Origin: an uncultured Prevotellaceae bacterium
Lineage (GTDB): Bacteria; Bacteroidota; Bacteroidia; Bacteroidales; Bacteroidaceae
Assembly: GCA_902797505.1 (NCBI GenBank)
Contig: CADBSW010000157.1
Location: forward strand, 10,253 to 74,252
Length of the DNA stretch: 64,000 nt
Direction: 5' to 3'
Both the position numbers and the translations under genes were made by a program. Positions within the stretch are counted from its first letter, which is position 1; every line of letters begins with the position of its first letter. The notes below the pieces were generated by a model. That model was not told the origin of the DNA and searched no databases. It worked only from the letters and a program-made list of their open reading frames with translations. Shown piece by piece: positions 1 to 64,000 of this stretch.

Positions 1-300
1 ACGGGCCAGTCCATTGCCCGATCCACAGGGAAGAATAGCCAAGGCAGTCTCAGAGTTGACAAGCGCGCGGGCTACCTCGTTGACCGTTCCGTCACCACCT
101 ACCGCCACCACAATATCTGTATGCAGCTCTCTCTCCTCCTTAGAGATCACCTCCGCATGACCGGCATATTCCGTCATGCGTATCTTATACTCAAACTTCT
201 CTTTGTCCAAGTATTTATCTATCAACAGAGGAACGGCAGTTTTCTTAGATGTTCCAGAGATAGGGTTGATAATAAAGGTGATAGTTTTCCGCATATTCAT
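1..300 (-). CDS. Diacylglycerol kinase family (YegS/BmrU-like) lipid kinase, N-terminal part; runs off the window start
   Basis: Not in the ORF track. Manual translation of the minus strand from ATG at 300 gives MNMRKTITFIINPISG...TEYAGHA...VVAVGGDGTVNEVARAL...ILPCGSGNGLAR, containing the NPxSG, GGDGT and PxGSGN DAGK motifs. Confidence 0.9.
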   Translation of the reverse strand, partial: MNMRKTITFIINPISGTSKKTAVPLLIDKYLDKEKFEYKIRMTEYAGHAEVISKEERELHTDIVVAVGGDGTVNEVARALVNSETALAILPCGSGNGLAR

Positions 301-304
301 TCTG

Positions 305-312
305 CAAAAATA
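305..312 (-). promoter_or_regulatory. Bacteroidota -7 promoter box (TATTTTTG) for the lipid kinase
   Basis: Matches TAnnTTTG and lies 4 nt upstream of the ATG at 300. Confidence 0.55.
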
Positions 313-407
313 ATAATATTAAGTCGAAAAAAGCACCTGTTATCTATAATAATTTACATAAACGAGATTTTTTCATTAAAAAATAAGTTTATTTGAACAT
401 TTTTTTA

Positions 408-415
408 TACCTTTG
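408..415 (+). promoter_or_regulatory. -7 promoter box (TACCTTTG) for SPT
   Basis: Matches TAnnTTTG, about 40 nt before the ATG. Confidence 0.6.
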
Positions 416-456
416 CATGCTGTAACAAATTTTGAATTAATATTACCTATTTAAAT

Positions 457-1644
457 ATGGGACTCTTACAAGAGAAATGCAAGCAATACCGTGAGCCACA
501 GAAATTCATGGCTGCTAATGTCTATCCTTATTTCAGGGAGATTACCGGAAAGCAGGGTACAGAAGTGGAGATGGGTGGCCACCATGTGCTGATGTTCGGA
601 TCAAATGCCTATACCGGGCTTACTGGCGATCCTCGTGTTGAAGCAGCGGCAAAGGCAGCAATTGACAAATATGGCACAGGATGTGCCGGCAGCCGTTTCC
701 TTAATGGTACATTGGATTTGCATGTACAGTTAGAGAAAGAGCTGGCCGCTTTTGAAGGAAAAGAAGAGGCTCTGGTGTTCTCTACAGGTTTTTCTGTCAA
801 TGCTGGTGTTCTTGCTGTTATTTGTGGTCGTGAGGATTATATCATCTGTGATGACCGTAATCATGCCAGTATCGTGGACGGCCGCCGTCTGTCGTTTGCC
901 ACCTGTCTGAAATACAAGCACAACGACATGGAGGATCTGGAAAAGCAGTTGCAGAAATGTCGTCCGGAATCCATTAAGATGATCGTTGTCGACGGTGTCT
1001 TCTCCATGGAGGGTGACCTGGCCAATCTGCCGGAGATCGTTCGCCTGAAGAAGAAATATAATGCCAGCATCTATGTGGATGAGGCTCATGGACTTGGTGT
1101 CTTCGGAAAAGAGGGCCGCGGCGTGTGCGACTACTTTGGCGTGACCGATGACGTGGATGTTATCATGGGTACTTTCTCCAAGAGTCTTGCCAGCATCGGT
1201 GGCTTTGTGGCAGCCGATTTTGATACGATCAATTATCTCCGTCATACCTGTCGCACTTACATCTTTAGTGCGTCGAATACCCCGGCAGCTACTGCCGCAG
1301 CTATGGAGGCTCTCCATATCATCCGTCAGGAGCCTGAGCGTATTGAGAAACTGTGGAAGGTTACCAACTATGCCCTGAAACGTTTCCGTGAGGAAGGCTT
1401 TGAGATTGGTGATACCCAGAGTCCGATCATTCCGCTGTATGTGCGCGATGTGGCTAAGACATTCCTGGTGACTAAGTTGTCTTTCGATGCAGGTGTGTTC
1501 ATCAACCCCGTTATCCCACCGGCTTGTGCACCCCAGGATACATTGGTGCGCTTCGCATTGATGGCTACCCATACAGAAGAGCAGGTAGAGCGCGGTGTTC
1601 AGGCGTTGAAGAAGATCTTCGTAGAGCAGGGTATTATCAAATAG
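457..1644 (+). CDS. spt: Serine palmitoyltransferase (alpha-oxoamine synthase family, PLP-dependent)
   Basis: Motifs GSNAY, GSRFLNGT, NHASIVDG, DGVFSMEGD, DEAH and GTFSKSLASIGG (PLP lysine). The N-terminus MGLLQEK...VYPYFR resembles Bacteroides SPT more than BioF or Kbl. Confidence 0.85.
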   Translation: MGLLQEKCKQYREPQKFMAANVYPYFREITGKQGTEVEMGGHHVLMFGSNAYTGLTGDPRVEAAAKAAIDKYGTGCAGSRFLNGTLDLHVQLEKELAAFEGKEEALVFSTGFSVNAGVLAVICGREDYIICDDRNHASIVDGRRLSFATCLKYKHNDMEDLEKQLQKCRPESIKMIVVDGVFSMEGDLANLPEIVRLKKKYNASIYVDEAHGLGVFGKEGRGVCDYFGVTDDVDVIMGTFSKSLASIGGFVAADFDTINYLRHTCRTYIFSASNTPAATAAAMEALHIIRQEPERIEKLWKVTNYALKRFREEGFEIGDTQSPIIPLYVRDVAKTFLVTKLSFDAGVFINPVIPPACAPQDTLVRFALMATHTEEQVERGVQALKKIFVEQGIIK

Positions 1645-1664
1645 AATTTTCGTTGATATCAAAT

Positions 1665-1701
1665 AAAGAGAGCAGCCTTTTGGGTTGCTCTCTTGTTTTT
1701 T
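1665..1701 (+). terminator. Intrinsic terminator after spt
   Basis: Stem AAGAGAGCAGCC / GGTTGCTCTCTT followed by a T-run. Confidence 0.8.
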
Positions 1702-1747
1702 CTGGCCCTTGCATTTGTGTGAATTGGCGCCAGGATTTGATGATTAC

Positions 1748-1773
1748 AAACAAGAGTCCGGAGGGTCCGGACT
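1748..1773 (-). terminator. Probable terminator after gdhA
   Basis: Perfect stem AGTCCGGA / TCCGGACT with a T-rich tail on the minus strand, just past the gdhA stop. Confidence 0.55.
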
Positions 1774-1789
1774 ATCGTCGTTGTATGTC

Positions 1790-3124
1790 TTATACGATAC
1801 CCTGGGCCATCATGGCTTTGGCTACCTTCAGGAAACCGGCCACGTTGGCACCCTTCACGTAGTTGATGTAACCATCCTTCTCTGTGCCGTACTTCACACA
1901 GTTGGCGTGGATATTGTTCATGATATCGTGCAACTTGGCATCTACCTCCTCACGACTCCAACTCAGGCGCTCAGAGTTCTGACTCATCTCCAGACCAGAC
2001 ACGGCAACACCACCGGCATTGGCAGCCTTACCCGGAGAATACAGGATCTTAGCATCCTGGAACACCTTGATTGCCTCTGGGGTGGTAGGCATGTTAGCAC
2101 CCTCGCTGACGGCGATCACACCGTTGGCAACAAGTGCCTTAGCTGCCTCCTCATCAATCTCATTCTGGGTGGCAGAGGGCAGGGCGATATCAGCCTTCTC
2201 CTTCCATGGCTTCTCACCAGCCACATATTTCACACCATATTCCTCAGCATACTCACGGATACGACCACGGTCTACATTCTTCAACTCCATGATGAAGTCG
2301 AGCTTCTCACGGTCGATGCCATCCGGATCATAGATATAACCGTCAGAGTCAGAACAGGTAACTACCTTGGCACCCAGTTCGATACACTTCTCGATAGTGT
2401 ACTGGGCCACATTACCTGAACCACTTACCAACACGGTTTTACCCTTGATGTCCAAGCCACGGGTCTTCAGCATGTTTACCAGAAAGTAGACATTACCATA
2501 ACCGGTTGCCTCTGGACGGATAAGAGAACCACCGAACTCCAGTCCTTTACCGGTGAGAACACCGCTCCACTGGTGGGTGAGCTTCTTGTACATACCGAAC
2601 ATATAGGCTACCTCGCGACCACCTACACCGATGTCACCTGCGGGAACATCCTCATCAGGACCGATATGACGATAGAGCTCCTGAATGAATGCCTGACAGA
2701 AACGCATTACCTCTGCACTGCTCTTGCCACGGGGAGAGAAGTCTGATCCTCCCTTGGCACCACCCATCGGAAGGGTAGTAAGTGAGTTCTTGAAAGTCTG
2801 CTCGAAAGCCAAGAACTTCAGAATACTCAGGTTTACGGTAGCATGGAAACGGATACCACCCTTGTACGGGCCAATCACGTTGTTATGTTGAATGCGGTAA
2901 CCCATATTGGTCTGTACTTTTCCTTTGTCGTCTACCCATGTGACGCGGAATTGCACCAGTCGATCAGGGATGCAGAGACGCTCAATGAGGTTCTGCTGAT
3001 CAAACTCAGGATGTTTGTTGTACTCTTCCTCAATAGTTCCTAATACCTGACTAACGGCCTGGATATACTCAGGCTCGTTTGGGAATCTCTGTTTCAGATT
3101 CTCCACAACACTTGCTGCATTCAT
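1790..3124 (-). CDS. gdhA: NAD(P)-specific glutamate dehydrogenase (444 aa from MNAAS)
   Basis: Motifs GPYKGGIRFH, GGAKGGSDF, DVPAGDIGVG, EATGYG and GSGNVA. The start was moved to the ATG at 3124, downstream of a -7 box. Confidence 0.95.
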   Translation of the reverse strand: MNAASVVENLKQRFPNEPEYIQAVSQVLGTIEEEYNKHPEFDQQNLIERLCIPDRLVQFRVTWVDDKGKVQTNMGYRIQHNNVIGPYKGGIRFHATVNLSILKFLAFEQTFKNSLTTLPMGGAKGGSDFSPRGKSSAEVMRFCQAFIQELYRHIGPDEDVPAGDIGVGGREVAYMFGMYKKLTHQWSGVLTGKGLEFGGSLIRPEATGYGNVYFLVNMLKTRGLDIKGKTVLVSGSGNVAQYTIEKCIELGAKVVTCSDSDGYIYDPDGIDREKLDFIMELKNVDRGRIREYAEEYGVKYVAGEKPWKEKADIALPSATQNEIDEEAAKALVANGVIAVSEGANMPTTPEAIKVFQDAKILYSPGKAANAGGVAVSGLEMSQNSERLSWSREEVDAKLHDIMNNIHANCVKYGTEKDGYINYVKGANVAGFLKVAKAMMAQGIV

Positions 3125-3175
3125 AATCTTGTGGTTTAAAAAACAATCTTTTACCTTTAAACTAATATCTGCTTG

Positions 3176-3206
3176 CAAAGTTATATAAAAATATTGTTTG
3201 CGCAAA
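3176..3206 (-). promoter_or_regulatory. gdhA promoter (-33 TTTG, 19-nt spacer, -7 TAACTTTG)
   Basis: Canonical Bacteroidota spacing. The -33 box lies inside a 16-bp palindrome. Confidence 0.7.
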
Positions 3207-3265
3207 CAAAATGAAAGATTTTTTTTAAATTATCTTTGAAAACGTTATCGTAGGTATGTTTCAGC

Positions 3266-3299
3266 AAAAAAAAGAGGATGTGTCCTGAACACATCCTCT
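3266..3299 (-). terminator. Intrinsic terminator after rpoD
   Basis: Stem AGAGGATGTGT / ACACATCCTCT with an 8-T tail on the minus strand. Confidence 0.85.
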
Positions 3300-3322
3300 A
3301 ATAATATATGGAATATATGTAA

Positions 3323-4195
3323 TTATCCGAGATACTTCATCAGGATCTTGGCATTACCACTCTCACGAAGTTTAGTAATACTCTTCTCACGAATCTGACG
3401 GACACGCTCACGGGTAAGACCGAGCTGATCACCGATCTCTTCCAGTCCTTTCTCCGGGCGCCCGATACCGAAGCACTCACAGATAATGATACGCTCCCGG
3501 TCTTTCAACACTTTATTAAGGACTGACTCTAACTCTTGAGCCATACTCTCGTGGTCTACCTGGCGGTCTGTACGACTGTCGTCACCACTGGGCATCACAT
3601 CGAGCATACAGTTGTCCTCACCATCCTGGAAGGGGGCGTCGATACTTACATGATGACCGTCGGCAGCAAGACTCTGTCCGATCTTCTCTTCGTCGATATT
3701 CGTAGCGGCACTCAACTCCGATACAGACGGATGGCGCTGATGCTCTTGCTCAAACTTATTAATCTCATGGTTGATCTTGCTCAGTGATCCCACCTGGTTA
3801 AGGGGCAGACGTACGATACGACTCTGCTCAGCAATTGCCTGGAGGATGCTCTGACGAATCCACCATACAGCATAGGAGATGAATTTGAAACCACGTGTCT
3901 CATCAAACTTCTGTGCTGCCTTGATTAATCCGATGTTACCTTCATCGATTAAGTCTGTCAGTGTCAGTCCTTGGTGTTGATATTGCTTGGCTACAGAAAC
4001 AACAAATCGCAGGTTGGCGGTAACCAACTTGTTCTTTGCGCGCTCTCCTTCCGGTCCTCCTTTCTTAATCTTTTGTGCCAGTTCAATCTCCTCATCAATA
4101 GAGATAAGTGGCGCGCGACCAATTTCTACCAGATACTTATCCAGTGCCTCACTAGACCGGTTAGTGATGCTTTTTTGTATTTTAAGTTGTCTCAT
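3323..4195 (-). CDS. rpoD: Primary RNA polymerase sigma factor, Bacteroidota short form lacking region 1.1
   Basis: MRQLKIxKSITNR start, NLRFVVSVAKQY, FDETRGFKFISYAVWWIRQ and TRERVRQI. Confidence 0.92.
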   Translation of the reverse strand: MRQLKIQKSITNRSSEALDKYLVEIGRAPLISIDEEIELAQKIKKGGPEGERAKNKLVTANLRFVVSVAKQYQHQGLTLTDLIDEGNIGLIKAAQKFDETRGFKFISYAVWWIRQSILQAIAEQSRIVRLPLNQVGSLSKINHEINKFEQEHQRHPSVSELSAATNIDEEKIGQSLAADGHHVSIDAPFQDGEDNCMLDVMPSGDDSRTDRQVDHESMAQELESVLNKVLKDRERIIICECFGIGRPEKGLEEIGDQLGLTRERVRQIREKSITKLRESGNAKILMKYLG

Positions 4196-4362
4196 ATTAA
4201 ACCCTAAAACTATCTAATCGCCTGATTTTCAATAATATAATTTAATTTTAGTACTAAAAGCGTTGCAAAGGTATAAAAAATATCAATAGGTTGTACTCCT
4301 AAAGTTGTTAATTTAATTTAAAATCAGTGTTTTATCTTATTATTCTGGTAAAAAGGGAATAA

Positions 4363-4869
4363 TTATGGTATAGAACAGAAAAATGCCTGATATTCATCTT
4401 CAAAGTAGGGTGTAAACACATTTTTATGATAATTATCCATGATCTCTTCATGTGACCAATAGCGCCCACCGGCTAATTCATCAGGGTTGGGGGATGGAGT
4501 CCCTTCATAGATAGTTTTGTATACATACACCAGTTCTCGCTCACGTTTTCCTTCAAAGATATACTTACCTAAGAACACAGGTGTAAAATGTTTGATACCC
4601 AATTCTTCATACACTTCCCGGTAAAGTGCTTCTTCAACCGTCTCACCATAGTCTACATGCCCTCCTGTGGCAGTATCCCAACGGTTGGGCTGAATGTCTT
4701 TCCAGGCAGGTCGTTGCTGAAGAAATAGTTCTCCTTGCGGATTAAAGACATGCAGGTGGACTACAGGATGTAGAATCTTTGTGCCGTCGTGTGCCTGTCC
4801 TCTAAGGATACTTCCTATCACTGTTCCTTCTTCATCGACAACGGGGAAGCGCTCTTGTTGATTATCCAT
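4363..4869 (-). CDS. NUDIX hydrolase (IDI-like/YfcD-like)
   Basis: Nudix box GGHVDYGETVEEALYREVYEELGI and HPVVHLHVFN...LQQR. Confidence 0.85.
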   Translation of the reverse strand: MDNQQERFPVVDEEGTVIGSILRGQAHDGTKILHPVVHLHVFNPQGELFLQQRPAWKDIQPNRWDTATGGHVDYGETVEEALYREVYEELGIKHFTPVFLGKYIFEGKRERELVYVYKTIYEGTPSPNPDELAGGRYWSHEEIMDNYHKNVFTPYFEDEYQAFFCSIP

Positions 4870-4902
4870 GATTCAATTTCTTTATCTTGTTATCTCGACA
4901 TG

Positions 4903-5709
4903 TCATGATCTCGAACAAAAATAAAAGCAATCCTTCCACGCATCGATAATTTCCGGTTTCTCCTTAAAGAATCCAAAAAGAGAACTGCCACTTCCCGACA
5001 TGGCGGCGTAGAGAGCTCCTTGCTGATAGAGTTGTTGTTTGATCTCTTTCAGACGAGGGTATTGTGGAAATATGCTTTCTTCGAAATCATTCGTCAGTTG
5101 TTCACGCCATGTCCGGATATCCTGTTTGACGATATCCTTGCACTTAATGCCTGTATGGTGTGGGGTGATATGTGCGAAAGCCTCTCGAGTGGAGACAGCC
5201 ACGGGCGGTTTGATGATGAGCAGATGATATTGGCTCAGGTCTAAGGATAAGGGTGAAAGTATCTCTCCGATTCCTTCAGCATAAGCAGGCGTGTCGGTAA
5301 TAAAGAAAGGACAGTCGGCTCCCAGTGATGCCGCTTTCATTCTGAGTTCCTTATCAGAAATTCCTAACTGAAACATTTTGTTGAGCAGTCGGAGCATGAA
5401 GGCACCGTCAGATGATCCACCTCCTAATCCTGCCTGACTGGGAATAGCTTTATTTAGACGGATGCTTACTGGGGGAATGTCATAATCCTTTTTTAATAAC
5501 TGCCATGCACGTACCACCAGGTTTTGGTTGGGATCACCTTCCAATGCAACGCCAGAGAGATGAAGATTCAGTTGATCACTGGGCTCTACCTCCAGCGTGT
5601 CATGGATATTGATAGGGTAGAAGACGGTTTCCAGATTATGGTAGCCGTCTGGACGTTTCTCAACGATATTCAGTCCGAGATTGATCTTTGCTCGTGGATG
5701 TATTATCAT
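4903..5709 (-). CDS. ispE: 4-diphosphocytidyl-2-C-methyl-D-erythritol kinase
   Basis: Motifs AKINLGL, RPDGYHNLET, IPSQAGLGGGSSD, GADCPFF and MSGSGS. Confidence 0.95.
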   Translation of the reverse strand: MIIHPRAKINLGLNIVEKRPDGYHNLETVFYPINIHDTLEVEPSDQLNLHLSGVALEGDPNQNLVVRAWQLLKKDYDIPPVSIRLNKAIPSQAGLGGGSSDGAFMLRLLNKMFQLGISDKELRMKAASLGADCPFFITDTPAYAEGIGEILSPLSLDLSQYHLLIIKPPVAVSTREAFAHITPHHTGIKCKDIVKQDIRTWREQLTNDFEESIFPQYPRLKEIKQQLYQQGALYAAMSGSGSSLFGFFKEKPEIIDAWKDCFYFCSRS

Positions 5710-5732
5710 ATTTTAATTCTCAAAAAGTATTG

Positions 5733-5760
5733 CAAAGATAAATAGTTTTTTGTACATTTG
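5733..5760. promoter_or_regulatory. Overlapping divergent promoters for ispE (minus, TATCTTTG 5733-5740) and dnaB (plus, TACATTTG 5753-5760)
   Basis: Two TAnnTTTG boxes back to back, 12 nt apart, in a 70-bp intergenic region. Confidence 0.65.
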
Positions 5761-5779
5761 CAACCAAATTTTTGAATTT

Positions 5780-7279
5780 ATGCCTGAAAGAAGAAATAAT
5801 ACCCCCATTGATACTACTTATGGTCATCTGCAGCCACAGGCTACAGATATAGAGCGAGCAGTATTAGGCGCTTTGATGATTGATAAAGATGCGTTCTCTG
5901 TGGTGAGCGAGATCATTTGTTCGGAGACATTCTATGAACCGCGTAATCAGAAGATTTACCATGCCGTACAGTCGTTGAACATGGCTGACATGCCGGTAGA
6001 TATAATGACCGTGGTGGAGCAGTTGAAGAAAGAAGGAACACTCGAGGAGGTGGGTGGACCGGCTTATATCGTTGACCTTACCTCGCATGTGGCATCATCG
6101 GCACATATAGAGTATCATGCACGTATTCTTGCCCAGAAATACATCGCGCGCCAATTGATATCCTATGCCAGCAATATTGAGACGAAAGCCTTTGATGAGA
6201 CGGTTGATGTGGATGAGCTCCTGCAGGAAGCAGAGGGCTCACTCTTCGAACTCTCTCAGACCAATATGAAGAAAGACTATACGCAGATTGACCCGGTAGT
6301 TGAGCAGGCGGTAAAAATCTTACAGAAAGCATCCGCGCAGAAGGGTGGTCTGACAGGTATTCCTACAGGTTATACAAAACTGGATGAAATGACAGCTGGT
6401 TGGCAGAACAGCGACCTGGTGATTATTGCCGGTCGTCCAGCCATGGGTAAGACAGCGTTTGCCTTGTCGTTGGCAAAGAATATTGCCGTTGACTATCAGG
6501 TGCCTGTTGCTTTCTTCTCTTTGGAAATGAGTAATGTGCAGTTGGTGAATCGATTGATTTCCAATGTCTGTGAACTTGAAGGTAGCAAGATCCTCAATGC
6601 TAATCTGGATGATGAAGAGTGGCAGCGTCTGGATCGTAATATCCGCAAGCTGCAGGGAGCACCTATTTATATAGATGACACTCCAGGCATGAGTATTTTC
6701 GAACTGCGCTCTAAGGCCCGTCGACTGGTGCGTGAGAAGAATGTCAAGATACTGATGATCGACTATTTGCAGTTGATGAACGCCAATGGCGCCCGCTTCG
6801 GCAGTCGTCAGGAAGAGGTGTCTACGATCAGTAGGTCACTGAAAGGATTGGCTAAGGAGTTGGATATTCCTGTTCTCGCACTCTCACAGTTGAATCGTAC
6901 AGTGGAGACACGTGATGCCTCACCAGCTAGTAAAATTCCACAGTTGAGCGACCTTCGTGAGTCGGGTGCTATCGAGCAGGATGCCGATATGGTACTCTTT
7001 GTGCACCGTCCGGAATACTACCGTATTTATCAGGATGATAAGGGAAACGATCTTCGTGGTATGGCACAGATTGTTATTGCCAAGCATCGTAAAGGAGCTA
7101 CTGGTGATGTCATGCTGAACTTCCGTGGAGAGTTTACCCGTTTTGAGAATCCTGAGGATGCTCATTTCAACAGACCATTTAATGAAAACGGTATTATCGG
7201 CTCCAAGATGAACGGAGATGATAATACCGTAGATGATTTTGCCTTCCCGCCACCAGATAATATGGGGCCGGCATTCTGA
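5780..7279 (+). CDS. dnaB: Replicative DNA helicase (no intein)
   Basis: Walker A GRPAMGKT, FSLEMS, IDYLQLM, LSQLNR and DLRESGAIEQDAD. ATG start at 5780. Confidence 0.97.
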   Translation: MPERRNNTPIDTTYGHLQPQATDIERAVLGALMIDKDAFSVVSEIICSETFYEPRNQKIYHAVQSLNMADMPVDIMTVVEQLKKEGTLEEVGGPAYIVDLTSHVASSAHIEYHARILAQKYIARQLISYASNIETKAFDETVDVDELLQEAEGSLFELSQTNMKKDYTQIDPVVEQAVKILQKASAQKGGLTGIPTGYTKLDEMTAGWQNSDLVIIAGRPAMGKTAFALSLAKNIAVDYQVPVAFFSLEMSNVQLVNRLISNVCELEGSKILNANLDDEEWQRLDRNIRKLQGAPIYIDDTPGMSIFELRSKARRLVREKNVKILMIDYLQLMNANGARFGSRQEEVSTISRSLKGLAKELDIPVLALSQLNRTVETRDASPASKIPQLSDLRESGAIEQDADMVLFVHRPEYYRIYQDDKGNDLRGMAQIVIAKHRKGATGDVMLNFRGEFTRFENPEDAHFNRPFNENGIIGSKMNGDDNTVDDFAFPPPDNMGPAF

Positions 7280-7291
7280 TGACTCTTTTTA

Positions 7292-7726
7292 TCAGTCTGG
7301 CGTCGCGATGACACGAGGTTTGCTTGGGGTGACTTTCTCGTCGCCGGTTACCATATTACCGGTAATATAGAGACGAGTCATCTCAGTCTTGCCATTCGTT
7401 CTTACAGTGATGGTCTTCTTAAAACTGCCGGGGAACTTACCCTTGCCGTTGTATGTCACATCGATCTTTCCACTCTGACCAGGAGCCACAGGCTCTTTGG
7501 TATAGGTGGGAACAGTGCATCCGCAACTGGCAACAGCTTGGTTGATAACCAATGGCGCATTACCTACATTCTTGAATGTGAAGGTGCATTTCTGTACACC
7601 GTCGTTCTCGTGGAATTTGCCAAGATCGACTTTCACTACATCGAACTTAATCTCTGCCTGCTTCTGTGCATGAGCCATCATAAAAGAGCCGCACAGCATC
7701 ACCATTATAAATAGAATTTTTTTCAT
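7292..7726 (-). CDS. DUF1573-type exported Ig-like protein
   Basis: Signal peptide and FTFKNVGNAPLVI...ASCGCTVP...PVAPGQSGKIDVTY. Confidence 0.8.
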   Translation of the reverse strand: MKKILFIMVMLCGSFMMAHAQKQAEIKFDVVKVDLGKFHENDGVQKCTFTFKNVGNAPLVINQAVASCGCTVPTYTKEPVAPGQSGKIDVTYNGKGKFPGSFKKTITVRTNGKTEMTRLYITGNMVTGDEKVTPSKPRVIATPD

Positions 7727-7933
7727 ATTTATAGCTTTTTAAATGATTTCATTTTATCATAAGACGCACAAAAGTAAACATTTTATTAACAGAGAAATGC
7801 AAAGATGAGCGATAATTATTAAATATTAACGGTTGATAACTGTTTTGAAATAACTGTTTCATTAAAAAACTACATCTAAATTATTTGTCATATCATAGTT
7901 TTGTTGTAATTTTGCAGAAAATTTTTCAAAACG

Positions 7934-9697
7934 ATGTATAGAACTAAGACTTGTGGCGAATTACGCCTTCAAGATGCCGGCACCGTCGTTACATTGGCCG
8001 GCTGGGTACAGAGAACGAGAAAGATGGGTGGAATGACGTTTGTGGATATCCGCGACCGCTATGGTATCACCCAGATTGTTTTCGATGAATCAAAAGATGA
8101 AGACTTGTGTGCAAAAGCGAACAAGCTCGGTAGAGAATACTGCGTGCAGGTGATTGGCGAGGTGAACGAGCGTCAGAGCAAGAACCCCAAGATGCCTACC
8201 GGTGATATCGAGATTATTGCTCAGACACTGAACATCCTTAGTGAGAGTATCACACCACCGTTTACTATAGAGGATAATACCGATGGCGGTGATGATATCC
8301 GAATGAAATACCGTTATCTCGATTTGCGTCGCGCTGCCGTTAGAAAGAATCTTGAGTTGCGCCACAGAATGACGATCCTGATACGTAACTTCCTTGACTC
8401 GAAAGATTTTATCGAGGTGGAGACACCTATATTAATAGGTAGTACGCCAGAGGGTGCACGCGACTTCGTTGTTCCTTCACGTATGAACCCTGGACAGTTC
8501 TATGCACTGCCACAGAGTCCACAGACATTGAAACAGTTGTTGATGGTCAGTGGTTTCGACCGCTATTTCCAGATTGCTAAGTGTTTCCGTGATGAAGACC
8601 TGCGTGCTGACCGTCAACCGGAGTTTACTCAGATAGACTGTGAGATGTCATTCGTAGAGCAGGATGATGTCATCGATCTGTTCGAGGATATGGCTCGTCA
8701 CCTCTTCAAAGAGATACGTGGTATCGATCTTCCTGCGAAACTGCAGCAGATGACATGGCATGATGCGATGCGTCTGTATGGTTCAGACAAACCAGATATC
8801 CGTTTCGGTATGGAGTTCGTAGAGTTGATGGATGTGCTGAAAGGTACGGGTACGCTCAGTGTCTTCGACAATGCTAATTACATCGGTGGTATCTGTGTAC
8901 CGGGATGTGCTGACTATACCCGTAAGCAACTTGACCAACTGACTGACTTCGTAAAGAGTCAGCAAGTGGGAGCCAAGGGCTTGGTATATGTGAAGTATAA
9001 TACCGATGGCACTGTGAAGAGCAGTATCGATAAGTTCTATTCGCCAGAGGTTTGGGCTGCGCTGAAAGAAAAGGCTGGAGCCAAGGATGGCGACCTGGTA
9101 TTAATACTGAGTGGTGATAATGCCAATAAGACACGTGTACAGTTGTCAGCATTACGTCTGGAGATGGGTGACCGCCTCGGACTGCGTGATAAGAATACTT
9201 TCAAGTGCTTGTGGATTATCGACTTCCCATTGTTTGAGTGGAGTGATGAGGAGCAGCGCCTGATGGCTACCCACCATCCATTTACCATGCCAAATCCTGA
9301 TGATATCCCACTGCTTGACAGTCATCCCGAGAAGGTACGTGCCAAGGCATACGACTTTGTTTGCAACGGTGTAGAGTTGGGTGGTGGTAGCTTACGTATC
9401 CACGATGGTAAGCTGCAGGCAAAGATGTTTGATATCTTAGGATTCACCCCTGAACGTGCCATGGCTCAGTTCGGATTCCTGATCAATGCTTTCAAATACG
9501 GAGCACCTCCTCATGCAGGACTCGCTTTCGGATTGGATCGATTTGTCAGTATTATGGCTGGTCTTGACAGTATTCGCGACTGTATCGCATTCCCGAAGAA
9601 CAACAATGGTCGTGACGTGATGCTCGATGCACCGGGAGAACTGGATCCCAAACAGTTGGAAGAATTACAATTAAAGCTGAATCTCAAAGAAGAATAA
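7934..9697 (+). CDS. aspS: Aspartate--tRNA ligase
   Basis: Motifs MYRTxTCGEL, [32 protein letters not shown] and [14 protein letters not shown]. Confidence 0.98.
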
Positions 9698-9845
9698 GTG
9701 ATTGTAGTTGATTTATGTCAATAAATCTTGAATATAAATAAGATTTCATAAATAATAGTAACTACTGAATATAAAGAATTATTACTTTTGCGCATCCTTA
9801 ATAAAAGGGAAACAAAAGATTCAATCAGGATTTATTATTATTAAA

Positions 9846-10148
9846 ATGGCAGAAAAGAAAACTACAAAGGCTGCTGCTGCAAAGGTTGCAGAGGCTCCTA
9901 AGAAAGAAACAGTAAAGAAAGCTACCAAGAAAGTGGCTGCAAAGAAAGTTATCTCTTACACAGCAGAGAATGTTGGTTTCAAGGCTGGTGATGTATATCA
10001 GGCACTTGCTACCGCTCAGAAGGCTCTCTCTGTTAAGGAAATTGCCGCTCAGGCAAACATCGCAGAAGAGGAAGTACTCCTCGGTGCTGGTTGGTTGCTC
10101 AAAGAGGGTAAGATAACTGAGGCAGAAGGCAAGATTGTTTTGGCTTAA
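9846..10148 (+). CDS. Small winged-helix protein (DUF2582-like) with a Lys/Ala-rich N-terminal tail
   Basis: The pattern VGFKAGDVYQAL...LSVKEI...LGAGWLLKEGKI follows an approximately 34-aa K/A-rich tail. Confidence 0.75.
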   Translation: MAEKKTTKAAAAKVAEAPKKETVKKATKKVAAKKVISYTAENVGFKAGDVYQALATAQKALSVKEIAAQANIAEEEVLLGAGWLLKEGKITEAEGKIVLA

Positions 10149-10165
10149 TCTGTATAAGATTATTG

Positions 10166-10201
10166 AGAAGGGCTGAGTGTTTAAACATTCGGCCCTTCTT
10201 T
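10166..10201 (+). terminator. Hairpin/terminator after the DUF2582-like gene
   Basis: Stem AGAAGGGCTGAGTGT / ACATTCGGCCCTTCT with a short T tail. Confidence 0.6.
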
Positions 10202-10222
10202 GTAAAGAGAAACCATGAACGT

Positions 10223-10555
10223 ATGAAATACGAGAAGGAGATATTATTGTTTTTAGCTGAAGCAGGAAACAATGGACTGAGCGTTAAGAAGATCGCCCGG
10301 CATGTGTTTAATGCTTCCAATAACTTCTTTGAAGAGCTCGACTTTCAGGAGGTACACAATGCTGTTCAACAATATCTCACTCGCAACAGCAAAAACAGAG
10401 ACTCACTGATCGAAAAGGTAGGTCCCAGGGGAATCTATAGACTTAATACCAACTCTCCCATTTCACAACAACTGATGTTTGACTTCTTCCAAGAAGAAGA
10501 GGAACAACAGAAGCCGACAGAAGACTTGTCGCTCTCTTTGTTTGATGATTTGTAA
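10223..10555 (+). CDS. Hypothetical protein: probable winged helix plus acidic C-terminal tail
   Basis: ATG at 10223. ILLFLAEAGNNGLSVKKIARHVFN...LIEKVGPRGIYRL is followed by an acidic tail ending LSLSLFDDL. Confidence 0.7.
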   Translation: MKYEKEILLFLAEAGNNGLSVKKIARHVFNASNNFFEELDFQEVHNAVQQYLTRNSKNRDSLIEKVGPRGIYRLNTNSPISQQLMFDFFQEEEEQQKPTEDLSLSLFDDL

Positions 10556-10644
10556 AAAACCGTCTTGTGTTCTTTAAGATTGGATTGTTTTTATTGGGAT
10601 TTCTCAAAAATTGTAAGTAAACCAATCAAAAATGTGAATAATTA

Positions 10645-10676
10645 TTTGTTTGTTAGAAATATTATTTTTACTTTTG
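10645..10676 (+). promoter_or_regulatory. leu operon promoter (-33 TTTG, 20-nt spacer, -7 TACTTTTG)
   Basis: Canonical spacing, upstream of the leader peptide. Confidence 0.75.
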
Positions 10677-10698
10677 CATCCGTTTAAATAATGTTTCT

Positions 10699-10746
10699 AT
10701 GAATATTTCTATACTATCTCTTATAAATATCTTGCGACAGCAATAG
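10699..10746 (+). CDS. Putative leu/ile operon leader peptide MNISILSLINILRQQ
   Basis: 15-codon ORF with 4 Ile (ATT, ATA, ATA, ATC) and 3 Leu (CTA, CTT, TTG) codons, lying between the promoter and a terminator upstream of leuA. Confidence 0.7.
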   Translation: MNISILSLINILRQQ

Positions 10747-10753
10747 TAAGTCG

Positions 10754-10848
10754 GAAGTGAAGGGGTGTATGATTATTCTACATATAAAATAGGTATTAGA
10801 GAAAATGATTGAACCTTTCCACTTCTATTGAGTGAGAAAGGTTTTTTT
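10754..10848 (+). promoter_or_regulatory. Transcription attenuator (antiterminator plus terminator) of the leu operon
   Basis: Terminator stem AACCTTTC-CACT / AGTG-A-GAAAGGTT with a T-run (10812-10848). The upstream GAAGTGAAGG can pair with CCTTTCCACTTC in the terminator 5' arm. Confidence 0.75.
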
Positions 10849-10874
10849 GTTAGGATAATATAATAAGGTAAAAG

Positions 10875-12380
10875 ATGAATGATAGATTATTTATTTTTGA
10901 CACAACGTTAAGAGATGGCGAACAGGTTCCTGGATGCCAGTTGAATACCGTTGAGAAAATACAGGTGGCAAAACAACTCGAACAGTTGGGCGTGGATGTG
11001 ATAGAAGCAGGATTCCCTATTTCCAGTCCTGGTGATTTCAATTCAGTAATAGAGATTTCTAAGGCTGTTACTTGGCCTACTATCTGCGCATTGACGAGAG
11101 CCGTTGAAAAAGATATAGATGTGGCAGTAGAATCCTTGCAGTATGCCAAGAGAAAGAGAATACATACGGGTATCGGCACCTCTGATTCACATATTAAATA
11201 TAAGTTTAATTCCAATAGAGAGGAGATTATCGAGCGTGCTATTGCAGCTGTGAAATATGCTAAGAAATATGTAGAGGATGTGGAGTTCTACGCTGAGGAT
11301 GCCGGTCGTACAGATAATGAATACCTGGCGCGTGTGATTGAAGCTGCGATTAAAGCAGGAGCCACTGTTTGTAATATCCCTGACACTACTGGTTACTGCC
11401 TGCCTCAGGAATATGGCGAAAAGATCAAATATTTGATGGAACACGTGGATGGCTTGTCAAGTGGCAAAGCGATTCTCTCCACTCACTGTCATAATGATTT
11501 AGGTATGGCAACAGCCAATACAATGAGCGGTATCCTGAACGGAGCACGTCAGGCAGAGGTAACAATCAATGGTATCGGTGAGCGTGCAGGAAATACCTCT
11601 ATGGAAGAAATCGCCATGATTCTGAAATGTCATAAGCAAATCGGTATAGAAACAAATATCAACACCACGAAGATTTATCCTGCCAGCAGAATGGTTTCAT
11701 CGCTGATGAACATGCCTGTTCAACCCAACAAAGCGGTGGTGGGACGTAATGCCTTTGCACATTCCAGCGGTATCCATCAGGATGGCGTACTAAAGAATGT
11801 AGCCACCTATGAGACCATGGATCCGAAGGATGTAGGCCTCGACGATAACTCTATCGTATTGACAGCACGCTCTGGAAGAGCAGCTCTCAAATATCGTTTG
11901 GAGGTGTTGGGTGTTCCTGTAGATGATGATAAGAAACTGGATAAGATCTATCAGAAGTTCTTAGCCCTGGCTGATAGAAAGAAAGAGGTTAACGATGATG
12001 ATATCCTGACGTTGGCTGGTGCAGACTCTGCCGATAACCATGCTATCAAATTGGACTTCTTACAGGTGACTACCGGTATGGGTGTGAAAAGTGTAGCCAG
12101 TATCGGACTGGACATTAGTGGACAGAAATTTGAGGCAGCAGCTACAGGTAATGGTCCTGTTGATGCCGCTATCAAAGCCTTGAAGAAAATCATTTTGAAA
12201 CAGATGACACTGAAGGAGTTTACCATCCAAGCTATTTCCAAAGGTTCTGATGATGTGGGAAAAGTTCACATGCAGGTGGAATACAATGGAAGTCTTTATT
12301 ATGGTTTTGGTGCGAATACGGATATCGTGACCGCTTCGGTAGAGGCATATATAGAATGTATCAACAAGTTTAAAAACTGA
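10875..12380 (+). CDS. leuA: 2-isopropylmalate synthase
   Basis: Motifs [24 protein letters not shown] and [12 protein letters not shown], plus the C-terminal regulatory domain GNGPVDA. Confidence 0.96.
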
Positions 12381-12386
12381 TTAAAT

Positions 12387-13781
12387 ATGAACACGCTATT
12401 TGATAAGATATGGGATAAACATGTGGTGCAGATTGTGGAAGAAGGACCGACACAATTGTATATCGACCGCTTGTACTGTCATGAGGTGACTTCACCACAG
12501 GCTTTCGACGGACTGAGAGCACGTGGTTTGAAATGTTATCGACCACAACAAATCTATTGCATGCCTGATCATAATACCCCTACACATGATCAGGATAAAC
12601 CGATAACAGATCCTGTTTCGAAAAAACAAGTTGATACCCTGAAAGCGAATGTAGCGGAGTTTGGACTCACACATTTCGGCATGATGGATCAGAACAATGG
12701 TATTATCCATGTCGTTGGACCAGATTTGGGATTATCCCTCCCAGGCATGACCATTGTCTGTGGTGACTCACATACCAGTACTCACGGAGCCATGGGCGCA
12801 GTAGCCTTCGGTATCGGAACATCAGAAGTGGAGATGGTGCTTGCCTCCCAATGTATCCTGCAGCAAAAACCAAAGTCTATGCGTATCACCGTTAATGGTA
12901 AATTAGGAAAGGGTGTTACCGCGAAAGATATGGCCTTGTTCCTGATGAGCAGACTGACGACATCGGGTGCAACAGGATATTTTGTTGAATATAGTGGTGA
13001 AGCGGTAAGGAGTCTCTCTATGGAGGGAAGACTCACCCTCTGCAACCTCTCGATAGAGATGGGTGCCCGTGGCGGATTTATCGCTCCCGATGAGACTACC
13101 TTCGAATATATCAAGACAAAGCCCTATGTTCCTAAAGGAGAGGAATGGGATCGCGCCATGGCTTATTGGAAGACCTTATACAGTGGTGAGGATGCTGTCT
13201 TTGATAAAGAACTGTCATTTGATGCCGCAGAGATAGAACCACGTATTACCTATGGTACAAATCCCGGTATGGGTATCGGTATCAGTGAACATATTCCTGC
13301 GATAGAAGAGATAGATGAGAAGGGTAGGGCATCTTTCGAAAAAGCACTCTCTTATATGGGATTCTCGGCTGGTGAACAGATAGAAGGTCATCCTATTGAC
13401 TATGTTTTTTTAGGCGCATGCACTAATGGTCGTATTGAGGATTTCCGTGCCTTTGCCGAGATAGTCAAAGGACTACATAAAGCAGATGGTGTTATAGCTT
13501 GGTTAGTACCCGGTTCATGGACGGTAGAACGCCAGATACGTAAGGAGGGCTTGGATAAGATTCTGTCTGATGCAGGCTTTGAAATACGTCAACCGGGATG
13601 CTCGGCATGTCTTGCCATGAACGATGATAAGATACCTGCAGGAAAATATTGTGTATCTACCAGTAATCGTAACTTCGAAGGCCGACAGGGACCTGGAGCA
13701 CGTACCATTCTTGCCAGTCCTTACATGGCAGCTGCCGCCGCTGTGACAGGAAAGATAACTGATCCCAGAAAGTTAATGTAA
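12387..13781 (+). CDS. leuC: 3-isopropylmalate dehydratase large subunit
   Basis: Motifs [37 protein letters not shown] and [10 protein letters not shown]. Confidence 0.97.
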
Positions 13782-13791
13782 AAACCTGTAG

Positions 13792-14391
13792 ATGATGAAA
13801 CAGAAATTCAATATTATAAAAAGTACGTGTATTCCTCTCCCGTTGGAGAATGTAGATACAGATCAGATCATACCCGCGCGTTTCTTAAAAGCAACCACCC
13901 GTGATGAGAAATTCTTCGGTGAGAACCTGTTTCGTGACTGGAGATATAAAGAGGACGGGTCTCTCAATGAGTCTTTCGTTCTGAATGATCCCACCTATAC
14001 GGGTTGCTTTCTCGTCGCAGGAAAGAACTTCGGATCAGGATCGAGTAGGGAACATGCAGCATGGGCTATCGCAGGATATGGCTTCCGTGCTGTCATAAGC
14101 AGTTTTTTTGCCGATATCCACAAGAATAATGAACTGAACAATTTCGTGTTGCCAGTTGTTGTCACCGAAGAATTCCTAAAAGAACTATTTGACAGTATCT
14201 ACGAAGATCCTTCTATGATGGTGGAAGTAAATCTCCCCGAACAGACTGTTACCAATTGTAAAACCGGCAGACAAGAAACTTTCGAGATCAACGGTTATAA
14301 GAAACATTGCTTGATGAACGGTCTGGATGATATCGACTATCTCTTGGAGAATCAGGATAAGATCGTGGAATGGGAAAAAAACAACAAATAG
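13792..14391 (+). CDS. leuD: 3-isopropylmalate dehydratase small subunit
   Basis: Motifs NVDTDQIIPARFL and NFGSGSSREHAAWA. Confidence 0.97.
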   Translation: MMKQKFNIIKSTCIPLPLENVDTDQIIPARFLKATTRDEKFFGENLFRDWRYKEDGSLNESFVLNDPTYTGCFLVAGKNFGSGSSREHAAWAIAGYGFRAVISSFFADIHKNNELNNFVLPVVVTEEFLKELFDSIYEDPSMMVEVNLPEQTVTNCKTGRQETFEINGYKKHCLMNGLDDIDYLLENQDKIVEWEKNNK

Positions 14392-14392
14392 A

Positions 14393-15985
14393 ATGAGTAG
14401 CAAAAAAGGTATGGAAGATTATTCTTATACTCGTATACTACCCTATATCGAGATCATGGACTGTACACTGCGTGATGGTGAACAGACCAGTGGCGTGTCT
14501 TTTTTACCGCATGAGAAACTGATGATCGCTCGCAAACTGTTGCATGATGTAAATGTAGACCGTATAGAGGTGGCATCAGCAGGAGTATCGAAAGGTGATG
14601 AGGATGCTGTCAGCATGATATGTCGCTATGCCAAAACTATCGGTAAAGAGGATAAGGTTGAGGTGCTGGGATTTGTGGATGGTCATAAGTCGGTCGACTG
14701 GATCCATGCTTGTGGCGGTAAGGTAATCAACCTATTGGCAAAAGGTTCTGAGAAACACTGTCGTCAACAGCTTAATAAATCATTAGAGGAACATCTTGAG
14801 GATATCCTTGCTGTGGTGGATTATGCAGACAAGATGCAGATGAACGTTAATCTTTATCTGGAGGATTGGAGTAATGGTATGCAAGAATCGCCCGACTATG
14901 TCTATGGATTGATGGATCATCTGACAAAGACATCTATCAAGCGGTTTATGCTTCCTGATACATTGGGTATCTTGAATCCGTTGCAGGTGATCGAGTTTAT
15001 GCGGAAGATGCAACGGAGATATAGTGGCATACATTTCGATTTCCATGCCCATAATGACTATGACTTGGCGGTAAGCAACTCCTTGGCTGCTGTACTCAGT
15101 GGTTGTAAGGGATTACATGTGACGGTAAATGGTCTTGGTGAACGTTGTGGTAATGCTCCTTTATCCAGTGTGCAGGCTATCCTAAAGGATCATTTTCAGG
15201 CAAAGACAAATATCTGCGAGGATCGTCTTAACGAGATTTCCCGACTGGTTGAAGGATACAGTGGTATTGCCATAGCCCCTAACCAACCCGTAATCGGTGA
15301 GAATGTCTTCACCCAAGTGGCCGGTGTTCATGCCGATGGGGATAACAAGGCCAGGCTCTATTACAATGCCCTTGTACCAGAACGTTTCGGTAGAAAACGC
15401 GAATATGCCTTGGGAAAGAACAGCGGAAAGGCAAACATTGAAAAGAATCTGAAGGAATTAGGATTAGAACTGACTCCAGAACAGACACTTAGGGTAACAC
15501 AACGTATTACAGAATTGGGTGACAGGAAAGAGATTGTCACACAAGAAGACTTACCCTATATTGTCAGTGATGTCCTTAAGCAAGATTCTCCGGAGGATAC
15601 TGTGAAACTGATCAGTTATGTGGTGTCTACTGCCTACGGACTGAAACCGGGTGCAAATATCCATGTAGAGATCAACGGAAAGCAGTATGAGGCAGGAGCA
15701 ACGGGTGACGGACAATATGATGCTTTTGTAAAAGCACTGCGATGGATCTATCGTAAATATCTGGGTCGTACATTTCCTATCTTGTCAAACTATACGGTGT
15801 CGATACCTCCTGGTGGCCGTACCGATGCATTGGTACAGACCATCATCACTTGGCAGAACGGAGATAAGATCATCCGCACACGTGGATTGGATGCTGATCA
15901 GACTTATGCAGCCATTAAGGCAACCTTTAAGATGCTCAACATCTTTGAAAAAGAATATCAAAGTTCTTTGGAGAAACCAGAATAA
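14393..15985 (+). CDS. cimA: Second DRE-TIM enzyme, probably (R)-citramalate synthase
   Basis: Motifs DCTLRDGEQTSGVSF, YLEDWSNG, HAHNDYDLAV, AGVHADGD and GDGQYDAF. It is a LeuA paralog of the Leptospira/Bacteroides CimA type inside the leu operon. Start is 14393 or 14411. Confidence 0.8.
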   Translation: MSSKKGMEDYSYTRILPYIEIMDCTLRDGEQTSGVSFLPHEKLMIARKLLHDVNVDRIEVASAGVSKGDEDAVSMICRYAKTIGKEDKVEVLGFVDGHKSVDWIHACGGKVINLLAKGSEKHCRQQLNKSLEEHLEDILAVVDYADKMQMNVNLYLEDWSNGMQESPDYVYGLMDHLTKTSIKRFMLPDTLGILNPLQVIEFMRKMQRRYSGIHFDFHAHNDYDLAVSNSLAAVLSGCKGLHVTVNGLGERCGNAPLSSVQAILKDHFQAKTNICEDRLNEISRLVEGYSGIAIAPNQPVIGENVFTQVAGVHADGDNKARLYYNALVPERFGRKREYALGKNSGKANIEKNLKELGLELTPEQTLRVTQRITELGDRKEIVTQEDLPYIVSDVLKQDSPEDTVKLISYVVSTAYGLKPGANIHVEINGKQYEAGATGDGQYDAFVKALRWIYRKYLGRTFPILSNYTVSIPPGGRTDALVQTIITWQNGDKIIRTRGLDADQTYAAIKATFKMLNIFEKEYQSSLEKPE

Positions 15986-15998
15986 GTTATTATTTTTG
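15967..15998 (+). promoter_or_regulatory. Internal promoter for leuB (-33 TTTG, 20-nt spacer, -7 TATTTTTG)
   Basis: Exact canonical boxes and spacing, spanning the cimA stop codon. Confidence 0.6.
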
Positions 15999-16023
15999 TG
16001 GCGAGATTAGAAGAATGAGTCTT

Positions 16024-16063
16024 TCGAGATCTCGATATCGCGTTATCACGTAATCTCGATAAT
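16024..16063. repeat. Degenerate 8-bp tandem repeat (5 units)
   Basis: TCGAGATC TCGATATC GCGTTATC ACGTAATC TCGATAAT. Confidence 0.6.
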
Positions 16064-16077
16064 TAAAATTTAAAGAA

Positions 16078-17139
16078 ATGAAATTAAACATAGCAGTTTT
16101 ACCCGGCGACGGTATTGGTCCGGAGATTATGCAACAGGGCGTGGCCGTCATGGATGCCATTGCTGAGAAGTTCCATCATCAGATAAGTTATAAAGAGGCT
16201 ATCTGCGGTGCTGATGCCATTGATAAAGTAGGGGATCCTTTCCCTGAAGATACTTTTCGTATCTGTCAGGAGGCTGATGCCGTACTCTTTGCTGCAGTAG
16301 GCGATCCGCGCTTCGATAATGATCCGACGGCTAAGGTTCGTCCTGAACAAGGCTTGCTCGCCATGCGTAAGAAGTTAGGACTATATGCTAATATCCGTCC
16401 TGTACAGACATTCAAATGTCTGTTGCATAAGTCTCCCCTTAAAGATGAACTTATTGCTGGTGCTGACTTCATCTGTATCCGTGAATTGACCGGTGGAATG
16501 TATTTCGGAGAGAAATACCAGGATAATGACAAGGCGTACGACACGAATTACTATACTCGTCCGGAGATTGAAAGAATCCTGATAGTTGGATTCGAGTATG
16601 CCCGTAAACGTCGTCATCACCTTACTGTTATTGACAAAGCCAACGTGTTGGCATCCAGCAGACTATGGAGGCAGATTGCCAAGGAGATGGCTCCACAGTA
16701 TCCTGATGTCACTACAGATTATATGTTTGTAGATAATGCCTCCATGCGTATGCTCGTTGAACCGACATTCTTCGATGTGATGGTGACAGAGAATACTTTC
16801 GGTGATATCCTTACTGATGAAGGATCATGTATCAGTGGATCTATGGGATTGCTTCCCTCTGCATCAACAGGAGAAAGCACACCTGTCTTTGAACCTGTTC
16901 ATGGCAGTTGGCCACAGGCAAAGGGTCAGAATATTGCCAATCCGTTGGCACAGATCCTTTCTGTAGCAATGCTCTTTGAGTATTTCGATCTGAAAGAAGA
17001 AGGAGCGTTGATACGTAAAGCCGTTGACGTATCTCTTGTCAATAATATCCGTACTCCTGAAATTCAGGTAGAAGGTGGTGCACAATACGGTACCCGAGAA
17101 GTAGGAGCATGGATTGTCGACTATATCAGAAACGCATAA
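16078..17139 (+). CDS. leuB: 3-isopropylmalate dehydrogenase
   Basis: Motifs [39 protein letters not shown] and EPVHGS. Confidence 0.97.
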
Positions 17140-17140
17140 T

Positions 17141-17812
17141 ATGAGAAGACTGATCGTATTCCTCTTGCTATCCTTCACCTTATCTGGCGTTGCACAGACA
17201 AGACAAGAACTTCGTGACAGCTTGAAAGCAGCTACAGATCGTCTTGCCTATCATCCAGACAGTATCGCCTTACGTCTTGAGAAAGCGCGTTACAATCTGG
17301 AGTTGGAGCAGTGGGGCTTTGCCCAAGAGGAATACGATTATATACTAAAGAGATACCCTCAACATCTTGCAGCCTTGTTCTTCCGTGCCTATACCAACGA
17401 ACGGTTATATCGTTATAACTTTGCAAGATTGGATTACGAGAATCTGCTTACCATTGTTCCGGCCCATTTCGAGGCACGTCTTGGTTTGGCATTGTTGAAT
17501 CAGAAGGATAAGAAATATACTGAGGCGATGGATCAGATTAATATTCTTGTGCTGCAACATCCAGACAGTGCTATTGCCTATGCTGCCCGTGCCGGAATAG
17601 AGACAGAGCGCGAGATGTACTCCTTAGCAATCTATGATTATACTGAGGCATTGTTGAGAGATCCTAAGAATACGGATTATCTACTGTCAAGAGCTGATTT
17701 GTATATACGGGAAAGACAATTTAAAGCGGCAAGAAAAGACCTTGACCGACTCGTTTCCTTAGGTGTTCCTAAACCATCTCTGAAAGAATTCTATAAGCGT
17801 TTGAAGAGGTAA
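17141..17812 (+). CDS. Exported tetratricopeptide-repeat protein
   Basis: Signal peptide after the ATG at 17141 and repeated TPR-like units (AYAARA...AIYDYTEAL..DP). Confidence 0.8.
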   Translation: MRRLIVFLLLSFTLSGVAQTRQELRDSLKAATDRLAYHPDSIALRLEKARYNLELEQWGFAQEEYDYILKRYPQHLAALFFRAYTNERLYRYNFARLDYENLLTIVPAHFEARLGLALLNQKDKKYTEAMDQINILVLQHPDSAIAYAARAGIETEREMYSLAIYDYTEALLRDPKNTDYLLSRADLYIRERQFKAARKDLDRLVSLGVPKPSLKEFYKRLKR

Positions 17813-17987
17813 ACATCTTATTCTGCCATATTGCATAAAATGCTGTTATAAATTAATTTATAACATCTGCTGACAACAATTACTTAAAACTGGTTTAAAA
17901 ATTTCTTTGAATTCCTTAACGTATATTGATTTTTTTCCTTACCTTTGCGTCAAAATTCGAATTTATTCATTAATATTATTAAAAACT

Positions 17988-20900
17988 ATGCAGAAAAGAA
18001 TTGGTTTTCTGATGTCCATGATGCTGTTTTTCTGTACAGCAATGATGGCTCAAATCACAACTTCTTCTATGAACGGTAAGATCGTTGATGAAAACAACGA
18101 AGCCGTTATTGGAGCAACGGTTCAGGTTGTACACGAACCTTCCGGAACCCGTTATTCAGCAGTGTCTAACATTGATGGACGTTTTAGTATCCAAGGTATG
18201 CGTACCGGTGGTCCATACAGTGTGACGATTACTTACATCGGTTACAAAGACATTACCTACAAAAACATCAACTTGCAGTTAGGTGAGCCTTACATGCTCA
18301 ATGCTAACCTCAGCGAGGATGTTAACCAGTTGGGTGAGGTCGTTGTAACAGGTTCAAAATCAAAGTTCAACGCAGAGAAGACGGGTGCTTCTACCAACAT
18401 CAACAGTACCCAAATCTCTAATCTGCCGACAGTTAGCCGTAGCATCACGGATGTTACCCGTCTGTCTCCTTATGGAGGTAATGGTATGAGCTTCGCTGGT
18501 GCCGACGGTCGTACAGCCAACTTCACGGTTGATGGTGCTAACTTCAACAATAACTTTGGTTTGTCCAGCAATCTTCCTGGTGGTGGTAACCCGATTTCTA
18601 TCGATGCTATCGAGGAGATGCAGGTGGTGATTTCTCCATACGATGTACGTCAGACCAACTTCATCGGTGGTGGTGTTAATGCTATTACCAAGTCAGGAAC
18701 CAACACCTTCAAGGGATCTGCTTACATCTATCACAAGAATGAGAACATGCAGGGTGACGCAGTCTATCGTCAGCAGATTGCCGGTGCCCGTGACAAAGCC
18801 CAGACAACTACTTACGGTTTCACACTCGGTGGTCCGATCATCAAGAATAAGTTGTTCTTCTTCGCCAATGGTGAGATGATCAAGATTCCTACCATCGTAA
18901 ACCGTTGGAAGGCATCAGAGAATGGCGTTGCTGATGCTGAAAATTATGTATCTCGTACCAAACTTTCTGATATGGAAGCTGTATCCAACTATTTGAGAAG
19001 TAAGTATGGTTATGAGACTGGTAGTTACACCAGCTTCCCGGCTGATGAGAGCAATTATAAGTTCTTGGCTCGTATCGACTGGAACATCACCGATAATCAT
19101 CGTTTGGCATTGCGTTATAACTATACCAAGAATAATGTTTGGAACTCTCCGAATGCTACCTCTATGGATGGTGGAACACGTATGTCAGGTGGCCGTATGT
19201 CACAGTTTTCTATGGCTTTTGCCAATACGATGTATTCCATGGAGAATATCGTTAAGACCTGGTCTCTCGATCTTAACAGTCGTCTGAACGATAAACTCTC
19301 TAACCAGTTCCTGGCAACATTCTCAAAACTTGATGATGTCCGTGGTTCTAACTCATCTGAGTTCCCACACATCGATATTCTGAAGGATGACAATAACTAC
19401 ATGGCCATGGGTTATGAGTTGTTCACCTGGAACAATGCCGTTCACAACACGATTTGGAATATTAAGGATGACGTGACCTATTATATAGGTAACCATAAGA
19501 TTATGGCTGGTGTAATGTTTGAGCATCAGATGGCTGACAACCAGTATATGCGTAACGGAACCGGTTACTATCGTTATAACTGGGAAGATGGTATGAGTGT
19601 TGAGCAGTTGTTCAACCAGACACCTGAGGTGTTCTGTCTTACCTATGGATATGATGGCGAAAGCGCACCAGCAGCTCGTGTACAGTTCAACCGCCCAGGT
19701 ATCTATGGTCAGGATGAGTGGAACATTAATGATAAGTTCAAGTTGACTTACGGTCTGCGTATCGACGGTCTTTTCTTCAACAATGGTGACCTCCTTACTA
19801 ATAATGCTATCAAGGCTCTTGATTACTATGATAAGAATGGTAATGTTCGTCATATTGATACTGGTAAGTGGCCTGCAAACAGCATCACTTTCTCTCCGCG
19901 TGTTGGTTTTACTTGGGATGTTTTAGGTGACAAGACATTGAAGGTACGTGGTGGTACTGGTCTCTTCTCTGGTCGTCTGCCATTAGTATTCTTCACTAAC
20001 ATGCCTACTAACGGTGGTCTGGTTCAGTATCAGGCACAACTTAATGCAAAGACAAAGGTTTGGGATGGCGAAAAAGCTACAAGAGGATATGAGAACTACT
20101 CTGGTACTTATACTACAGACGATAAGGGTAATCGCTACATCGATATGAGTCAGTTTGCTGGTGGTCCTATGACAAAGATCTCTGACATGCTGGCTAAACT
20201 TGAGAGCATGGGTTATCCGACAACAGTTACCAGTGACATGGGTACTGTTCCCTCTTCAATTTCTGCTGTTGATCCCGACTTCAAGATGCCACAGGTATGG
20301 AAGAGCTCTATCGCTATCGACTATGCTTTCCCCGTGAACTTCCCAATGACCATCACGGCTGAGGGTATCTTCAATAAGACCATCAATGCTGTTTCTATCT
20401 CCGACTGGAGTATTCCAAGTGTAGGTGGTTTCGCACGTTTCAACGGTGTTGACAACCGTCCTATCTATCCGACTGGTTTCCGTACAGGTACAAAGGCATT
20501 CGTTCTGGAAAATACAAGCAAGGGTTACGGATGGTCAGCTAATGTTACTCTGACCGCTCAGCCTACTGAGTATCTGAGTTTGATGGCTGCCTATACACAT
20601 ACCGTATCAAAGGAAGTTACCGGTATGCCTGGTTCTGCTGCTGAGTCTGCCTTCACATACGTTCCTACATCAGAAGGTCCAAACAACATTAAGTTGCACA
20701 ACTCACAGTATGTTACTCCAGATCGTTTCGTAGCATCTGCTACTGCTCATGATAAGAGTGGCAACCACTTCAGTTTGATCTATGAGACATGGCGCGGTGG
20801 TTACAACTACTCTTATATGATGACCAACGATATGAACGGTGACGGTTACAACTACGACGCTGTATATATCCCAACCAACGAGCAGGTGGTTAACAATGAG

Positions 20901-21332
20901 TTCCGCTTTAAGACAACTGATGACCGTGATCGTTTCATGGACTATGTACATGCCAACAGTTATCTGAAGAATCATCAGGGTGAATACGCAGAGCCTTACA
21001 GCGTATATTCTCCATGGGTACATCGTATTGACTTTGGTTATAAGCACGACTTCCGTTTCAATGTGGGTCAGACCAAGCACACCCTGCAGCTCTCTTGTGA
21101 TATCAAGAACCTGCTGAACCTGTTTAACTCAAGTTGGGGTGTTAGCAAATATCTGAATCCTGCTATTGGTGACGAGGCACGTATCCTGAAATATGAGGGT
21201 GTTGACGCTCAGGGTTATGCAACCTTCTCTACGCCAAAGGTTATCAATGGACAGACCAAAACATGGACACCGAACTACTCTCTTGGACAGTGCTGGTATG
21301 CATCCATCGGTATTAAATATATTTTCAACTAA
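17988..21332 (+). CDS. TonB-dependent outer-membrane receptor, Oar-like, with an N-terminal carboxypeptidase-regulatory-like domain
   Basis: Signal peptide, QITTSSMNGKIVD...GATV...DGRFSIQGMRTGGPYSV, TonB-box-like EVVVTG, NFTVDGANFNNNFG, GGGVNAITKSGTNTFKGS, FSPRVGF and a C-terminal aromatic beta-signal GIKYIFN. It lacks typical SusC motifs. Confidence 0.9.
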   Translation: MQKRIGFLMSMMLFFCTAMMAQITTSSMNGKIVDENNEAVIGATVQVVHEPSGTRYSAVSNIDGRFSIQGMRTGGPYSVTITYIGYKDITYKNINLQLGEPYMLNANLSEDVNQLGEVVVTGSKSKFNAEKTGASTNINSTQISNLPTVSRSITDVTRLSPYGGNGMSFAGADGRTANFTVDGANFNNNFGLSSNLPGGGNPISIDAIEEMQVVISPYDVRQTNFIGGGVNAITKSGTNTFKGSAYIYHKNENMQGDAVYRQQIAGARDKAQTTTYGFTLGGPIIKNKLFFFANGEMIKIPTIVNRWKASENGVADAENYVSRTKLSDMEAVSNYLRSKYGYETGSYTSFPADESNYKFLARIDWNITDNHRLALRYNYTKNNVWNSPNATSMDGGTRMSGGRMSQFSMAFANTMYSMENIVKTWSLDLNSRLNDKLSNQFLATFSKLDDVRGSNSSEFPHIDILKDDNNYMAMGYELFTWNNAVHNTIWNIKDDVTYYIGNHKIMAGVMFEHQMADNQYMRNGTGYYRYNWEDGMSVEQLFNQTPEVFCLTYGYDGESAPAARVQFNRPGIYGQDEWNINDKFKLTYGLRIDGLFFNNGDLLTNNAIKALDYYDKNGNVRHIDTGKWPANSITFSPRVGFTWDVLGDKTLKVRGGTGLFSGRLPLVFFTNMPTNGGLVQYQAQLNAKTKVWDGEKATRGYENYSGTYTTDDKGNRYIDMSQFAGGPMTKISDMLAKLESMGYPTTVTSDMGTVPSSISAVDPDFKMPQVWKSSIAIDYAFPVNFPMTITAEGIFNKTINAVSISDWSIPSVGGFARFNGVDNRPIYPTGFRTGTKAFVLENTSKGYGWSANVTLTAQPTEYLSLMAAYTHTVSKEVTGMPGSAAESAFTYVPTSEGPNNIKLHNSQYVTPDRFVASATAHDKSGNHFSLIYETWRGGYNYSYMMTNDMNGDGYNYDAVYIPTNEQVVNNEFRFKTTDDRDRFMDYVHANSYLKNHQGEYAEPYSVYSPWVHRIDFGYKHDFRFNVGQTKHTLQLSCDIKNLLNLFNSSWGVSKYLNPAIGDEARILKYEGVDAQGYATFSTPKVINGQTKTWTPNYSLGQCWYASIGIKYIFN

Positions 21333-21349
21333 AATAAAGTCGATAAGAT

Positions 21350-22885
21350 ATGAAACTTAAATATATTATTCTGTCTTTTATTGCAGTTCTCGGTATTTTT
21401 ACGAGCTGCTCTGAAGATAATGATCCGACCTATTTGGATGAGATCCGTGTATCCTCCTCATATGTCTCTTTAGATGTCAATGGAGGTTCTAACTCTATTA
21501 CAGTGAAAACATCTGATAGTTGGACTTTAAATACCGAAGAGATTCCTGAGTGGTTGACAGTATCTCCTACATCTGGATCTGCAGGTGAAACAACTATCCA
21601 ATTCAGTGCTTCTTCAACTCTTGATGGACGTACTGCAGAACTTCATCTGACAAGTGCCGGACGTACTCAGAATATCAATGTCATTCAGGGTCTGTCAACT
21701 GTATCCGATGCTACTTGTGCTGAGGTTATTGCCGGTCCAGACAGCAAGACTTATCGTGTAACAGGTGTTGTTACAAGAATAACTGAGACCGCTACCTATG
21801 GTAATTTCTATATTAACGATGGTACTGGCGAGGTTTATATCTATGGAACTAAGTATGAAGGAAAGACCAAGCAGGGAGCACTTAACAAATTAGGTGTAGA
21901 AGTTGGTGATGAGATTACTGTTGAAGGTCCCAAGACAACCTATAACGGAACAGTAGAGCTTGTTGATGTTGATGTTGTCAATCTTAACAAATCACTTATT
22001 AAGGTAGATTCCACTTATGTAGCAGGCGTTGCTTCTAATGAATTGCCTCTTGAGGGTGGTGATCTCGTAGCATATCTTACCTGTAAGAGTAACTACGGTG
22101 TTTCTGTAGAAATTCCCGAGAGTGCAAAGAGTTGGTTGTCAATCAATGCTATTAACTCTGGTACTGTACCAACCGTAACATTCCATGCCTTGGCCAATAC
22201 CGGTGGCGATCGCAGCGCAACAGTTGTCTTTAAGACTACTGATGGAAAGAAGAACTACACTTCTGAAATGACATTGATCCAGAAGGGTGCTATTGTTAAG
22301 ACGACATGCGAAGCATTCAATGCTGCTGAAATTGATGATACACAATATCGTATTCAGGGTGTAATTACTGAGCTTTATACCAGTGACAAACAAGGTAAGA
22401 GTTTCTATATTGCCGACAATACAGGAAAAGTGCTAGTATATCGTGCAGAAGGATTTATTGAAGCTGGTGCGAAAGTTGGCGATGTAGTAACAGTTGTAGG
22501 AAAGCGCGGTGAATATAAAGGTAATGCTCAGATGGTAAATGGCACTTTCGAGAGCCTTGACTATCAGGTAGAGACTGTCTCTATTGCTGACTTCCGCAAT
22601 AAGGCTGATGATAAAGAAAAGTACTATATTTTATCCGGAACCATTTCAGAGGCAACAGAGTCAGGAACCAAGAACGATGTTACTCAGTATGGTAACTTCA
22701 ACCTGACTGATGACAGCGGTTCTGTTTATGTTTATGGCGTACTGAAAGGCTGGGGTGGTCCTAAGGGACAGTTTGGTGATCTGAACCTCACATGGGGAGA
22801 TAAACTTACCATTATTGCTTACAAGACTACATACAAGGGACTTGTAGAGGCCGTAGGTGTTTATCTTTCATCAGAGAAACAATAA
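21350..22885 (+). CDS. Surface lipoprotein with two BACON domains and three OB-fold repeats
   Basis: Lipobox FTSC followed by acidic SEDND. BACON signatures WLTVSPTSGSAG...RTAELHL and WLSI...ANTGGDRSATVVF. Three repeats of the form G(V/T)(V/I)T...F.I.D.(T/S)G.VYVY...GD.(I/V)T(V/I).G....Y.G. Confidence 0.75.
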   Translation: MKLKYIILSFIAVLGIFTSCSEDNDPTYLDEIRVSSSYVSLDVNGGSNSITVKTSDSWTLNTEEIPEWLTVSPTSGSAGETTIQFSASSTLDGRTAELHLTSAGRTQNINVIQGLSTVSDATCAEVIAGPDSKTYRVTGVVTRITETATYGNFYINDGTGEVYIYGTKYEGKTKQGALNKLGVEVGDEITVEGPKTTYNGTVELVDVDVVNLNKSLIKVDSTYVAGVASNELPLEGGDLVAYLTCKSNYGVSVEIPESAKSWLSINAINSGTVPTVTFHALANTGGDRSATVVFKTTDGKKNYTSEMTLIQKGAIVKTTCEAFNAAEIDDTQYRIQGVITELYTSDKQGKSFYIADNTGKVLVYRAEGFIEAGAKVGDVVTVVGKRGEYKGNAQMVNGTFESLDYQVETVSIADFRNKADDKEKYYILSGTISEATESGTKNDVTQYGNFNLTDDSGSVYVYGVLKGWGGPKGQFGDLNLTWGDKLTIIAYKTTYKGLVEAVGVYLSSEKQ

Positions 22886-22905
22886 AACCAATATTATTTA
22901 AAATA

Positions 22906-22939
22906 AGGCGGATATCTTTGGGTATCCGCTTTTTTTTTT
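22906..22939 (+). terminator. Intrinsic terminator after the receptor-lipoprotein pair
   Basis: Stem AGGCGGATATC / GGTATCCGCTT with a long T-run. The -7 box TACATTTG of the next gene follows at 22941. Confidence 0.85.
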
Positions 22940-22975
22940 GTACATTTGCAACTATTAATATAAATACTGACACTT

Positions 22976-23308
22976 ATGAAAATTGATTTTAATAAGATTG
23001 AGGAGACTGTCGTTCCCAACTTCAAAGGTGGTGAAGGACATTATATCATGAAGCAGTTTGCAGATGATAAAGTAAAGATTATGTTTGGTAAACTGGAGCC
23101 GGGTTGCTCTATCGGACTGCATACACATGAGTTGAACTGCGAGATCATGTATATCCTCAGTGGTGTGGCTACCTATATCTATGAGGGTGAGGAAGAGATC
23201 GTCCTACCCGGACAGGTACACTATAACCCGATGAACAAGCAACATACGCTGATCAATAAAGAAAAAGAGGATCTTACCTTCTTTGCCGTAGTTGCAGAAC
23301 ACCACTAA
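22976..23308 (+). CDS. Cupin domain protein
   Basis: PGCSIGLHTHELNCEIMYILSG and PGQVHYNP...HTLIN cupin motifs. Confidence 0.9.
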   Translation: MKIDFNKIEETVVPNFKGGEGHYIMKQFADDKVKIMFGKLEPGCSIGLHTHELNCEIMYILSGVATYIYEGEEEIVLPGQVHYNPMNKQHTLINKEKEDLTFFAVVAEHH

Positions 23309-23311
23309 TTT

Positions 23312-23346
23312 AGTTCATAGTTCATAGTTCACAGTTCATAGTTCAC
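23312..23346. repeat. Heptamer tandem repeat AGTTCA(T/C) x5
   Basis: AGTTCAT AGTTCAT AGTTCAC AGTTCAT AGTTCAC. Confidence 0.9.
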
Positions 23347-23402
23347 AATTAGTTTTTGGGTATTGGTTCCCGATGGTATCTGTATCCACCAATAATAAAT
23401 AT

Positions 23403-24887
23403 ATGAAATACTTCAAAATCTGGATGTTTGTCATCCTCGGTGTATTCGTTTCACAAGAGATGAACGCACAACATAAGCGTGAGTTCCGCGGTGCATGGAT
23501 TCAGGCTGTCAACGGTCAGTGGGTCGGCATGGGAACCGCTCGTATGCATCAGACACTTACCTATCAGTTGAATGAGCTGCAGAAGGATGGCGTCAATGCG
23601 ATTATCTTCCAAGTGCGTCCTGAGTGCGATGCCCTCTATAAGAGTTCAATAGAGCCTTGGAGCCGTTTCCTTACCAGTACACAGGGTGTTGCTCCACAAC
23701 CTTATTGGGATCCTCTGGCATGGATGATCCAAGAGTGTCATAAACGTGGAATGGAACTGCATGCATGGATCAATCCTTATCGTGCCAAGACGAAGACCAC
23801 CAATGAACTGGCCAGTAATCATGTAGCCATCAAGCATCCTGAGTGGATCTTCACCTACGACGGACTCTATCTGCTGAATCCTGCTATCCCTGCATGTAGG
23901 GATTATATCTGTGAGGTGGTTAGAGACATCGTGAAGAGATACGACATCGACGGACTGCATATCGATGATTATTTCTATCCCTATCCTGTGGCTGGCGTAC
24001 CCATACCTGACGATCGTGAGTTCCGTACCTATAATAATGGTTATACCAACCGAGGTGACTGGCGACGCAATAACGTTACACTGTTTATGGAACAGCTTTA
24101 TAATACTATCAAACAGGAGAAACCATGGGTGAAGTTTGGCGTTTCTCCATTTGGCATTTACCGCAACAAGAAGAACTCCGCCATCGGTAGTAATACGAAC
24201 GGACTGCAGAACTATGATGATCTGTATGCCGACGTACTCTTGTGGGTAAATAATGGTTTGGTGGATTATTGTGTTCCGCAGATCTATTGGGAGATTGGCA
24301 ACAAGGTCGCCGACTATCAAGAACTGATAGGGTGGTGGAACCGTCATTGTAATAAGCGCCCGTTGTTTATCGGTGAGGATGTGGAACGTACTGTGAAGTA
24401 TCAGGATCCTAATATGCCAGGACAGCATCAGCTACCTGCCAAGATGCTGTTGCATGAGGAGAACAGAAACGTGGAAGGCTCTGTACTGTGGTATGCCAAG
24501 GCAGCTGTGGATAATGTAGGTAACTACGGCACACTGTTGCGTAACACCTATTGGAAATATCCTGCCCTGCAACCTAAGATGTCGTTCATTGACGGTAAGG
24601 CACCGAAGACAGTACGTAAGATGACGATTCTTCCGATGGAACGTGGTGATGTGCTCTTCTGGACCGCTCCAAAGGGTAACGGATGGAAGAACGAGGCTGT
24701 GAAATATGTGGTATACCGGTTTAATAGGGGAGAGCGGGTAGATATCAATGATCCCTCAAAGATCGTAAAGATTACTACCGACTGCTTCTATGAACTGCCA
24801 GCCGACAGTAGAGGATATACCTACGCGGTTACAGCTTTAGACCGCATGCAAAACGAGAGTAAGGCAAAGAAGAAGGTGGTTCGATGA
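23403..24887 (+). CDS. GHL10/DUF187 (YddW-like) exported glycoside hydrolase with an Fn3-like C-terminus
   Basis: Motifs REFRGAWI, FQVRPECDALYKS, HAWINPYR, YDIDGLHIDDYFYPYP, FGVSPFGIY and PQIYW. ATG start at 23403. Confidence 0.85.
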   Translation: MKYFKIWMFVILGVFVSQEMNAQHKREFRGAWIQAVNGQWVGMGTARMHQTLTYQLNELQKDGVNAIIFQVRPECDALYKSSIEPWSRFLTSTQGVAPQPYWDPLAWMIQECHKRGMELHAWINPYRAKTKTTNELASNHVAIKHPEWIFTYDGLYLLNPAIPACRDYICEVVRDIVKRYDIDGLHIDDYFYPYPVAGVPIPDDREFRTYNNGYTNRGDWRRNNVTLFMEQLYNTIKQEKPWVKFGVSPFGIYRNKKNSAIGSNTNGLQNYDDLYADVLLWVNNGLVDYCVPQIYWEIGNKVADYQELIGWWNRHCNKRPLFIGEDVERTVKYQDPNMPGQHQLPAKMLLHEENRNVEGSVLWYAKAAVDNVGNYGTLLRNTYWKYPALQPKMSFIDGKAPKTVRKMTILPMERGDVLFWTAPKGNGWKNEAVKYVVYRFNRGERVDINDPSKIVKITTDCFYELPADSRGYTYAVTALDRMQNESKAKKKVVR

Positions 24888-24903
24888 ACCACCTTTCTTT
24901 TTT
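24871..24903 (+). terminator. Terminator overlapping the GHL10 stop codon
   Basis: Stem AAGGTGGTTC / GAACCACCTT with a T-rich tail. Confidence 0.8.
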
Positions 24904-25069
24904 GCGTATTTAAATTTCTCTTATTGTGAATACAACAACCACTTTTTCTTGTAGTTTTAATGAATAAAAGTGGTGAGAAAAGGTATTAAAACCATCAGTA
25001 AAAGCTATTAAAACTACCCAAAGTAATTACTAATTTTCATAGCAATAGTGGTATAGTTTCAAATGATCT

Positions 25070-27196
25070 TTACAGTCCTCTTGCTTTCAGCAGACCGGAG
25101 GCATCGGGTGACTTCATGCCGGTGAAATCAGTGAAGATCTTCATCAGGTCTTCTGTATTACCACGACTCAGGATCTTGTCACGGAACTCTAGTCCGGTCT
25201 CTGCTTTCAGGGCTCCCTTCTTGGCAAAGACATCAGCGATGTTTACTGCCAGTACCTCTGTCCATAAGTAACTGTAATATCCGGCAGCATAACCGCCACC
25301 CCATACATGATTGAAATAGCTCGTACTGTAGCGTGGAGGTATCTGTGCATCCAGCAAACCGATCTTGGTGAGTGCCTCTGTCTCGAATGCCTGTGCTTGT
25401 TCTGCTGTCGGTATATCCTTAGAAGCCAGCATGTGCCAAGCCAGATCTACACAGGTAGCAGCAAGGTTCTCACCTAAGGCATAAGCTGTCTGGAAATTGA
25501 TACTCTTCAACATCTTTTCCTTCAGATCGGCAGGCATGGGCTCACCGGTATCACAATGACGGGCGAAGTTGTCGAACACTTCTGGGATAGACGCAAACGA
25601 CTCATTAAACTGTGAAGGCATCTCTACGAAGTCGCGAGCTACGGCAGTACCACTCAGACGGTTGTACTGACAATTGGAGAGGATACCGTGCAGACCATGA
25701 CCGAACTCATGGAACATCGTGCAAACCTCATCCCATGTCAGCAGTGACGGCTTTCCTTCAGGAGCCTTGGCATTGTTGCACACATTATATATAAGAGGTA
25801 TCTGGTTGCGCAGATGACTCTGCTTTGCGAAGCTACTCATCCATGCACCGCCACGTTTGGTAGGACGACGGAAGGGATCACGGTAGAAGATGGCGATGGT
25901 CTTGCCGTCTTTGTCAATCACCTCATACGCCTTCACGTCGGCGTTGTATACAGGAATATCGGTACGCTCCTTGAAGGTCAGTCCATAGACTTTATTAGCT
26001 GCAAAGAAAACACCATTGATCAGCACGCTGTCAACATTGAAGTAAGGTTTCACATCGTCATCGTTGATGTCGAGCTGCTCTTTCTTCATCTTGGCAGAAT
26101 AGTAGAAACGGTCGTAGGGCTGCAACTGGAAGTCGGCACCCATTGTCTTACGGGCATATTCCTCGATAGCCTTGGTCTCTGCGTCTGCCTTAGGCTTATA
26201 CTGACTAATCAGACTCTTCAGGAAAGCATAGACATTCTCTGGTGTCTTCGCCATGGTGTTCTCCAGCGAATAAGAAGCATAGTTGGGCTTACCCATCAAC
26301 TCTGCCTGCTCGGCACGCAGTTTAGCAATCTCAACCACGATAGGGAAGGTGTTGTACTTTCCTGTGCCGTCAGTACGGTGAACAGATGCTTCATAAACCT
26401 TCTTGCGGAGTTCGCGGTTGTCGAGACTGGCCAACGGTTGCTGCTGGGTGGTGTTGACAATCACGATGGCGTATGGTGCTTTCTTACCACGACTCTCGGC
26501 ATCTTTGGCACACTGCTCAATATCTGCCTCACTGAGTCCGGCCAAGTCTTCTTTCTTGTCTACCCATACAATAGCATCGTTGGTAGCAGATGTCAGCATG
26601 TCGCCCCACTGTGTCTGCAACTCAGAGATACGCAGGTTGATCTCTTTCATACGTGCCATCTTATCGTCGGGGAGCAAAGCACCCTTACGAACAAACTCCT
26701 TATAAGTCTCTTCGAGGAGTTTCTTGTCTTCACCCTGAAGACTCTCAAACTCCTTGTCATATACCACTTTGATGCGTTCAAACAAGGGCTTGTTGAACAT
26801 GATGTCATTCTCCAGTTCTGCCAACATGGGCTTTACCTTCTTCTCGATCTCACCGATCTCAGGTGTCTTGTCTGCACTAACCAGGGCGAAGAAGACGTTG
26901 CTTACACGATCAAGTGTCTTTCCGCTTTCCTCAAGTGCCAGGATCGTATTCTCAAAGGTAGCAGAATCGGTGTTATTGACAATGCTGTCGATCTCAGCAC
27001 GTTTCTGCTCAATGCCTTTTTCAAAAGCAGGGAGGTAATCAGATGTCTTGATCTTACTGAAATCGGGCACCCCATAAGGTAGTGTACTCTCAGTTAAGAA
27101 AGGATTCTCGTGTGATGACTCAGTGCATGAAGAGAACTGCATCACACCAAACGACAGGATAGCTGCCATGATACCAAAGGATTTTAGTTTGTTCAT
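25070..27196 (-). CDS. dcp: M3 family metallopeptidase (peptidyl-dipeptidase Dcp), lipoprotein
   Basis: Zinc motif HEFGHGLH, KRGGAWMSSF, RDFVEMPSQ and GYAAGYYSYLW. Lipobox FSSC. ATG start at 27196. Confidence 0.92.
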   Translation of the reverse strand: MNKLKSFGIMAAILSFGVMQFSSCTESSHENPFLTESTLPYGVPDFSKIKTSDYLPAFEKGIEQKRAEIDSIVNNTDSATFENTILALEESGKTLDRVSNVFFALVSADKTPEIGEIEKKVKPMLAELENDIMFNKPLFERIKVVYDKEFESLQGEDKKLLEETYKEFVRKGALLPDDKMARMKEINLRISELQTQWGDMLTSATNDAIVWVDKKEDLAGLSEADIEQCAKDAESRGKKAPYAIVIVNTTQQQPLASLDNRELRKKVYEASVHRTDGTGKYNTFPIVVEIAKLRAEQAELMGKPNYASYSLENTMAKTPENVYAFLKSLISQYKPKADAETKAIEEYARKTMGADFQLQPYDRFYYSAKMKKEQLDINDDDVKPYFNVDSVLINGVFFAANKVYGLTFKERTDIPVYNADVKAYEVIDKDGKTIAIFYRDPFRRPTKRGGAWMSSFAKQSHLRNQIPLIYNVCNNAKAPEGKPSLLTWDEVCTMFHEFGHGLHGILSNCQYNRLSGTAVARDFVEMPSQFNESFASIPEVFDNFARHCDTGEPMPADLKEKMLKSINFQTAYALGENLAATCVDLAWHMLASKDIPTAEQAQAFETEALTKIGLLDAQIPPRYSTSYFNHVWGGGYAAGYYSYLWTEVLAVNIADVFAKKGALKAETGLEFRDKILSRGNTEDLMKIFTDFTGMKSPDASGLLKARGL

Positions 27197-27242
27197 AGTT
27201 ATAATGGTTAATAATAAAATCAATAGATCTTTTCTGTCAGAA

Positions 27243-27683
27243 CTATTCTTTCATCAGGTTGGCAAAGAAATCATCCAGGTCTTTGTCGAGATTCTCCATG
27301 ATATCGCCCCCGATGATAACTGTATCGTCATCAGCGACATACAACTCAGCTACCGTTTCCTGATCATCGTTCTCCATAACAAAACTGAAAGGCTTCAAAA
27401 TACCCATCTTATCGATGATGTCATGCTGCTGCTGAAGACTCTTTCTAAGGATGCCGATGCTCTCCTCGTAGAAGTTCTCCTCCTTGTTGTCTATCCAATC
27501 TTCGATCACACAGCGGGTAATCTCCTGGTCGTCATCATCAAAGGCAAGCATCTCACCGCTGTCTTGTATCACCCTCAGATGTATGTCGGTGAGAATGTTG
27601 GTGTCTTCATTTGTTGGAAACTTCTGCGCAATCTTTGTAATGAAGCGCTCGATTTGCTGTGATGTACGTTCTGTTAACTTCAT
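27243..27683 (-). CDS. Acidic hypothetical protein, probably co-transcribed with dcp
   Basis: 146-aa ORF with normal codon usage, a -7 box upstream and a 46-bp gap to dcp. Confidence 0.75.
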   Translation of the reverse strand: MKLTERTSQQIERFITKIAQKFPTNEDTNILTDIHLRVIQDSGEMLAFDDDDQEITRCVIEDWIDNKEENFYEESIGILRKSLQQQHDIIDKMGILKPFSFVMENDDQETVAELYVADDDTVIIGGDIMENLDKDLDDFFANLMKE

Positions 27684-27705
27684 GGTCTTTTAAAAATATG
27701 TTATG

Positions 27706-27794
27706 CAAAGATACGATTAAGCAGGCAAAATACAAAATAAAATACGTTATATTTTTATTTTCGAGCGTGAGTATCTTCGAAAATTACAAAGATA
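27706..27794. repeat. Intergenic hairpin element, copy 1, between two CAAAGATA boxes
   Basis: Outer stem AAGATAC/GTATCTT encloses GATTAAGC, an AT-rich inner stem and GAGCGTGA. A second copy is at 45402-45459. Confidence 0.65.
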
Positions 27795-27977
27795 GTAGAA
27801 ATAATGCAATGAACAAATAAAATGTATATTTTTTTACGTGAATGCAGGGTTTATACCCAAACTTTTGTTAACTAACAAGAAATATTCATGTTGTTTGATA
27901 GAATTATTAAAAAAAGTTGTATATTTGCATTGACAAACTATAGTTGTGCAAATCAGTAATCCGTGAATACGCTCTAA

Positions 27978-28397
27978 ATGAGTAACGACATACTTCATAA
28001 AGGAACCGTAAAAGCCATAGAAAAAGACAAATTAACGGTGCAAATATCTCAGACATCTGCATGTGCTGCCTGTAAAGCTGCGGGGCATTGCAGTGCTTCG
28101 GAGAGCAAGGAAAAAATAATTGATGTATATCATGTGGATGATATACAGGATTATCATGTGGGCGATACCGTACAGGTAATCGCCTCTCAACGTATCGCGA
28201 TGAATGCCGTCTTGTTGGCCTTCGGTATACCGTTCCTGATCATGATTTCTGCCATCTTTATCACTAGCAGACTGACTACCGACGAAGCACTCATGGCTAT
28301 TGTAGGATTGTTATCACTGATACCTTATTATATATTACTATATTTGTTCCGGCAGAAGATGGTTAAGACTTTTTCTTTTACCGTTAAGCATTTCTAA
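27978..28397 (+). CDS. rseC: RseC/MucC family protein (SoxR-reducing system), first gene of the rnf operon
   Basis: SACAACKAAGHC cysteine motif, two C-terminal TM helices and its position before rnfB. Confidence 0.85.
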   Translation: MSNDILHKGTVKAIEKDKLTVQISQTSACAACKAAGHCSASESKEKIIDVYHVDDIQDYHVGDTVQVIASQRIAMNAVLLAFGIPFLIMISAIFITSRLTTDEALMAIVGLLSLIPYYILLYLFRQKMVKTFSFTVKHF

Positions 28398-28436
28398 TTG
28401 AATTACAAATAATTATAATACAAAAAACAAGATTTT

Positions 28437-29426
28437 ATGAGTTTTATTTTGACAGCAGTAATTGCACTTGGAGCCATCGCCCTGATCGCGGCAGTGATCT
28501 TGTACGTATGTTCCAAGAAGTTTGCTGTACAGGAAGACCCGCGCTTGGCACAGGTAACAGAAGTGTTGCCGGGTGCTAACTGTGGCGGTTGTGGCTTTCC
28601 GGGTTGTTCGGGAATGGCTGATGCCTTGGTAAAGGCAGCAGACAGCGGATCTCTCGAAGGATTGAATTGTCCTGTTGGAGGATCTGCAGTGATGAACCAG
28701 GTTGCCGACTTGTTAGGTATGGCTATTGCGAATTCAGAGCCGAAGGTGGCTGTGGTTCGCTGTAACGGTACCTGTGAGTTGCGTCCTCGCATTGCTGAAT
28801 ACAACGGATTGCGTACCTGTACTGCTATGAATGCTACTGGTGCAGGCGAGACCGGTTGTGGTTTCGGTTGCCTCGGTTGTGGTGATTGTGTGGCAGCATG
28901 TCAGTTTGACGCCATTCACATGAATGCGGAAACTGGTCTGCCAGAAGTTGATGAGGAGAAGTGTACAGCCTGCGGTGCTTGTAGCAAAGCCTGTCCGCGT
29001 CACATCATCGAGCTTCGTAAGAAAGGTCCGAAGAACCGCCGTGTCTATGTGCGCTGCGTGAATAAGGACAAGGGTGCTGCCGCCATGAAGGCCTGCAAGG
29101 CTGCATGTATCGGTTGCGGTAAGTGTGCGAAAGAGTGTAAGTTTGAGGCTATTACAGTGGAGAACAACCTCTGTTACATCGACTTCAACAAATGTAGATT
29201 GTGTAAGAAGTGTGTAGAGGCTTGTCCTACACATGCTATCGTAGCAGTCAACTTCCCAGCTCCAAAACCGAAGCCGGAACCTAAACCTGCAGAAGAAGCC
29301 CCCAAAGCTCCTGAAGAGAAAAAGACCGTTATCACCGAGGTGAAATTGTCTATGATGGAGGATGATGCACCAAAGGCAACACCTCAAGCAAATGTTGAAC
29401 CAAAAGGAGAGGAGACCAAAGCATGA
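28437..29426 (+). CDS. rnfB: Rnf complex subunit B (polyferredoxin)
   Basis: N-terminal TM helix, LPGANCGGCGFPGC and several CxxCxxCxxxC(P) clusters. Confidence 0.95.
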   Translation: MSFILTAVIALGAIALIAAVILYVCSKKFAVQEDPRLAQVTEVLPGANCGGCGFPGCSGMADALVKAADSGSLEGLNCPVGGSAVMNQVADLLGMAIANSEPKVAVVRCNGTCELRPRIAEYNGLRTCTAMNATGAGETGCGFGCLGCGDCVAACQFDAIHMNAETGLPEVDEEKCTACGACSKACPRHIIELRKKGPKNRRVYVRCVNKDKGAAAMKACKAACIGCGKCAKECKFEAITVENNLCYIDFNKCRLCKKCVEACPTHAIVAVNFPAPKPKPEPKPAEEAPKAPEEKKTVITEVKLSMMEDDAPKATPQANVEPKGEETKA

Positions 29427-30775
29427 AACTGAAAACATTCCGTATAGGTGGTGTTCATCCAGAGGAGAACAAACTCACCCATGAAGTGGCAACCGTTGTT
29501 GCAGAGCTGCCTAAACAAGCTGTCTTCCCTTTATCACAGCATATCGGTGCACCGGCAAAGCCTGTTGTGGCTAAAGGTGATAAGGTAAAGGTTGGTACGA
29601 TGATAGCAGAGGCCGGTGGCTTCGTTTCTGCTCCTATCTTCTCGTCTGTATCAGGTACCGTCTTTAAGATTGACGATGCCATCGATGCAACAGGCTATCG
29701 TAAACCGAGTATTATTATTAAGGTGGAAGGTGACGAATGGGAGCCCACGATTGACCGTTCTGATAAACTGGAGCGCATGGAGGATCATCCCGAACTGACT
29801 CCGGAAGAGATTGTTGAGCGTATCAAGAAAGCAGGTGTTACAGGTATGGGTGGTGCCGGATTCCCCACCTTTATCAAGTTGTGTCCTCCACCTACTGCCA
29901 AGGCAGAGTGCGTGATTATCAATGCCGTAGAGTGTGAGCCTTATATCACAGCCGACTACCGTTTGATGATGGAGCATGCCGATGAGATACTCGTAGGACT
30001 GGATCTATTGATGAAGGCCGTAAAAGTAGACAAGGGTTATATCGGTATTGAGGATAATAAGCCGGCTGCTATTGCTCTCTTTGAAGAGAAAACAGCAAAC
30101 AAGCCCAATGTGGAGATTGTTCCTTTAGCAAAGAAATACCCGCAGGGTGGTGAGAAGCAGTTGGTAGATGCCGTGATCCGTCGTCAGGTTCCCGCTCCAC
30201 CAGCCATCCCGGTTAATGTAGGTGCTGTGGTTCAGAATGTAGGAACGGCATTCGCTGTATATCAGGCTGTCATGAAGAACAAGCCGTTGTTTGAGCGTTA
30301 CACCACTGTAACCGGTAAGGCACTGGCACATCCCGGCAACTTCCTGGTAAGAATGGGTACTCCGATGAGCCAGCTTATCGATGCCTGTGGTGGTCTGCCA
30401 GAAGGTGACAACAAGATTCTTGCCGGTGGTCCGATGATGGGTAAGGCATTGACATCTACTGAGGTGCCTATCTGTAAGGGTACCAATAGTGTCACAATCC
30501 TCACCGATGCGGATGCCCGTCGTAAGGAGGCACAGCCTTGTATCCGTTGCGCCAAATGTGTGAGCGCATGTCCGATGGGCTTAGAGCCTTATCTGTTGGC
30601 TACATGCTCCAGCAAACATATGTGGGAGCGGGTAGAGGCAGAAGACATTACCTCTTGTATAGAGTGCGGCTCATGTCAGTTTACATGTCCTGCCCACCGT
30701 CCGTTGTTAGACAATATCCGTTTGGGAAAGACGACGGTAATGGGAATTATCAGATCACGAAACGCAAAGAAATAA
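29423..30775 (+). CDS. rnfC: Rnf complex subunit C
   Basis: Motifs GGVHP, QHIGAPA, GMGGAGFPT, NAVECEPYITAD, YPQGGEK and two ferredoxin motifs. Confidence 0.96.
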   Translation: MKLKTFRIGGVHPEENKLTHEVATVVAELPKQAVFPLSQHIGAPAKPVVAKGDKVKVGTMIAEAGGFVSAPIFSSVSGTVFKIDDAIDATGYRKPSIIIKVEGDEWEPTIDRSDKLERMEDHPELTPEEIVERIKKAGVTGMGGAGFPTFIKLCPPPTAKAECVIINAVECEPYITADYRLMMEHADEILVGLDLLMKAVKVDKGYIGIEDNKPAAIALFEEKTANKPNVEIVPLAKKYPQGGEKQLVDAVIRRQVPAPPAIPVNVGAVVQNVGTAFAVYQAVMKNKPLFERYTTVTGKALAHPGNFLVRMGTPMSQLIDACGGLPEGDNKILAGGPMMGKALTSTEVPICKGTNSVTILTDADARRKEAQPCIRCAKCVSACPMGLEPYLLATCSSKHMWERVEAEDITSCIECGSCQFTCPAHRPLLDNIRLGKTTVMGIIRSRNAKK

Positions 30776-30776
30776 A

Positions 30777-31778
30777 ATGGGAAAATTAATTGTTTCATTA
30801 TCACCGCACGCACACGGTAACGACAGTGTTGAGAAGAACATGTATGGCGTGATCATCGCTCTTGTTCCGGCACTGCTCGTATCCCTGTTCTACTTTGGAA
30901 TAGGTTCCGCTATTGTGCTTGCAACAAGTGTTCTTGCCTGCGTCTTCTTTGAGTGGGCAATCACCAAGTTCATGCTTGGTAAGGAAAAGACTACGATATG
31001 CGACGGCTCTGCTATCCTGACTGGTTTGTTGTTAGGATTCAACCTGCCGTCAAATCTTCCGATATGGATCATCATCATCGGTGCATTGGTAGCAATAGGT
31101 ATTGGAAAGATGACCTTCGGCGGACTGGGTAACAACCCGTTTAACCCCGCTTTGGTAGGTCGTTGCTTCCTCCTCGTGAGCTTCCCCGCACAGATGACCT
31201 CTTGGCCAGTTGCCGGACAGCTGGGCAGTTACCTCGATGCCGAGACTGGTGCTACACCGCTGGCTATCATGAAGATGGCCATCAAAGAGGGTAATCCTGA
31301 TTTGTTGGCTGATCTACCATCTGCTACCCACCTGCTGTTAGGTTCTAACCCTACCGGTGGACTGGGAACTATTGGTGAGGTTTGCGCCTTGGCACTGTTG
31401 ATCGGTCTGGCATATATGCTCTGGAAGAAGATTATTACCTGGCATATCCCTGTTTCTATCATCGGTACTGTATTCGTATTCTCAGCAATCATGCATTTTG
31501 CTAATCCGATCTATGCTGATCCGTTTACAGAGATACTGAGTGGTGGACTGATGCTCGGTGCTATCTTCATGGCAACCGACTATGTAACTTCTCCAATGAC
31601 AGCCAAAGGACAGATTATCTACGGTATCGCTATCGGTTTCCTGACGATTGTTATACGTAACTGGGGATCATATCCTGAGGGAATGTCATTCGCCATCCTT
31701 ATTATGAATGGATTTACACCCATTATCAATATGTACATCAAACCTAAGCGCTTCGGTGAAGTGCCTGAAAAGAAATAA
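30777..31778 (+). CDS. rnfD: Rnf complex subunit D
   Basis: Motifs SPH, FGGLGNNPFNPA, TGATPL (FMN site) and FMATDYVTSP. Confidence 0.95.
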   Translation: MGKLIVSLSPHAHGNDSVEKNMYGVIIALVPALLVSLFYFGIGSAIVLATSVLACVFFEWAITKFMLGKEKTTICDGSAILTGLLLGFNLPSNLPIWIIIIGALVAIGIGKMTFGGLGNNPFNPALVGRCFLLVSFPAQMTSWPVAGQLGSYLDAETGATPLAIMKMAIKEGNPDLLADLPSATHLLLGSNPTGGLGTIGEVCALALLIGLAYMLWKKIITWHIPVSIIGTVFVFSAIMHFANPIYADPFTEILSGGLMLGAIFMATDYVTSPMTAKGQIIYGIAIGFLTIVIRNWGSYPEGMSFAILIMNGFTPIINMYIKPKRFGEVPEKK

Positions 31779-31790
31779 GGAGGAGTAGAT

Positions 31791-32420
31791 ATGGAGAAAT
31801 TAAAATCATCAATGACAAATATGGTGCTGGTACTCACAGGAGTGGCAGTCATCACAGGATGTATCTTGGCTTATGTGAACCATATCACCTCTGGTCCTAT
31901 CGAGGTTCAGAAGGCAAAGACACTGGCTGATGGCATCAAGAGCGTGATGGGCAGCGATGAGTTGTCGGTCAGCAAGACAGATACCGTTAAGCAGAATGAT
32001 AATGGTAAAGAACTGACATACGTTATTTACCAGACACAAGATGGACAGAAGAATGATTTAGGTGCTGCCGTTGAGAGCACGTCAAGTGGTTTCGGCGGTG
32101 ACCTGAAGATACTCGTTGGTTTTGATCCCAAGGGTAATATCTTAGGATATACACTATTGGAGCATGCAGAGACACCTGGATTGGGTGCCAAGGCAGACAA
32201 GTGGTTCCAGAAGGGAGAGAAAGGTGACATCATCGGAAAGAGTCCTGAGAAACCTCTCGTTGTGACAAAAGACGGTGGAGAAGTAGACGCTATCACGGCA
32301 TCTACCATCACCAGTCGTGCTTTCCTCAAGGCTGTCAACAATGCTTATGCAGCCTTTAAGGCTACTCCGATTGACGAAGTAAAAGATAGTGAAGAATCAA
32401 AAGACGTTAAGGAGGAATAA
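31791..32420 (+). CDS. rnfG: Rnf complex subunit G
   Basis: Motifs GFGG, HAETPGLG and DAITASTITS (FMN-binding). Confidence 0.95.
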   Translation: MEKLKSSMTNMVLVLTGVAVITGCILAYVNHITSGPIEVQKAKTLADGIKSVMGSDELSVSKTDTVKQNDNGKELTYVIYQTQDGQKNDLGAAVESTSSGFGGDLKILVGFDPKGNILGYTLLEHAETPGLGAKADKWFQKGEKGDIIGKSPEKPLVVTKDGGEVDAITASTITSRAFLKAVNNAYAAFKATPIDEVKDSEESKDVKEE

Positions 32421-32421
32421 T

Positions 32422-33006
32422 ATGAGTTATCTGAAAATAATTACCAATGGTATCGTTAAGGAGAATCCTACATTCGTCCTTATGTTAGGTATGTGTCCTA
32501 CACTGGCCACAACCACAAGTGCTATCAACGGTTTGTCGATGGGTCTGGCTACCATGTTCGTGCTGATCTGTTCGAATGTTGTTATCTCACTGATTAAGAA
32601 CCTCACACCGGATAAGGTGCGTATCCCTGTATTCATCGTGGTGATCGCATCCTTCGTTACCATCCTTCAGATGGTTATGCAGGCTTTCGTACCAGATATC
32701 TACAAGACTCTCGGACTTTTTATTCCGCTGATCGTGGTTAACTGTATCATCCTTGGACGTGCAGAGGCGTTCGCTGCTAAGAACGGAGCTGTGGAGAGTC
32801 TGATGGACGGTATAGGTATCGGTCTTGGTTTTACCCTCGGTCTTACCCTGCTGGGTATCTGTCGTGAACTGCTTGGTGCCGGTTCTGTATTTGGTATTGC
32901 GCTAATCCCGGAAACCTATAACATGCTGATGTTCGTATTGCCTCCGGGCGCATTCATCACATTGGGATTCCTCGTGGCTATTATTAACAAACTTAAGAAG
33001 GCATAA
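32422..33006 (+). CDS. rnfE: Rnf complex subunit E
   Basis: Motifs ENPTFVLMLGMCPTLA, PLIVVNCIILGRAEAFA and PPGAF. ATG start at 32422. Confidence 0.95.
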   Translation: MSYLKIITNGIVKENPTFVLMLGMCPTLATTTSAINGLSMGLATMFVLICSNVVISLIKNLTPDKVRIPVFIVVIASFVTILQMVMQAFVPDIYKTLGLFIPLIVVNCIILGRAEAFAAKNGAVESLMDGIGIGLGFTLGLTLLGICRELLGAGSVFGIALIPETYNMLMFVLPPGAFITLGFLVAIINKLKKA

Positions 33007-33008
33007 TT

Positions 33009-33611
33009 ATGGAGTATATACTTATTTTCATATCGGCAATCTTTGTCAATAACATCATTCTGTCGCAGTTCCTGGGAATATGTCCATTCCTGGGTGTATC
33101 ACAGAAGGTGAACACATCTCTTGGCATGAGTGCCGCCGTTGCTTTCGTGATGACGCTGGCAACCATTGTTACCTACCTCATTCAGAAGTTTGTGCTGGAT
33201 GCATTCGGACTGCAATATCTGCAGACGATTGTCTTCATCCTGGTTATCGCCGCTCTGGTACAGATGGTAGAGATCGTGTTGAAGAAAGTATCTCCGGCCC
33301 TTTATCAGGCATTGGGAATATTCCTTCCATTGATCACCACTAACTGTGCTGTTCTTGGTGTTGCTATTCTGGTAATCCAGAAAGACTTCTCATTACTGCA
33401 GAGTGTTGTCTATGCCTTCTCTACCGCTATCGGTTTCGGTCTGGCATTGACGGTGTTTGCCGGTATTCGTGAGCAACTCTCTTTGGTAAATATCCCTAAG
33501 GGTATGCAGGGTGTTGCTATCGTGCTTGTAACAGCCGGTTTGCTCAGTCTGGCATTCATGGGATTCTCTGGTGTTGACGGAGGTCTTCGAACCTTGTTCG
33601 GATTAAACTAA
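33009..33611 (+). CDS. rnfA: Rnf complex subunit A
   Basis: Motifs NNIILSQFLGICPFLG, LPLITTNCAVLG and LAFMGFSG. Confidence 0.95.
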   Translation: MEYILIFISAIFVNNIILSQFLGICPFLGVSQKVNTSLGMSAAVAFVMTLATIVTYLIQKFVLDAFGLQYLQTIVFILVIAALVQMVEIVLKKVSPALYQALGIFLPLITTNCAVLGVAILVIQKDFSLLQSVVYAFSTAIGFGLALTVFAGIREQLSLVNIPKGMQGVAIVLVTAGLLSLAFMGFSGVDGGLRTLFGLN

Positions 33612-33631
33612 TTCCTTATCAACATATCATG

Positions 33632-33666
33632 AAAGGTCGTGTCGGGTTCTTGACACGGCCTTTTTT
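33632..33666 (+). terminator. Intrinsic terminator of the rnf operon
   Basis: Stem AAAGGTCGTGTC / GACACGGCCTTT with a T-run. Confidence 0.85.
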
Positions 33667-33765
33667 ATATTTATCATGTAAGCTATATTACCATACGAAA
33701 ATATTTTTGTCTGATAAAAAATGGTTAAAGTGTATAATAATCTTGGAGAAAACCTATTTTTCGTG

Positions 33766-33773
33766 TATATTTG
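33766..33773 (+). promoter_or_regulatory. -7 box (TATATTTG) for the STAS/PP2C cassette
   Basis: TAnnTTTG with a -33-like CTTG 20 nt upstream. Confidence 0.6.
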
Positions 33774-33802
33774 CATGATTTTGTAATCAATAATATAACT
33801 AT

Positions 33803-34978
33803 ATGACAACAAAATTCAACGTAGATATTTCAGACAAAAACCATATAGCAGTAAGTGGACGTATCGACTCGTCAAATGCACAAGCATTTGAAAGTTGTTT
33901 AAGTGCGTATATCTCTCAGAAATTTGACACACTGACTATCGATGCAGAAAAACTTACATACATTTCCTCTGCTGGTTTACGTGTGCTGATCAAACTGCGG
34001 AGAAATGCTGAGAATACAATTACCATTGAGAATACGACAGATGATGTCTATCAGATATTTGACATGACAGGTTTCTCACAACTCTTCAAGGTGAAGAAAG
34101 GATTTCGGCGACTGAGTGTGGAAGGGTGTCCTGTCATTGGTACCGGGTTCTACGGGACAGTTTATCGTATAGATCCAGATACCATAGTGAAGGTTTTTCA
34201 TCCTTCGTGTGGTATGCAGCAAATAGAAGAAGAGCAGACAAAAGCTAAAGCAGCTTTCCTGAAAGGTATTCCTACAGCAATCAGTTATGATATCGTCAAG
34301 GTAGATGATTCATACGGACTGGTTTTTGAGATGCTCAAGTCTGAGTCATTCAATGACTTGATTATTCAGTATCCAGAACAGATAGATGAGAATATCAAGA
34401 GATGGAGTGATCTGTTGAAGAAGGTTCATTCCACCACTATGGATCCGGGAGTATTACCTTCTGCTAAGGCGATACACCTGAACTATCTTGAAGTGGTGAG
34501 GGATTACCTGGATGATGCCCAATATAACTATCTTCATGCATTTCTTGAGAAGATACCTAACCGCATGACTGTCGTACACGGAGACTATCAGATGAAGAAC
34601 GTGATGCTCTCAGATGATGAGCCCATGCTGATAGATATGGAGACATTGGCTGTTGGTCATCCCATCTTTGATATGGCAGGAATATATGTCACGTATCAAA
34701 TGTTTGAAGAGGATGAACCAGGCAATACGATGGCGTTCTATGGTATCCCAGCTTCAACATGCGATTACATCTGGGACAAGCTGTTAGAGTATTACCTTGA
34801 GACCAATGATGCTGCCATCATCCAGAGTGAGACTAAAAAGATCAAGTTGATCGCAGCCGTCAGATTCTTGTACATACTGGCAATCAGTGATCTGAAAGAA
34901 GGTCCTCTCGGTGAACGGCGCATCCGTCATACGAAGGAACATATTGGTGAATTAATGAATCAAATGGAAAATCTATAA
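33803..34978 (+). CDS. STAS (anti-anti-sigma) domain fused to an APH/protein-kinase-like phosphotransferase
   Basis: STAS: SGRIDSSNA...LTYISSAGLRVL...IFDMTGF. Kinase: IGTGFYGTVY, IVKVF, HGDYQMKNVM and LIDME. Confidence 0.85.
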   Translation: MTTKFNVDISDKNHIAVSGRIDSSNAQAFESCLSAYISQKFDTLTIDAEKLTYISSAGLRVLIKLRRNAENTITIENTTDDVYQIFDMTGFSQLFKVKKGFRRLSVEGCPVIGTGFYGTVYRIDPDTIVKVFHPSCGMQQIEEEQTKAKAAFLKGIPTAISYDIVKVDDSYGLVFEMLKSESFNDLIIQYPEQIDENIKRWSDLLKKVHSTTMDPGVLPSAKAIHLNYLEVVRDYLDDAQYNYLHAFLEKIPNRMTVVHGDYQMKNVMLSDDEPMLIDMETLAVGHPIFDMAGIYVTYQMFEEDEPGNTMAFYGIPASTCDYIWDKLLEYYLETNDAAIIQSETKKIKLIAAVRFLYILAISDLKEGPLGERRIRHTKEHIGELMNQMENL

Positions 34979-34985
34979 ATAATAG

Positions 34986-37199
34986 ATGAGCATATTCGAC
35001 AGGTGGCGTAAGAGCTATGAAACAAAATTCAGTCTTGCAATCTTCATCACGGTTGCGCTGTTGATAGAGGCGATTATAGGCATACAGTATCTGTATGCCC
35101 AAAAGTCTATCCGCAAGGAGATGAAGCACCGTGCGCAAACAGAATTGAAAGTGAAAAGTCTGGAGATTCAGGGAGTACTGAATGCCATAGAGGTAGCCGC
35201 AAAGAACCAAGCATGGAATGTTGAGCGACTGCTTGCTTATCCAGACTCTATGTATAAGGTCACTGAGCGCTTGGTAACACAAGACGAACTGATCATAGGT
35301 GTTGGTGTCCTCTTTGTCCCCAACTATTATCCTTCAAAGGGATATTGGTATGAGCCTTATGTAAGAGATGAAGGAACAGGATATATAGAGAAACGACAAC
35401 TGGGTGGAAAGAATCACGATTACACAAAGACAGATTTCTTTAATATCCCCCTTCAAGGTGACTCTGCATTTTGGAGTGAGCCATATCTCGACAAGGATGG
35501 TGCAAGGACCATGGTTATTACCTATTGTTATCCTATCCATGATAAAAACGGAAAAGTAGTAGCCATCCTTGGAACAGATGTCTCGCTTGACTGGTTGGGA
35601 GAACTTATGAATGCCTCGCCAGCCTACCCTTCATCTACCAATATGATTTTATCTCGTACAGGACAGGTGATGGCTTGTCCTGTGGAAAGTCTTGTCATGA
35701 AGAGTACCATCATGGAAGTTACTGCCAATATGAAAGACACCACGGTACGTAGCCTCAACAAGAGGATGTTGTCTGGATACACAGGTAGCGCTACTGTCAC
35801 TAATAACGAAGGAGAAAAACAGTATGTGTTCTATGCCCCCATCAAGGGTTCTACAGGTTGGTCAATGGCTGTGACATGTCCGGGTAAGGAAATATACCAG
35901 GGCTTGTCGAAGATGCGGCATAACCTTCAACTGATGAGTCTGCTCGGTTTCCTTCTACTGTTGTATATCATCACCCGTACGGTGAAGAATTTCAATCATG
36001 TACAGGAAGTCAATAAAGAGAAAGAGCGTATCGACAGTGAGCTCCATATTGCCAATGGCATCCAGATGGGTATGCTTCCAACGAGTTTCGTATTCACCCC
36101 GGCACGTAGTGATGTGGATATATATGGTTCTCTGGTACCTGCAAAGGCTGTTGGAGGCGATTTATACGATTTCTACGTCCGTGACGAGAAACTCTTTTTC
36201 TGTATTGGTGACGTCAGTGGAAAAGGTGTGCCGGCAGCATTAGTGATGGCTGTCATCCGCAGTTCTTTCCGCACGTCATCCATGATGGAGTCAACTCCAG
36301 ATAGAATACTTAGTCAGATAAATGATAGTGTATCAGACATTAACGATGAGAATATGTTTGCCACACTGTTGGTAGGAACCTTGGATCTTCCCACGGGTAG
36401 ACTGCACTATAGTAATGCTGGTCATTGTCCACCTCTGCTCATTGGATCCGGTGTCGGTTATCTTCCTTTGGATGCAAATATTCCAGTAGGACTATTGAAA
36501 GGTTGGCGTTACAATGCACAATATGTGATGATAGAACCGCAGACTACGCTCTTCTTATATACCGACGGACTGACAGAAGCCGAGAAAGAAGACTACGAAC
36601 AATTCGGGAAAGACAGAATGTTCGAGACTGCCGAAACACTTTTAGAGAAAGGGCAACACAGTCCGAAACAGACTATTGAGCGGATGACAGAGGCTGTGAA
36701 CGGTTTTGTAGGTGACAATGAAAAGAGCGATGACCTTACCATGTTGGCTATTCAGTACACTAAAGAAGCGCTCGAGATACAAATGGAACGTCATCTCACG
36801 TTGGAGAATAACCTGGATTCCATTCCACAGTTGAATGAGTTTGTGGATGGTATCTCTGAGGAGTTGGGCTTCGATATGTCAACAACGATGAAGCTGAACC
36901 TTGCCATAGAGGAAGCAGTAGTCAATATTATCAACTACGCATATCCGGAAGGTACCAAAGGATTCGTGAATATTGATGCCTCATCCAATGATGTCCGATT
37001 AAAGTTCGTTATTACGGATGAGGGTACTCCATTTGATCCCACTACCAGAAAAGAGGTTGATACGACATTACCTGTTGAGGAACGACCTATTGGTGGACTG
37101 GGAATATTGTTGGTACGTAAGTTGATGGACTCCATTAACTATGAACGTATTGATGGAAAAAACGTGTTAACATTAAGAAAAAACCTAATTAAAGATTGA
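34986..37199 (+). CDS. Membrane sensor: dCache domain, SpoIIE/PP2C phosphatase and RsbW-like HATPase kinase
   Basis: Two TM helices around a Cache domain (WSEPYLD...ITYCYPI...GTDVSL). PP2C motifs VGGDLYDF, IGDVSGKG, YTDGLTEA and DDLTML. HATPase motifs EEAVVNIINYAY, DEGTPFDP and GGLGILLV. Confidence 0.9.
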   Translation: MSIFDRWRKSYETKFSLAIFITVALLIEAIIGIQYLYAQKSIRKEMKHRAQTELKVKSLEIQGVLNAIEVAAKNQAWNVERLLAYPDSMYKVTERLVTQDELIIGVGVLFVPNYYPSKGYWYEPYVRDEGTGYIEKRQLGGKNHDYTKTDFFNIPLQGDSAFWSEPYLDKDGARTMVITYCYPIHDKNGKVVAILGTDVSLDWLGELMNASPAYPSSTNMILSRTGQVMACPVESLVMKSTIMEVTANMKDTTVRSLNKRMLSGYTGSATVTNNEGEKQYVFYAPIKGSTGWSMAVTCPGKEIYQGLSKMRHNLQLMSLLGFLLLLYIITRTVKNFNHVQEVNKEKERIDSELHIANGIQMGMLPTSFVFTPARSDVDIYGSLVPAKAVGGDLYDFYVRDEKLFFCIGDVSGKGVPAALVMAVIRSSFRTSSMMESTPDRILSQINDSVSDINDENMFATLLVGTLDLPTGRLHYSNAGHCPPLLIGSGVGYLPLDANIPVGLLKGWRYNAQYVMIEPQTTLFLYTDGLTEAEKEDYEQFGKDRMFETAETLLEKGQHSPKQTIERMTEAVNGFVGDNEKSDDLTMLAIQYTKEALEIQMERHLTLENNLDSIPQLNEFVDGISEELGFDMSTTMKLNLAIEEAVVNIINYAYPEGTKGFVNIDASSNDVRLKFVITDEGTPFDPTTRKEVDTTLPVEERPIGGLGILLVRKLMDSINYERIDGKNVLTLRKNLIKD

Positions 37200-37200
37200 T

Positions 37201-37503
37201 ATGAAAACGACATTTAAAGTAGAAGACAATAACTACGTTATGTACTTTGAAGGTAGGCTCGACACTGCAGTAAGTGCCGTGGTACAGAAAGAGGTAAGTG
37301 TGTTGAATGACTGTGAAGGTCATGATGTGATACTCGACTGCACGGATCTTAAATACATATCATCCAGTGGTATGCGTATCTTCCTGAATATCCTAAAAAA
37401 TGCAAAGGCAAAGAGTAGCCATGTGTATATCAGGAATGTCAGCGAGGATATTCTTTCTGTGTTGAGTATTACAGGCTTTACTAATATTTTTGATTTCATC
37501 TAA
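37201..37503 (+). CDS. Stand-alone STAS anti-sigma-factor antagonist
   Basis: Motifs EGRLDT, LKYISSSGMRIFL and VLSITGF. Confidence 0.9.
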   Translation: MKTTFKVEDNNYVMYFEGRLDTAVSAVVQKEVSVLNDCEGHDVILDCTDLKYISSSGMRIFLNILKNAKAKSSHVYIRNVSEDILSVLSITGFTNIFDFI

Positions 37504-37526
37504 ATAAATTTTCAAATAAGAAAGAA

Positions 37527-38567
37527 ATGAATAAAACAATTTTGGTCACTGGTGGTACCGGTTTTATCGGTAGTCATACAACAGTGGAATTGCAAGAGGC
37601 AGGATATGATGTCGTGATTATCGACAATCTGTCTAACTCTAAGAAGGAAGTAGTTGATGGTATTGAGAAGATAACAGGTATTCGTCCGGCATTCGAGCAG
37701 GTAGACTGCTGTGACATGGATGCATTGGAGAACGTGTTCCGTAAATATCCCAATATTACAGGTATTATTCATTTTGCTGCCAGTAAGGCAGTGGGAGAGA
37801 GCGTAGAAAAACCATTGCTGTATTATAGAAATAACATCACCTCATTGATCAACCTTCTGGAACTGATGCCGAAATATGATGTTAAAGGCATTATCTTCTC
37901 ATCCAGTTGTACGGTTTACGGACAACCCACAGAAGAGAATCTTCCTGTTACGGAGAATGCTCCCATACAGAAGGCACTCAGTCCGTATGGTAACACCAAA
38001 CAAATCAATGAAGAAATCATACAAGACTATATCCATAGCGGCGCACCCGTAAAATCTGTTATCCTTCGTTATTTTAATCCCATCGGAGCTCATCCGTCAG
38101 GATTGATTGGTGAACTGCCTAATGGTGTTCCTATGAATCTGATTCCATTTGTTACACAGACAGCCATTGGCATTCGCAAACAACTGAAGATATTTGGCAA
38201 CGACTATAATACTCCTGACGGCACATGTATCAGAGACTATATCTATGTTGTGGATTTGGCAAAGGCACACGTCAAAGCTATGGACAGAGTGCTAAATGTT
38301 CCTGATACAGACCCAGTAGAGATCTTTAACATTGGTACAGGAAGAGGACTCAGTACACTGGAGGTTGTTGAAGGATTTGAGAAAGCAACAGGAGTAAAAC
38401 TCAACTGGGAATATGCACCTCGTAGAGAAGGTGATATTGAGAAGGTATGGGGTAATGTAGACAAAGCCAATAAAGTGCTCGGTTGGAAAGCTGATGCAGA
38501 CATTGAGGATGTTCTCCGTTCTGCTTGGAAGTGGCAGAAGAAACTACGTGAGGACGGCATACAATAA
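37527..38567 (+). CDS. galE: UDP-glucose 4-epimerase
   Basis: Motifs TGGTGFIGSHT, HFAASKAVGESV, YGNTK, LRYFNPIGAH and DGTCIRDYI. Confidence 0.96.
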   Translation: MNKTILVTGGTGFIGSHTTVELQEAGYDVVIIDNLSNSKKEVVDGIEKITGIRPAFEQVDCCDMDALENVFRKYPNITGIIHFAASKAVGESVEKPLLYYRNNITSLINLLELMPKYDVKGIIFSSSCTVYGQPTEENLPVTENAPIQKALSPYGNTKQINEEIIQDYIHSGAPVKSVILRYFNPIGAHPSGLIGELPNGVPMNLIPFVTQTAIGIRKQLKIFGNDYNTPDGTCIRDYIYVVDLAKAHVKAMDRVLNVPDTDPVEIFNIGTGRGLSTLEVVEGFEKATGVKLNWEYAPRREGDIEKVWGNVDKANKVLGWKADADIEDVLRSAWKWQKKLREDGIQ

Positions 38568-38594
38568 TTAAATAAAGATAATGACGTTGAGATA

Positions 38595-39518
38595 ATGAAT
38601 AGAAGGGTACTTGTCGCCATACTAACGGTAACGTTTCTTACTTCTGTAGTACATGCACAGAACTACCGGTGGAATGCTTCTTTCCAGACATATATCGACC
38701 AATATCGTGATCTGGCCATTCAGGAGATGTTGAGATACAACATACCAGCGAGTATCACCTTAGCTCAAGGCTTGTTGGAGAGTGGGGCCGGGAAGAGCGA
38801 ACTGGTTAGGAAAGGTAATAACCATTTCGGTATCAAATGTCATGGATGGACTGGAAGAACTGTTTATCATGATGATGATCTTACACAGGAATGTTTCCGT
38901 GCATACGACAATGCCCTGCAGAGTTTCGAGGACCATAGTAAGTTCTTGGTAAACGGAACCCGCTATCGTTCGTTATTCTCATTGAAACGCACCGACTATA
39001 AAGGTTGGGCAAGAGGACTGAAAGCGGCGGGATATGCTACTAATCCGGCATATGCCGACCGCCTAATCAGTCTTATCGAGTTATACAAACTCTATGAATA
39101 TGATCATGCCAAGAACTATGATAAGTTCATGGCACATCACTCTGCTGTGGATCAGCCTGTAAAGGGTAGGGAACTGCATCCTATACATATTTATAATAAG
39201 AACTATTACTTACAGGCACGACAAGGAGATACGTTTAAGAGTATCGCCGATGAGATTGGTATCAGCTACCGCAAACTGGCCAAGTATAATGAGCGCGATG
39301 CCAAGGATCGTTTGGTACAGAATGAAGTGATCTGGTTAAAGAAAAAACAAAAGAAAGCTGATAAAGCCTATCAAAACCGTCCTCACCGTGTCAAACGTGG
39401 AGAGAGCATGTATAGTATTGCACAATACTATGGTATACAACTAAAAAGCTTGTATAAGATGAATCGTATGTCACCTGATGATGACATTCATGTGGGAGAT
39501 TTACTACGAGTAAGATAA
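38595..39518 (+). CDS. GH73 glucosaminidase with LysM domains (peptidoglycan hydrolase)
   Basis: Motifs IPASITLAQGLLESG, NNHFGIKC and GYATNPAYA. C-terminal LysM HRVKRGESMYSIAQYYGI. Confidence 0.9.
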   Translation: MNRRVLVAILTVTFLTSVVHAQNYRWNASFQTYIDQYRDLAIQEMLRYNIPASITLAQGLLESGAGKSELVRKGNNHFGIKCHGWTGRTVYHDDDLTQECFRAYDNALQSFEDHSKFLVNGTRYRSLFSLKRTDYKGWARGLKAAGYATNPAYADRLISLIELYKLYEYDHAKNYDKFMAHHSAVDQPVKGRELHPIHIYNKNYYLQARQGDTFKSIADEIGISYRKLAKYNERDAKDRLVQNEVIWLKKKQKKADKAYQNRPHRVKRGESMYSIAQYYGIQLKSLYKMNRMSPDDDIHVGDLLRVR

Positions 39519-39522
39519 GGGA

Positions 39523-40326
39523 TTACTTGAAAGCCTGATGCTCGTTCATCTTGAGAAGATCAACGACAGTGACATTGGGATGTTTGTGCATATACCGTTC
39601 CACCATATCGACAAAGGCCGTACGGAAGAATTTTCTGTTTAATGCACTGTTGCATATCCACATGATCTTTCCCATGTATTTGTCTCTTTCTTCTTGTGTG
39701 GCATTCTCAAAATCCTCCATCGGATAAAGACTGATAAGGTAGAAACTCAAACAGTCAGGCACGATATGGTCTCGATTCATGGTTGTCAACTGTTGGTCAG
39801 TATAACCAAATTTCTTGTAAAGAGGATAGTTCTGTCCGAGATATTTGTCCAGGAAGATTCCTACGCTGTTGTCGCTGACAACGATGCTATGGTCAAGCGA
39901 TCCAATAGAGGCATAAAACTTGGGAATCTCCAGATCGGGAATCATCTTACATAGATTCTCCATGCCCAGTTTAAGGTCTCTGTTGATATCATCTATATTG
40001 GCATATGTTGCTTCTGCATCGCCAATAATGATTTGTAAGGTAGAGTCCTGAAAATAACTGAGTAGTTTTTTATTGGTTTCAGAGTCATTGACAGATCCAA
40101 TCTTGAGTACATTCTCTATCAACGTACGTGTTTCCATTGGATAGTTAGTCTGCATCTGTTGCAAGGCTGAAAAATCTCCAGTAGTGAGATAATTACTTTC
40201 CAAACGATCATAACGCTGCACTTCTATGCGCGGCTCGCCCTCCTCTTCTTTAAACAGTTTCGGTCGTAGATCACAACTACTGATAAAGAGGGTAGATAAT
40301 ATTATTATGATTGAGAATTTCCTCAC
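39523..40326 (-). CDS. GldB-like lipoprotein
   Basis: Probable GTG start at 40326, downstream of the -7 box at 40356-40363. Lipobox ISSC, IEVQRYDRLE and VGIFLDKYLGQNYPLY. Confidence 0.65.
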   Translation of the reverse strand: MRKFSIIIILSTLFISSCDLRPKLFKEEEGEPRIEVQRYDRLESNYLTTGDFSALQQMQTNYPMETRTLIENVLKIGSVNDSETNKKLLSYFQDSTLQIIIGDAEATYANIDDINRDLKLGMENLCKMIPDLEIPKFYASIGSLDHSIVVSDNSVGIFLDKYLGQNYPLYKKFGYTDQQLTTMNRDHIVPDCLSFYLISLYPMEDFENATQEERDKYMGKIMWICNSALNRKFFRTAFVDMVERYMHKHPNVTVVDLLKMNEHQAFK

Positions 40327-40469
40327 TAATTGCAAAAAAAGATTTAATCTGAGTGCAAAATTACTAAAAAATATTTTAGAATACAAATTTTAAGATAATT
40401 AATTTAAATAAATCTTTATTATATTATTATATTTGTCGAAAGAAAAGAATAAATAAAAGATTTGGATAT

Positions 40470-41720
40470 ATGAAAAAAAGATTAGTTGTTTCTTGTTTAT
40501 CGGTATTTTGCGTAGCTATCCTACATGCCCAGTCATTTAGTATTGTAGTGGATAATCCTTCAAAAACAGATAAAAAGGATGCCCCAGTGGTTTTAAAGTT
40601 AAAAGACTACACAAGTAACCGTGTTCGTTCTGCCGTTGTGACATGTAACGGAAAAGAGATACCTTCGCAGTTGGATGACCTTAATCATGATGGTGTCAAT
40701 GATGAACTCTGCTTCTTGGTTGATCTGAAAAAGAAAGACCTTCAGACATATAATATAACTCTCAGCGATCAGGGAAGACAGAAGAGATATCCGTCAAGAG
40801 TATACGTGGATATGATGATCAGTAACAAGAAGATAAAGGAAAGTAATAAACAAAATCTTTATATTTCACAGTTGACTGTTGAGAATGGCACAAACGTATA
40901 TTCCATGTTGCATCATCATGGTGCTGCCTTTGAAAGCGAACTGGTAGCATATCGTATCTATTTTGACCATCGTCAGACAGTAGATATCTATGGAAAATAT
41001 CGTAAGGGGTTAGAGCTGAAAGAAACACAGTTCTATCCAGACAACACCCAGAAGGCTAATGGTTATGGTGACGATGTCCTGTGGGTAGGAGAGACTTTGG
41101 GTCTCGGTTCTTTCAGAGGATGGAACGGCGACAGTCCTACCATGTTGACAGATGTGGACCACCGCTCACAGCGTATCATTGCGAATGGTCCTTTACGCAC
41201 GATTGTTGAAGTTGTGGATGAGGGATGGGCTGTCAACTCACCCAAGGCCTTTGAAGGAAAGGATGATGATCGTATTACTGTAAAAGCCTTATATACCCTT
41301 TATGCAGGTCATCGTGACTGTTCTGTGGATATTACTTTCTGTGGTGAACAACCAGAACAGAATTTTTCTACAGGCCTTATCAATGTAAAGAACTCCACCG
41401 AGTATTCTGACAAGAAAGGACTGCGCGGTTGTTGGGGTATCGATTGGCCGGTATCTGAGAAAGATTCAGCAGGCCATAAGAGAGAGACTGTTGGCTTAGG
41501 CATCTGTATACCACAGAAATACATTGTCAGTGAGCAGCCTGCAAATAAGAATAACTATGCTTATGTCATTAGTCCAAAAGATCATTTCCTGCATTATGAT
41601 ATTATCTTTGCGAGTGATAATGAGTCTTTCGGATATCATTCAGACAAAGAATGGTACCATTTCTTAAAAGAGTGGAAGAAAGAGCTTGCACAGCCAGTAG
41701 TGATCAAGAAAAAAGATTAG
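40470..41720 (+). CDS. DUF4861-like exported protein
   Basis: Signal peptide, IPSQLDDLNHDG..DEL, HHHGAAFESELVAYRIYFD...DIYGK and GPLRTIVEV. Confidence 0.7.
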   Translation: MKKRLVVSCLSVFCVAILHAQSFSIVVDNPSKTDKKDAPVVLKLKDYTSNRVRSAVVTCNGKEIPSQLDDLNHDGVNDELCFLVDLKKKDLQTYNITLSDQGRQKRYPSRVYVDMMISNKKIKESNKQNLYISQLTVENGTNVYSMLHHHGAAFESELVAYRIYFDHRQTVDIYGKYRKGLELKETQFYPDNTQKANGYGDDVLWVGETLGLGSFRGWNGDSPTMLTDVDHRSQRIIANGPLRTIVEVVDEGWAVNSPKAFEGKDDDRITVKALYTLYAGHRDCSVDITFCGEQPEQNFSTGLINVKNSTEYSDKKGLRGCWGIDWPVSEKDSAGHKRETVGLGICIPQKYIVSEQPANKNNYAYVISPKDHFLHYDIIFASDNESFGYHSDKEWYHFLKEWKKELAQPVVIKKKD

Positions 41721-41866
41721 TACGATTGATAGACTGATAAAAATAGTTAAATTCAAAGGAGTCTGTTAAGAAAGATTCTCTATCTGAATAATTTTATGTA
41801 CCTTTGCAGCCGCTATTACGAGATAGTAGCATTAAATTCAAACCTTATAAAAAATTATTATTAAAA

Positions 41867-42391
41867 ATGGCAACAAAAATCAGATTACAGCGTCGCGGTC
41901 GTAAAGGCTATGCCTTCTACAGCATCGTTATTGCAGACGCTCGCGCACCACGTGATGGTAAATTTACTGAAAAGATTGGAACATACAATCCTAACACCAA
42001 TCCTGCCACAGTAGATTTGAATTTTGACCGTGCTCTGTATTGGGTAGAGACAGGTGCTCAGCCTACAGACACCGTACGTAACATCTTAAGCAAGGAAGGT
42101 GTTTACATGATGAAGCATCTCCGTGGAGGTATCAAGAAAGGTGCATTCGACGAGGAAACAGCTCAGAAGAAGTTTGATGCTTGGAAAGAGGCTAAGGTTA
42201 AGGGCTTTGACGCTATTCGTGAGAAAGAGGCTAAAGCAAAGAAGGATCTTGCCGCTAAGAAGCTTGAGGCTGAGAAGCAGGTAAATGCAGCTATTGCTCA
42301 GAAAGTAGCAGAGAAGAAAGCTGCCGCAGCTGCTGCAGAGGCTGAGACAGAAGCAGAGGCTCCTGCAGAGGAAGCTCCAGCAGAAGCATAA
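41867..42391 (+). CDS. rpsP: 30S ribosomal protein S16 with a Bacteroidota C-terminal extension
   Basis: [23 protein letters not shown] and [11 protein letters not shown] at 41867, with a -7 box TACCTTTG at 41799. Confidence 0.97.
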
Positions 42392-42411
42392 TCATTTGCA
42401 CTTAGAAACGG

Positions 42412-42450
42412 AGACTGGATGACCTGAAAAGTTCATCCAGTTTGTTTTTT
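42412..42450 (+). terminator. Terminator after rpsP, overlapping the convergent glycosyltransferase stop
   Basis: Stem ACTGGATGA / TCATCCAGT with a T-rich tail. Confidence 0.65.
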
Positions 42451-43527
42451 ATAGAAATCAAGGTACTGCTGTGCAACTTTTAAATAGTCATGATGACGCT
42501 TGACGTATTCAATACTTTGTCGTTTTAGTTCTTGAATACGTTCAGGATGTAACACGAGTTGCTCTAATTCTTGGTATACGCTTTCATAAGATGGTTCTAC
42601 ATTGATGATTGGGCGAAGCGTTTTTTCTCCTAATATATCATAGGATTCTTCCTCGCCACCACCAATACAGATAATGCCCTTGCTCATGGCCAGTAACGCA
42701 TTCATGGCAGGAGTATAAGAATACAGCTGGTCAAGAATGACATCACAATGATCCATCAAAAACTGGTACTCCTTAAAAGGAACACTCTCGGCTTTTATAA
42801 TTTCAATTTTATCAGGATAATCCCTTTGAACATCTTCTGCCGCAGCCAACATGATATCTGTTCCTTTATAACTATTCCGTTCTCTATTGATACCAATAAA
42901 TAGTTTCAGTTTATCATTGTTGGGAAACTTATGAATATCAGGTAATACAATAGGATATGGTATATAGGTAGTCTTCTCTTTATAGAAAGGATGATAACAT
43001 ACCCAATATTCATATAATCCGGCAACTATTCCATCACAATCCTTGGCTATAGACTTATTCAGCCGTTCCTTGTCCGTTCCTATCCAATCTTGTTTTTCCC
43101 TCAATGCTTCTTCATCCGTACGTAAGTGATCTCCGATGTTGAAATCACTATATCGTAGCGGTTTGTTTTCACAACAGGTGTTAACCCAATAGTAATCCAT
43201 TCCATAGGCACCAAGAAAAACTTTTCCGTTATGTCTGCGAAGATATTTATATACAGGGAGTATCCTCTTTGCCTTTAACTCAAGGAACATAGGATTGATC
43301 AGTTGTACCACATTGTAATGACGCAGTTTGGGTAAGATCGTTAACAAACGGAATAGATACTTGATACCACCCCATTTTGTTGGAATTCTGTCTAATGCTA
43401 TATCACGAGGATAATCTTTCCAGAAATCGCCATTGCTGAGTACGGTAACCTGATGGCCAAGTTCTTTTAGTCCTTTAGCCAATGTAGCATGCACATTACT
43501 ATATTCTCCGATTAACAGGATTCTCAT
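42433..43527 (-). CDS. Glycosyltransferase, GT-B fold (GT4-like)
   Basis: MRILLIGEYSNVH, KGTDIM and DVILDQLYSYTPAMNALLAMSKG. Confidence 0.8.
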   Translation of the reverse strand: MRILLIGEYSNVHATLAKGLKELGHQVTVLSNGDFWKDYPRDIALDRIPTKWGGIKYLFRLLTILPKLRHYNVVQLINPMFLELKAKRILPVYKYLRRHNGKVFLGAYGMDYYWVNTCCENKPLRYSDFNIGDHLRTDEEALREKQDWIGTDKERLNKSIAKDCDGIVAGLYEYWVCYHPFYKEKTTYIPYPIVLPDIHKFPNNDKLKLFIGINRERNSYKGTDIMLAAAEDVQRDYPDKIEIIKAESVPFKEYQFLMDHCDVILDQLYSYTPAMNALLAMSKGIICIGGGEEESYDILGEKTLRPIINVEPSYESVYQELEQLVLHPERIQELKRQSIEYVKRHHDYLKVAQQYLDFYKKQTG

Positions 43528-44504
43528 TTCTCTTTCTTCATTAGGGGTAGAGTACGAAGAAGGATTTTCTTACCAAGTTTTGTATTAATCATCTTTCGGA
43601 AATAACTATATTTCAACGTATATTCCCTATCCGGCAAGGGGAATAATCCTCTCTTGCGTAATCGATCCAGGTATTCATCGAGTATCTTCTCAGAATGGGT
43701 GCTCATGATAACATTATATATATGATCCATTGACAGTTGGGCCACCCGACGTTGCAAAGCGATTCTTTCGGCAGATGGTAATGTGGCTGCCAGATGATCC
43801 AATTCAAAGATTACGTATTCTGCATCATCAAGTTTCTTCTTCTGGTTATCTGGATCATTACTATTAAGTCTTGACCCCATGCGTTCACGATAATAGTATG
43901 CACAATTATCTGTACTAAATACAATATCTGCACGCAAAATCAATTGTGGTGAAAATTCCTCATCCTCATGTAAGATACCCGAAGTGAAGCGTAAACCTAC
44001 TAATAACTTTTTTCGAAAGATATAACTGCATGCTGAAGCACACAGATTATTATGACGCATATAGTCAGTTCCGGTAACTGGTCCGTAAAAGTATTCAGGA
44101 GAATCAACCTCTACACTATCTCTTGATAGACGAAAAAGAACCATGTCTGGATCATTATTCTTTACCTTTTCAAGACATTGCTCATAATTTGATTTTATTA
44201 AACAGTCATCTGCATCCACAAACTGAATATATTTGCCCTTACAGATGTCAATACCTTTGTTTCTTGCATCACTTACCCCCATATTTTTATGACGCAGATA
44301 TATAATTTGGTCACGGTAATCGATCAGTTCGTCAAGGGGCACCACATCAGAACCGTCATCGATAAGTATGATCTCTCTTTCTTCTTCTTTCAATGACAGG
44401 TTAACAATACTTTCGATACACTCACGCAGCATATCAATCGGTATGTTATAATAGGTTACAATGAAACTTACTAAAGGTGTTTCAGATGTTTGTATATTCT
44501 GCAT
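43524..44504 (-). CDS. GT2 family glycosyltransferase
   Basis: VSFIVTYYN, IIDDGS-like LIDDGSD, GVSDARNKG, FVDADD and HEDEEF. Confidence 0.9.
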   Translation of the reverse strand: MQNIQTSETPLVSFIVTYYNIPIDMLRECIESIVNLSLKEEEREIILIDDGSDVVPLDELIDYRDQIIYLRHKNMGVSDARNKGIDICKGKYIQFVDADDCLIKSNYEQCLEKVKNNDPDMVLFRLSRDSVEVDSPEYFYGPVTGTDYMRHNNLCASACSYIFRKKLLVGLRFTSGILHEDEEFSPQLILRADIVFSTDNCAYYYRERMGSRLNSNDPDNQKKKLDDAEYVIFELDHLAATLPSAERIALQRRVAQLSMDHIYNVIMSTHSEKILDEYLDRLRKRGLFPLPDREYTLKYSYFRKMINTKLGKKILLRTLPLMKKEK

Positions 44505-45385
44505 AATGATTTAATTCCTAAAATTTTAAGTAAAAACAATTTAATAAGATATTTATTATTCTTAAAATCTATATTTTTGAGTCGATAAGGGTAGGGTGGC
44601 AAGAGTATTCCTCCTCCCATCTGTGCAACTGTTAATTGGATATTTAGCACATCCATATAGTAGGCTATACTTTCATTGGAAGTATCCCAAACCTGAGGTA
44701 ACACTTTAACATGTGCCTGTAACAATGATTGCATATCTTGTAAGGTAGCACGTGCAGTAATACCTGAGGCATTCTCACAGTAGTGATAGCATCCTTTGGG
44801 TGAAATGGCAATATGATTAGATCGTGCAAGCAACAGGGGTAATGTCCATACATCCTCAAAAGCATGACGTTCTATGAAAAGAGTGTTATTAAAGAGACAT
44901 CTCCGGTAAATCTTATTGCATGCATAAGAATGAGAATATCCTTTGGCTTTTAACCAGTATTCATGGAAAGAATGGTAACAACGATCTAAAAAGGTTAAGA
45001 GGTTTTCTTCTCGTCCGCCATCTTTTACAATGACCGGATATTCTATAATATCATACTCAGGATGGTTGATGAGTTCTTCCATTAAAAGCGGAATAGTGTC
45101 TGGTTCCAGAAAATCATCTGAATCAACAAAAGTGATATAGTCTCCGCTGGCATGTCGTATACCAGAATTCCTCGCAGCACCTAATCCTTTATTTTCCTGG
45201 TGAATAACAGTAATACGAGAATCGCGTACGGCTAGTTCGTCGCATAGTTCAGGGCACTTGTCATCAGATCCGTCATCCACAAGTATAATCTGCATATTGT
45301 CATAATTCTGTTGAAGAACACTCTGAACACATCGCTCTAAAGTATTCTCTACATGGTATACAGGTATGACAACACTCAGTTTCAT
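44471..45385 (-). CDS. GT2 family glycosyltransferase
   Basis: LSVVIPVYHVE, VDDGSDD, GLGAARNSG, FVDSDD and FEDV. Confidence 0.92.
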   Translation of the reverse strand: MKLSVVIPVYHVENTLERCVQSVLQQNYDNMQIILVDDGSDDKCPELCDELAVRDSRITVIHQENKGLGAARNSGIRHASGDYITFVDSDDFLEPDTIPLLMEELINHPEYDIIEYPVIVKDGGREENLLTFLDRCYHSFHEYWLKAKGYSHSYACNKIYRRCLFNNTLFIERHAFEDVWTLPLLLARSNHIAISPKGCYHYCENASGITARATLQDMQSLLQAHVKVLPQVWDTSNESIAYYMDVLNIQLTVAQMGGGILLPPYPYRLKNIDFKNNKYLIKLFLLKILGIKSLCRIYKHLKHL

Positions 45386-45389
45386 GCTA

Positions 45390-45532
45390 CAAAGATAATG
45401 AAAAAATCGATTAAGCGAATAGAATGAAAAGTTTTTTAATTCTTGAGCGTGAGATTTTTATACAAAACCGAAAGGAGAACAAATAAATCCTTTATTTTCA
45501 TGTCATGGTGAATCTTATCTTATTCAAAGATA
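45390..45532. repeat. Intergenic hairpin element, copy 2, nested in a larger inverted repeat between two CAAAGATA boxes
   Basis: Stem AAAAATC/GATTTTT encloses GATTAAGC...GAGCGTGA. Outer AAGATAA (45392) pairs with TTATCTT (45515). CAAAGATA occurs at 45390 and 45525. Confidence 0.6.
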
Positions 45533-45574
45533 CATATTTTATAATAAAACCTATCTTTCTTCGTTTTTATTTTG

Positions 45575-47047
45575 ATGGAAAAGAACAGACAGATAGCAAA
45601 CGACCACACCATCCTGAAATATACGGGAGTATTTGGTGGCTTACAGGGACTGACTGTTCTTATTGGCATCATACGAAATAAGTTGGTGGCTATATTGTTA
45701 GGACCACAAGGTGTAGGACTTATTTCCTTGTTCAACTCCACTATCAACTTTGTCTTTACATGTACAAACTTAGGACTACCGACAAGTAGTGTGAGACCTC
45801 TGTCTGAATCATATGAGACCAAAAATACGGAATCATTAGGACATCAGGTTAATATCATCCGTCAATGGTCGTTATTGGCAGCTATAGGTGGATCATTGCT
45901 TTTTTTGGTACTTAGTCCTGTTCTTGATAAGATAACGTTCTCTTGGGGTGACCATTCGCGGCACTTTATGTTTTTGTCACCGATTATCTTTATTATGACA
46001 ATAACAGCCGGAGAGACGGTCATCATAAAGAGTATCAGAAAGCTGAAGGATTTAGCCATCATCACTATTATTAATGTTGCCTTTGCCTTATTGACATCAA
46101 TACCTATTTATTATTTCTTTGGTGAATCAGGTATTGTACCTTCTCTTTTAATTATTGCTTTCATCCAACTGCTATTAACGATACGCATAACATTTCGGCT
46201 TTTCCCGCCTATTTATCGGATAGACACGCACTTGCTTAGAGAGGGTAAGGATATGATTCGATTGGGAATAGCCTTTGTCATTGCCGGTTTTTTTACGAAT
46301 GGAGCTGATTTTGTTATCCGTTCATTTCTCAACAAAACAGCTTCCCTTTGGGAATTAGGACTATACAATGCTGGTTTTATGTTGACGACCATCTATGTGG
46401 GTATGCTTTTCTCCGTATTGGAAACCGATTACTATCCACGTTTGTCTGCAGTAAATAAAGACATAGAGAAATGCAATATCATGGTCAACAGACAGGTAGA
46501 GATGATCTTTCTGATGGCTGCACCTATGCTGATCATTTTGATGACTGCTCTTCCTATCCTAATACCACTATTGTATAGTGTAGACTTCTTACCTGTGGTA
46601 GGAATGGCACAGACAATTATTCTGGCCCTTTATATCCGTGCGGCAAAACTCCCTGTTGCCTATCTAACCTTGGCAAAAGGTGATTCCATGAGTTTTCTTA
46701 TTCTGGAAGCCTACAGTGCTCTTCTACAAATTCTTATGGTTGTTTGCGGTTATAATCTATATGGACTGATAGGAATCGGGTATGGGCTGTTAGCTACAGG
46801 TATAGTTGATTTCATCGTGATATATATCTTCGCACATAAGAAATACAAATATAATCCGTCCAACAGGATCTTCAGATATATGGGCATACATTTACCGTTA
46901 GCTATCAGCGCATATATCATTGCACAGAATTGCCACGGTCTGCAGTATTGGGGAACTTGCATCCTTCTTTGTCTGATTAGCATCGTTGTTTCTGTGTACA
47001 TATATCGTAGACGACAAGTACAATCAGATTTGTTATCTACACCATAA
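45575..47047 (+). CDS. Wzx-type oligosaccharide flippase (MOP superfamily)
   Basis: About 13-14 TM helices, IIRNKLVAILLGPQGVG, GLYNAG and YYPRLS. Divergent from three glycosyltransferases. Confidence 0.85.
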   Translation: MEKNRQIANDHTILKYTGVFGGLQGLTVLIGIIRNKLVAILLGPQGVGLISLFNSTINFVFTCTNLGLPTSSVRPLSESYETKNTESLGHQVNIIRQWSLLAAIGGSLLFLVLSPVLDKITFSWGDHSRHFMFLSPIIFIMTITAGETVIIKSIRKLKDLAIITIINVAFALLTSIPIYYFFGESGIVPSLLIIAFIQLLLTIRITFRLFPPIYRIDTHLLREGKDMIRLGIAFVIAGFFTNGADFVIRSFLNKTASLWELGLYNAGFMLTTIYVGMLFSVLETDYYPRLSAVNKDIEKCNIMVNRQVEMIFLMAAPMLIILMTALPILIPLLYSVDFLPVVGMAQTIILALYIRAAKLPVAYLTLAKGDSMSFLILEAYSALLQILMVVCGYNLYGLIGIGYGLLATGIVDFIVIYIFAHKKYKYNPSNRIFRYMGIHLPLAISAYIIAQNCHGLQYWGTCILLCLISIVVSVYIYRRRQVQSDLLSTP

Positions 47048-47133
47048 TACTTTTATTCGTCAACAAGTATACCTTTTTCTGTCAAACAGTTAATGGTCAA
47101 TTCGAAATTATTGCAATAATGGAAAACAATGTT

Positions 47134-47141
47134 TATATTTG
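47134..47141 (+). promoter_or_regulatory. -7 box (TATATTTG) for the GH35-like cassette
   Basis: TAnnTTTG about 170 nt upstream of the ATG, flanked by palindromes. Confidence 0.5.
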
Positions 47142-47311
47142 CAATAAGTTGACATTGAAAGGGTAATATATTGATAAAAGAATATTGGCTATAATCAGCC
47201 TGGTCTTTGTTTGGTCTATATAACCCAAAATGTCTTTATTCGAACAGCCATTGTAGAACATGGTCATGTTCTCGTTTCTGATAATTAGTAATTAATAATC
47301 TTAAATAAGAG

Positions 47312-49036
47312 ATGAAAAAGACCTGTTTATATTATCTTGGAGGTACATTAATAACCGCTATGATTCTGTTCTGCGGTTGTAAAAGGAGCTCAGAACCATC
47401 CGTGATGCAATCTCCCCACCTGGAAAAACGCGGAGATGTGACGCAACTCATTGTTGAGGGACGGCCATGGTTGGTACTGGGTTGTGAATTGGGTAACAGT
47501 ACGTCGTCAAGTCGTGAATATCTGGCTCCTTATTGGCAACAGTTGAAGGAGAGTGGCGTTAATACCGTGCTGGCAGTTGTATCTTGGGAACAGACCGAAC
47601 CTGTGGAGGGACAGTTCGATTTCACTGTAGTTGATAATCTGATTGCTGATGCCCGTAGTAACGGTATGAAACTGGCATTGCTCTGGTTCGGTTCTTGGAA
47701 GAACGGCATCACCAGTTATACTCCGACTTGGGTTAAGTGCGATACCCAAAGATTTCCCTTGGCGCAGACACCAGAAGGGAAATCTCTACCTATTCTCACG
47801 ACCTTGGGCGAAGAGACCTGCAAGGCTGATGCCAAAGCTTTTGCTGCCATGATGAGTCATCTTAAAAAAGTGGATGCACAGCAACATACTGTGGTGATGA
47901 TACAGATGGAGAATGAGGTAGGTCTGCACGGTCATCCCCGTGACTATTGTCCGTTGGCTGAAAAAGCGTATAAAGAGCAGGTCCCCAAGGAACTTATAGA
48001 ATGGCTTAAAACTCATAAAAAAGAATTGCTTCTTGAGACCAGTAGTGCATGGGAAACCAACGGCTTCAAAGAAACGGGTACTTGGGAGGAAGTGTTTGGT
48101 CCTGCAGACCGTGCTGCAGAAATATTCATGGCCTGGCATTATGCTTCCTATATGGAGCGTATCACTGAAGCCGGTAAGAAAGAATATGATTTACCAACCT
48201 TTGTCAATGCCTGGATTGTACAGCCAGAGGATACTCGCCCCGGTAACTATCCGTCAGGAGGACCGCAGGCACAGAATCATGATATTTGGCGAGCTGCTGC
48301 CCCACATATCGATATTCTATCGCCCGACATCTATCTAAATGACTTCCCTACGGTGCTTTCTCTCTATTCCCGTTCATCTAATCCTGTCTTTATACCAGAG
48401 TCACGCTCAGGCCAAAACGGTGCTGCTAATGCAGCATATGCCATTGGTGCCATGGGGGCTATCGGTTATTCTCCTTTTGGCTTTGAACGAAACTGTGCTG
48501 ACGACATGAATAAGCCTTTCCGATTGTTCTACCAAAAGACAGGTCGTATTGCACCGCAGATATTAGAAGCACAGGCTAAAGGACGCATAGGTGCCCTTTG
48601 GCTGAAAGGTGCTGAGCCCACACGCGTAAAGGACACCATTTCGTTAGGCGGTGTCAATATTGTGGGAGAACTCATCTCGAGTGGTATGCGTAATGGCGGT
48701 GCTCCACAATTGACAGGCGGTACTTATGATCCTGAAGCTGTCGGTTATGCCATTGTTATCCAACAAGAGGATGAAAGCTACCTCTTCTTAGGATCTAATG
48801 TACGTATAACATTCCTTCCGCCAGACGGTAAAGGCATCATAGGTCTGGCCAAGGTGACTGAGGGTGATTATAATGACCAGGGACATTGGGTTGAGGGCCG
48901 ATGGCTTAACGGTGATGAGATACAGTTGCGTTACGACCTGCTCTATGCCGTTGAGGAAGGCTTTTCTGGTCAAGGACTCAACTTTGGTCGTCCTGAGCCT
49001 TCATTTCAGAGAGTAGAACTGTTCAGATACGAATAA
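47312..49036 (+). CDS. GH35/GH42-like beta-galactosidase family lipoprotein with DUF5597-like C-terminus
   Basis: Lipobox [43 protein letters not shown] (acid/base), FIPES (nucleophile) and GRWLNGDE. Confidence 0.8.
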
Positions 49037-49038
49037 AC

Positions 49039-50163
49039 ATGAAGAAAATCATTTTAATTATAGGAATAGTCCTGACGGTCTTTCATGCTGCTTACGCACA
49101 GGATACAAATGTGCAGGTGCAAGAACCTGGTTTTAAGGTGTTCCAGTTTCCACGGACAATGATACCACGTATAGATGGGGAATTCACGGATTGGGATATC
49201 GTGCCTGATAGTTATGCAGTAGGAATTGAAGAGATGTGGGATGATTCGGGACAACATCAGACCGTAGACCGTAAGACGCTTGATATCCGTGTGAAGGTGG
49301 GTTGGGTAAAAGGACTCAACCGACTTTATTTCCTCTACGAGGCATACGATGACTATTGGGACTTCGACCAACTGGGGCTACGCAATGATACCTATGAGAT
49401 TGTGGTTGATGGCGACCTTTCTGGAGGACCACATGTTGATGAGTTTCGTCTGAATCCTGCGGTGAAAAGTCGTATCGATGGTTTCTTTGAGTTTCAAAAC
49501 CAGCATGCCCAGAACTATCATATCATGACTCCACCAACCGATGGCAAGTCTTGGACGATGGTTTGGGGACCGCAACAGTGGTTGAAATATTTACCTTACT
49601 CCAACTATGCTTATGATTATAACTTCCGTCATGGTGAAAGTGGACGACTACGCATGGAGTTCTATATCACACCTTTCGACTACGCCAGTCCCGAAGGACC
49701 TGAGAAATCGGTGGAGAGTCGTTTGTTTGAAAACAAGAAAATCGGTCTCTGCTGGGCTGTCATAGACTACGATGGAGGAAAACAGAAAAATGGTTTTTGG
49801 AATCTCTCCAAACACCATGAGATGTATGGCAATGCCTCTATGCAACGTCTGTTTACTCTCATGCCTATCGAACCGCAATTCCGGAAGCCTGTTGAATGTG
49901 AATGGAACTTTACGGTTGTTCCCAATACCCGTACGGTTTGTTTCCATGACCAAAGTTATGGTCCCATTACTTCTTGGCATTGGGATTTTGGTGATGGCAC
50001 AACATCTACTGAGCAGAATCCGATACACACTTATCCACGTGACTTTGCCCACTATGTAGTGACACTGACAGTGGACGGTCCTAAGGGAAGTGCCCGTTGT
50101 TGTAAAGTGTGGGAAGTGTGTGTGCGTGACTTGCAACATCCGTCGAATACCTCGTACGACTGA
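49039..50163 (+). CDS. Exported protein with a CBM9/DOMON-like domain and a C-terminal PKD domain
   Basis: Signal peptide, [10 protein letters not shown]...[10 protein letters not shown] and the PKD signature [21 protein letters not shown]. Confidence 0.75.
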
Positions 50164-50197
50164 TTCTATAACAATATAAGCAAATTACTTTTATTTT

Positions 50198-51526
50198 ATG
50201 AAGAGATACATTTTATTATTTATAGGTATGTTAGCAGGTGTGACCATGGTTGCACAAATCGGTACTCGTTTCCCATCAGAACGGAAGGTCATCAAAGACC
50301 CAAAGACGGGTGTAGAGTTGGTATTCCTGACTTCGAAGAGTGGCACGGGCGACTCCAAGATCTATCAGACTCACAACCAGTGGACAGCAGATGGACGGTG
50401 GGTTATCTTCCGCTCCAACCGCGTGAAAGGTGAGGCGATGGCTGTCAACGAAGAGACAGGAGACATCGTGCAGGTTACAGAGGGTGGCTATACAGGCATG
50501 CTCTGTGTAGCAAGAAAGTCAATGAACCTCTACATCATGCGTGAACAAAAAGATAAACAAGGAAAGCGCACAGGTATGGAAGTGGTGGAGATCAACCTGG
50601 AACGTCTTTTATCCGACTCTGAGAATGGAAAGATGAAGAAGAAAACAGCCTACGAAAGAATCTGTGGCGTGATACCTGCCGAGATGTGTTCAGAAGGCGA
50701 TATGGCTCTTGATGGTAGTGAGCAGATGATCTATTTCCGTCTGGATAAGGAGTTTGCCCGTAAGTATCCCATTGCCGAACAGATTGCACCTAACTTCGGA
50801 CCAAGAAATATGGGTGCCGGCCCAGGTGGTATCGGTAAGATGGATCTCAATACTGGAAAGGCTGAACCTGTCGTGGCCGTTCATTTTAAGGTTGGTCATA
50901 TACAAGGTAATCCATGGCATCCTGGAGAAGTTATTTTCTGTTGGGAGACTGGTGGCAAGGCTCCGCAACGTACATGGATGTGTAATGCTGACGGCTCGAA
51001 CCTGCGTCCTATATACCGGGAGACGGAGCACGACTGGGTAACTCATGAGGCCGTGATAAGTGAGAATGAACTGGTGATAGCCATTATTGGTCATAGACCA
51101 ATCAATAAAGGAGAGAAGAGGAATATCGCAGGATTGGAATCATTTGCTACATCTGATGACTGGGGACCATCAGGTACGAAGGAATATGCCACAGGTATTG
51201 CCGTGGTGAATATTCGCACTCGTGAATTAACGTTGGAGGGACAGGTGCCTGGTGATAACTTCTGGCACGTGGCTGGCTCACAAGATGGTCACTGGGTGGC
51301 CGGTGATGACTTTGCCCGTGAACTCTGGCTTATAGATAGACATACTGGTGAACGAATCCTGCTGACGGCCGGTCACAAGACAACAGCCCGTGATCATGTT
51401 CATCCAACATTCAAACCTGATGGTACGGAGATAGAAATACAGTCGGCTATGCTTAGTGAAGATGGGCGCTCGATGAATATCTGTATCGTTCGTTTGCCAG
51501 AAGAACTTCTCAAGCGATATAAGTAA
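50198..51526 (+). CDS. Oligogalacturonate lyase (PL22)-like beta-propeller, exported
   Basis: DPKTGVELVFLT, YQTHNQWTADGRWVIFRS, GHIQGNP, WVTHE and HVHPTF. Signal peptide present. Confidence 0.7.
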   Translation: MKRYILLFIGMLAGVTMVAQIGTRFPSERKVIKDPKTGVELVFLTSKSGTGDSKIYQTHNQWTADGRWVIFRSNRVKGEAMAVNEETGDIVQVTEGGYTGMLCVARKSMNLYIMREQKDKQGKRTGMEVVEINLERLLSDSENGKMKKKTAYERICGVIPAEMCSEGDMALDGSEQMIYFRLDKEFARKYPIAEQIAPNFGPRNMGAGPGGIGKMDLNTGKAEPVVAVHFKVGHIQGNPWHPGEVIFCWETGGKAPQRTWMCNADGSNLRPIYRETEHDWVTHEAVISENELVIAIIGHRPINKGEKRNIAGLESFATSDDWGPSGTKEYATGIAVVNIRTRELTLEGQVPGDNFWHVAGSQDGHWVAGDDFARELWLIDRHTGERILLTAGHKTTARDHVHPTFKPDGTEIEIQSAMLSEDGRSMNICIVRLPEELLKRYK

Positions 51527-51645
51527 TATGGGTAAAATAGCGAAGCAGATGTGATAAGAGTCCTCTCTATTTGTATAAAATCTTTTGTTTATTTGCACGA
51601 TTCAAGAATTATACGTACTTTTGCATAGACAATAATTCTTTGTTT

Positions 51646-53004
51646 ATGACATTAATAATCGTTGCCATATTACTCCTTGGATATGTATTACTTGCTACAT
51701 GCAATTATACAAAGATAAATAAGGCTGCCGTCGCTATCTTCATAGCTACTGTCGGGTGGGTGTTGTACATCTGCTATGGCACTGATTATGTGATGAGTCA
51801 GCACCCAGATGAGTACTTTGTATTCCTCAATGGTGCTATTCCCACGAGTACGGCCGTAAAGCATTATATTGCATCCAATATCTTTTATAAATACGTTGCT
51901 AAGGGAGCTGAGCTCGTCTTATTCCTTTTAGTAACGATGACCATTGTGGAGATACTAAACAATAATGGTTGCTTCGACTTCTTCAAACAGATGTTGCGTA
52001 CCCGTAATAGTAAGAAGTTGTTGTGGTATATGACTATTATCACTTTCTTGGTATCTGCCAACTTGGACAATCTGACTGTCACCACTATGATGCTGGTGGT
52101 TATGCACGAGATCATACCGAGCAGAAGATACCGGATGATTTTCGGATCAGCCATTGTTGTAGCCGCCAACTGTGGTGGAGCATTAACGGTGATCGGCGAT
52201 CCAATAGGCTTGCTACTATGGAACAATGGAGCGGTTTCGGCCACTAACTACTCTTTCTCTATGGCCATCCCTTGTCTATTAGCCTTTATACTTCCTAATT
52301 TATGGCTTTCAAGGATGTTGCCAGAACGAATAGAGACCCAATGGTCGGCCATGCCATATCGTGGTGATGACACCAATCTGAAGGTGTGGCAGCGATTGAT
52401 GATGTTGATTGTCGGCATAGGTGGCCTTTGGTTTATCCCTTCTTTCCATGCGATCACCAAGTTAAGTCCGTTTGTCGGTGCAATGTGCGTACTGGCTGTG
52501 CTCTGGATTGTCAACGAGATCGTCAATCGCAAATTGATGAATATCGATCAGATGATTCAGCGTAAGACACCACGTGTATTACAGTATGGAATCATACAAT
52601 TGATGCTTTTTGTCATGGGTATGATTCTGGCCGTAGGCGTAGCGCAGGAAATAGGTGTTGTACATTGGCTTTCTCGTCAGTGTGACTATTATATTAATAA
52701 TGTATGGATCATGGGACTGATGTCTGGATTAATCAGTACGATATTGGATAATTTTGCGTCAGCCATCAGTTTCGTTTCATTATATCCGATAAGTGATGGG
52801 GCATGGGCAGAGAATGGCATATACTGGAAAGTTATTGCCTATTGTTCATCGATGGGAGGAAGTATCCTACTTTTAGGTAGTATGAGCGGCTTGGCTCTGA
52901 TTAAGATGGAGCGTGTACATGTCGGATGGTATCTGAAAAATGTCGGTTTATCAGTCATCGTCTCATCCATATTGGGATTGGCTGTTCTATACTTAATAGG
53001 ATAA
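51646..53004 (+). CDS. nhaD: NhaD-type Na+/H+ antiporter (IT superfamily)
   Basis: INKAAVA, FLLVTMTIVE, SANLDNLT, AANCGGALTVIGDP and GGSILLLGSMSG. ATG at 51646 after a canonical promoter (TTTG 51592, TACTTTTG 51616). Confidence 0.8.
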   Translation: MTLIIVAILLLGYVLLATCNYTKINKAAVAIFIATVGWVLYICYGTDYVMSQHPDEYFVFLNGAIPTSTAVKHYIASNIFYKYVAKGAELVLFLLVTMTIVEILNNNGCFDFFKQMLRTRNSKKLLWYMTIITFLVSANLDNLTVTTMMLVVMHEIIPSRRYRMIFGSAIVVAANCGGALTVIGDPIGLLLWNNGAVSATNYSFSMAIPCLLAFILPNLWLSRMLPERIETQWSAMPYRGDDTNLKVWQRLMMLIVGIGGLWFIPSFHAITKLSPFVGAMCVLAVLWIVNEIVNRKLMNIDQMIQRKTPRVLQYGIIQLMLFVMGMILAVGVAQEIGVVHWLSRQCDYYINNVWIMGLMSGLISTILDNFASAISFVSLYPISDGAWAENGIYWKVIAYCSSMGGSILLLGSMSGLALIKMERVHVGWYLKNVGLSVIVSSILGLAVLYLIG

Positions 53005-53114
53005 ATCATATTTAATATGTACTTTGGAGAACAAAACCATTTAAAATTTGCATGACTCAAGAATTTTATATAAATTTGCACATTATTTTTTAGACTAATT
53101 CTTACTTTAAATAA

Positions 53115-54653
<1,539 letters not shown>

Positions 54654-54688
54654 TCATTTAACGAGTAGAACATAATAAAATAAGTATT

Positions 54689-54931
54689 ATGGCTTTACAA
54701 CTGAAGATTGTTACCCCCGAGCGTATAGAATTTGAAGGTGAGGTTAACCGTGTTGTCGTTCCCGGCACATTGGGAGAATTTGAGGTTCTCGAGAATCACG
54801 CACCTATCATCTCTTCATTAGAGCATGGGAAGATTGTATACGAATCCAAGGATGGTCTGCACACTCTTGATGTGAGTGGCGGATTTATAGAAGTCAAAAA
54901 GAACCTTGTAAGTATCTGTGTAGAGAAATAG
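54689..54931 (+). CDS. atpC: F1 epsilon subunit, short form (beta-sandwich only)
   Basis: LKIVTPE, GEFEVLENHAPIISSL and VSGGFIEV; 80 aa. Confidence 0.92.
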   Translation: MALQLKIVTPERIEFEGEVNRVVVPGTLGEFEVLENHAPIISSLEHGKIVYESKDGLHTLDVSGGFIEVKKNLVSICVEK

Positions 54932-54932
54932 T

Positions 54933-55328
54933 ATGATGGATGTAAGGAATACTGTTAGAAGATATGTCGGAGAAGGACTGTTGCTCATCATCTTATTATG
55001 GATGATAAGTACTGTTACAGCATGTATGATGCCTGAGAAGAACTTAATGGCTCCCACATGGGTGAGTACAGGTTTTTCTGTCTTTTTCTTGATTGGCTTT
55101 GCGCTCTTATGGAGATGGATTGCTTCATCAAAGAAAGAGTCACTCACCACATTATACTCTGTGATGTCTGGTTTCCGTATGATTCTGGCACTATTTACAC
55201 TATTCGTCTGTTATTTGGTCGTTGGTCGCGACGCTATGGCACCATATGTAATCATCTTTATGATATTCTATTTTGTCATGGTTGGATTTCATTCCATATT
55301 CTTCGCTCGCCGCACCAATAAAGAATAA
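54933..55328 (+). CDS. Four-TM accessory membrane protein of the atp operon (AtpI-like)
   Basis: Four hydrophobic segments and its position between atpC and atpB. Confidence 0.65.
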   Translation: MMDVRNTVRRYVGEGLLLIILLWMISTVTACMMPEKNLMAPTWVSTGFSVFFLIGFALLWRWIASSKKESLTTLYSVMSGFRMILALFTLFVCYLVVGRDAMAPYVIIFMIFYFVMVGFHSIFFARRTNKE

Positions 55329-55377
55329 TTATTTTAATACATTATTCCCTAGTAATTAATCATTTAAAAAATAATCA

Positions 55378-56400
55378 ATGAATCGCATCAAGTCAATATT
55401 GCTCATATTAACGGTAGCTTTTCTACCGCTGAATCTCTGTGCCGCTGAAACGGAAGAAGCAATCGATATTCCAGAGATTGTACTTGAGCACTTGTCGGAT
55501 GCTTACGAATGGCATATTGCCGGAGATGTCAGTATACCGCTGCCTATTATCTTGCGAAGTAATGTGACTGGTCAATGGACGTTCTGTACAAAGAATTCCT
55601 TACCCAGCAACTATTATTTCAACCATGACAAACATGGTAAGATTTATGAGCAGGGTTCTGATAAACGGCCACTTGACCTTAGTATCACCAAGTCGGTTTG
55701 TCAGATATGGATCGTGGTAATTGTGCTTATCGTAGTATTCCTGAGTTGTGCAAGATGGTATAAGAAACACGATTGTAAGAGTGACGCACCCAAGGGATTT
55801 GTGGGTATGATGGAGATGCTGGTGATGATGATACATGATGACGTGGTAAAAGCCTGTGTGGGTGAGAAGCATTACAAGAAATATGCCCCATACCTGCTTA
55901 CTGTATTCTTCTTTATCCTTGTCACTAATCTCTTAGGATTACTGCCTGTCTTCCCAGGCGGAGCTAATGTAACGGGAAATATCAATATCACATTCTTCCT
56001 TGCCTTGTGTACCATGCTCTTGGTGAACATCTTTGGTAACAAGGAATACTGGAAGGAGATATTCTGGCCAGAGGTGCCCCTGTTCCTCAAGGCTTATCCT
56101 GTGGCATTAATTCCAGTAATCGAGGTTGTAGGAATCATTACGAAACCCTTCGCCCTGATGGTCCGTCTCTTTGCCAATATGATGGCTGGTCATGCTATTA
56201 TCCTTAGTTTTACCTGCGTGATCTTCCTGGGATGGACATTAGGTACTGCCATGGGTGTCGGACTGAATCTCTTTAGTGCACTGATGCTTTTGTTTATGAA
56301 CTGTGTGGAGTTGCTGGTCGCTTTCGTACAAGCATATGTCTTTACTTTGCTTTCAGCTGTATTCATCGGTTTGGCTCATCCTGAGCATCATGCAGAATAA
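55378..56400 (+). CDS. atpB: Fo subunit a
   Basis: KPFALMVRLFANMMAGH (conserved Arg) and ELLVAFVQAYVFTLLS. Confidence 0.96.
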   Translation: MNRIKSILLILTVAFLPLNLCAAETEEAIDIPEIVLEHLSDAYEWHIAGDVSIPLPIILRSNVTGQWTFCTKNSLPSNYYFNHDKHGKIYEQGSDKRPLDLSITKSVCQIWIVVIVLIVVFLSCARWYKKHDCKSDAPKGFVGMMEMLVMMIHDDVVKACVGEKHYKKYAPYLLTVFFFILVTNLLGLLPVFPGGANVTGNINITFFLALCTMLLVNIFGNKEYWKEIFWPEVPLFLKAYPVALIPVIEVVGIITKPFALMVRLFANMMAGHAIILSFTCVIFLGWTLGTAMGVGLNLFSALMLLFMNCVELLVAFVQAYVFTLLSAVFIGLAHPEHHAE

Positions 56401-56447
56401 ATAAAAAACAAATAAACATATTAATAACAATTTAAAACTTTAAAATT

Positions 56448-56681
56448 ATGATTTCATTATTATTAGCAGAACTTGGCGCTATGGGTTGTGGACTCGGCGC
56501 TGGCATCGCAACAATTGGTGCAGGTTTGGGTATCGGTAAGATTGGTGGTAGCGCTATGGATGCTATTGCTCGTCAGCCAGAGGCAACTGGTAAGATCCAG
56601 ACAAACATGATCCTTACATCTGCATTCGTAGAGGGTGTTGCCCTGTTCGCAGTGGTAGCATGTGCATTCCTTATTAAATAG
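56448..56681 (+). CDS. atpE: Fo subunit c
   Basis: GAGLGIGKIG, ARQPE and FVEGVALF. Confidence 0.96.
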   Translation: MISLLLAELGAMGCGLGAGIATIGAGLGIGKIGGSAMDAIARQPEATGKIQTNMILTSAFVEGVALFAVVACAFLIK

Positions 56682-56734
56682 TTTCCTTCAAGGAAATAAA
56701 ACTTTATTAAAGTATTTACAACAACTATTTGCTA

Positions 56735-57244
56735 ATGGAAAATTTGCCATCCATATTAACCCCCGATCTGGGTCTTCTCTTCTGGATGTTGCTGGCCTTC
56801 CTGGTCGTTTTCTTTGTCTTGGCAAAGTATGGTTTCCCTGCTATTATCAATATGGTAGAGGGTCGTAATGCCTATATCAATGACAGTTTAAAGAAAGCAC
56901 ATGAGGCAAACGAGCGCTTGGCAAACATTCAACAGGAGAGTGAGGCTCTGCTTCAAGAGGCACGTGAGCGTCAGTCTCAGATATTAAAGGAGGCTGCACA
57001 GACACGCGATGCCATCGTTCAGGGTGCACAGGATAAGGCAAAGGCAGAAGGAGCACGTCTCTTAGAAGAAGCTAAGGCAGAGATCGAGAGTGAGAAACGC
57101 CAGGCAATCAGCGATATCCGTGCCCAAGTGGCCCAGTTGTCTGTTGAGGTTGCTGAGAAAGTGCTTCGTGCTAAGCTATCCTCTGACGATGAACAAATGA
57201 AGTTAATAGATAGATTGTTGGATGATGTTTCTGCACCAAACTAA
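56735..57244 (+). CDS. atpF: Fo subunit b
   Basis: PDLGLLFW TM helix followed by a coiled coil. ATG start at 56735. Confidence 0.93.
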   Translation: MENLPSILTPDLGLLFWMLLAFLVVFFVLAKYGFPAIINMVEGRNAYINDSLKKAHEANERLANIQQESEALLQEARERQSQILKEAAQTRDAIVQGAQDKAKAEGARLLEEAKAEIESEKRQAISDIRAQVAQLSVEVAEKVLRAKLSSDDEQMKLIDRLLDDVSAPN

Positions 57245-57250
57245 TTTGTC

Positions 57251-57787
57251 ATGGATATAGGAGTAATATCGGTACGTTACGCACGGGCACTCCTGAAGAG
57301 TGCCATAGAGCAGAAGGTAGCTGATGATGTCTATAAAGACATGCAGACGCTTGCCGAAAGCTATATACGTGTGCCTCAACTGAGGTTTACGATAGACAAC
57401 CCTATGCTCGAAAAGGACAAGAAAAAACAACTTTTGCTCACTGCTTGTGGTGAAAACCGCACAGAGCTGACCAATCGTTTTGTAGCACTTGTCTTAAACG
57501 AAGACAGGGAGAAGATCCTGCAATTCATGGCTAATTCGTATATCACTCTGTACAGGCAAGAGAAAAATGTCATCCGAGGACGACTCATCACTGCCACAAC
57601 AGTATCTCCTGAAACAGAACAGAAGATGCGGAAGATGGTAGAGAGTAGAACTAATGGAACTGTGGAATTCGCAACCGAGGTGAATCCCGATATTATCGGT
57701 GGTTTTATCTTGGAATACGATACATATAGAATGGATGCCAGTGTGAAAGCACAGCTTAAAAACATTCTTAACACATTGAAGAAGTAA
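57251..57787 (+). CDS. atpH: F1 delta subunit
   Basis: RYARAL and VNPDIIGGFIL...MDASV. Confidence 0.93.
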   Translation: MDIGVISVRYARALLKSAIEQKVADDVYKDMQTLAESYIRVPQLRFTIDNPMLEKDKKKQLLLTACGENRTELTNRFVALVLNEDREKILQFMANSYITLYRQEKNVIRGRLITATTVSPETEQKMRKMVESRTNGTVEFATEVNPDIIGGFILEYDTYRMDASVKAQLKNILNTLKK

Positions 57788-57829
57788 CATGATATATATC
57801 ATGATTGATGTATAATGAAAGATTAAAAA

Positions 57830-59416
57830 ATGTCAGATAAAATAAAACCAAGCGAAGTATCTGAGGTCCTTCTCCAGCAGTTGCAAGGCATCAGCTCTGA
57901 TGAGAATTTCGATGAGGTAGGTACCGTACTCACCGTAAGCGATGGTGTAGCACGTATCTATGGTCTGAGAAATGCTGAAGCTAACGAGCTGTTAGAGTTT
58001 GAGAACGGCACAATGGCTATTGTGATGAACCTCGAGGAAGACAACGTCGGTTGTGTGCTTTTAGGTCCGACATCAGGTATTAAAGAAGGTCAGGTAGTAA
58101 AGCGTACTAAGCGTATTGCCTCTATCCGCGTCAATGACAATATGTTAGGACGTGTGATTAACCCATTGGGTGAAGCCATCGATGGCAAGGGTGATATCGA
58201 TCTTACCGGTGCGTTTGAGATGCCGCTCGACCGTAAGGCACCTGGTGTGATCTATCGTCAGCCCGTGAAAGAACCTCTTCAGACAGGTTTGAAAGCTGTT
58301 GACTCTATGATTCCAATCGGTCGTGGTCAGCGTGAGTTGATTATCGGCGACCGTCAGACTGGTAAGACAGCTATTGCCGTAGATACTATCATTAACCAGA
58401 AGAGTTTCTATGAGGCAGGGAAACCTGTTTATTGTATCTATGTAGCTATTGGTCAGAAGGCTTCTACTGTTGCGGCTCTCGTTGCAAACCTAAAGGAGCA
58501 TGGGGCCATGCCTTATACAATTATTGTCGCTGCTACTGCTGCTGATCCAGCTGCTATGCAGTACTATGCACCTTTTGCCGGTGCTGCCATCGGTGAGTAT
58601 TTCCGTGATAGGGGAGAGAGTGCACTCGTCGTTTACGATGACTTGTCAAAACAAGCTGTCGCTTATCGTGAGGTGTCATTGATTCTCCGTCGTCCTTCAG
58701 GACGTGAGGCATATCCTGGTGATGTGTTCTATCTCCATTCTCGTCTGTTGGAGCGTGCTGCACGTATCAACGACCAGCAGGAGGTGGCAGAGCAGATGAA
58801 CGACCTGCCCGCTTGCATGAAAGGTCATGTGAAGGGTGGCGGTTCTTTAACCGCTCTTCCTATCATTGAGACACAGGCTGGTGACGTTTCTGCCTATATC
58901 CCGACAAATGTGATTTCAATTACCGACGGACAGATCTATCTGGAGACCGACCTCTTCAACCAAGGATTCCGTCCTGCCATTAACGTTGGTATCTCTGTAT
59001 CACGTGTGGGTGGATCGGCACAGATCAAGTCCATGAAGAAGGTTGCTGGTACCCTGAAGATTGATCAGGCTCAGTATCGTGAGTTGGAGGCATTCTCCAA
59101 GTTCTCTTCCGATATGGATGCGGTAACCGCAATGACTCTTGACAGGGGTAGAAAGAACAACCAGTTGTTGATTCAGCCACAATACAGTCCGATGCCCGTA
59201 GGTGAGCAGATTGCCATCCTCTACTGTGGTACACATGGTTTGATGGCAGATGTTCCAGTAGACAAGATCCGTGAATGTCAGAACTCATTCCTTGACAAGA
59301 TGCGTTCGAGTCATCCTGAAGTTATCGCTACGCTGGGCAGTGGTAAGATTGATGATACTGTCACCAGTTGTATCGAGGCCACCATGGCTGATATTGCCGG
59401 GACTTACAAACAGTAA
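57830..59416 (+). CDS. atpA: F1 alpha subunit
   Basis: Motifs [35 protein letters not shown] and [13 protein letters not shown]. Confidence 0.98.
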
Positions 59417-59422
59417 TAGCCT

Positions 59423-60391
59423 ATGCCGTCACTGAAAGAGATAAAAGGTCGTATAGCCAGCGTTAACAGCACACGAAAGATTACGAGTGCAATGAAGATG
59501 GTGGCATCGTCAAAACTTCACCATGCACAGGTTGCGATTGAGAATATGCTTCATTATTCTTCCATGTTAGAGCATATCTTAAAGACATTCCTGGCCAGTG
59601 AAGCTGATGCAACCACCGTCTATAACATTGTACGTCCCGTAAAGAGGGTTGCTTTGGTGGTCTACTCCAGCAATTCCTCATTGTGTGGCGGTTTCAATGC
59701 CAACGTCATCAAGATGATGCAGCAGGCTATCGACGAATATCAATATCTCGGTAAGGAAAACATTATTGTTTATCCTATAGGCCGGAAAGTAGCTGAGAAA
59801 GTGACGAAACTTGGATTACAGTCGGGTGGAAACTTTGTCGCATTGGCAGACAAGCCGAATGCAAAAGGATGTATAGAGATTGCTACTGAATTAGGTAGGA
59901 TGTTCCGTTTGGGAGAACTCGACCGCATAGAATTGATTTATCATCATTTCAAGAGTGCCGGATCGCAGATTCTTACCAGAAAGACATTCTATCCTATTGA
60001 TCTCCAAAGCGAGCTTGATGAAGATAAGGAGCGTGATCTTACATCTGTTGCGGCGACAAGAGAAACCGTTGAGTATTTGCGTCAGCGTGACAAACAGCAG
60101 ACACAACATGAACATGTTGCGGCTAAGCCTCTGAATGATAACTTTATCGTAGAACCCTCTATGGATGAAGTATTAGGGAAGCTGATTCCTAAGTATGCGC
60201 ATTTGATGCTGTACACGGCATTGCTCGACAGTGTTGCTTCAGAACATGCTGCTCGTATGGTTGCCATGCAGACAGCTACCGATAATGCTGATGAGTTGCT
60301 GCGTGAACTTAACCTGCAATACAACAAGAGTCGTCAGCAAGCTATTACAAGTGAGTTGCTTGATATTGTCGGTGGAACCGTCAATAATTGA
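59423..60391 (+). CDS. atpG: F1 gamma subunit
   Basis: Motifs KITSAMKMVA, LCGGFN, SEHAARMVAM..ATDNA and RQQAITSEL. Confidence 0.97.
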   Translation: MPSLKEIKGRIASVNSTRKITSAMKMVASSKLHHAQVAIENMLHYSSMLEHILKTFLASEADATTVYNIVRPVKRVALVVYSSNSSLCGGFNANVIKMMQQAIDEYQYLGKENIIVYPIGRKVAEKVTKLGLQSGGNFVALADKPNAKGCIEIATELGRMFRLGELDRIELIYHHFKSAGSQILTRKTFYPIDLQSELDEDKERDLTSVAATRETVEYLRQRDKQQTQHEHVAAKPLNDNFIVEPSMDEVLGKLIPKYAHLMLYTALLDSVASEHAARMVAMQTATDNADELLRELNLQYNKSRQQAITSELLDIVGGTVNN

Positions 60392-60414
60392 TTGATTTAC
60401 ATTACTCTTTATAT

Positions 60415-60448
60415 AAGGATGTGGCATACAAAATGTCACATCCTTTTT
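60415..60448 (+). terminator. Terminator of the atp operon
   Basis: Stem AAGGATGTGGCAT / ATGTCACATCCTT with a T-run. Confidence 0.85.
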
Positions 60449-60573
60449 ATTTACAAAAATTAAAGTAAACACAAAATTATTCTTAAAACTTGAATTTATA
60501 AATAAACGATTCATGACTGTCTTTCGTCATACAATTGATTTTAATAAACAATTAATTCTAAAACAGAAATACA

Positions 60574-61086
60574 ATGAAAAAATTATTATTAATGATGGTT
60601 GCCATCATGACAGTGACGATGGCAAGTGCTCAGGATGAGCAGATGAGAGGACAGCGTCCACGTGGACCGAGAATGGATCGTACAGAGATGATGACCAAGG
60701 AGTACAATCTTACCAAGGAGCAGCAGGAGAAAGTAAAGGCCTTGAATGAGGAGTATTCTTCTCTCTTCCGTATGCCAGGTCGTGGAGGACGTGGTCAGGG
60801 TATGCGTAATGGTAATGGTCCGAGAGGAAACCAACCCAATGCTGAAGGTAAGAAGACAGACGGACAGACCGGTGCAACAGCACAGAATGGTCAGCGTCCT
60901 TCAAGAGAGGATATGCAGAAGTGGATGCAAGAGCGTGAGGCCAAGCAGAAGGAATATGATGGAAAACTGAAGAATATCCTTTCTAAGGATCAGTTCAGCG
61001 CTTACGAGAAAAGACAAGAAGAGATGAAGAAGATGCGCGCCAACCGTCAGAACCGTCAGTTTAGAGGTCAGAGAAATAATAATTAA
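60574..61086 (+). CDS. Exported low-complexity helical protein (DUF4890 / Spy-CpxP-like LTxxQ repeats)
   Basis: Signal peptide, MTKEYNLTKEQQEKV and LKNILSKDQFSAY motifs, with R/G/Q-rich linkers. Confidence 0.7.
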   Translation: MKKLLLMMVAIMTVTMASAQDEQMRGQRPRGPRMDRTEMMTKEYNLTKEQQEKVKALNEEYSSLFRMPGRGGRGQGMRNGNGPRGNQPNAEGKKTDGQTGATAQNGQRPSREDMQKWMQEREAKQKEYDGKLKNILSKDQFSAYEKRQEEMKKMRANRQNRQFRGQRNNN

Positions 61087-61103
61087 ACAATATAGATATC
61101 AAT

Positions 61104-61139
61104 ATGAAAAGAGCTGCCCTGATGAGCAGCTCTTTTCAT
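61104..61139. terminator. Bidirectional terminator between convergent genes
   Basis: 14-bp stem ATGAAAAGAGCTGC / GCAGCTCTTTTCAT. Confidence 0.85.
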
Positions 61140-61145
61140 TTATAC

Positions 61146-63692
61146 TTATTTCACCTGAAAGATCAGTTTGTCATGATCAGGATCTTTATCTACCTGGATA
61201 GTCATACCCGGCTTTAATGTCTCGTCAATGAGCATCTCACATACGCCATCCTCGATATGTGTCTGAATGGCACGTTTCAATGGACGGGCGCCAAACTGTA
61301 CATCATAACCCTTTGTGGCGACGAATGTCTTTGCCTCGTCAGTCACGGTCATGTGATAACCAAGACCCTCTATTCGCTTGTTGAGATCACGTAACTCGAT
61401 ATCTACAATCTTCTTGATGGCTTCAAGATCCAACTGGTCGAAGGTAATGATATCATCCATACGGTTCAGGAACTCCGGAGAGAAATGCTTACTCAGACTC
61501 TTCTGGATGATATTACGGGCATATTCCTTATCCTTATCATCTGCAGAGATGCCTATCTTGGCAGCTCCGAAACCAATGCCATGACCAAACTCTTTCAGTT
61601 GACGGGTACCAACATTAGAGGTCATGATGATCACCGTATTACGGAAGTCCACCAAACGACCATTACCATCTGTCAGTCGACCTTCATCCAACACCTGCAA
61701 GAGCATGTTGAACACATTACCATGGGCCTTCTCGATCTCATCCAGCAAAACGATAGAGTAGGGACGACGACGAACACGCTCTGTCAACTGTCCTCCTTCC
61801 TCATAACCGACATATCCCGGAGGAGCACCCACCAGGCGAGAGGTATTGAAACTCTCAGAATACTCACTCATATCGATACGGATGAGCGCATCAGCTGTGC
61901 CAAACATGATCTCAGCCAATTTCTTGGCTAAGTAGGTCTTACCCACACCAGTAGGTCCTAAGAACATGAATGCTCCGATAGGGTGGTTCGGATCACGCAG
62001 TCCGGCACGGTTACGTAAGATGGCCTTTACCACCTTCTCTATAGCGGCATCCTGTGCAATCACCTCTTTCTTCAAGTCAGTAGAGAGATTCTTCAGACGA
62101 AGACCTTCAGACTCTGCCATTCGCTGTACAGGAACGCCTGACATCATAGACACGACATCTGCCACCTCTTTCTCTGTCACGTTGGCACGGGTGTCCATAT
62201 CATCACGCTGCCACTTCTCACGTAACTCAACGAGTTCCTTCTCCAACTGTAACTGTCGGTCACGATAACCTGCTGCCAACTCAAAGTTCTGGTTGTTGAC
62301 GGCAGCCTTCTTCTTATCCTTGACAAAGGCGATATCTTTTTCTTTTGCAATGATCTCTGGTGGTACATTGGCAGAATGCAGATGTACCTTAGCACCTACC
62401 TCGTCTAGCGCATCTATAGCCTTGTCAGGGAAGAAACGGTCGTTGATATACCTGTCTGTCAATCTGACACACGCCGCGATAGCCTCTTCACTGTAGTTCA
62501 CGTGATGATGCTGTTCGTAACGCTCCTTGATATTATGCAGGATATTGAGTGTCTCCTCAGCATTGGTGGGCTCAACGATAATCTTCTGGAATCGTCTCTC
62601 CAGGGCACCGTCTTTCTCGATGGAGTTACGATACTCATCCAGTGTCGTTGCACCAATACATTGTATAGTGCCACGTGCCAAGGCAGGTTTCATGATATTG
62701 GCAGCATCCATGGATCCTGGTGTACTGCCGGCACCTATAAGCGTGTGTATCTCATCAATAAACACAATAATGTCCGGATTCTGCTCCAACTCCTTAAGCA
62801 GTGCCCTGATGCGTTCCTCAAACTGACCGCGATACTTTGTGCCAGCCACGATAGCTGTCATATCGAGGTTCACCAGACGCTTATTATATAAAATAGGTGA
62901 TATCTTGTTCTTGGCAATCAACTGTGCCAGTCCTTCCACGATAGCACTCTTACCCACACCTGGTTCACCGATGAGGATAGGATTATTCTTCTTCCTTCTG
63001 CAAAGGATCTCTGACACACGGAGAATCTCCTTCTCACGTCCTACGATAGGATCCAGTTTTCCTTCACGAGCTGCCTGCGTTAGGTCAACACTGAAATTAT
63101 CCAGCATCGGTGTCTTACCGCCCGTCTTTTGTGTCGGTGTGGAAACAGACGCATTTGATCGAGCCTTACCGGTATTATTGCCAGCAGGCTGTTCTTCGTC
63201 CTCATCAAAATCCTCTGGCAGACCGATGCCATTGGTGGGTTGGATGGATTCCTTCTTCTGTGAGAAGAAGGTCAGGGCATCCTCATAGTTCATGTTATTT
63301 TGTTCTAAAATCATTCTTGCACCATTTTCTACTTGATCATGTAATATAGCTAACAGCAGATGCTGCACATCCACTAAAGTCTTTGTCTGCAAACGGGCCT
63401 CAAGCACTGCGAGCTTCAGGATGTTACTCGCTTTCTCATTGAGCACCAACTCATGGGTGTATATCATCTGTTGCTGCCTGTTATCTTCACGAACCTTCTC
63501 TTCCAGTTCGCTCTTGATTGCTGCAATGTCAGCATCAAACTTAATGAAAAAATCCCGAACCGGACCGCTCTTCTCTCGCAAAAGACTCAGCAAGAGATGC
63601 TCAGGACCCACCGAACTGCTCGATAGTCTTGAGGCTTCTTCTCTACTGAAGGCGAGAATCTGCGATACCTTTGGGGAAAATTGACTAGCCAT
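61146..63692 (-). CDS. clpC: ATP-dependent Clp protease ATP-binding subunit ClpC
   Basis: Clp-N repeats (EHLLL, QHLLLAIL), GEPGVGKS, UVR-like middle domain (FELAAGYRD), GPTGVGKT, GAPPGYVGYEEGG and a GIGF loop. Confidence 0.93.
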   Translation of the reverse strand: MASQFSPKVSQILAFSREEASRLSSSSVGPEHLLLSLLREKSGPVRDFFIKFDADIAAIKSELEEKVREDNRQQQMIYTHELVLNEKASNILKLAVLEARLQTKTLVDVQHLLLAILHDQVENGARMILEQNNMNYEDALTFFSQKKESIQPTNGIGLPEDFDEDEEQPAGNNTGKARSNASVSTPTQKTGGKTPMLDNFSVDLTQAAREGKLDPIVGREKEILRVSEILCRRKKNNPILIGEPGVGKSAIVEGLAQLIAKNKISPILYNKRLVNLDMTAIVAGTKYRGQFEERIRALLKELEQNPDIIVFIDEIHTLIGAGSTPGSMDAANIMKPALARGTIQCIGATTLDEYRNSIEKDGALERRFQKIIVEPTNAEETLNILHNIKERYEQHHHVNYSEEAIAACVRLTDRYINDRFFPDKAIDALDEVGAKVHLHSANVPPEIIAKEKDIAFVKDKKKAAVNNQNFELAAGYRDRQLQLEKELVELREKWQRDDMDTRANVTEKEVADVVSMMSGVPVQRMAESEGLRLKNLSTDLKKEVIAQDAAIEKVVKAILRNRAGLRDPNHPIGAFMFLGPTGVGKTYLAKKLAEIMFGTADALIRIDMSEYSESFNTSRLVGAPPGYVGYEEGGQLTERVRRRPYSIVLLDEIEKAHGNVFNMLLQVLDEGRLTDGNGRLVDFRNTVIIMTSNVGTRQLKEFGHGIGFGAAKIGISADDKDKEYARNIIQKSLSKHFSPEFLNRMDDIITFDQLDLEAIKKIVDIELRDLNKRIEGLGYHMTVTDEAKTFVATKGYDVQFGARPLKRAIQTHIEDGVCEMLIDETLKPGMTIQVDKDPDHDKLIFQVK

Positions 63693-63787
63693 TTTTTACC
63701 TTTCTTATTGCAAATATATAACAATTTCTTCAAATACAAAAACTATGCCAGAAAAAGAATGACCCTATTAGCAATTATTATACAACT

Positions 63788-63816
63788 AAAAAAGGGATAC
63801 CGATTGGCATCCCTTT
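63788..63816 (-). terminator. Terminator after rpsA
   Basis: On the minus strand: AAAGGGATGCC-AATC-GGTATCCCTTT followed by TTT. Confidence 0.85.
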
Positions 63817-63838
63817 CTAGATATTGATTGGAAAAGTA

Positions 63839-64000
63839 TTATTCTCCCTTCTCCAACTTAGCCTTCAGCTCTGCCAATGCGTCGATATCACCAAGGGTGG
63901 TTCCTGCAGCTACATTGTTGATTGCTGGAGTCTCCTCCTTCTTAGCAACACGCTGCTTGCGAACAGCCTTCTTAGCCTCTTCCTTCACATCCTCGAATGT
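63839..64000 (-). CDS. rpsA: 30S ribosomal protein S1, C-terminal end; runs off the window end
   Basis: Not in the ORF track. Manual translation gives TFEDVKEEAKKAVRKQRVAKKEETPAINNVAAGTTLGDIDALAELKAKLEKGE*, with the TTLGD..AL..LK tail typical of Bacteroidota S1. Confidence 0.8.
   Translation of the reverse strand, partial: TFEDVKEEAKKAVRKQRVAKKEETPAINNVAAGTTLGDIDALAELKAKLEKGE

What the first reader, a model, noticed from the sequence alone, without database searches (positions are those of the whole stretch)
33766..37503. Sigma-less partner-switching cassette whose likely output is a STAS-kinase fusion
Seen: three tightly spaced genes (7-bp and 1-bp gaps) with their own -7 promoter after the rnf terminator. 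(a) A STAS domain is fused to an intact APH/ePK-like kinase (GxGxxGxVY, VK, HGDxxxxN, DxE). (b) A 2-TM dCache sensor carries both a PP2C phosphatase and an RsbW-type HATPase kinase in one chain. (c) A free STAS follows. Both STAS domains keep the phospho-acceptor serine region (YISSAG, YISSSG). Established: RsbU/RsbV/RsbW and SpoIIE/AA/AB modules normally control a SigB/SigF-type sigma factor. No such sigma gene is in the cassette or window, and to my knowledge Bacteroidales are not known for one. Inference: a periplasmic ligand toggles the phosphatase/kinase balance, and STAS phosphorylation switches the fused kinase, giving a phosphorelay with an enzymatic rather than transcriptional output.
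Basis: partly seen in the sequence, partly recalled or inferred. Interest (0 to 1): 0.8.

Follow-up and report, generated by a model that had tools for sequence, protein, structure and literature searches.

The report
Sigma-less phospho-switch wired to borrowed kinase
A rumen Prevotella carries a membrane sensor of the type that usually switches sigma factors, next to an unstudied kinase with a built-in switch domain that was likely acquired from Firmicutes, and the sensor likely turns that kinase on and off directly, as one of several apparently interchangeable outputs.

Summary
The three genes, the gaps, the motifs and the -7 element are real. Gene A is a STAS domain fused to an intact APH-fold kinase, gene B is dCache-PP2C-RsbW-type HATPase, gene C is a free STAS. 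No SigB/F/G-type sigma was found in 40 Bacteroidaceae genomes, though the window holds an unlinked RpoD-like gene. Linkage is strong: 19 of 33 Bacteroidaceae STAS-kinase loci have a PP2C or HATPase within 6 kb, and 47 of 48 kinase-bearing Prevotella genomes have the HATPase. The kinase is optional, however: it was not found in 145 of 192 HATPase-bearing genomes, where alarmone synthetases or transporters often take the slot. The cassette is a mosaic, a Firmicutes-type kinase beside a native sensor (AU p=0.009). Covariation places the STAS on the kinase N-lobe. Best reading (0.55): B likely phosphorylates and dephosphorylates both STAS serines, switching a small-molecule kinase of unknown substrate. 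Direct enzyme control by such modules is published (Anabaena All4160, Pseudomonas SiaABCD); I found no paper on this family. The scan found this family before on other DNA. New variant of a known kind.

The parts
33631..33670 (+). Intrinsic-terminator-like hairpin and T run after rnfA; upstream boundary of the cassette
   Evidence: 15-pair stem; RNA contigs of two studies stop at 33619 and 33576 (weak hint)
33716..33730 (+). Conserved 15-bp upstream element, possible operator (function untested)
   Evidence: invariant in 4 of 4 aligned relatives; its 12-bp core occurs once in the genome
33742..33773 (+). Predicted Bacteroidota-type promoter: -33-like CTTG (33742-45) and -7 TATATTTG (33766-73); consensus recalled
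   Evidence: RNA contigs restart at 33804 and 33820 while two runs of unrecorded kind run through
33803..34978 (+). Gene A, 391 aa: STAS (1-98, predicted phospho-acceptor S56) fused to an APH/choline-kinase-fold kinase (100-391), TIGR02172-related but below its cut-off
34986..37199 (+). Gene B, 737 aa: TM-dCache-TM-PP2C(SpoIIE)-RsbW-type HATPase; predicted bifunctional STAS phosphatase and kinase
37201..37503 (+). Gene C, 100 aa: free STAS (predicted phospho-acceptor S55); the most conserved part of the cassette
   Evidence: (TIGR00377 above cut-off)

Best explanation
Gene B encodes a membrane sensor with a PP2C domain and an RsbW-type HATPase domain that likely removes and adds phosphate on a conserved serine in the two STAS domains, and the STAS fused to gene A's APH-fold kinase is predicted to switch that kinase directly, with no sigma factor likely involved. 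Shown: domain content, intact catalytic residues, purifying selection, genomic coupling, and no SigB/F/G in the genomes searched. Inferred: (1) an unknown periplasmic ligand, or a THI5-like binding protein in relatives, sets B's phosphatase/kinase balance; (2) B acts on A-S56 and C-S55; (3) the fused STAS sits on the kinase N-lobe, touching helix alphaC (K98-E142) and the beta2-beta3 loop (S23-D126); (4) the unphosphorylated STAS holds the kinase active and phospho-S56 near D124/D126 turns it off (direction about 55:45, by analogy with All4160); (5) the kinase phosphorylates a small molecule (about 65%) rather than a protein; (6) free STAS C buffers B and probably also reaches other targets. 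The kinase gene is one plug-in output of a widespread Bacteroidales sensor-STAS core, here likely acquired from Firmicutes.
For: Coupling: 47 of 48 kinase-bearing Prevotella genomes have an RsbW-type HATPase, against 145 of 352 others (kin and habitat not corrected for). 19 of 33 Bacteroidaceae STAS-kinase loci have PP2C or HATPase within 6 kb, 14 of 33 both; my rough chance figure is about 1%. Single-chain fusions of STAS-kinase with the HATPase exist in both orders (L186, L195, P0185, P0207). Re-association: the window's kinase groups with Firmicutes (SH-aLRT 97), and one clade with 16 native STAS-kinases is rejected (AU p=0.009). B's PP2C nests among Bacteroidales sensors that carry native-clade kinases in the same slot. 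S56 is kept in 146 of 147 diverse fusions; K130, D278 and N266 in 147 of 147. dN/dS is about 0.1-0.2 against near relatives. Covariation: K98-E142 (z 8.7, charge swaps) and S23-D126 (z 7.1), against a best of 4.6 and 5.2 in two random pairings. Complex model of kinase with its own STAS: weak support, 0.47 against a best control of 0.03, runs agreeing in at least 44% of contacts, partner pLDDT at least 86. That mark was reached by 116 of 157 solved and 2 of 215 mismatched pairs, but at 0.60 or under by only 18 of the 157 and by both mismatches; these are two halves of one chain. Fold: APH/choline/antibiotic/sugar kinases tied at Z 15-17 (rmsd 4-6 A over 227-279 residues), YihE at 13.4. Precedent: All4160 (PMC13555669, abstract and Discussion).
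Against: No biochemical step was tested. 14 of 33 Bacteroidaceae STAS-kinase loci, 13 of 19 Firmicutes genome loci and 59 of 73 metagenome loci (many short) have no PP2C or HATPase nearby. STAS-less members of the same kinase family exist and are the true TIGR02172 members, so the kinase fold does not need a STAS. The free STAS (92% and 86% identity) is far more conserved than the fused STAS (66% and 61%), which points to C as the main hub. Covariation rests on 304 sequences, and the phylogeny-preserving control was ill-conditioned and uninformative. Substrate and ligand are unidentified. The group for the AU test was named after a first tree had been seen.
Confidence: 0.55

Rival explanations
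1. The free STAS C is the real output and acts in trans on other proteins (transporter, NRPS, alarmone synthetase). A's STAS is structural, or only a decoy substrate, and its phosphorylation does not change kinase activity.
For: C is the most constrained part. Most modules lack the kinase. Of 20 sensor loci picked from kinase-less genomes, 9 have an alarmone synthetase, 9 an ABCG-type transporter plus lipoprotein and 2 an SLC13 transporter. This genome has free STAS genes beside an NRPS and an SLC13 transporter. SypA and RbaV are free-STAS outputs (PMC8256260, passages).
Against: S56 of the fused STAS is nearly invariant across 147 diverse proteins. There are STAS-to-N-lobe covariation signals. 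A kinase of a different lineage occupies the same slot beside native sensors.
Confidence: 0.2
2. Canonical partner switch with an unlinked sigma: B's HATPase sequesters RpoD, the second RpoD-like sigma (window 3323-4195) or an ECF sigma, and the STAS domains release it.
For: Unlinked targets are known: Chlamydia sigma66 (PMC8256260, passages) and Anabaena SigC/SigE (PMC13712970, passages). The genome has 39 Sigma70_r2 matches and two RpoD-like genes.
Against: 0 of 40 Bacteroidaceae genomes reach the SigB/F/G cut-off (best 128 bits against 234). 0 of 33 STAS-kinase loci have a sigma within 6 kb. G143 (99% complete) has the cassette and a single RpoD-like hit. The acidic RsbV/SpoIIAA Glu21 that repels the sigma (PMC7340262, passages) is Arg in A and C and in 38 of 43 Bacteroidales free STAS. 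The RsbW Arg23 position holds no Arg in 58 of 58 HATPases that could be read. These residue changes are suggestive only; some sigma-controlling systems may share them (recalled, untested).
Confidence: 0.12
3. The APH-fold enzyme is a protein or peptide kinase, either an input that phosphorylates STAS or B, or a relay to protein targets undone by the tyrosine-phosphatase-family or PHP partners.
For: The glycine-rich loop is canonical. Y_phosphatase3 genes sit beside 13 of 25 STAS-less kinases, and PHP fusions exist. Peptide and protein kinases (TvaE, LxmK, YihE) share the fold.
Against: The best fold matches are small-molecule kinases, there is no activation segment, and the HGDxxxxN and DxE...GxPxxD motifs are APH-type. 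B already supplies a STAS kinase. Many of the neighbouring phosphatases have signal-peptide-like N-termini (read by eye). Only 2 of 33 STAS-kinase loci have one.
Confidence: 0.1
4. Gene A is an antibiotic-inactivating phosphotransferase whose activity is gated by the sensor.
For: APH(3') and amicoumacin kinase top the fold lists; the gene is horizontally acquired; the sensor is periplasmic.
Against: Identity to those enzymes is 11-19% and the Z-scores tie with choline, sugar and MTR kinases. No mobile element or resistance gene was seen in the flanks.
Confidence: 0.03

Closest known systems
Anabaena PCC 7120 HenR / Alr3423 / All4160 (PMC13555669)
   Same: A SpoIIE-type phosphatase and a STAS-directed kinase control an enzyme that carries its own STAS domain, without a sigma factor.
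   Different: There the enzyme is a glycosyltransferase, kinase and phosphatase are separate proteins, and the input is a receiver domain. Here the enzyme is an APH-fold kinase and one membrane dCache sensor holds both activities.
Pseudomonas aeruginosa SiaABCD (10.1101/674879; PMC8457831)
   Same: A PP2C and kinase pair balances the phosphorylation of a STAS-like protein that controls an enzyme; B's PP2C region matches the SiaA model below its cut-off.
   Different: SiaC is a free protein phosphorylated on Thr68, the output is a diguanylate cyclase, and the kinase is a separate gene.
Vibrio fischeri SypE / SypA (PMC8256260)
   Same: Kinase and phosphatase in one chain act on Ser56 of a STAS; no sigma target is known.
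   Different: SypE is a response regulator (recalled); there is no STAS-fused enzyme and no dCache sensor in it.
Bacillus RsbU-RsbV-RsbW / SpoIIE-AA-AB and Chlamydia RsbU-RsbV-RsbW
   Same: Same three domain types and the same acceptor serine; RsbW (6m36) and RsbV are the closest solved relatives.
   Different: No SigB/F/G in these genomes; Glu21 of STAS and Arg23 of the kinase are not kept; the kinase is membrane-tethered.
TIGR02172 family (uncharacterised APH-like proteins)
   Same: Same kinase family; a STAS-less Prevotella relative scores 263 bits, above the cut-off.
   Different: Gene A scores 123 against a cut-off of 228 and belongs to a STAS-fused sister group.

Membership tests
Canonical sigma partner switch (RsbUVW / SpoIIE-AA-AB) | PP2C (SpoIIE) phosphatase with metal-binding aspartates | tested here: met
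   PF07228 E 1.5e-47; GGDLYD, IGDVSGKG, YTDGLTE and SDDLT motifs at 390, 407, 525, 581 (motif roles recalled)
Canonical sigma partner switch (RsbUVW / SpoIIE-AA-AB) | RsbW/SpoIIAB-type HATPase with N, G1 and G2 boxes and the catalytic Glu | tested here: met
   PF13581 E 1.9e-24; aligns to RsbW 6m36, E643 = Glu49
Canonical sigma partner switch (RsbUVW / SpoIIE-AA-AB) | STAS antagonist with the acceptor serine | tested here: met
   A-S56 and C-S55 align with RsbV Ser56
Canonical sigma partner switch (RsbUVW / SpoIIE-AA-AB) | Cognate SigB/SigF/SigG-type sigma factor | tested here: not met
   0 of 40 Bacteroidaceae genomes over the TIGR02980 cut-off, own genome 84% complete; control rang over the cut-off in 1 of 14 genomes
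Canonical sigma partner switch (RsbUVW / SpoIIE-AA-AB) | Acidic STAS residue (Glu21) and kinase Arg23 of the docking and sigma-release site | tested here: not met
   Arg at A20 and C19; Asn at B617; no Arg in 58 of 58 HATPases read (PMC7340262)
Canonical sigma partner switch (RsbUVW / SpoIIE-AA-AB) | The kinase binds and releases some sigma factor | not testable with these tools
   needs pull-down or two-hybrid
Partner-switching-like direct enzyme control (All4160 type) | Enzyme with a fused STAS that keeps the acceptor serine, coupled to a STAS kinase and phosphatase | tested here: met
Partner-switching-like direct enzyme control (All4160 type) | STAS phosphorylation changes the enzyme's function | not testable with these tools
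   only indirect signals:
APH / choline-kinase superfamily | Kinase-like fold with Lys, Glu, HxDxxxxN and Asp | tested here: met
   PF01636 above cut-off; model pLDDT 94.7; Z 15-17; residues conserved
APH / choline-kinase superfamily | Assignment to one substrate class | tested here: inconclusive
   top matches tied within 1-2 Z at 11-19% identity
TIGR02172 | Score above the curated cut-off (228.2 bits) | tested here: not met
   123 bits
dCache_1AM amine sensors | Amine motif (PctD R103, D133, W155, F188, Y189, M215, S217, D235) | tested here: inconclusive
   F151/F152, V177, T179 and D198 fit; the W155 position appears to be V126 and the R-D pair was not found; mapped by eye from partial alignments to 3LIB and 6D8V
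Kinase + alarmone hydrolase cassette described in earlier scan notes | Linked HD_4 hydrolase | tested here: not met
   0 of 33 Bacteroidaceae STAS-kinase loci; the own genome (84% complete) shows only one long RelA/SpoT

The most novel reading that the evidence does not exclude
Rumen Bacteroidales and Firmicutes share an undescribed plug-and-play signalling system. A Cache-PP2C-HATPase/STAS core drives swappable enzymatic outputs (this APH-fold kinase, alarmone synthetase and hydrolase, transporters). The fused STAS acts as an intramolecular partner switch on the kinase's alphaC helix, and the kinase makes an unknown phosphorylated second messenger. The interface is portable enough that a Firmicutes kinase replaced the native one in place.
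Probability: 0.2. Interest if true: 0.8.

Novelty: new variant of a known kind. Interest (0 to 1): 0.5.

Why it matters
Partner-switch modules occur in about half of the sampled Prevotella genomes (192 of 400) although no SigB/F/G-type sigma was found in the 40 Bacteroidaceae genomes tested, and I found no paper on them. This three-gene cassette is a minimal version in which sensor, switch and a candidate output can be purified and tested together. It gives residue-level predictions (S56, K98-E142, S23-D126) for how a STAS domain could control a kinase-fold enzyme. It also points to a large orphan kinase family (1,081 clusters at 50% identity with E up to 1e-30) of rumen and gut bacteria. The principle of direct enzyme control is already published, which caps the surprise.

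Tried and rejected
Literature: searches found no paper on STAS-APH fusions, TIGR02172 or Bacteroidales partner switches; most subscription papers are not covered and no supplements were opened. The amine-motif dataset (bioRxiv supplement, closed) might list relatives of B. Ligand prediction for the dCache domain failed: the amino-acid motif Arg is absent and the amine motif is only partly met. Substrate assignment by fold and by the Atlas gave only generic APH. An obligate link to an alarmone hydrolase, as earlier notes describe for Firmicutes, was rejected for Bacteroidaceae STAS-kinases (0 of 33) and was uncommon in my Firmicutes samples (3 of 19 genome loci, 5 of 73 metagenome loci). A functional link to rnf or galE was rejected: these flanks occur only in the window's close clade, and rnfA abuts galE with no cassette in G001 (1 of the 2 of 5 genomes that had rnfA). 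The second RpoD paralog as dedicated target is disfavoured. The nearest-neighbour control for covariation produced duplicated halves that distorted the scale, so I do not use it. The search for related loci on genome contigs with the single protein gave only 4 loci. An order-wide search, sampled thinly per genus, found 4 of 350. RNA runs are contigs only: they cannot show strand, level or co-transcription. GC content does not mark the cassette against its downstream flank. The taxonomy of metagenome loci L103-L176 is not given; they were left out of the IQ-TREE tree and the AU test.
Full report
Observation. Pfam gives STAS + APH for A, dCache + SpoIIE + HATPase_c_2 for B and STAS for C. The catalytic motifs of the kinase, the PP2C and the HATPase and both acceptor serines are present. 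A hairpin terminator follows rnfA. The -7 element at 33766 (consensus recalled) is conserved in 4 of 4 aligned relatives. RNA contigs of two studies stop before the terminator and restart at 33804 and 33820, while two runs of unrecorded kind run through: a weak hint of an own start. Near-identical proteins are named Prevotella sp. and the runs are sheep and bovine gut. One correction: the window has an RpoD-like sigma gene at 3323-4195 (-), unlinked and not SigB/F/G-type.

The kinase. The AlphaFold model of A is confident (pLDDT 94.7, pTM 0.84). The STAS matches RsbV (Z 14.9, rmsd 1.6 A over 94 residues). The kinase domain ties among aminoglycoside, amicoumacin, choline, aminopropanol and MTR kinases at Z 15-17 and 11-16% identity, with YihE at 13.4. 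The substrate class is therefore open, and a small molecule is more likely. A is related to TIGR02172 but below its cut-off, while a STAS-less Prevotella relative is a true member. The family is large: 6,175 of 7,999 scored candidates at 90% clustering and 1,081 clusters at 50% identity with E up to 1e-30. In 147 diverse full-length members S56 is kept in 146, and K130, N266 and D278 in all. All three genes are under purifying selection.

Is the kinase coupled to the switch? In one sample of 400 genomes of the genus, 48 have the kinase family and 192 the RsbW-type HATPase. Comparing the two lists by hand, 47 of the 48 have both, against 145 of the other 352; relatedness and habitat are not corrected for. 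I fetched loci from 38 of the 48 genus genomes and 17 loci from the 27 family-level hit genomes. Of 33 STAS-kinase loci (window included), 19 have a PP2C or HATPase within 6 kb, 14 both, 13 a free STAS, none a sigma, none an HD hydrolase and one a synthetase. About 2.4 HATPase matches per 3-Mb genome would give roughly 1% by chance (my estimate). Fourteen loci are orphans; the five orphan genomes I checked all have PP2C and HATPase genes elsewhere. Linkage is weaker in Firmicutes genome loci (6 of 19) and metagenome loci (14 of 73, many short). Chains that fuse STAS-kinase with the HATPase exist in both orders.

The kinase is optional. It was not found in 145 of the 192 HATPase-bearing genomes, and this genome has a second sensor+STAS pair (C44) with no kinase beside it. 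In 20 sensor loci chosen from kinase-less genomes (top-scoring hits, not random), 9 hold a RelA/SpoT-type small synthetase, 9 an ABCG-type transporter with a lipoprotein, 6 a THI5-like binding protein and 2 an SLC13 transporter; one has an ECF sigma nearby. STAS-less kinases travel with tyrosine-phosphatase-family genes (13 of 25) and alarmone enzymes (10 of 25). The free STAS C is 92% and 86% identical in two relatives where the fused STAS is 66% and 61% and B 70-81%. The stable unit is thus sensor + free STAS, with variable outputs.

The cassette is a mosaic. In a 50-row IQ-TREE tree the window's kinase and three Bacteroidales relatives sit inside a group of 15 Firmicutes rows (SH-aLRT 97), apart from the 16 native Bacteroidales STAS-kinases. 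Holding the two Bacteroidales groups together is rejected (AU p=0.009; group named). The fused STAS is also closest to Firmicutes beyond its own clade. B's PP2C nests among Bacteroidales sensors, nearest L065, L063 and L094 in a FastTree tree; L065 and L063 carry native-clade kinases in the same upstream slot. The simplest reading is replacement in place or re-association after transfer, which implies selection for the pairing; the direction of transfer is inferred from nesting. The cassette appears inserted between rnfA and galE, which are adjacent in G001.

Sigma or not. None of 40 Bacteroidaceae genomes reaches the SigB/F/G cut-off. PMC7340262 (passages) describes Glu21 of RsbV/SpoIIAA as the residue that repels the sigma, and Arg23 of RsbW as bonding to Asp23 of RsbV. 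Here the STAS position is Arg (A20, C19; 38 of 43 Bacteroidales free STAS), and none of 58 HATPases read has Arg at the Arg23 position. Against certainty: unlinked sigma targets are known in Chlamydia (PMC8256260, part 1 of 5 and passages) and Anabaena (PMC13712970, passages), and this genome has 39 sigma region-2 matches.

How the switch could reach the kinase. Mean-field coupling analysis of 304 dereplicated fusions gives two inter-domain pairs above random pairings (best 4.6 and 5.2): K98-E142 (z 8.7, with Lys/Arg-Glu and Glu-Arg/Lys swaps), which links the end of the STAS to helix alphaC, and S23-D126 (z 7.1), which links the loop beside S56 to the N-lobe. The control that should keep relatedness failed. 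Folding the two domains as separate chains gave weak support: 0.47 against a best control of 0.03, at least 44% contact agreement, partner pLDDT at least 86. At 0.60 or under, only 18 of 157 solved complexes passed, and so did both mismatches that passed out of 215. The S23 loop is part of the surface that RsbW binds on RsbV (PMC7340262), so it could alternate between B's HATPase and A's own N-lobe. AlphaC position is a common kinase switch (established knowledge). These steps are inference.

The input. The dCache domain is closest to 3LIC, McpX (6D8V) and 3LIB, two of which define amine sensors (10.1101/2023.04.06.535858, passages and section 6). B keeps the aromatic pair, the hydrophobic-x-Thr and the Asp, but seems to lack the W155 equivalent and has no amino-acid-motif Arg. 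The ligand is unknown. A related uracil-binding subfamily exists (10.1101/2025.02.11.637667, passages).

Comparison and verdict. It works like Anabaena HenR/Alr3423/All4160, where phosphorylation of a fused STAS inhibits a glycosyltransferase (PMC13555669, abstract and Discussion), and like SiaABCD (10.1101/674879, abstract; PMC8457831, search listing). Similar modules were proposed for c-di-GMP enzymes in Campylobacterota (10.1101/2022.03.11.484041, passages). It is not a member of the canonical sigma switches. Searches found no paper on this kinase or on Bacteroidales modules. Earlier notes of this scan describe the family in Firmicutes and sensor-alarmone versions in Bacteroidales; I tested their claims only in part, and the hydrolase pairing does not hold here. 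Verdict: real, a new variant of a known kind, mechanism plausible but unproven; interest 0.5.

Noticed in passing
window 3323-4195 (-): Second RpoD-like sigma gene; the other RpoD-like gene is on G000:C46. Most sampled Prevotella genomes have two such genes, several other genera one.
   Followed up: partly
window 33716-33730: 15-bp element upstream of the promoter, invariant in four relatives and unique in the genome; possible operator of an unknown regulator.
   Followed up: partly
L056:929-8610 (G000:C183): Free STAS gene directly upstream of a 2446-aa two-module NRPS with a terminal reductase-like domain and a MatE exporter. L209 and L210 have a 2020-aa NRPS beside cytidylate-kinase-like, kinase and phosphatase genes.
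   Followed up: no
L003:206-2308 (G000:C6): SLC13/CitMHS-TrkA_C transporter followed by a free STAS; the same transporter sits between sensor and STAS in L063, L064, L078 and L084, a possible trans-regulated transporter.
   Followed up: partly
L077:8969-12732 and 8 other loci: A 960-aa White/ABCG-like transporter with a 266-aa helical lipoprotein of no Pfam family, lying between sensor and STAS (or beside the HATPase) in 9 of 20 kinase-less Prevotella loci.
   Followed up: partly
L073:9559-10995 (-): STAS + degenerate kinase (no glycine loop, Asn for the catalytic Asp) + AraC HTH: a possible pseudokinase transcription regulator beside a Cache-PP2C, HATPase, STAS operon.
   Followed up: no
L049, L050, L052, L074, L075, L208: Long operons joining STAS-less kinases, an alarmone synthetase, an HD hydrolase (fused to the kinase in L049 and L050), a tyrosine-phosphatase-family gene, a THI5-like binding protein and the sensor module; not every part is in every locus.
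   Followed up: partly
L099:5560-7761: Two extra genes for membrane proteins with N-terminal Cys-pair motifs lie between rnfA and the STAS-kinase in one close relative.
   Followed up: no
P0163-P0168, P0174, P0183, P0190: Rare fusions of the STAS-kinase with PHP, amidohydrolase, GH3, Na/H exchanger, HD-CE and poly(A)-polymerase-head domains.
   Followed up: no
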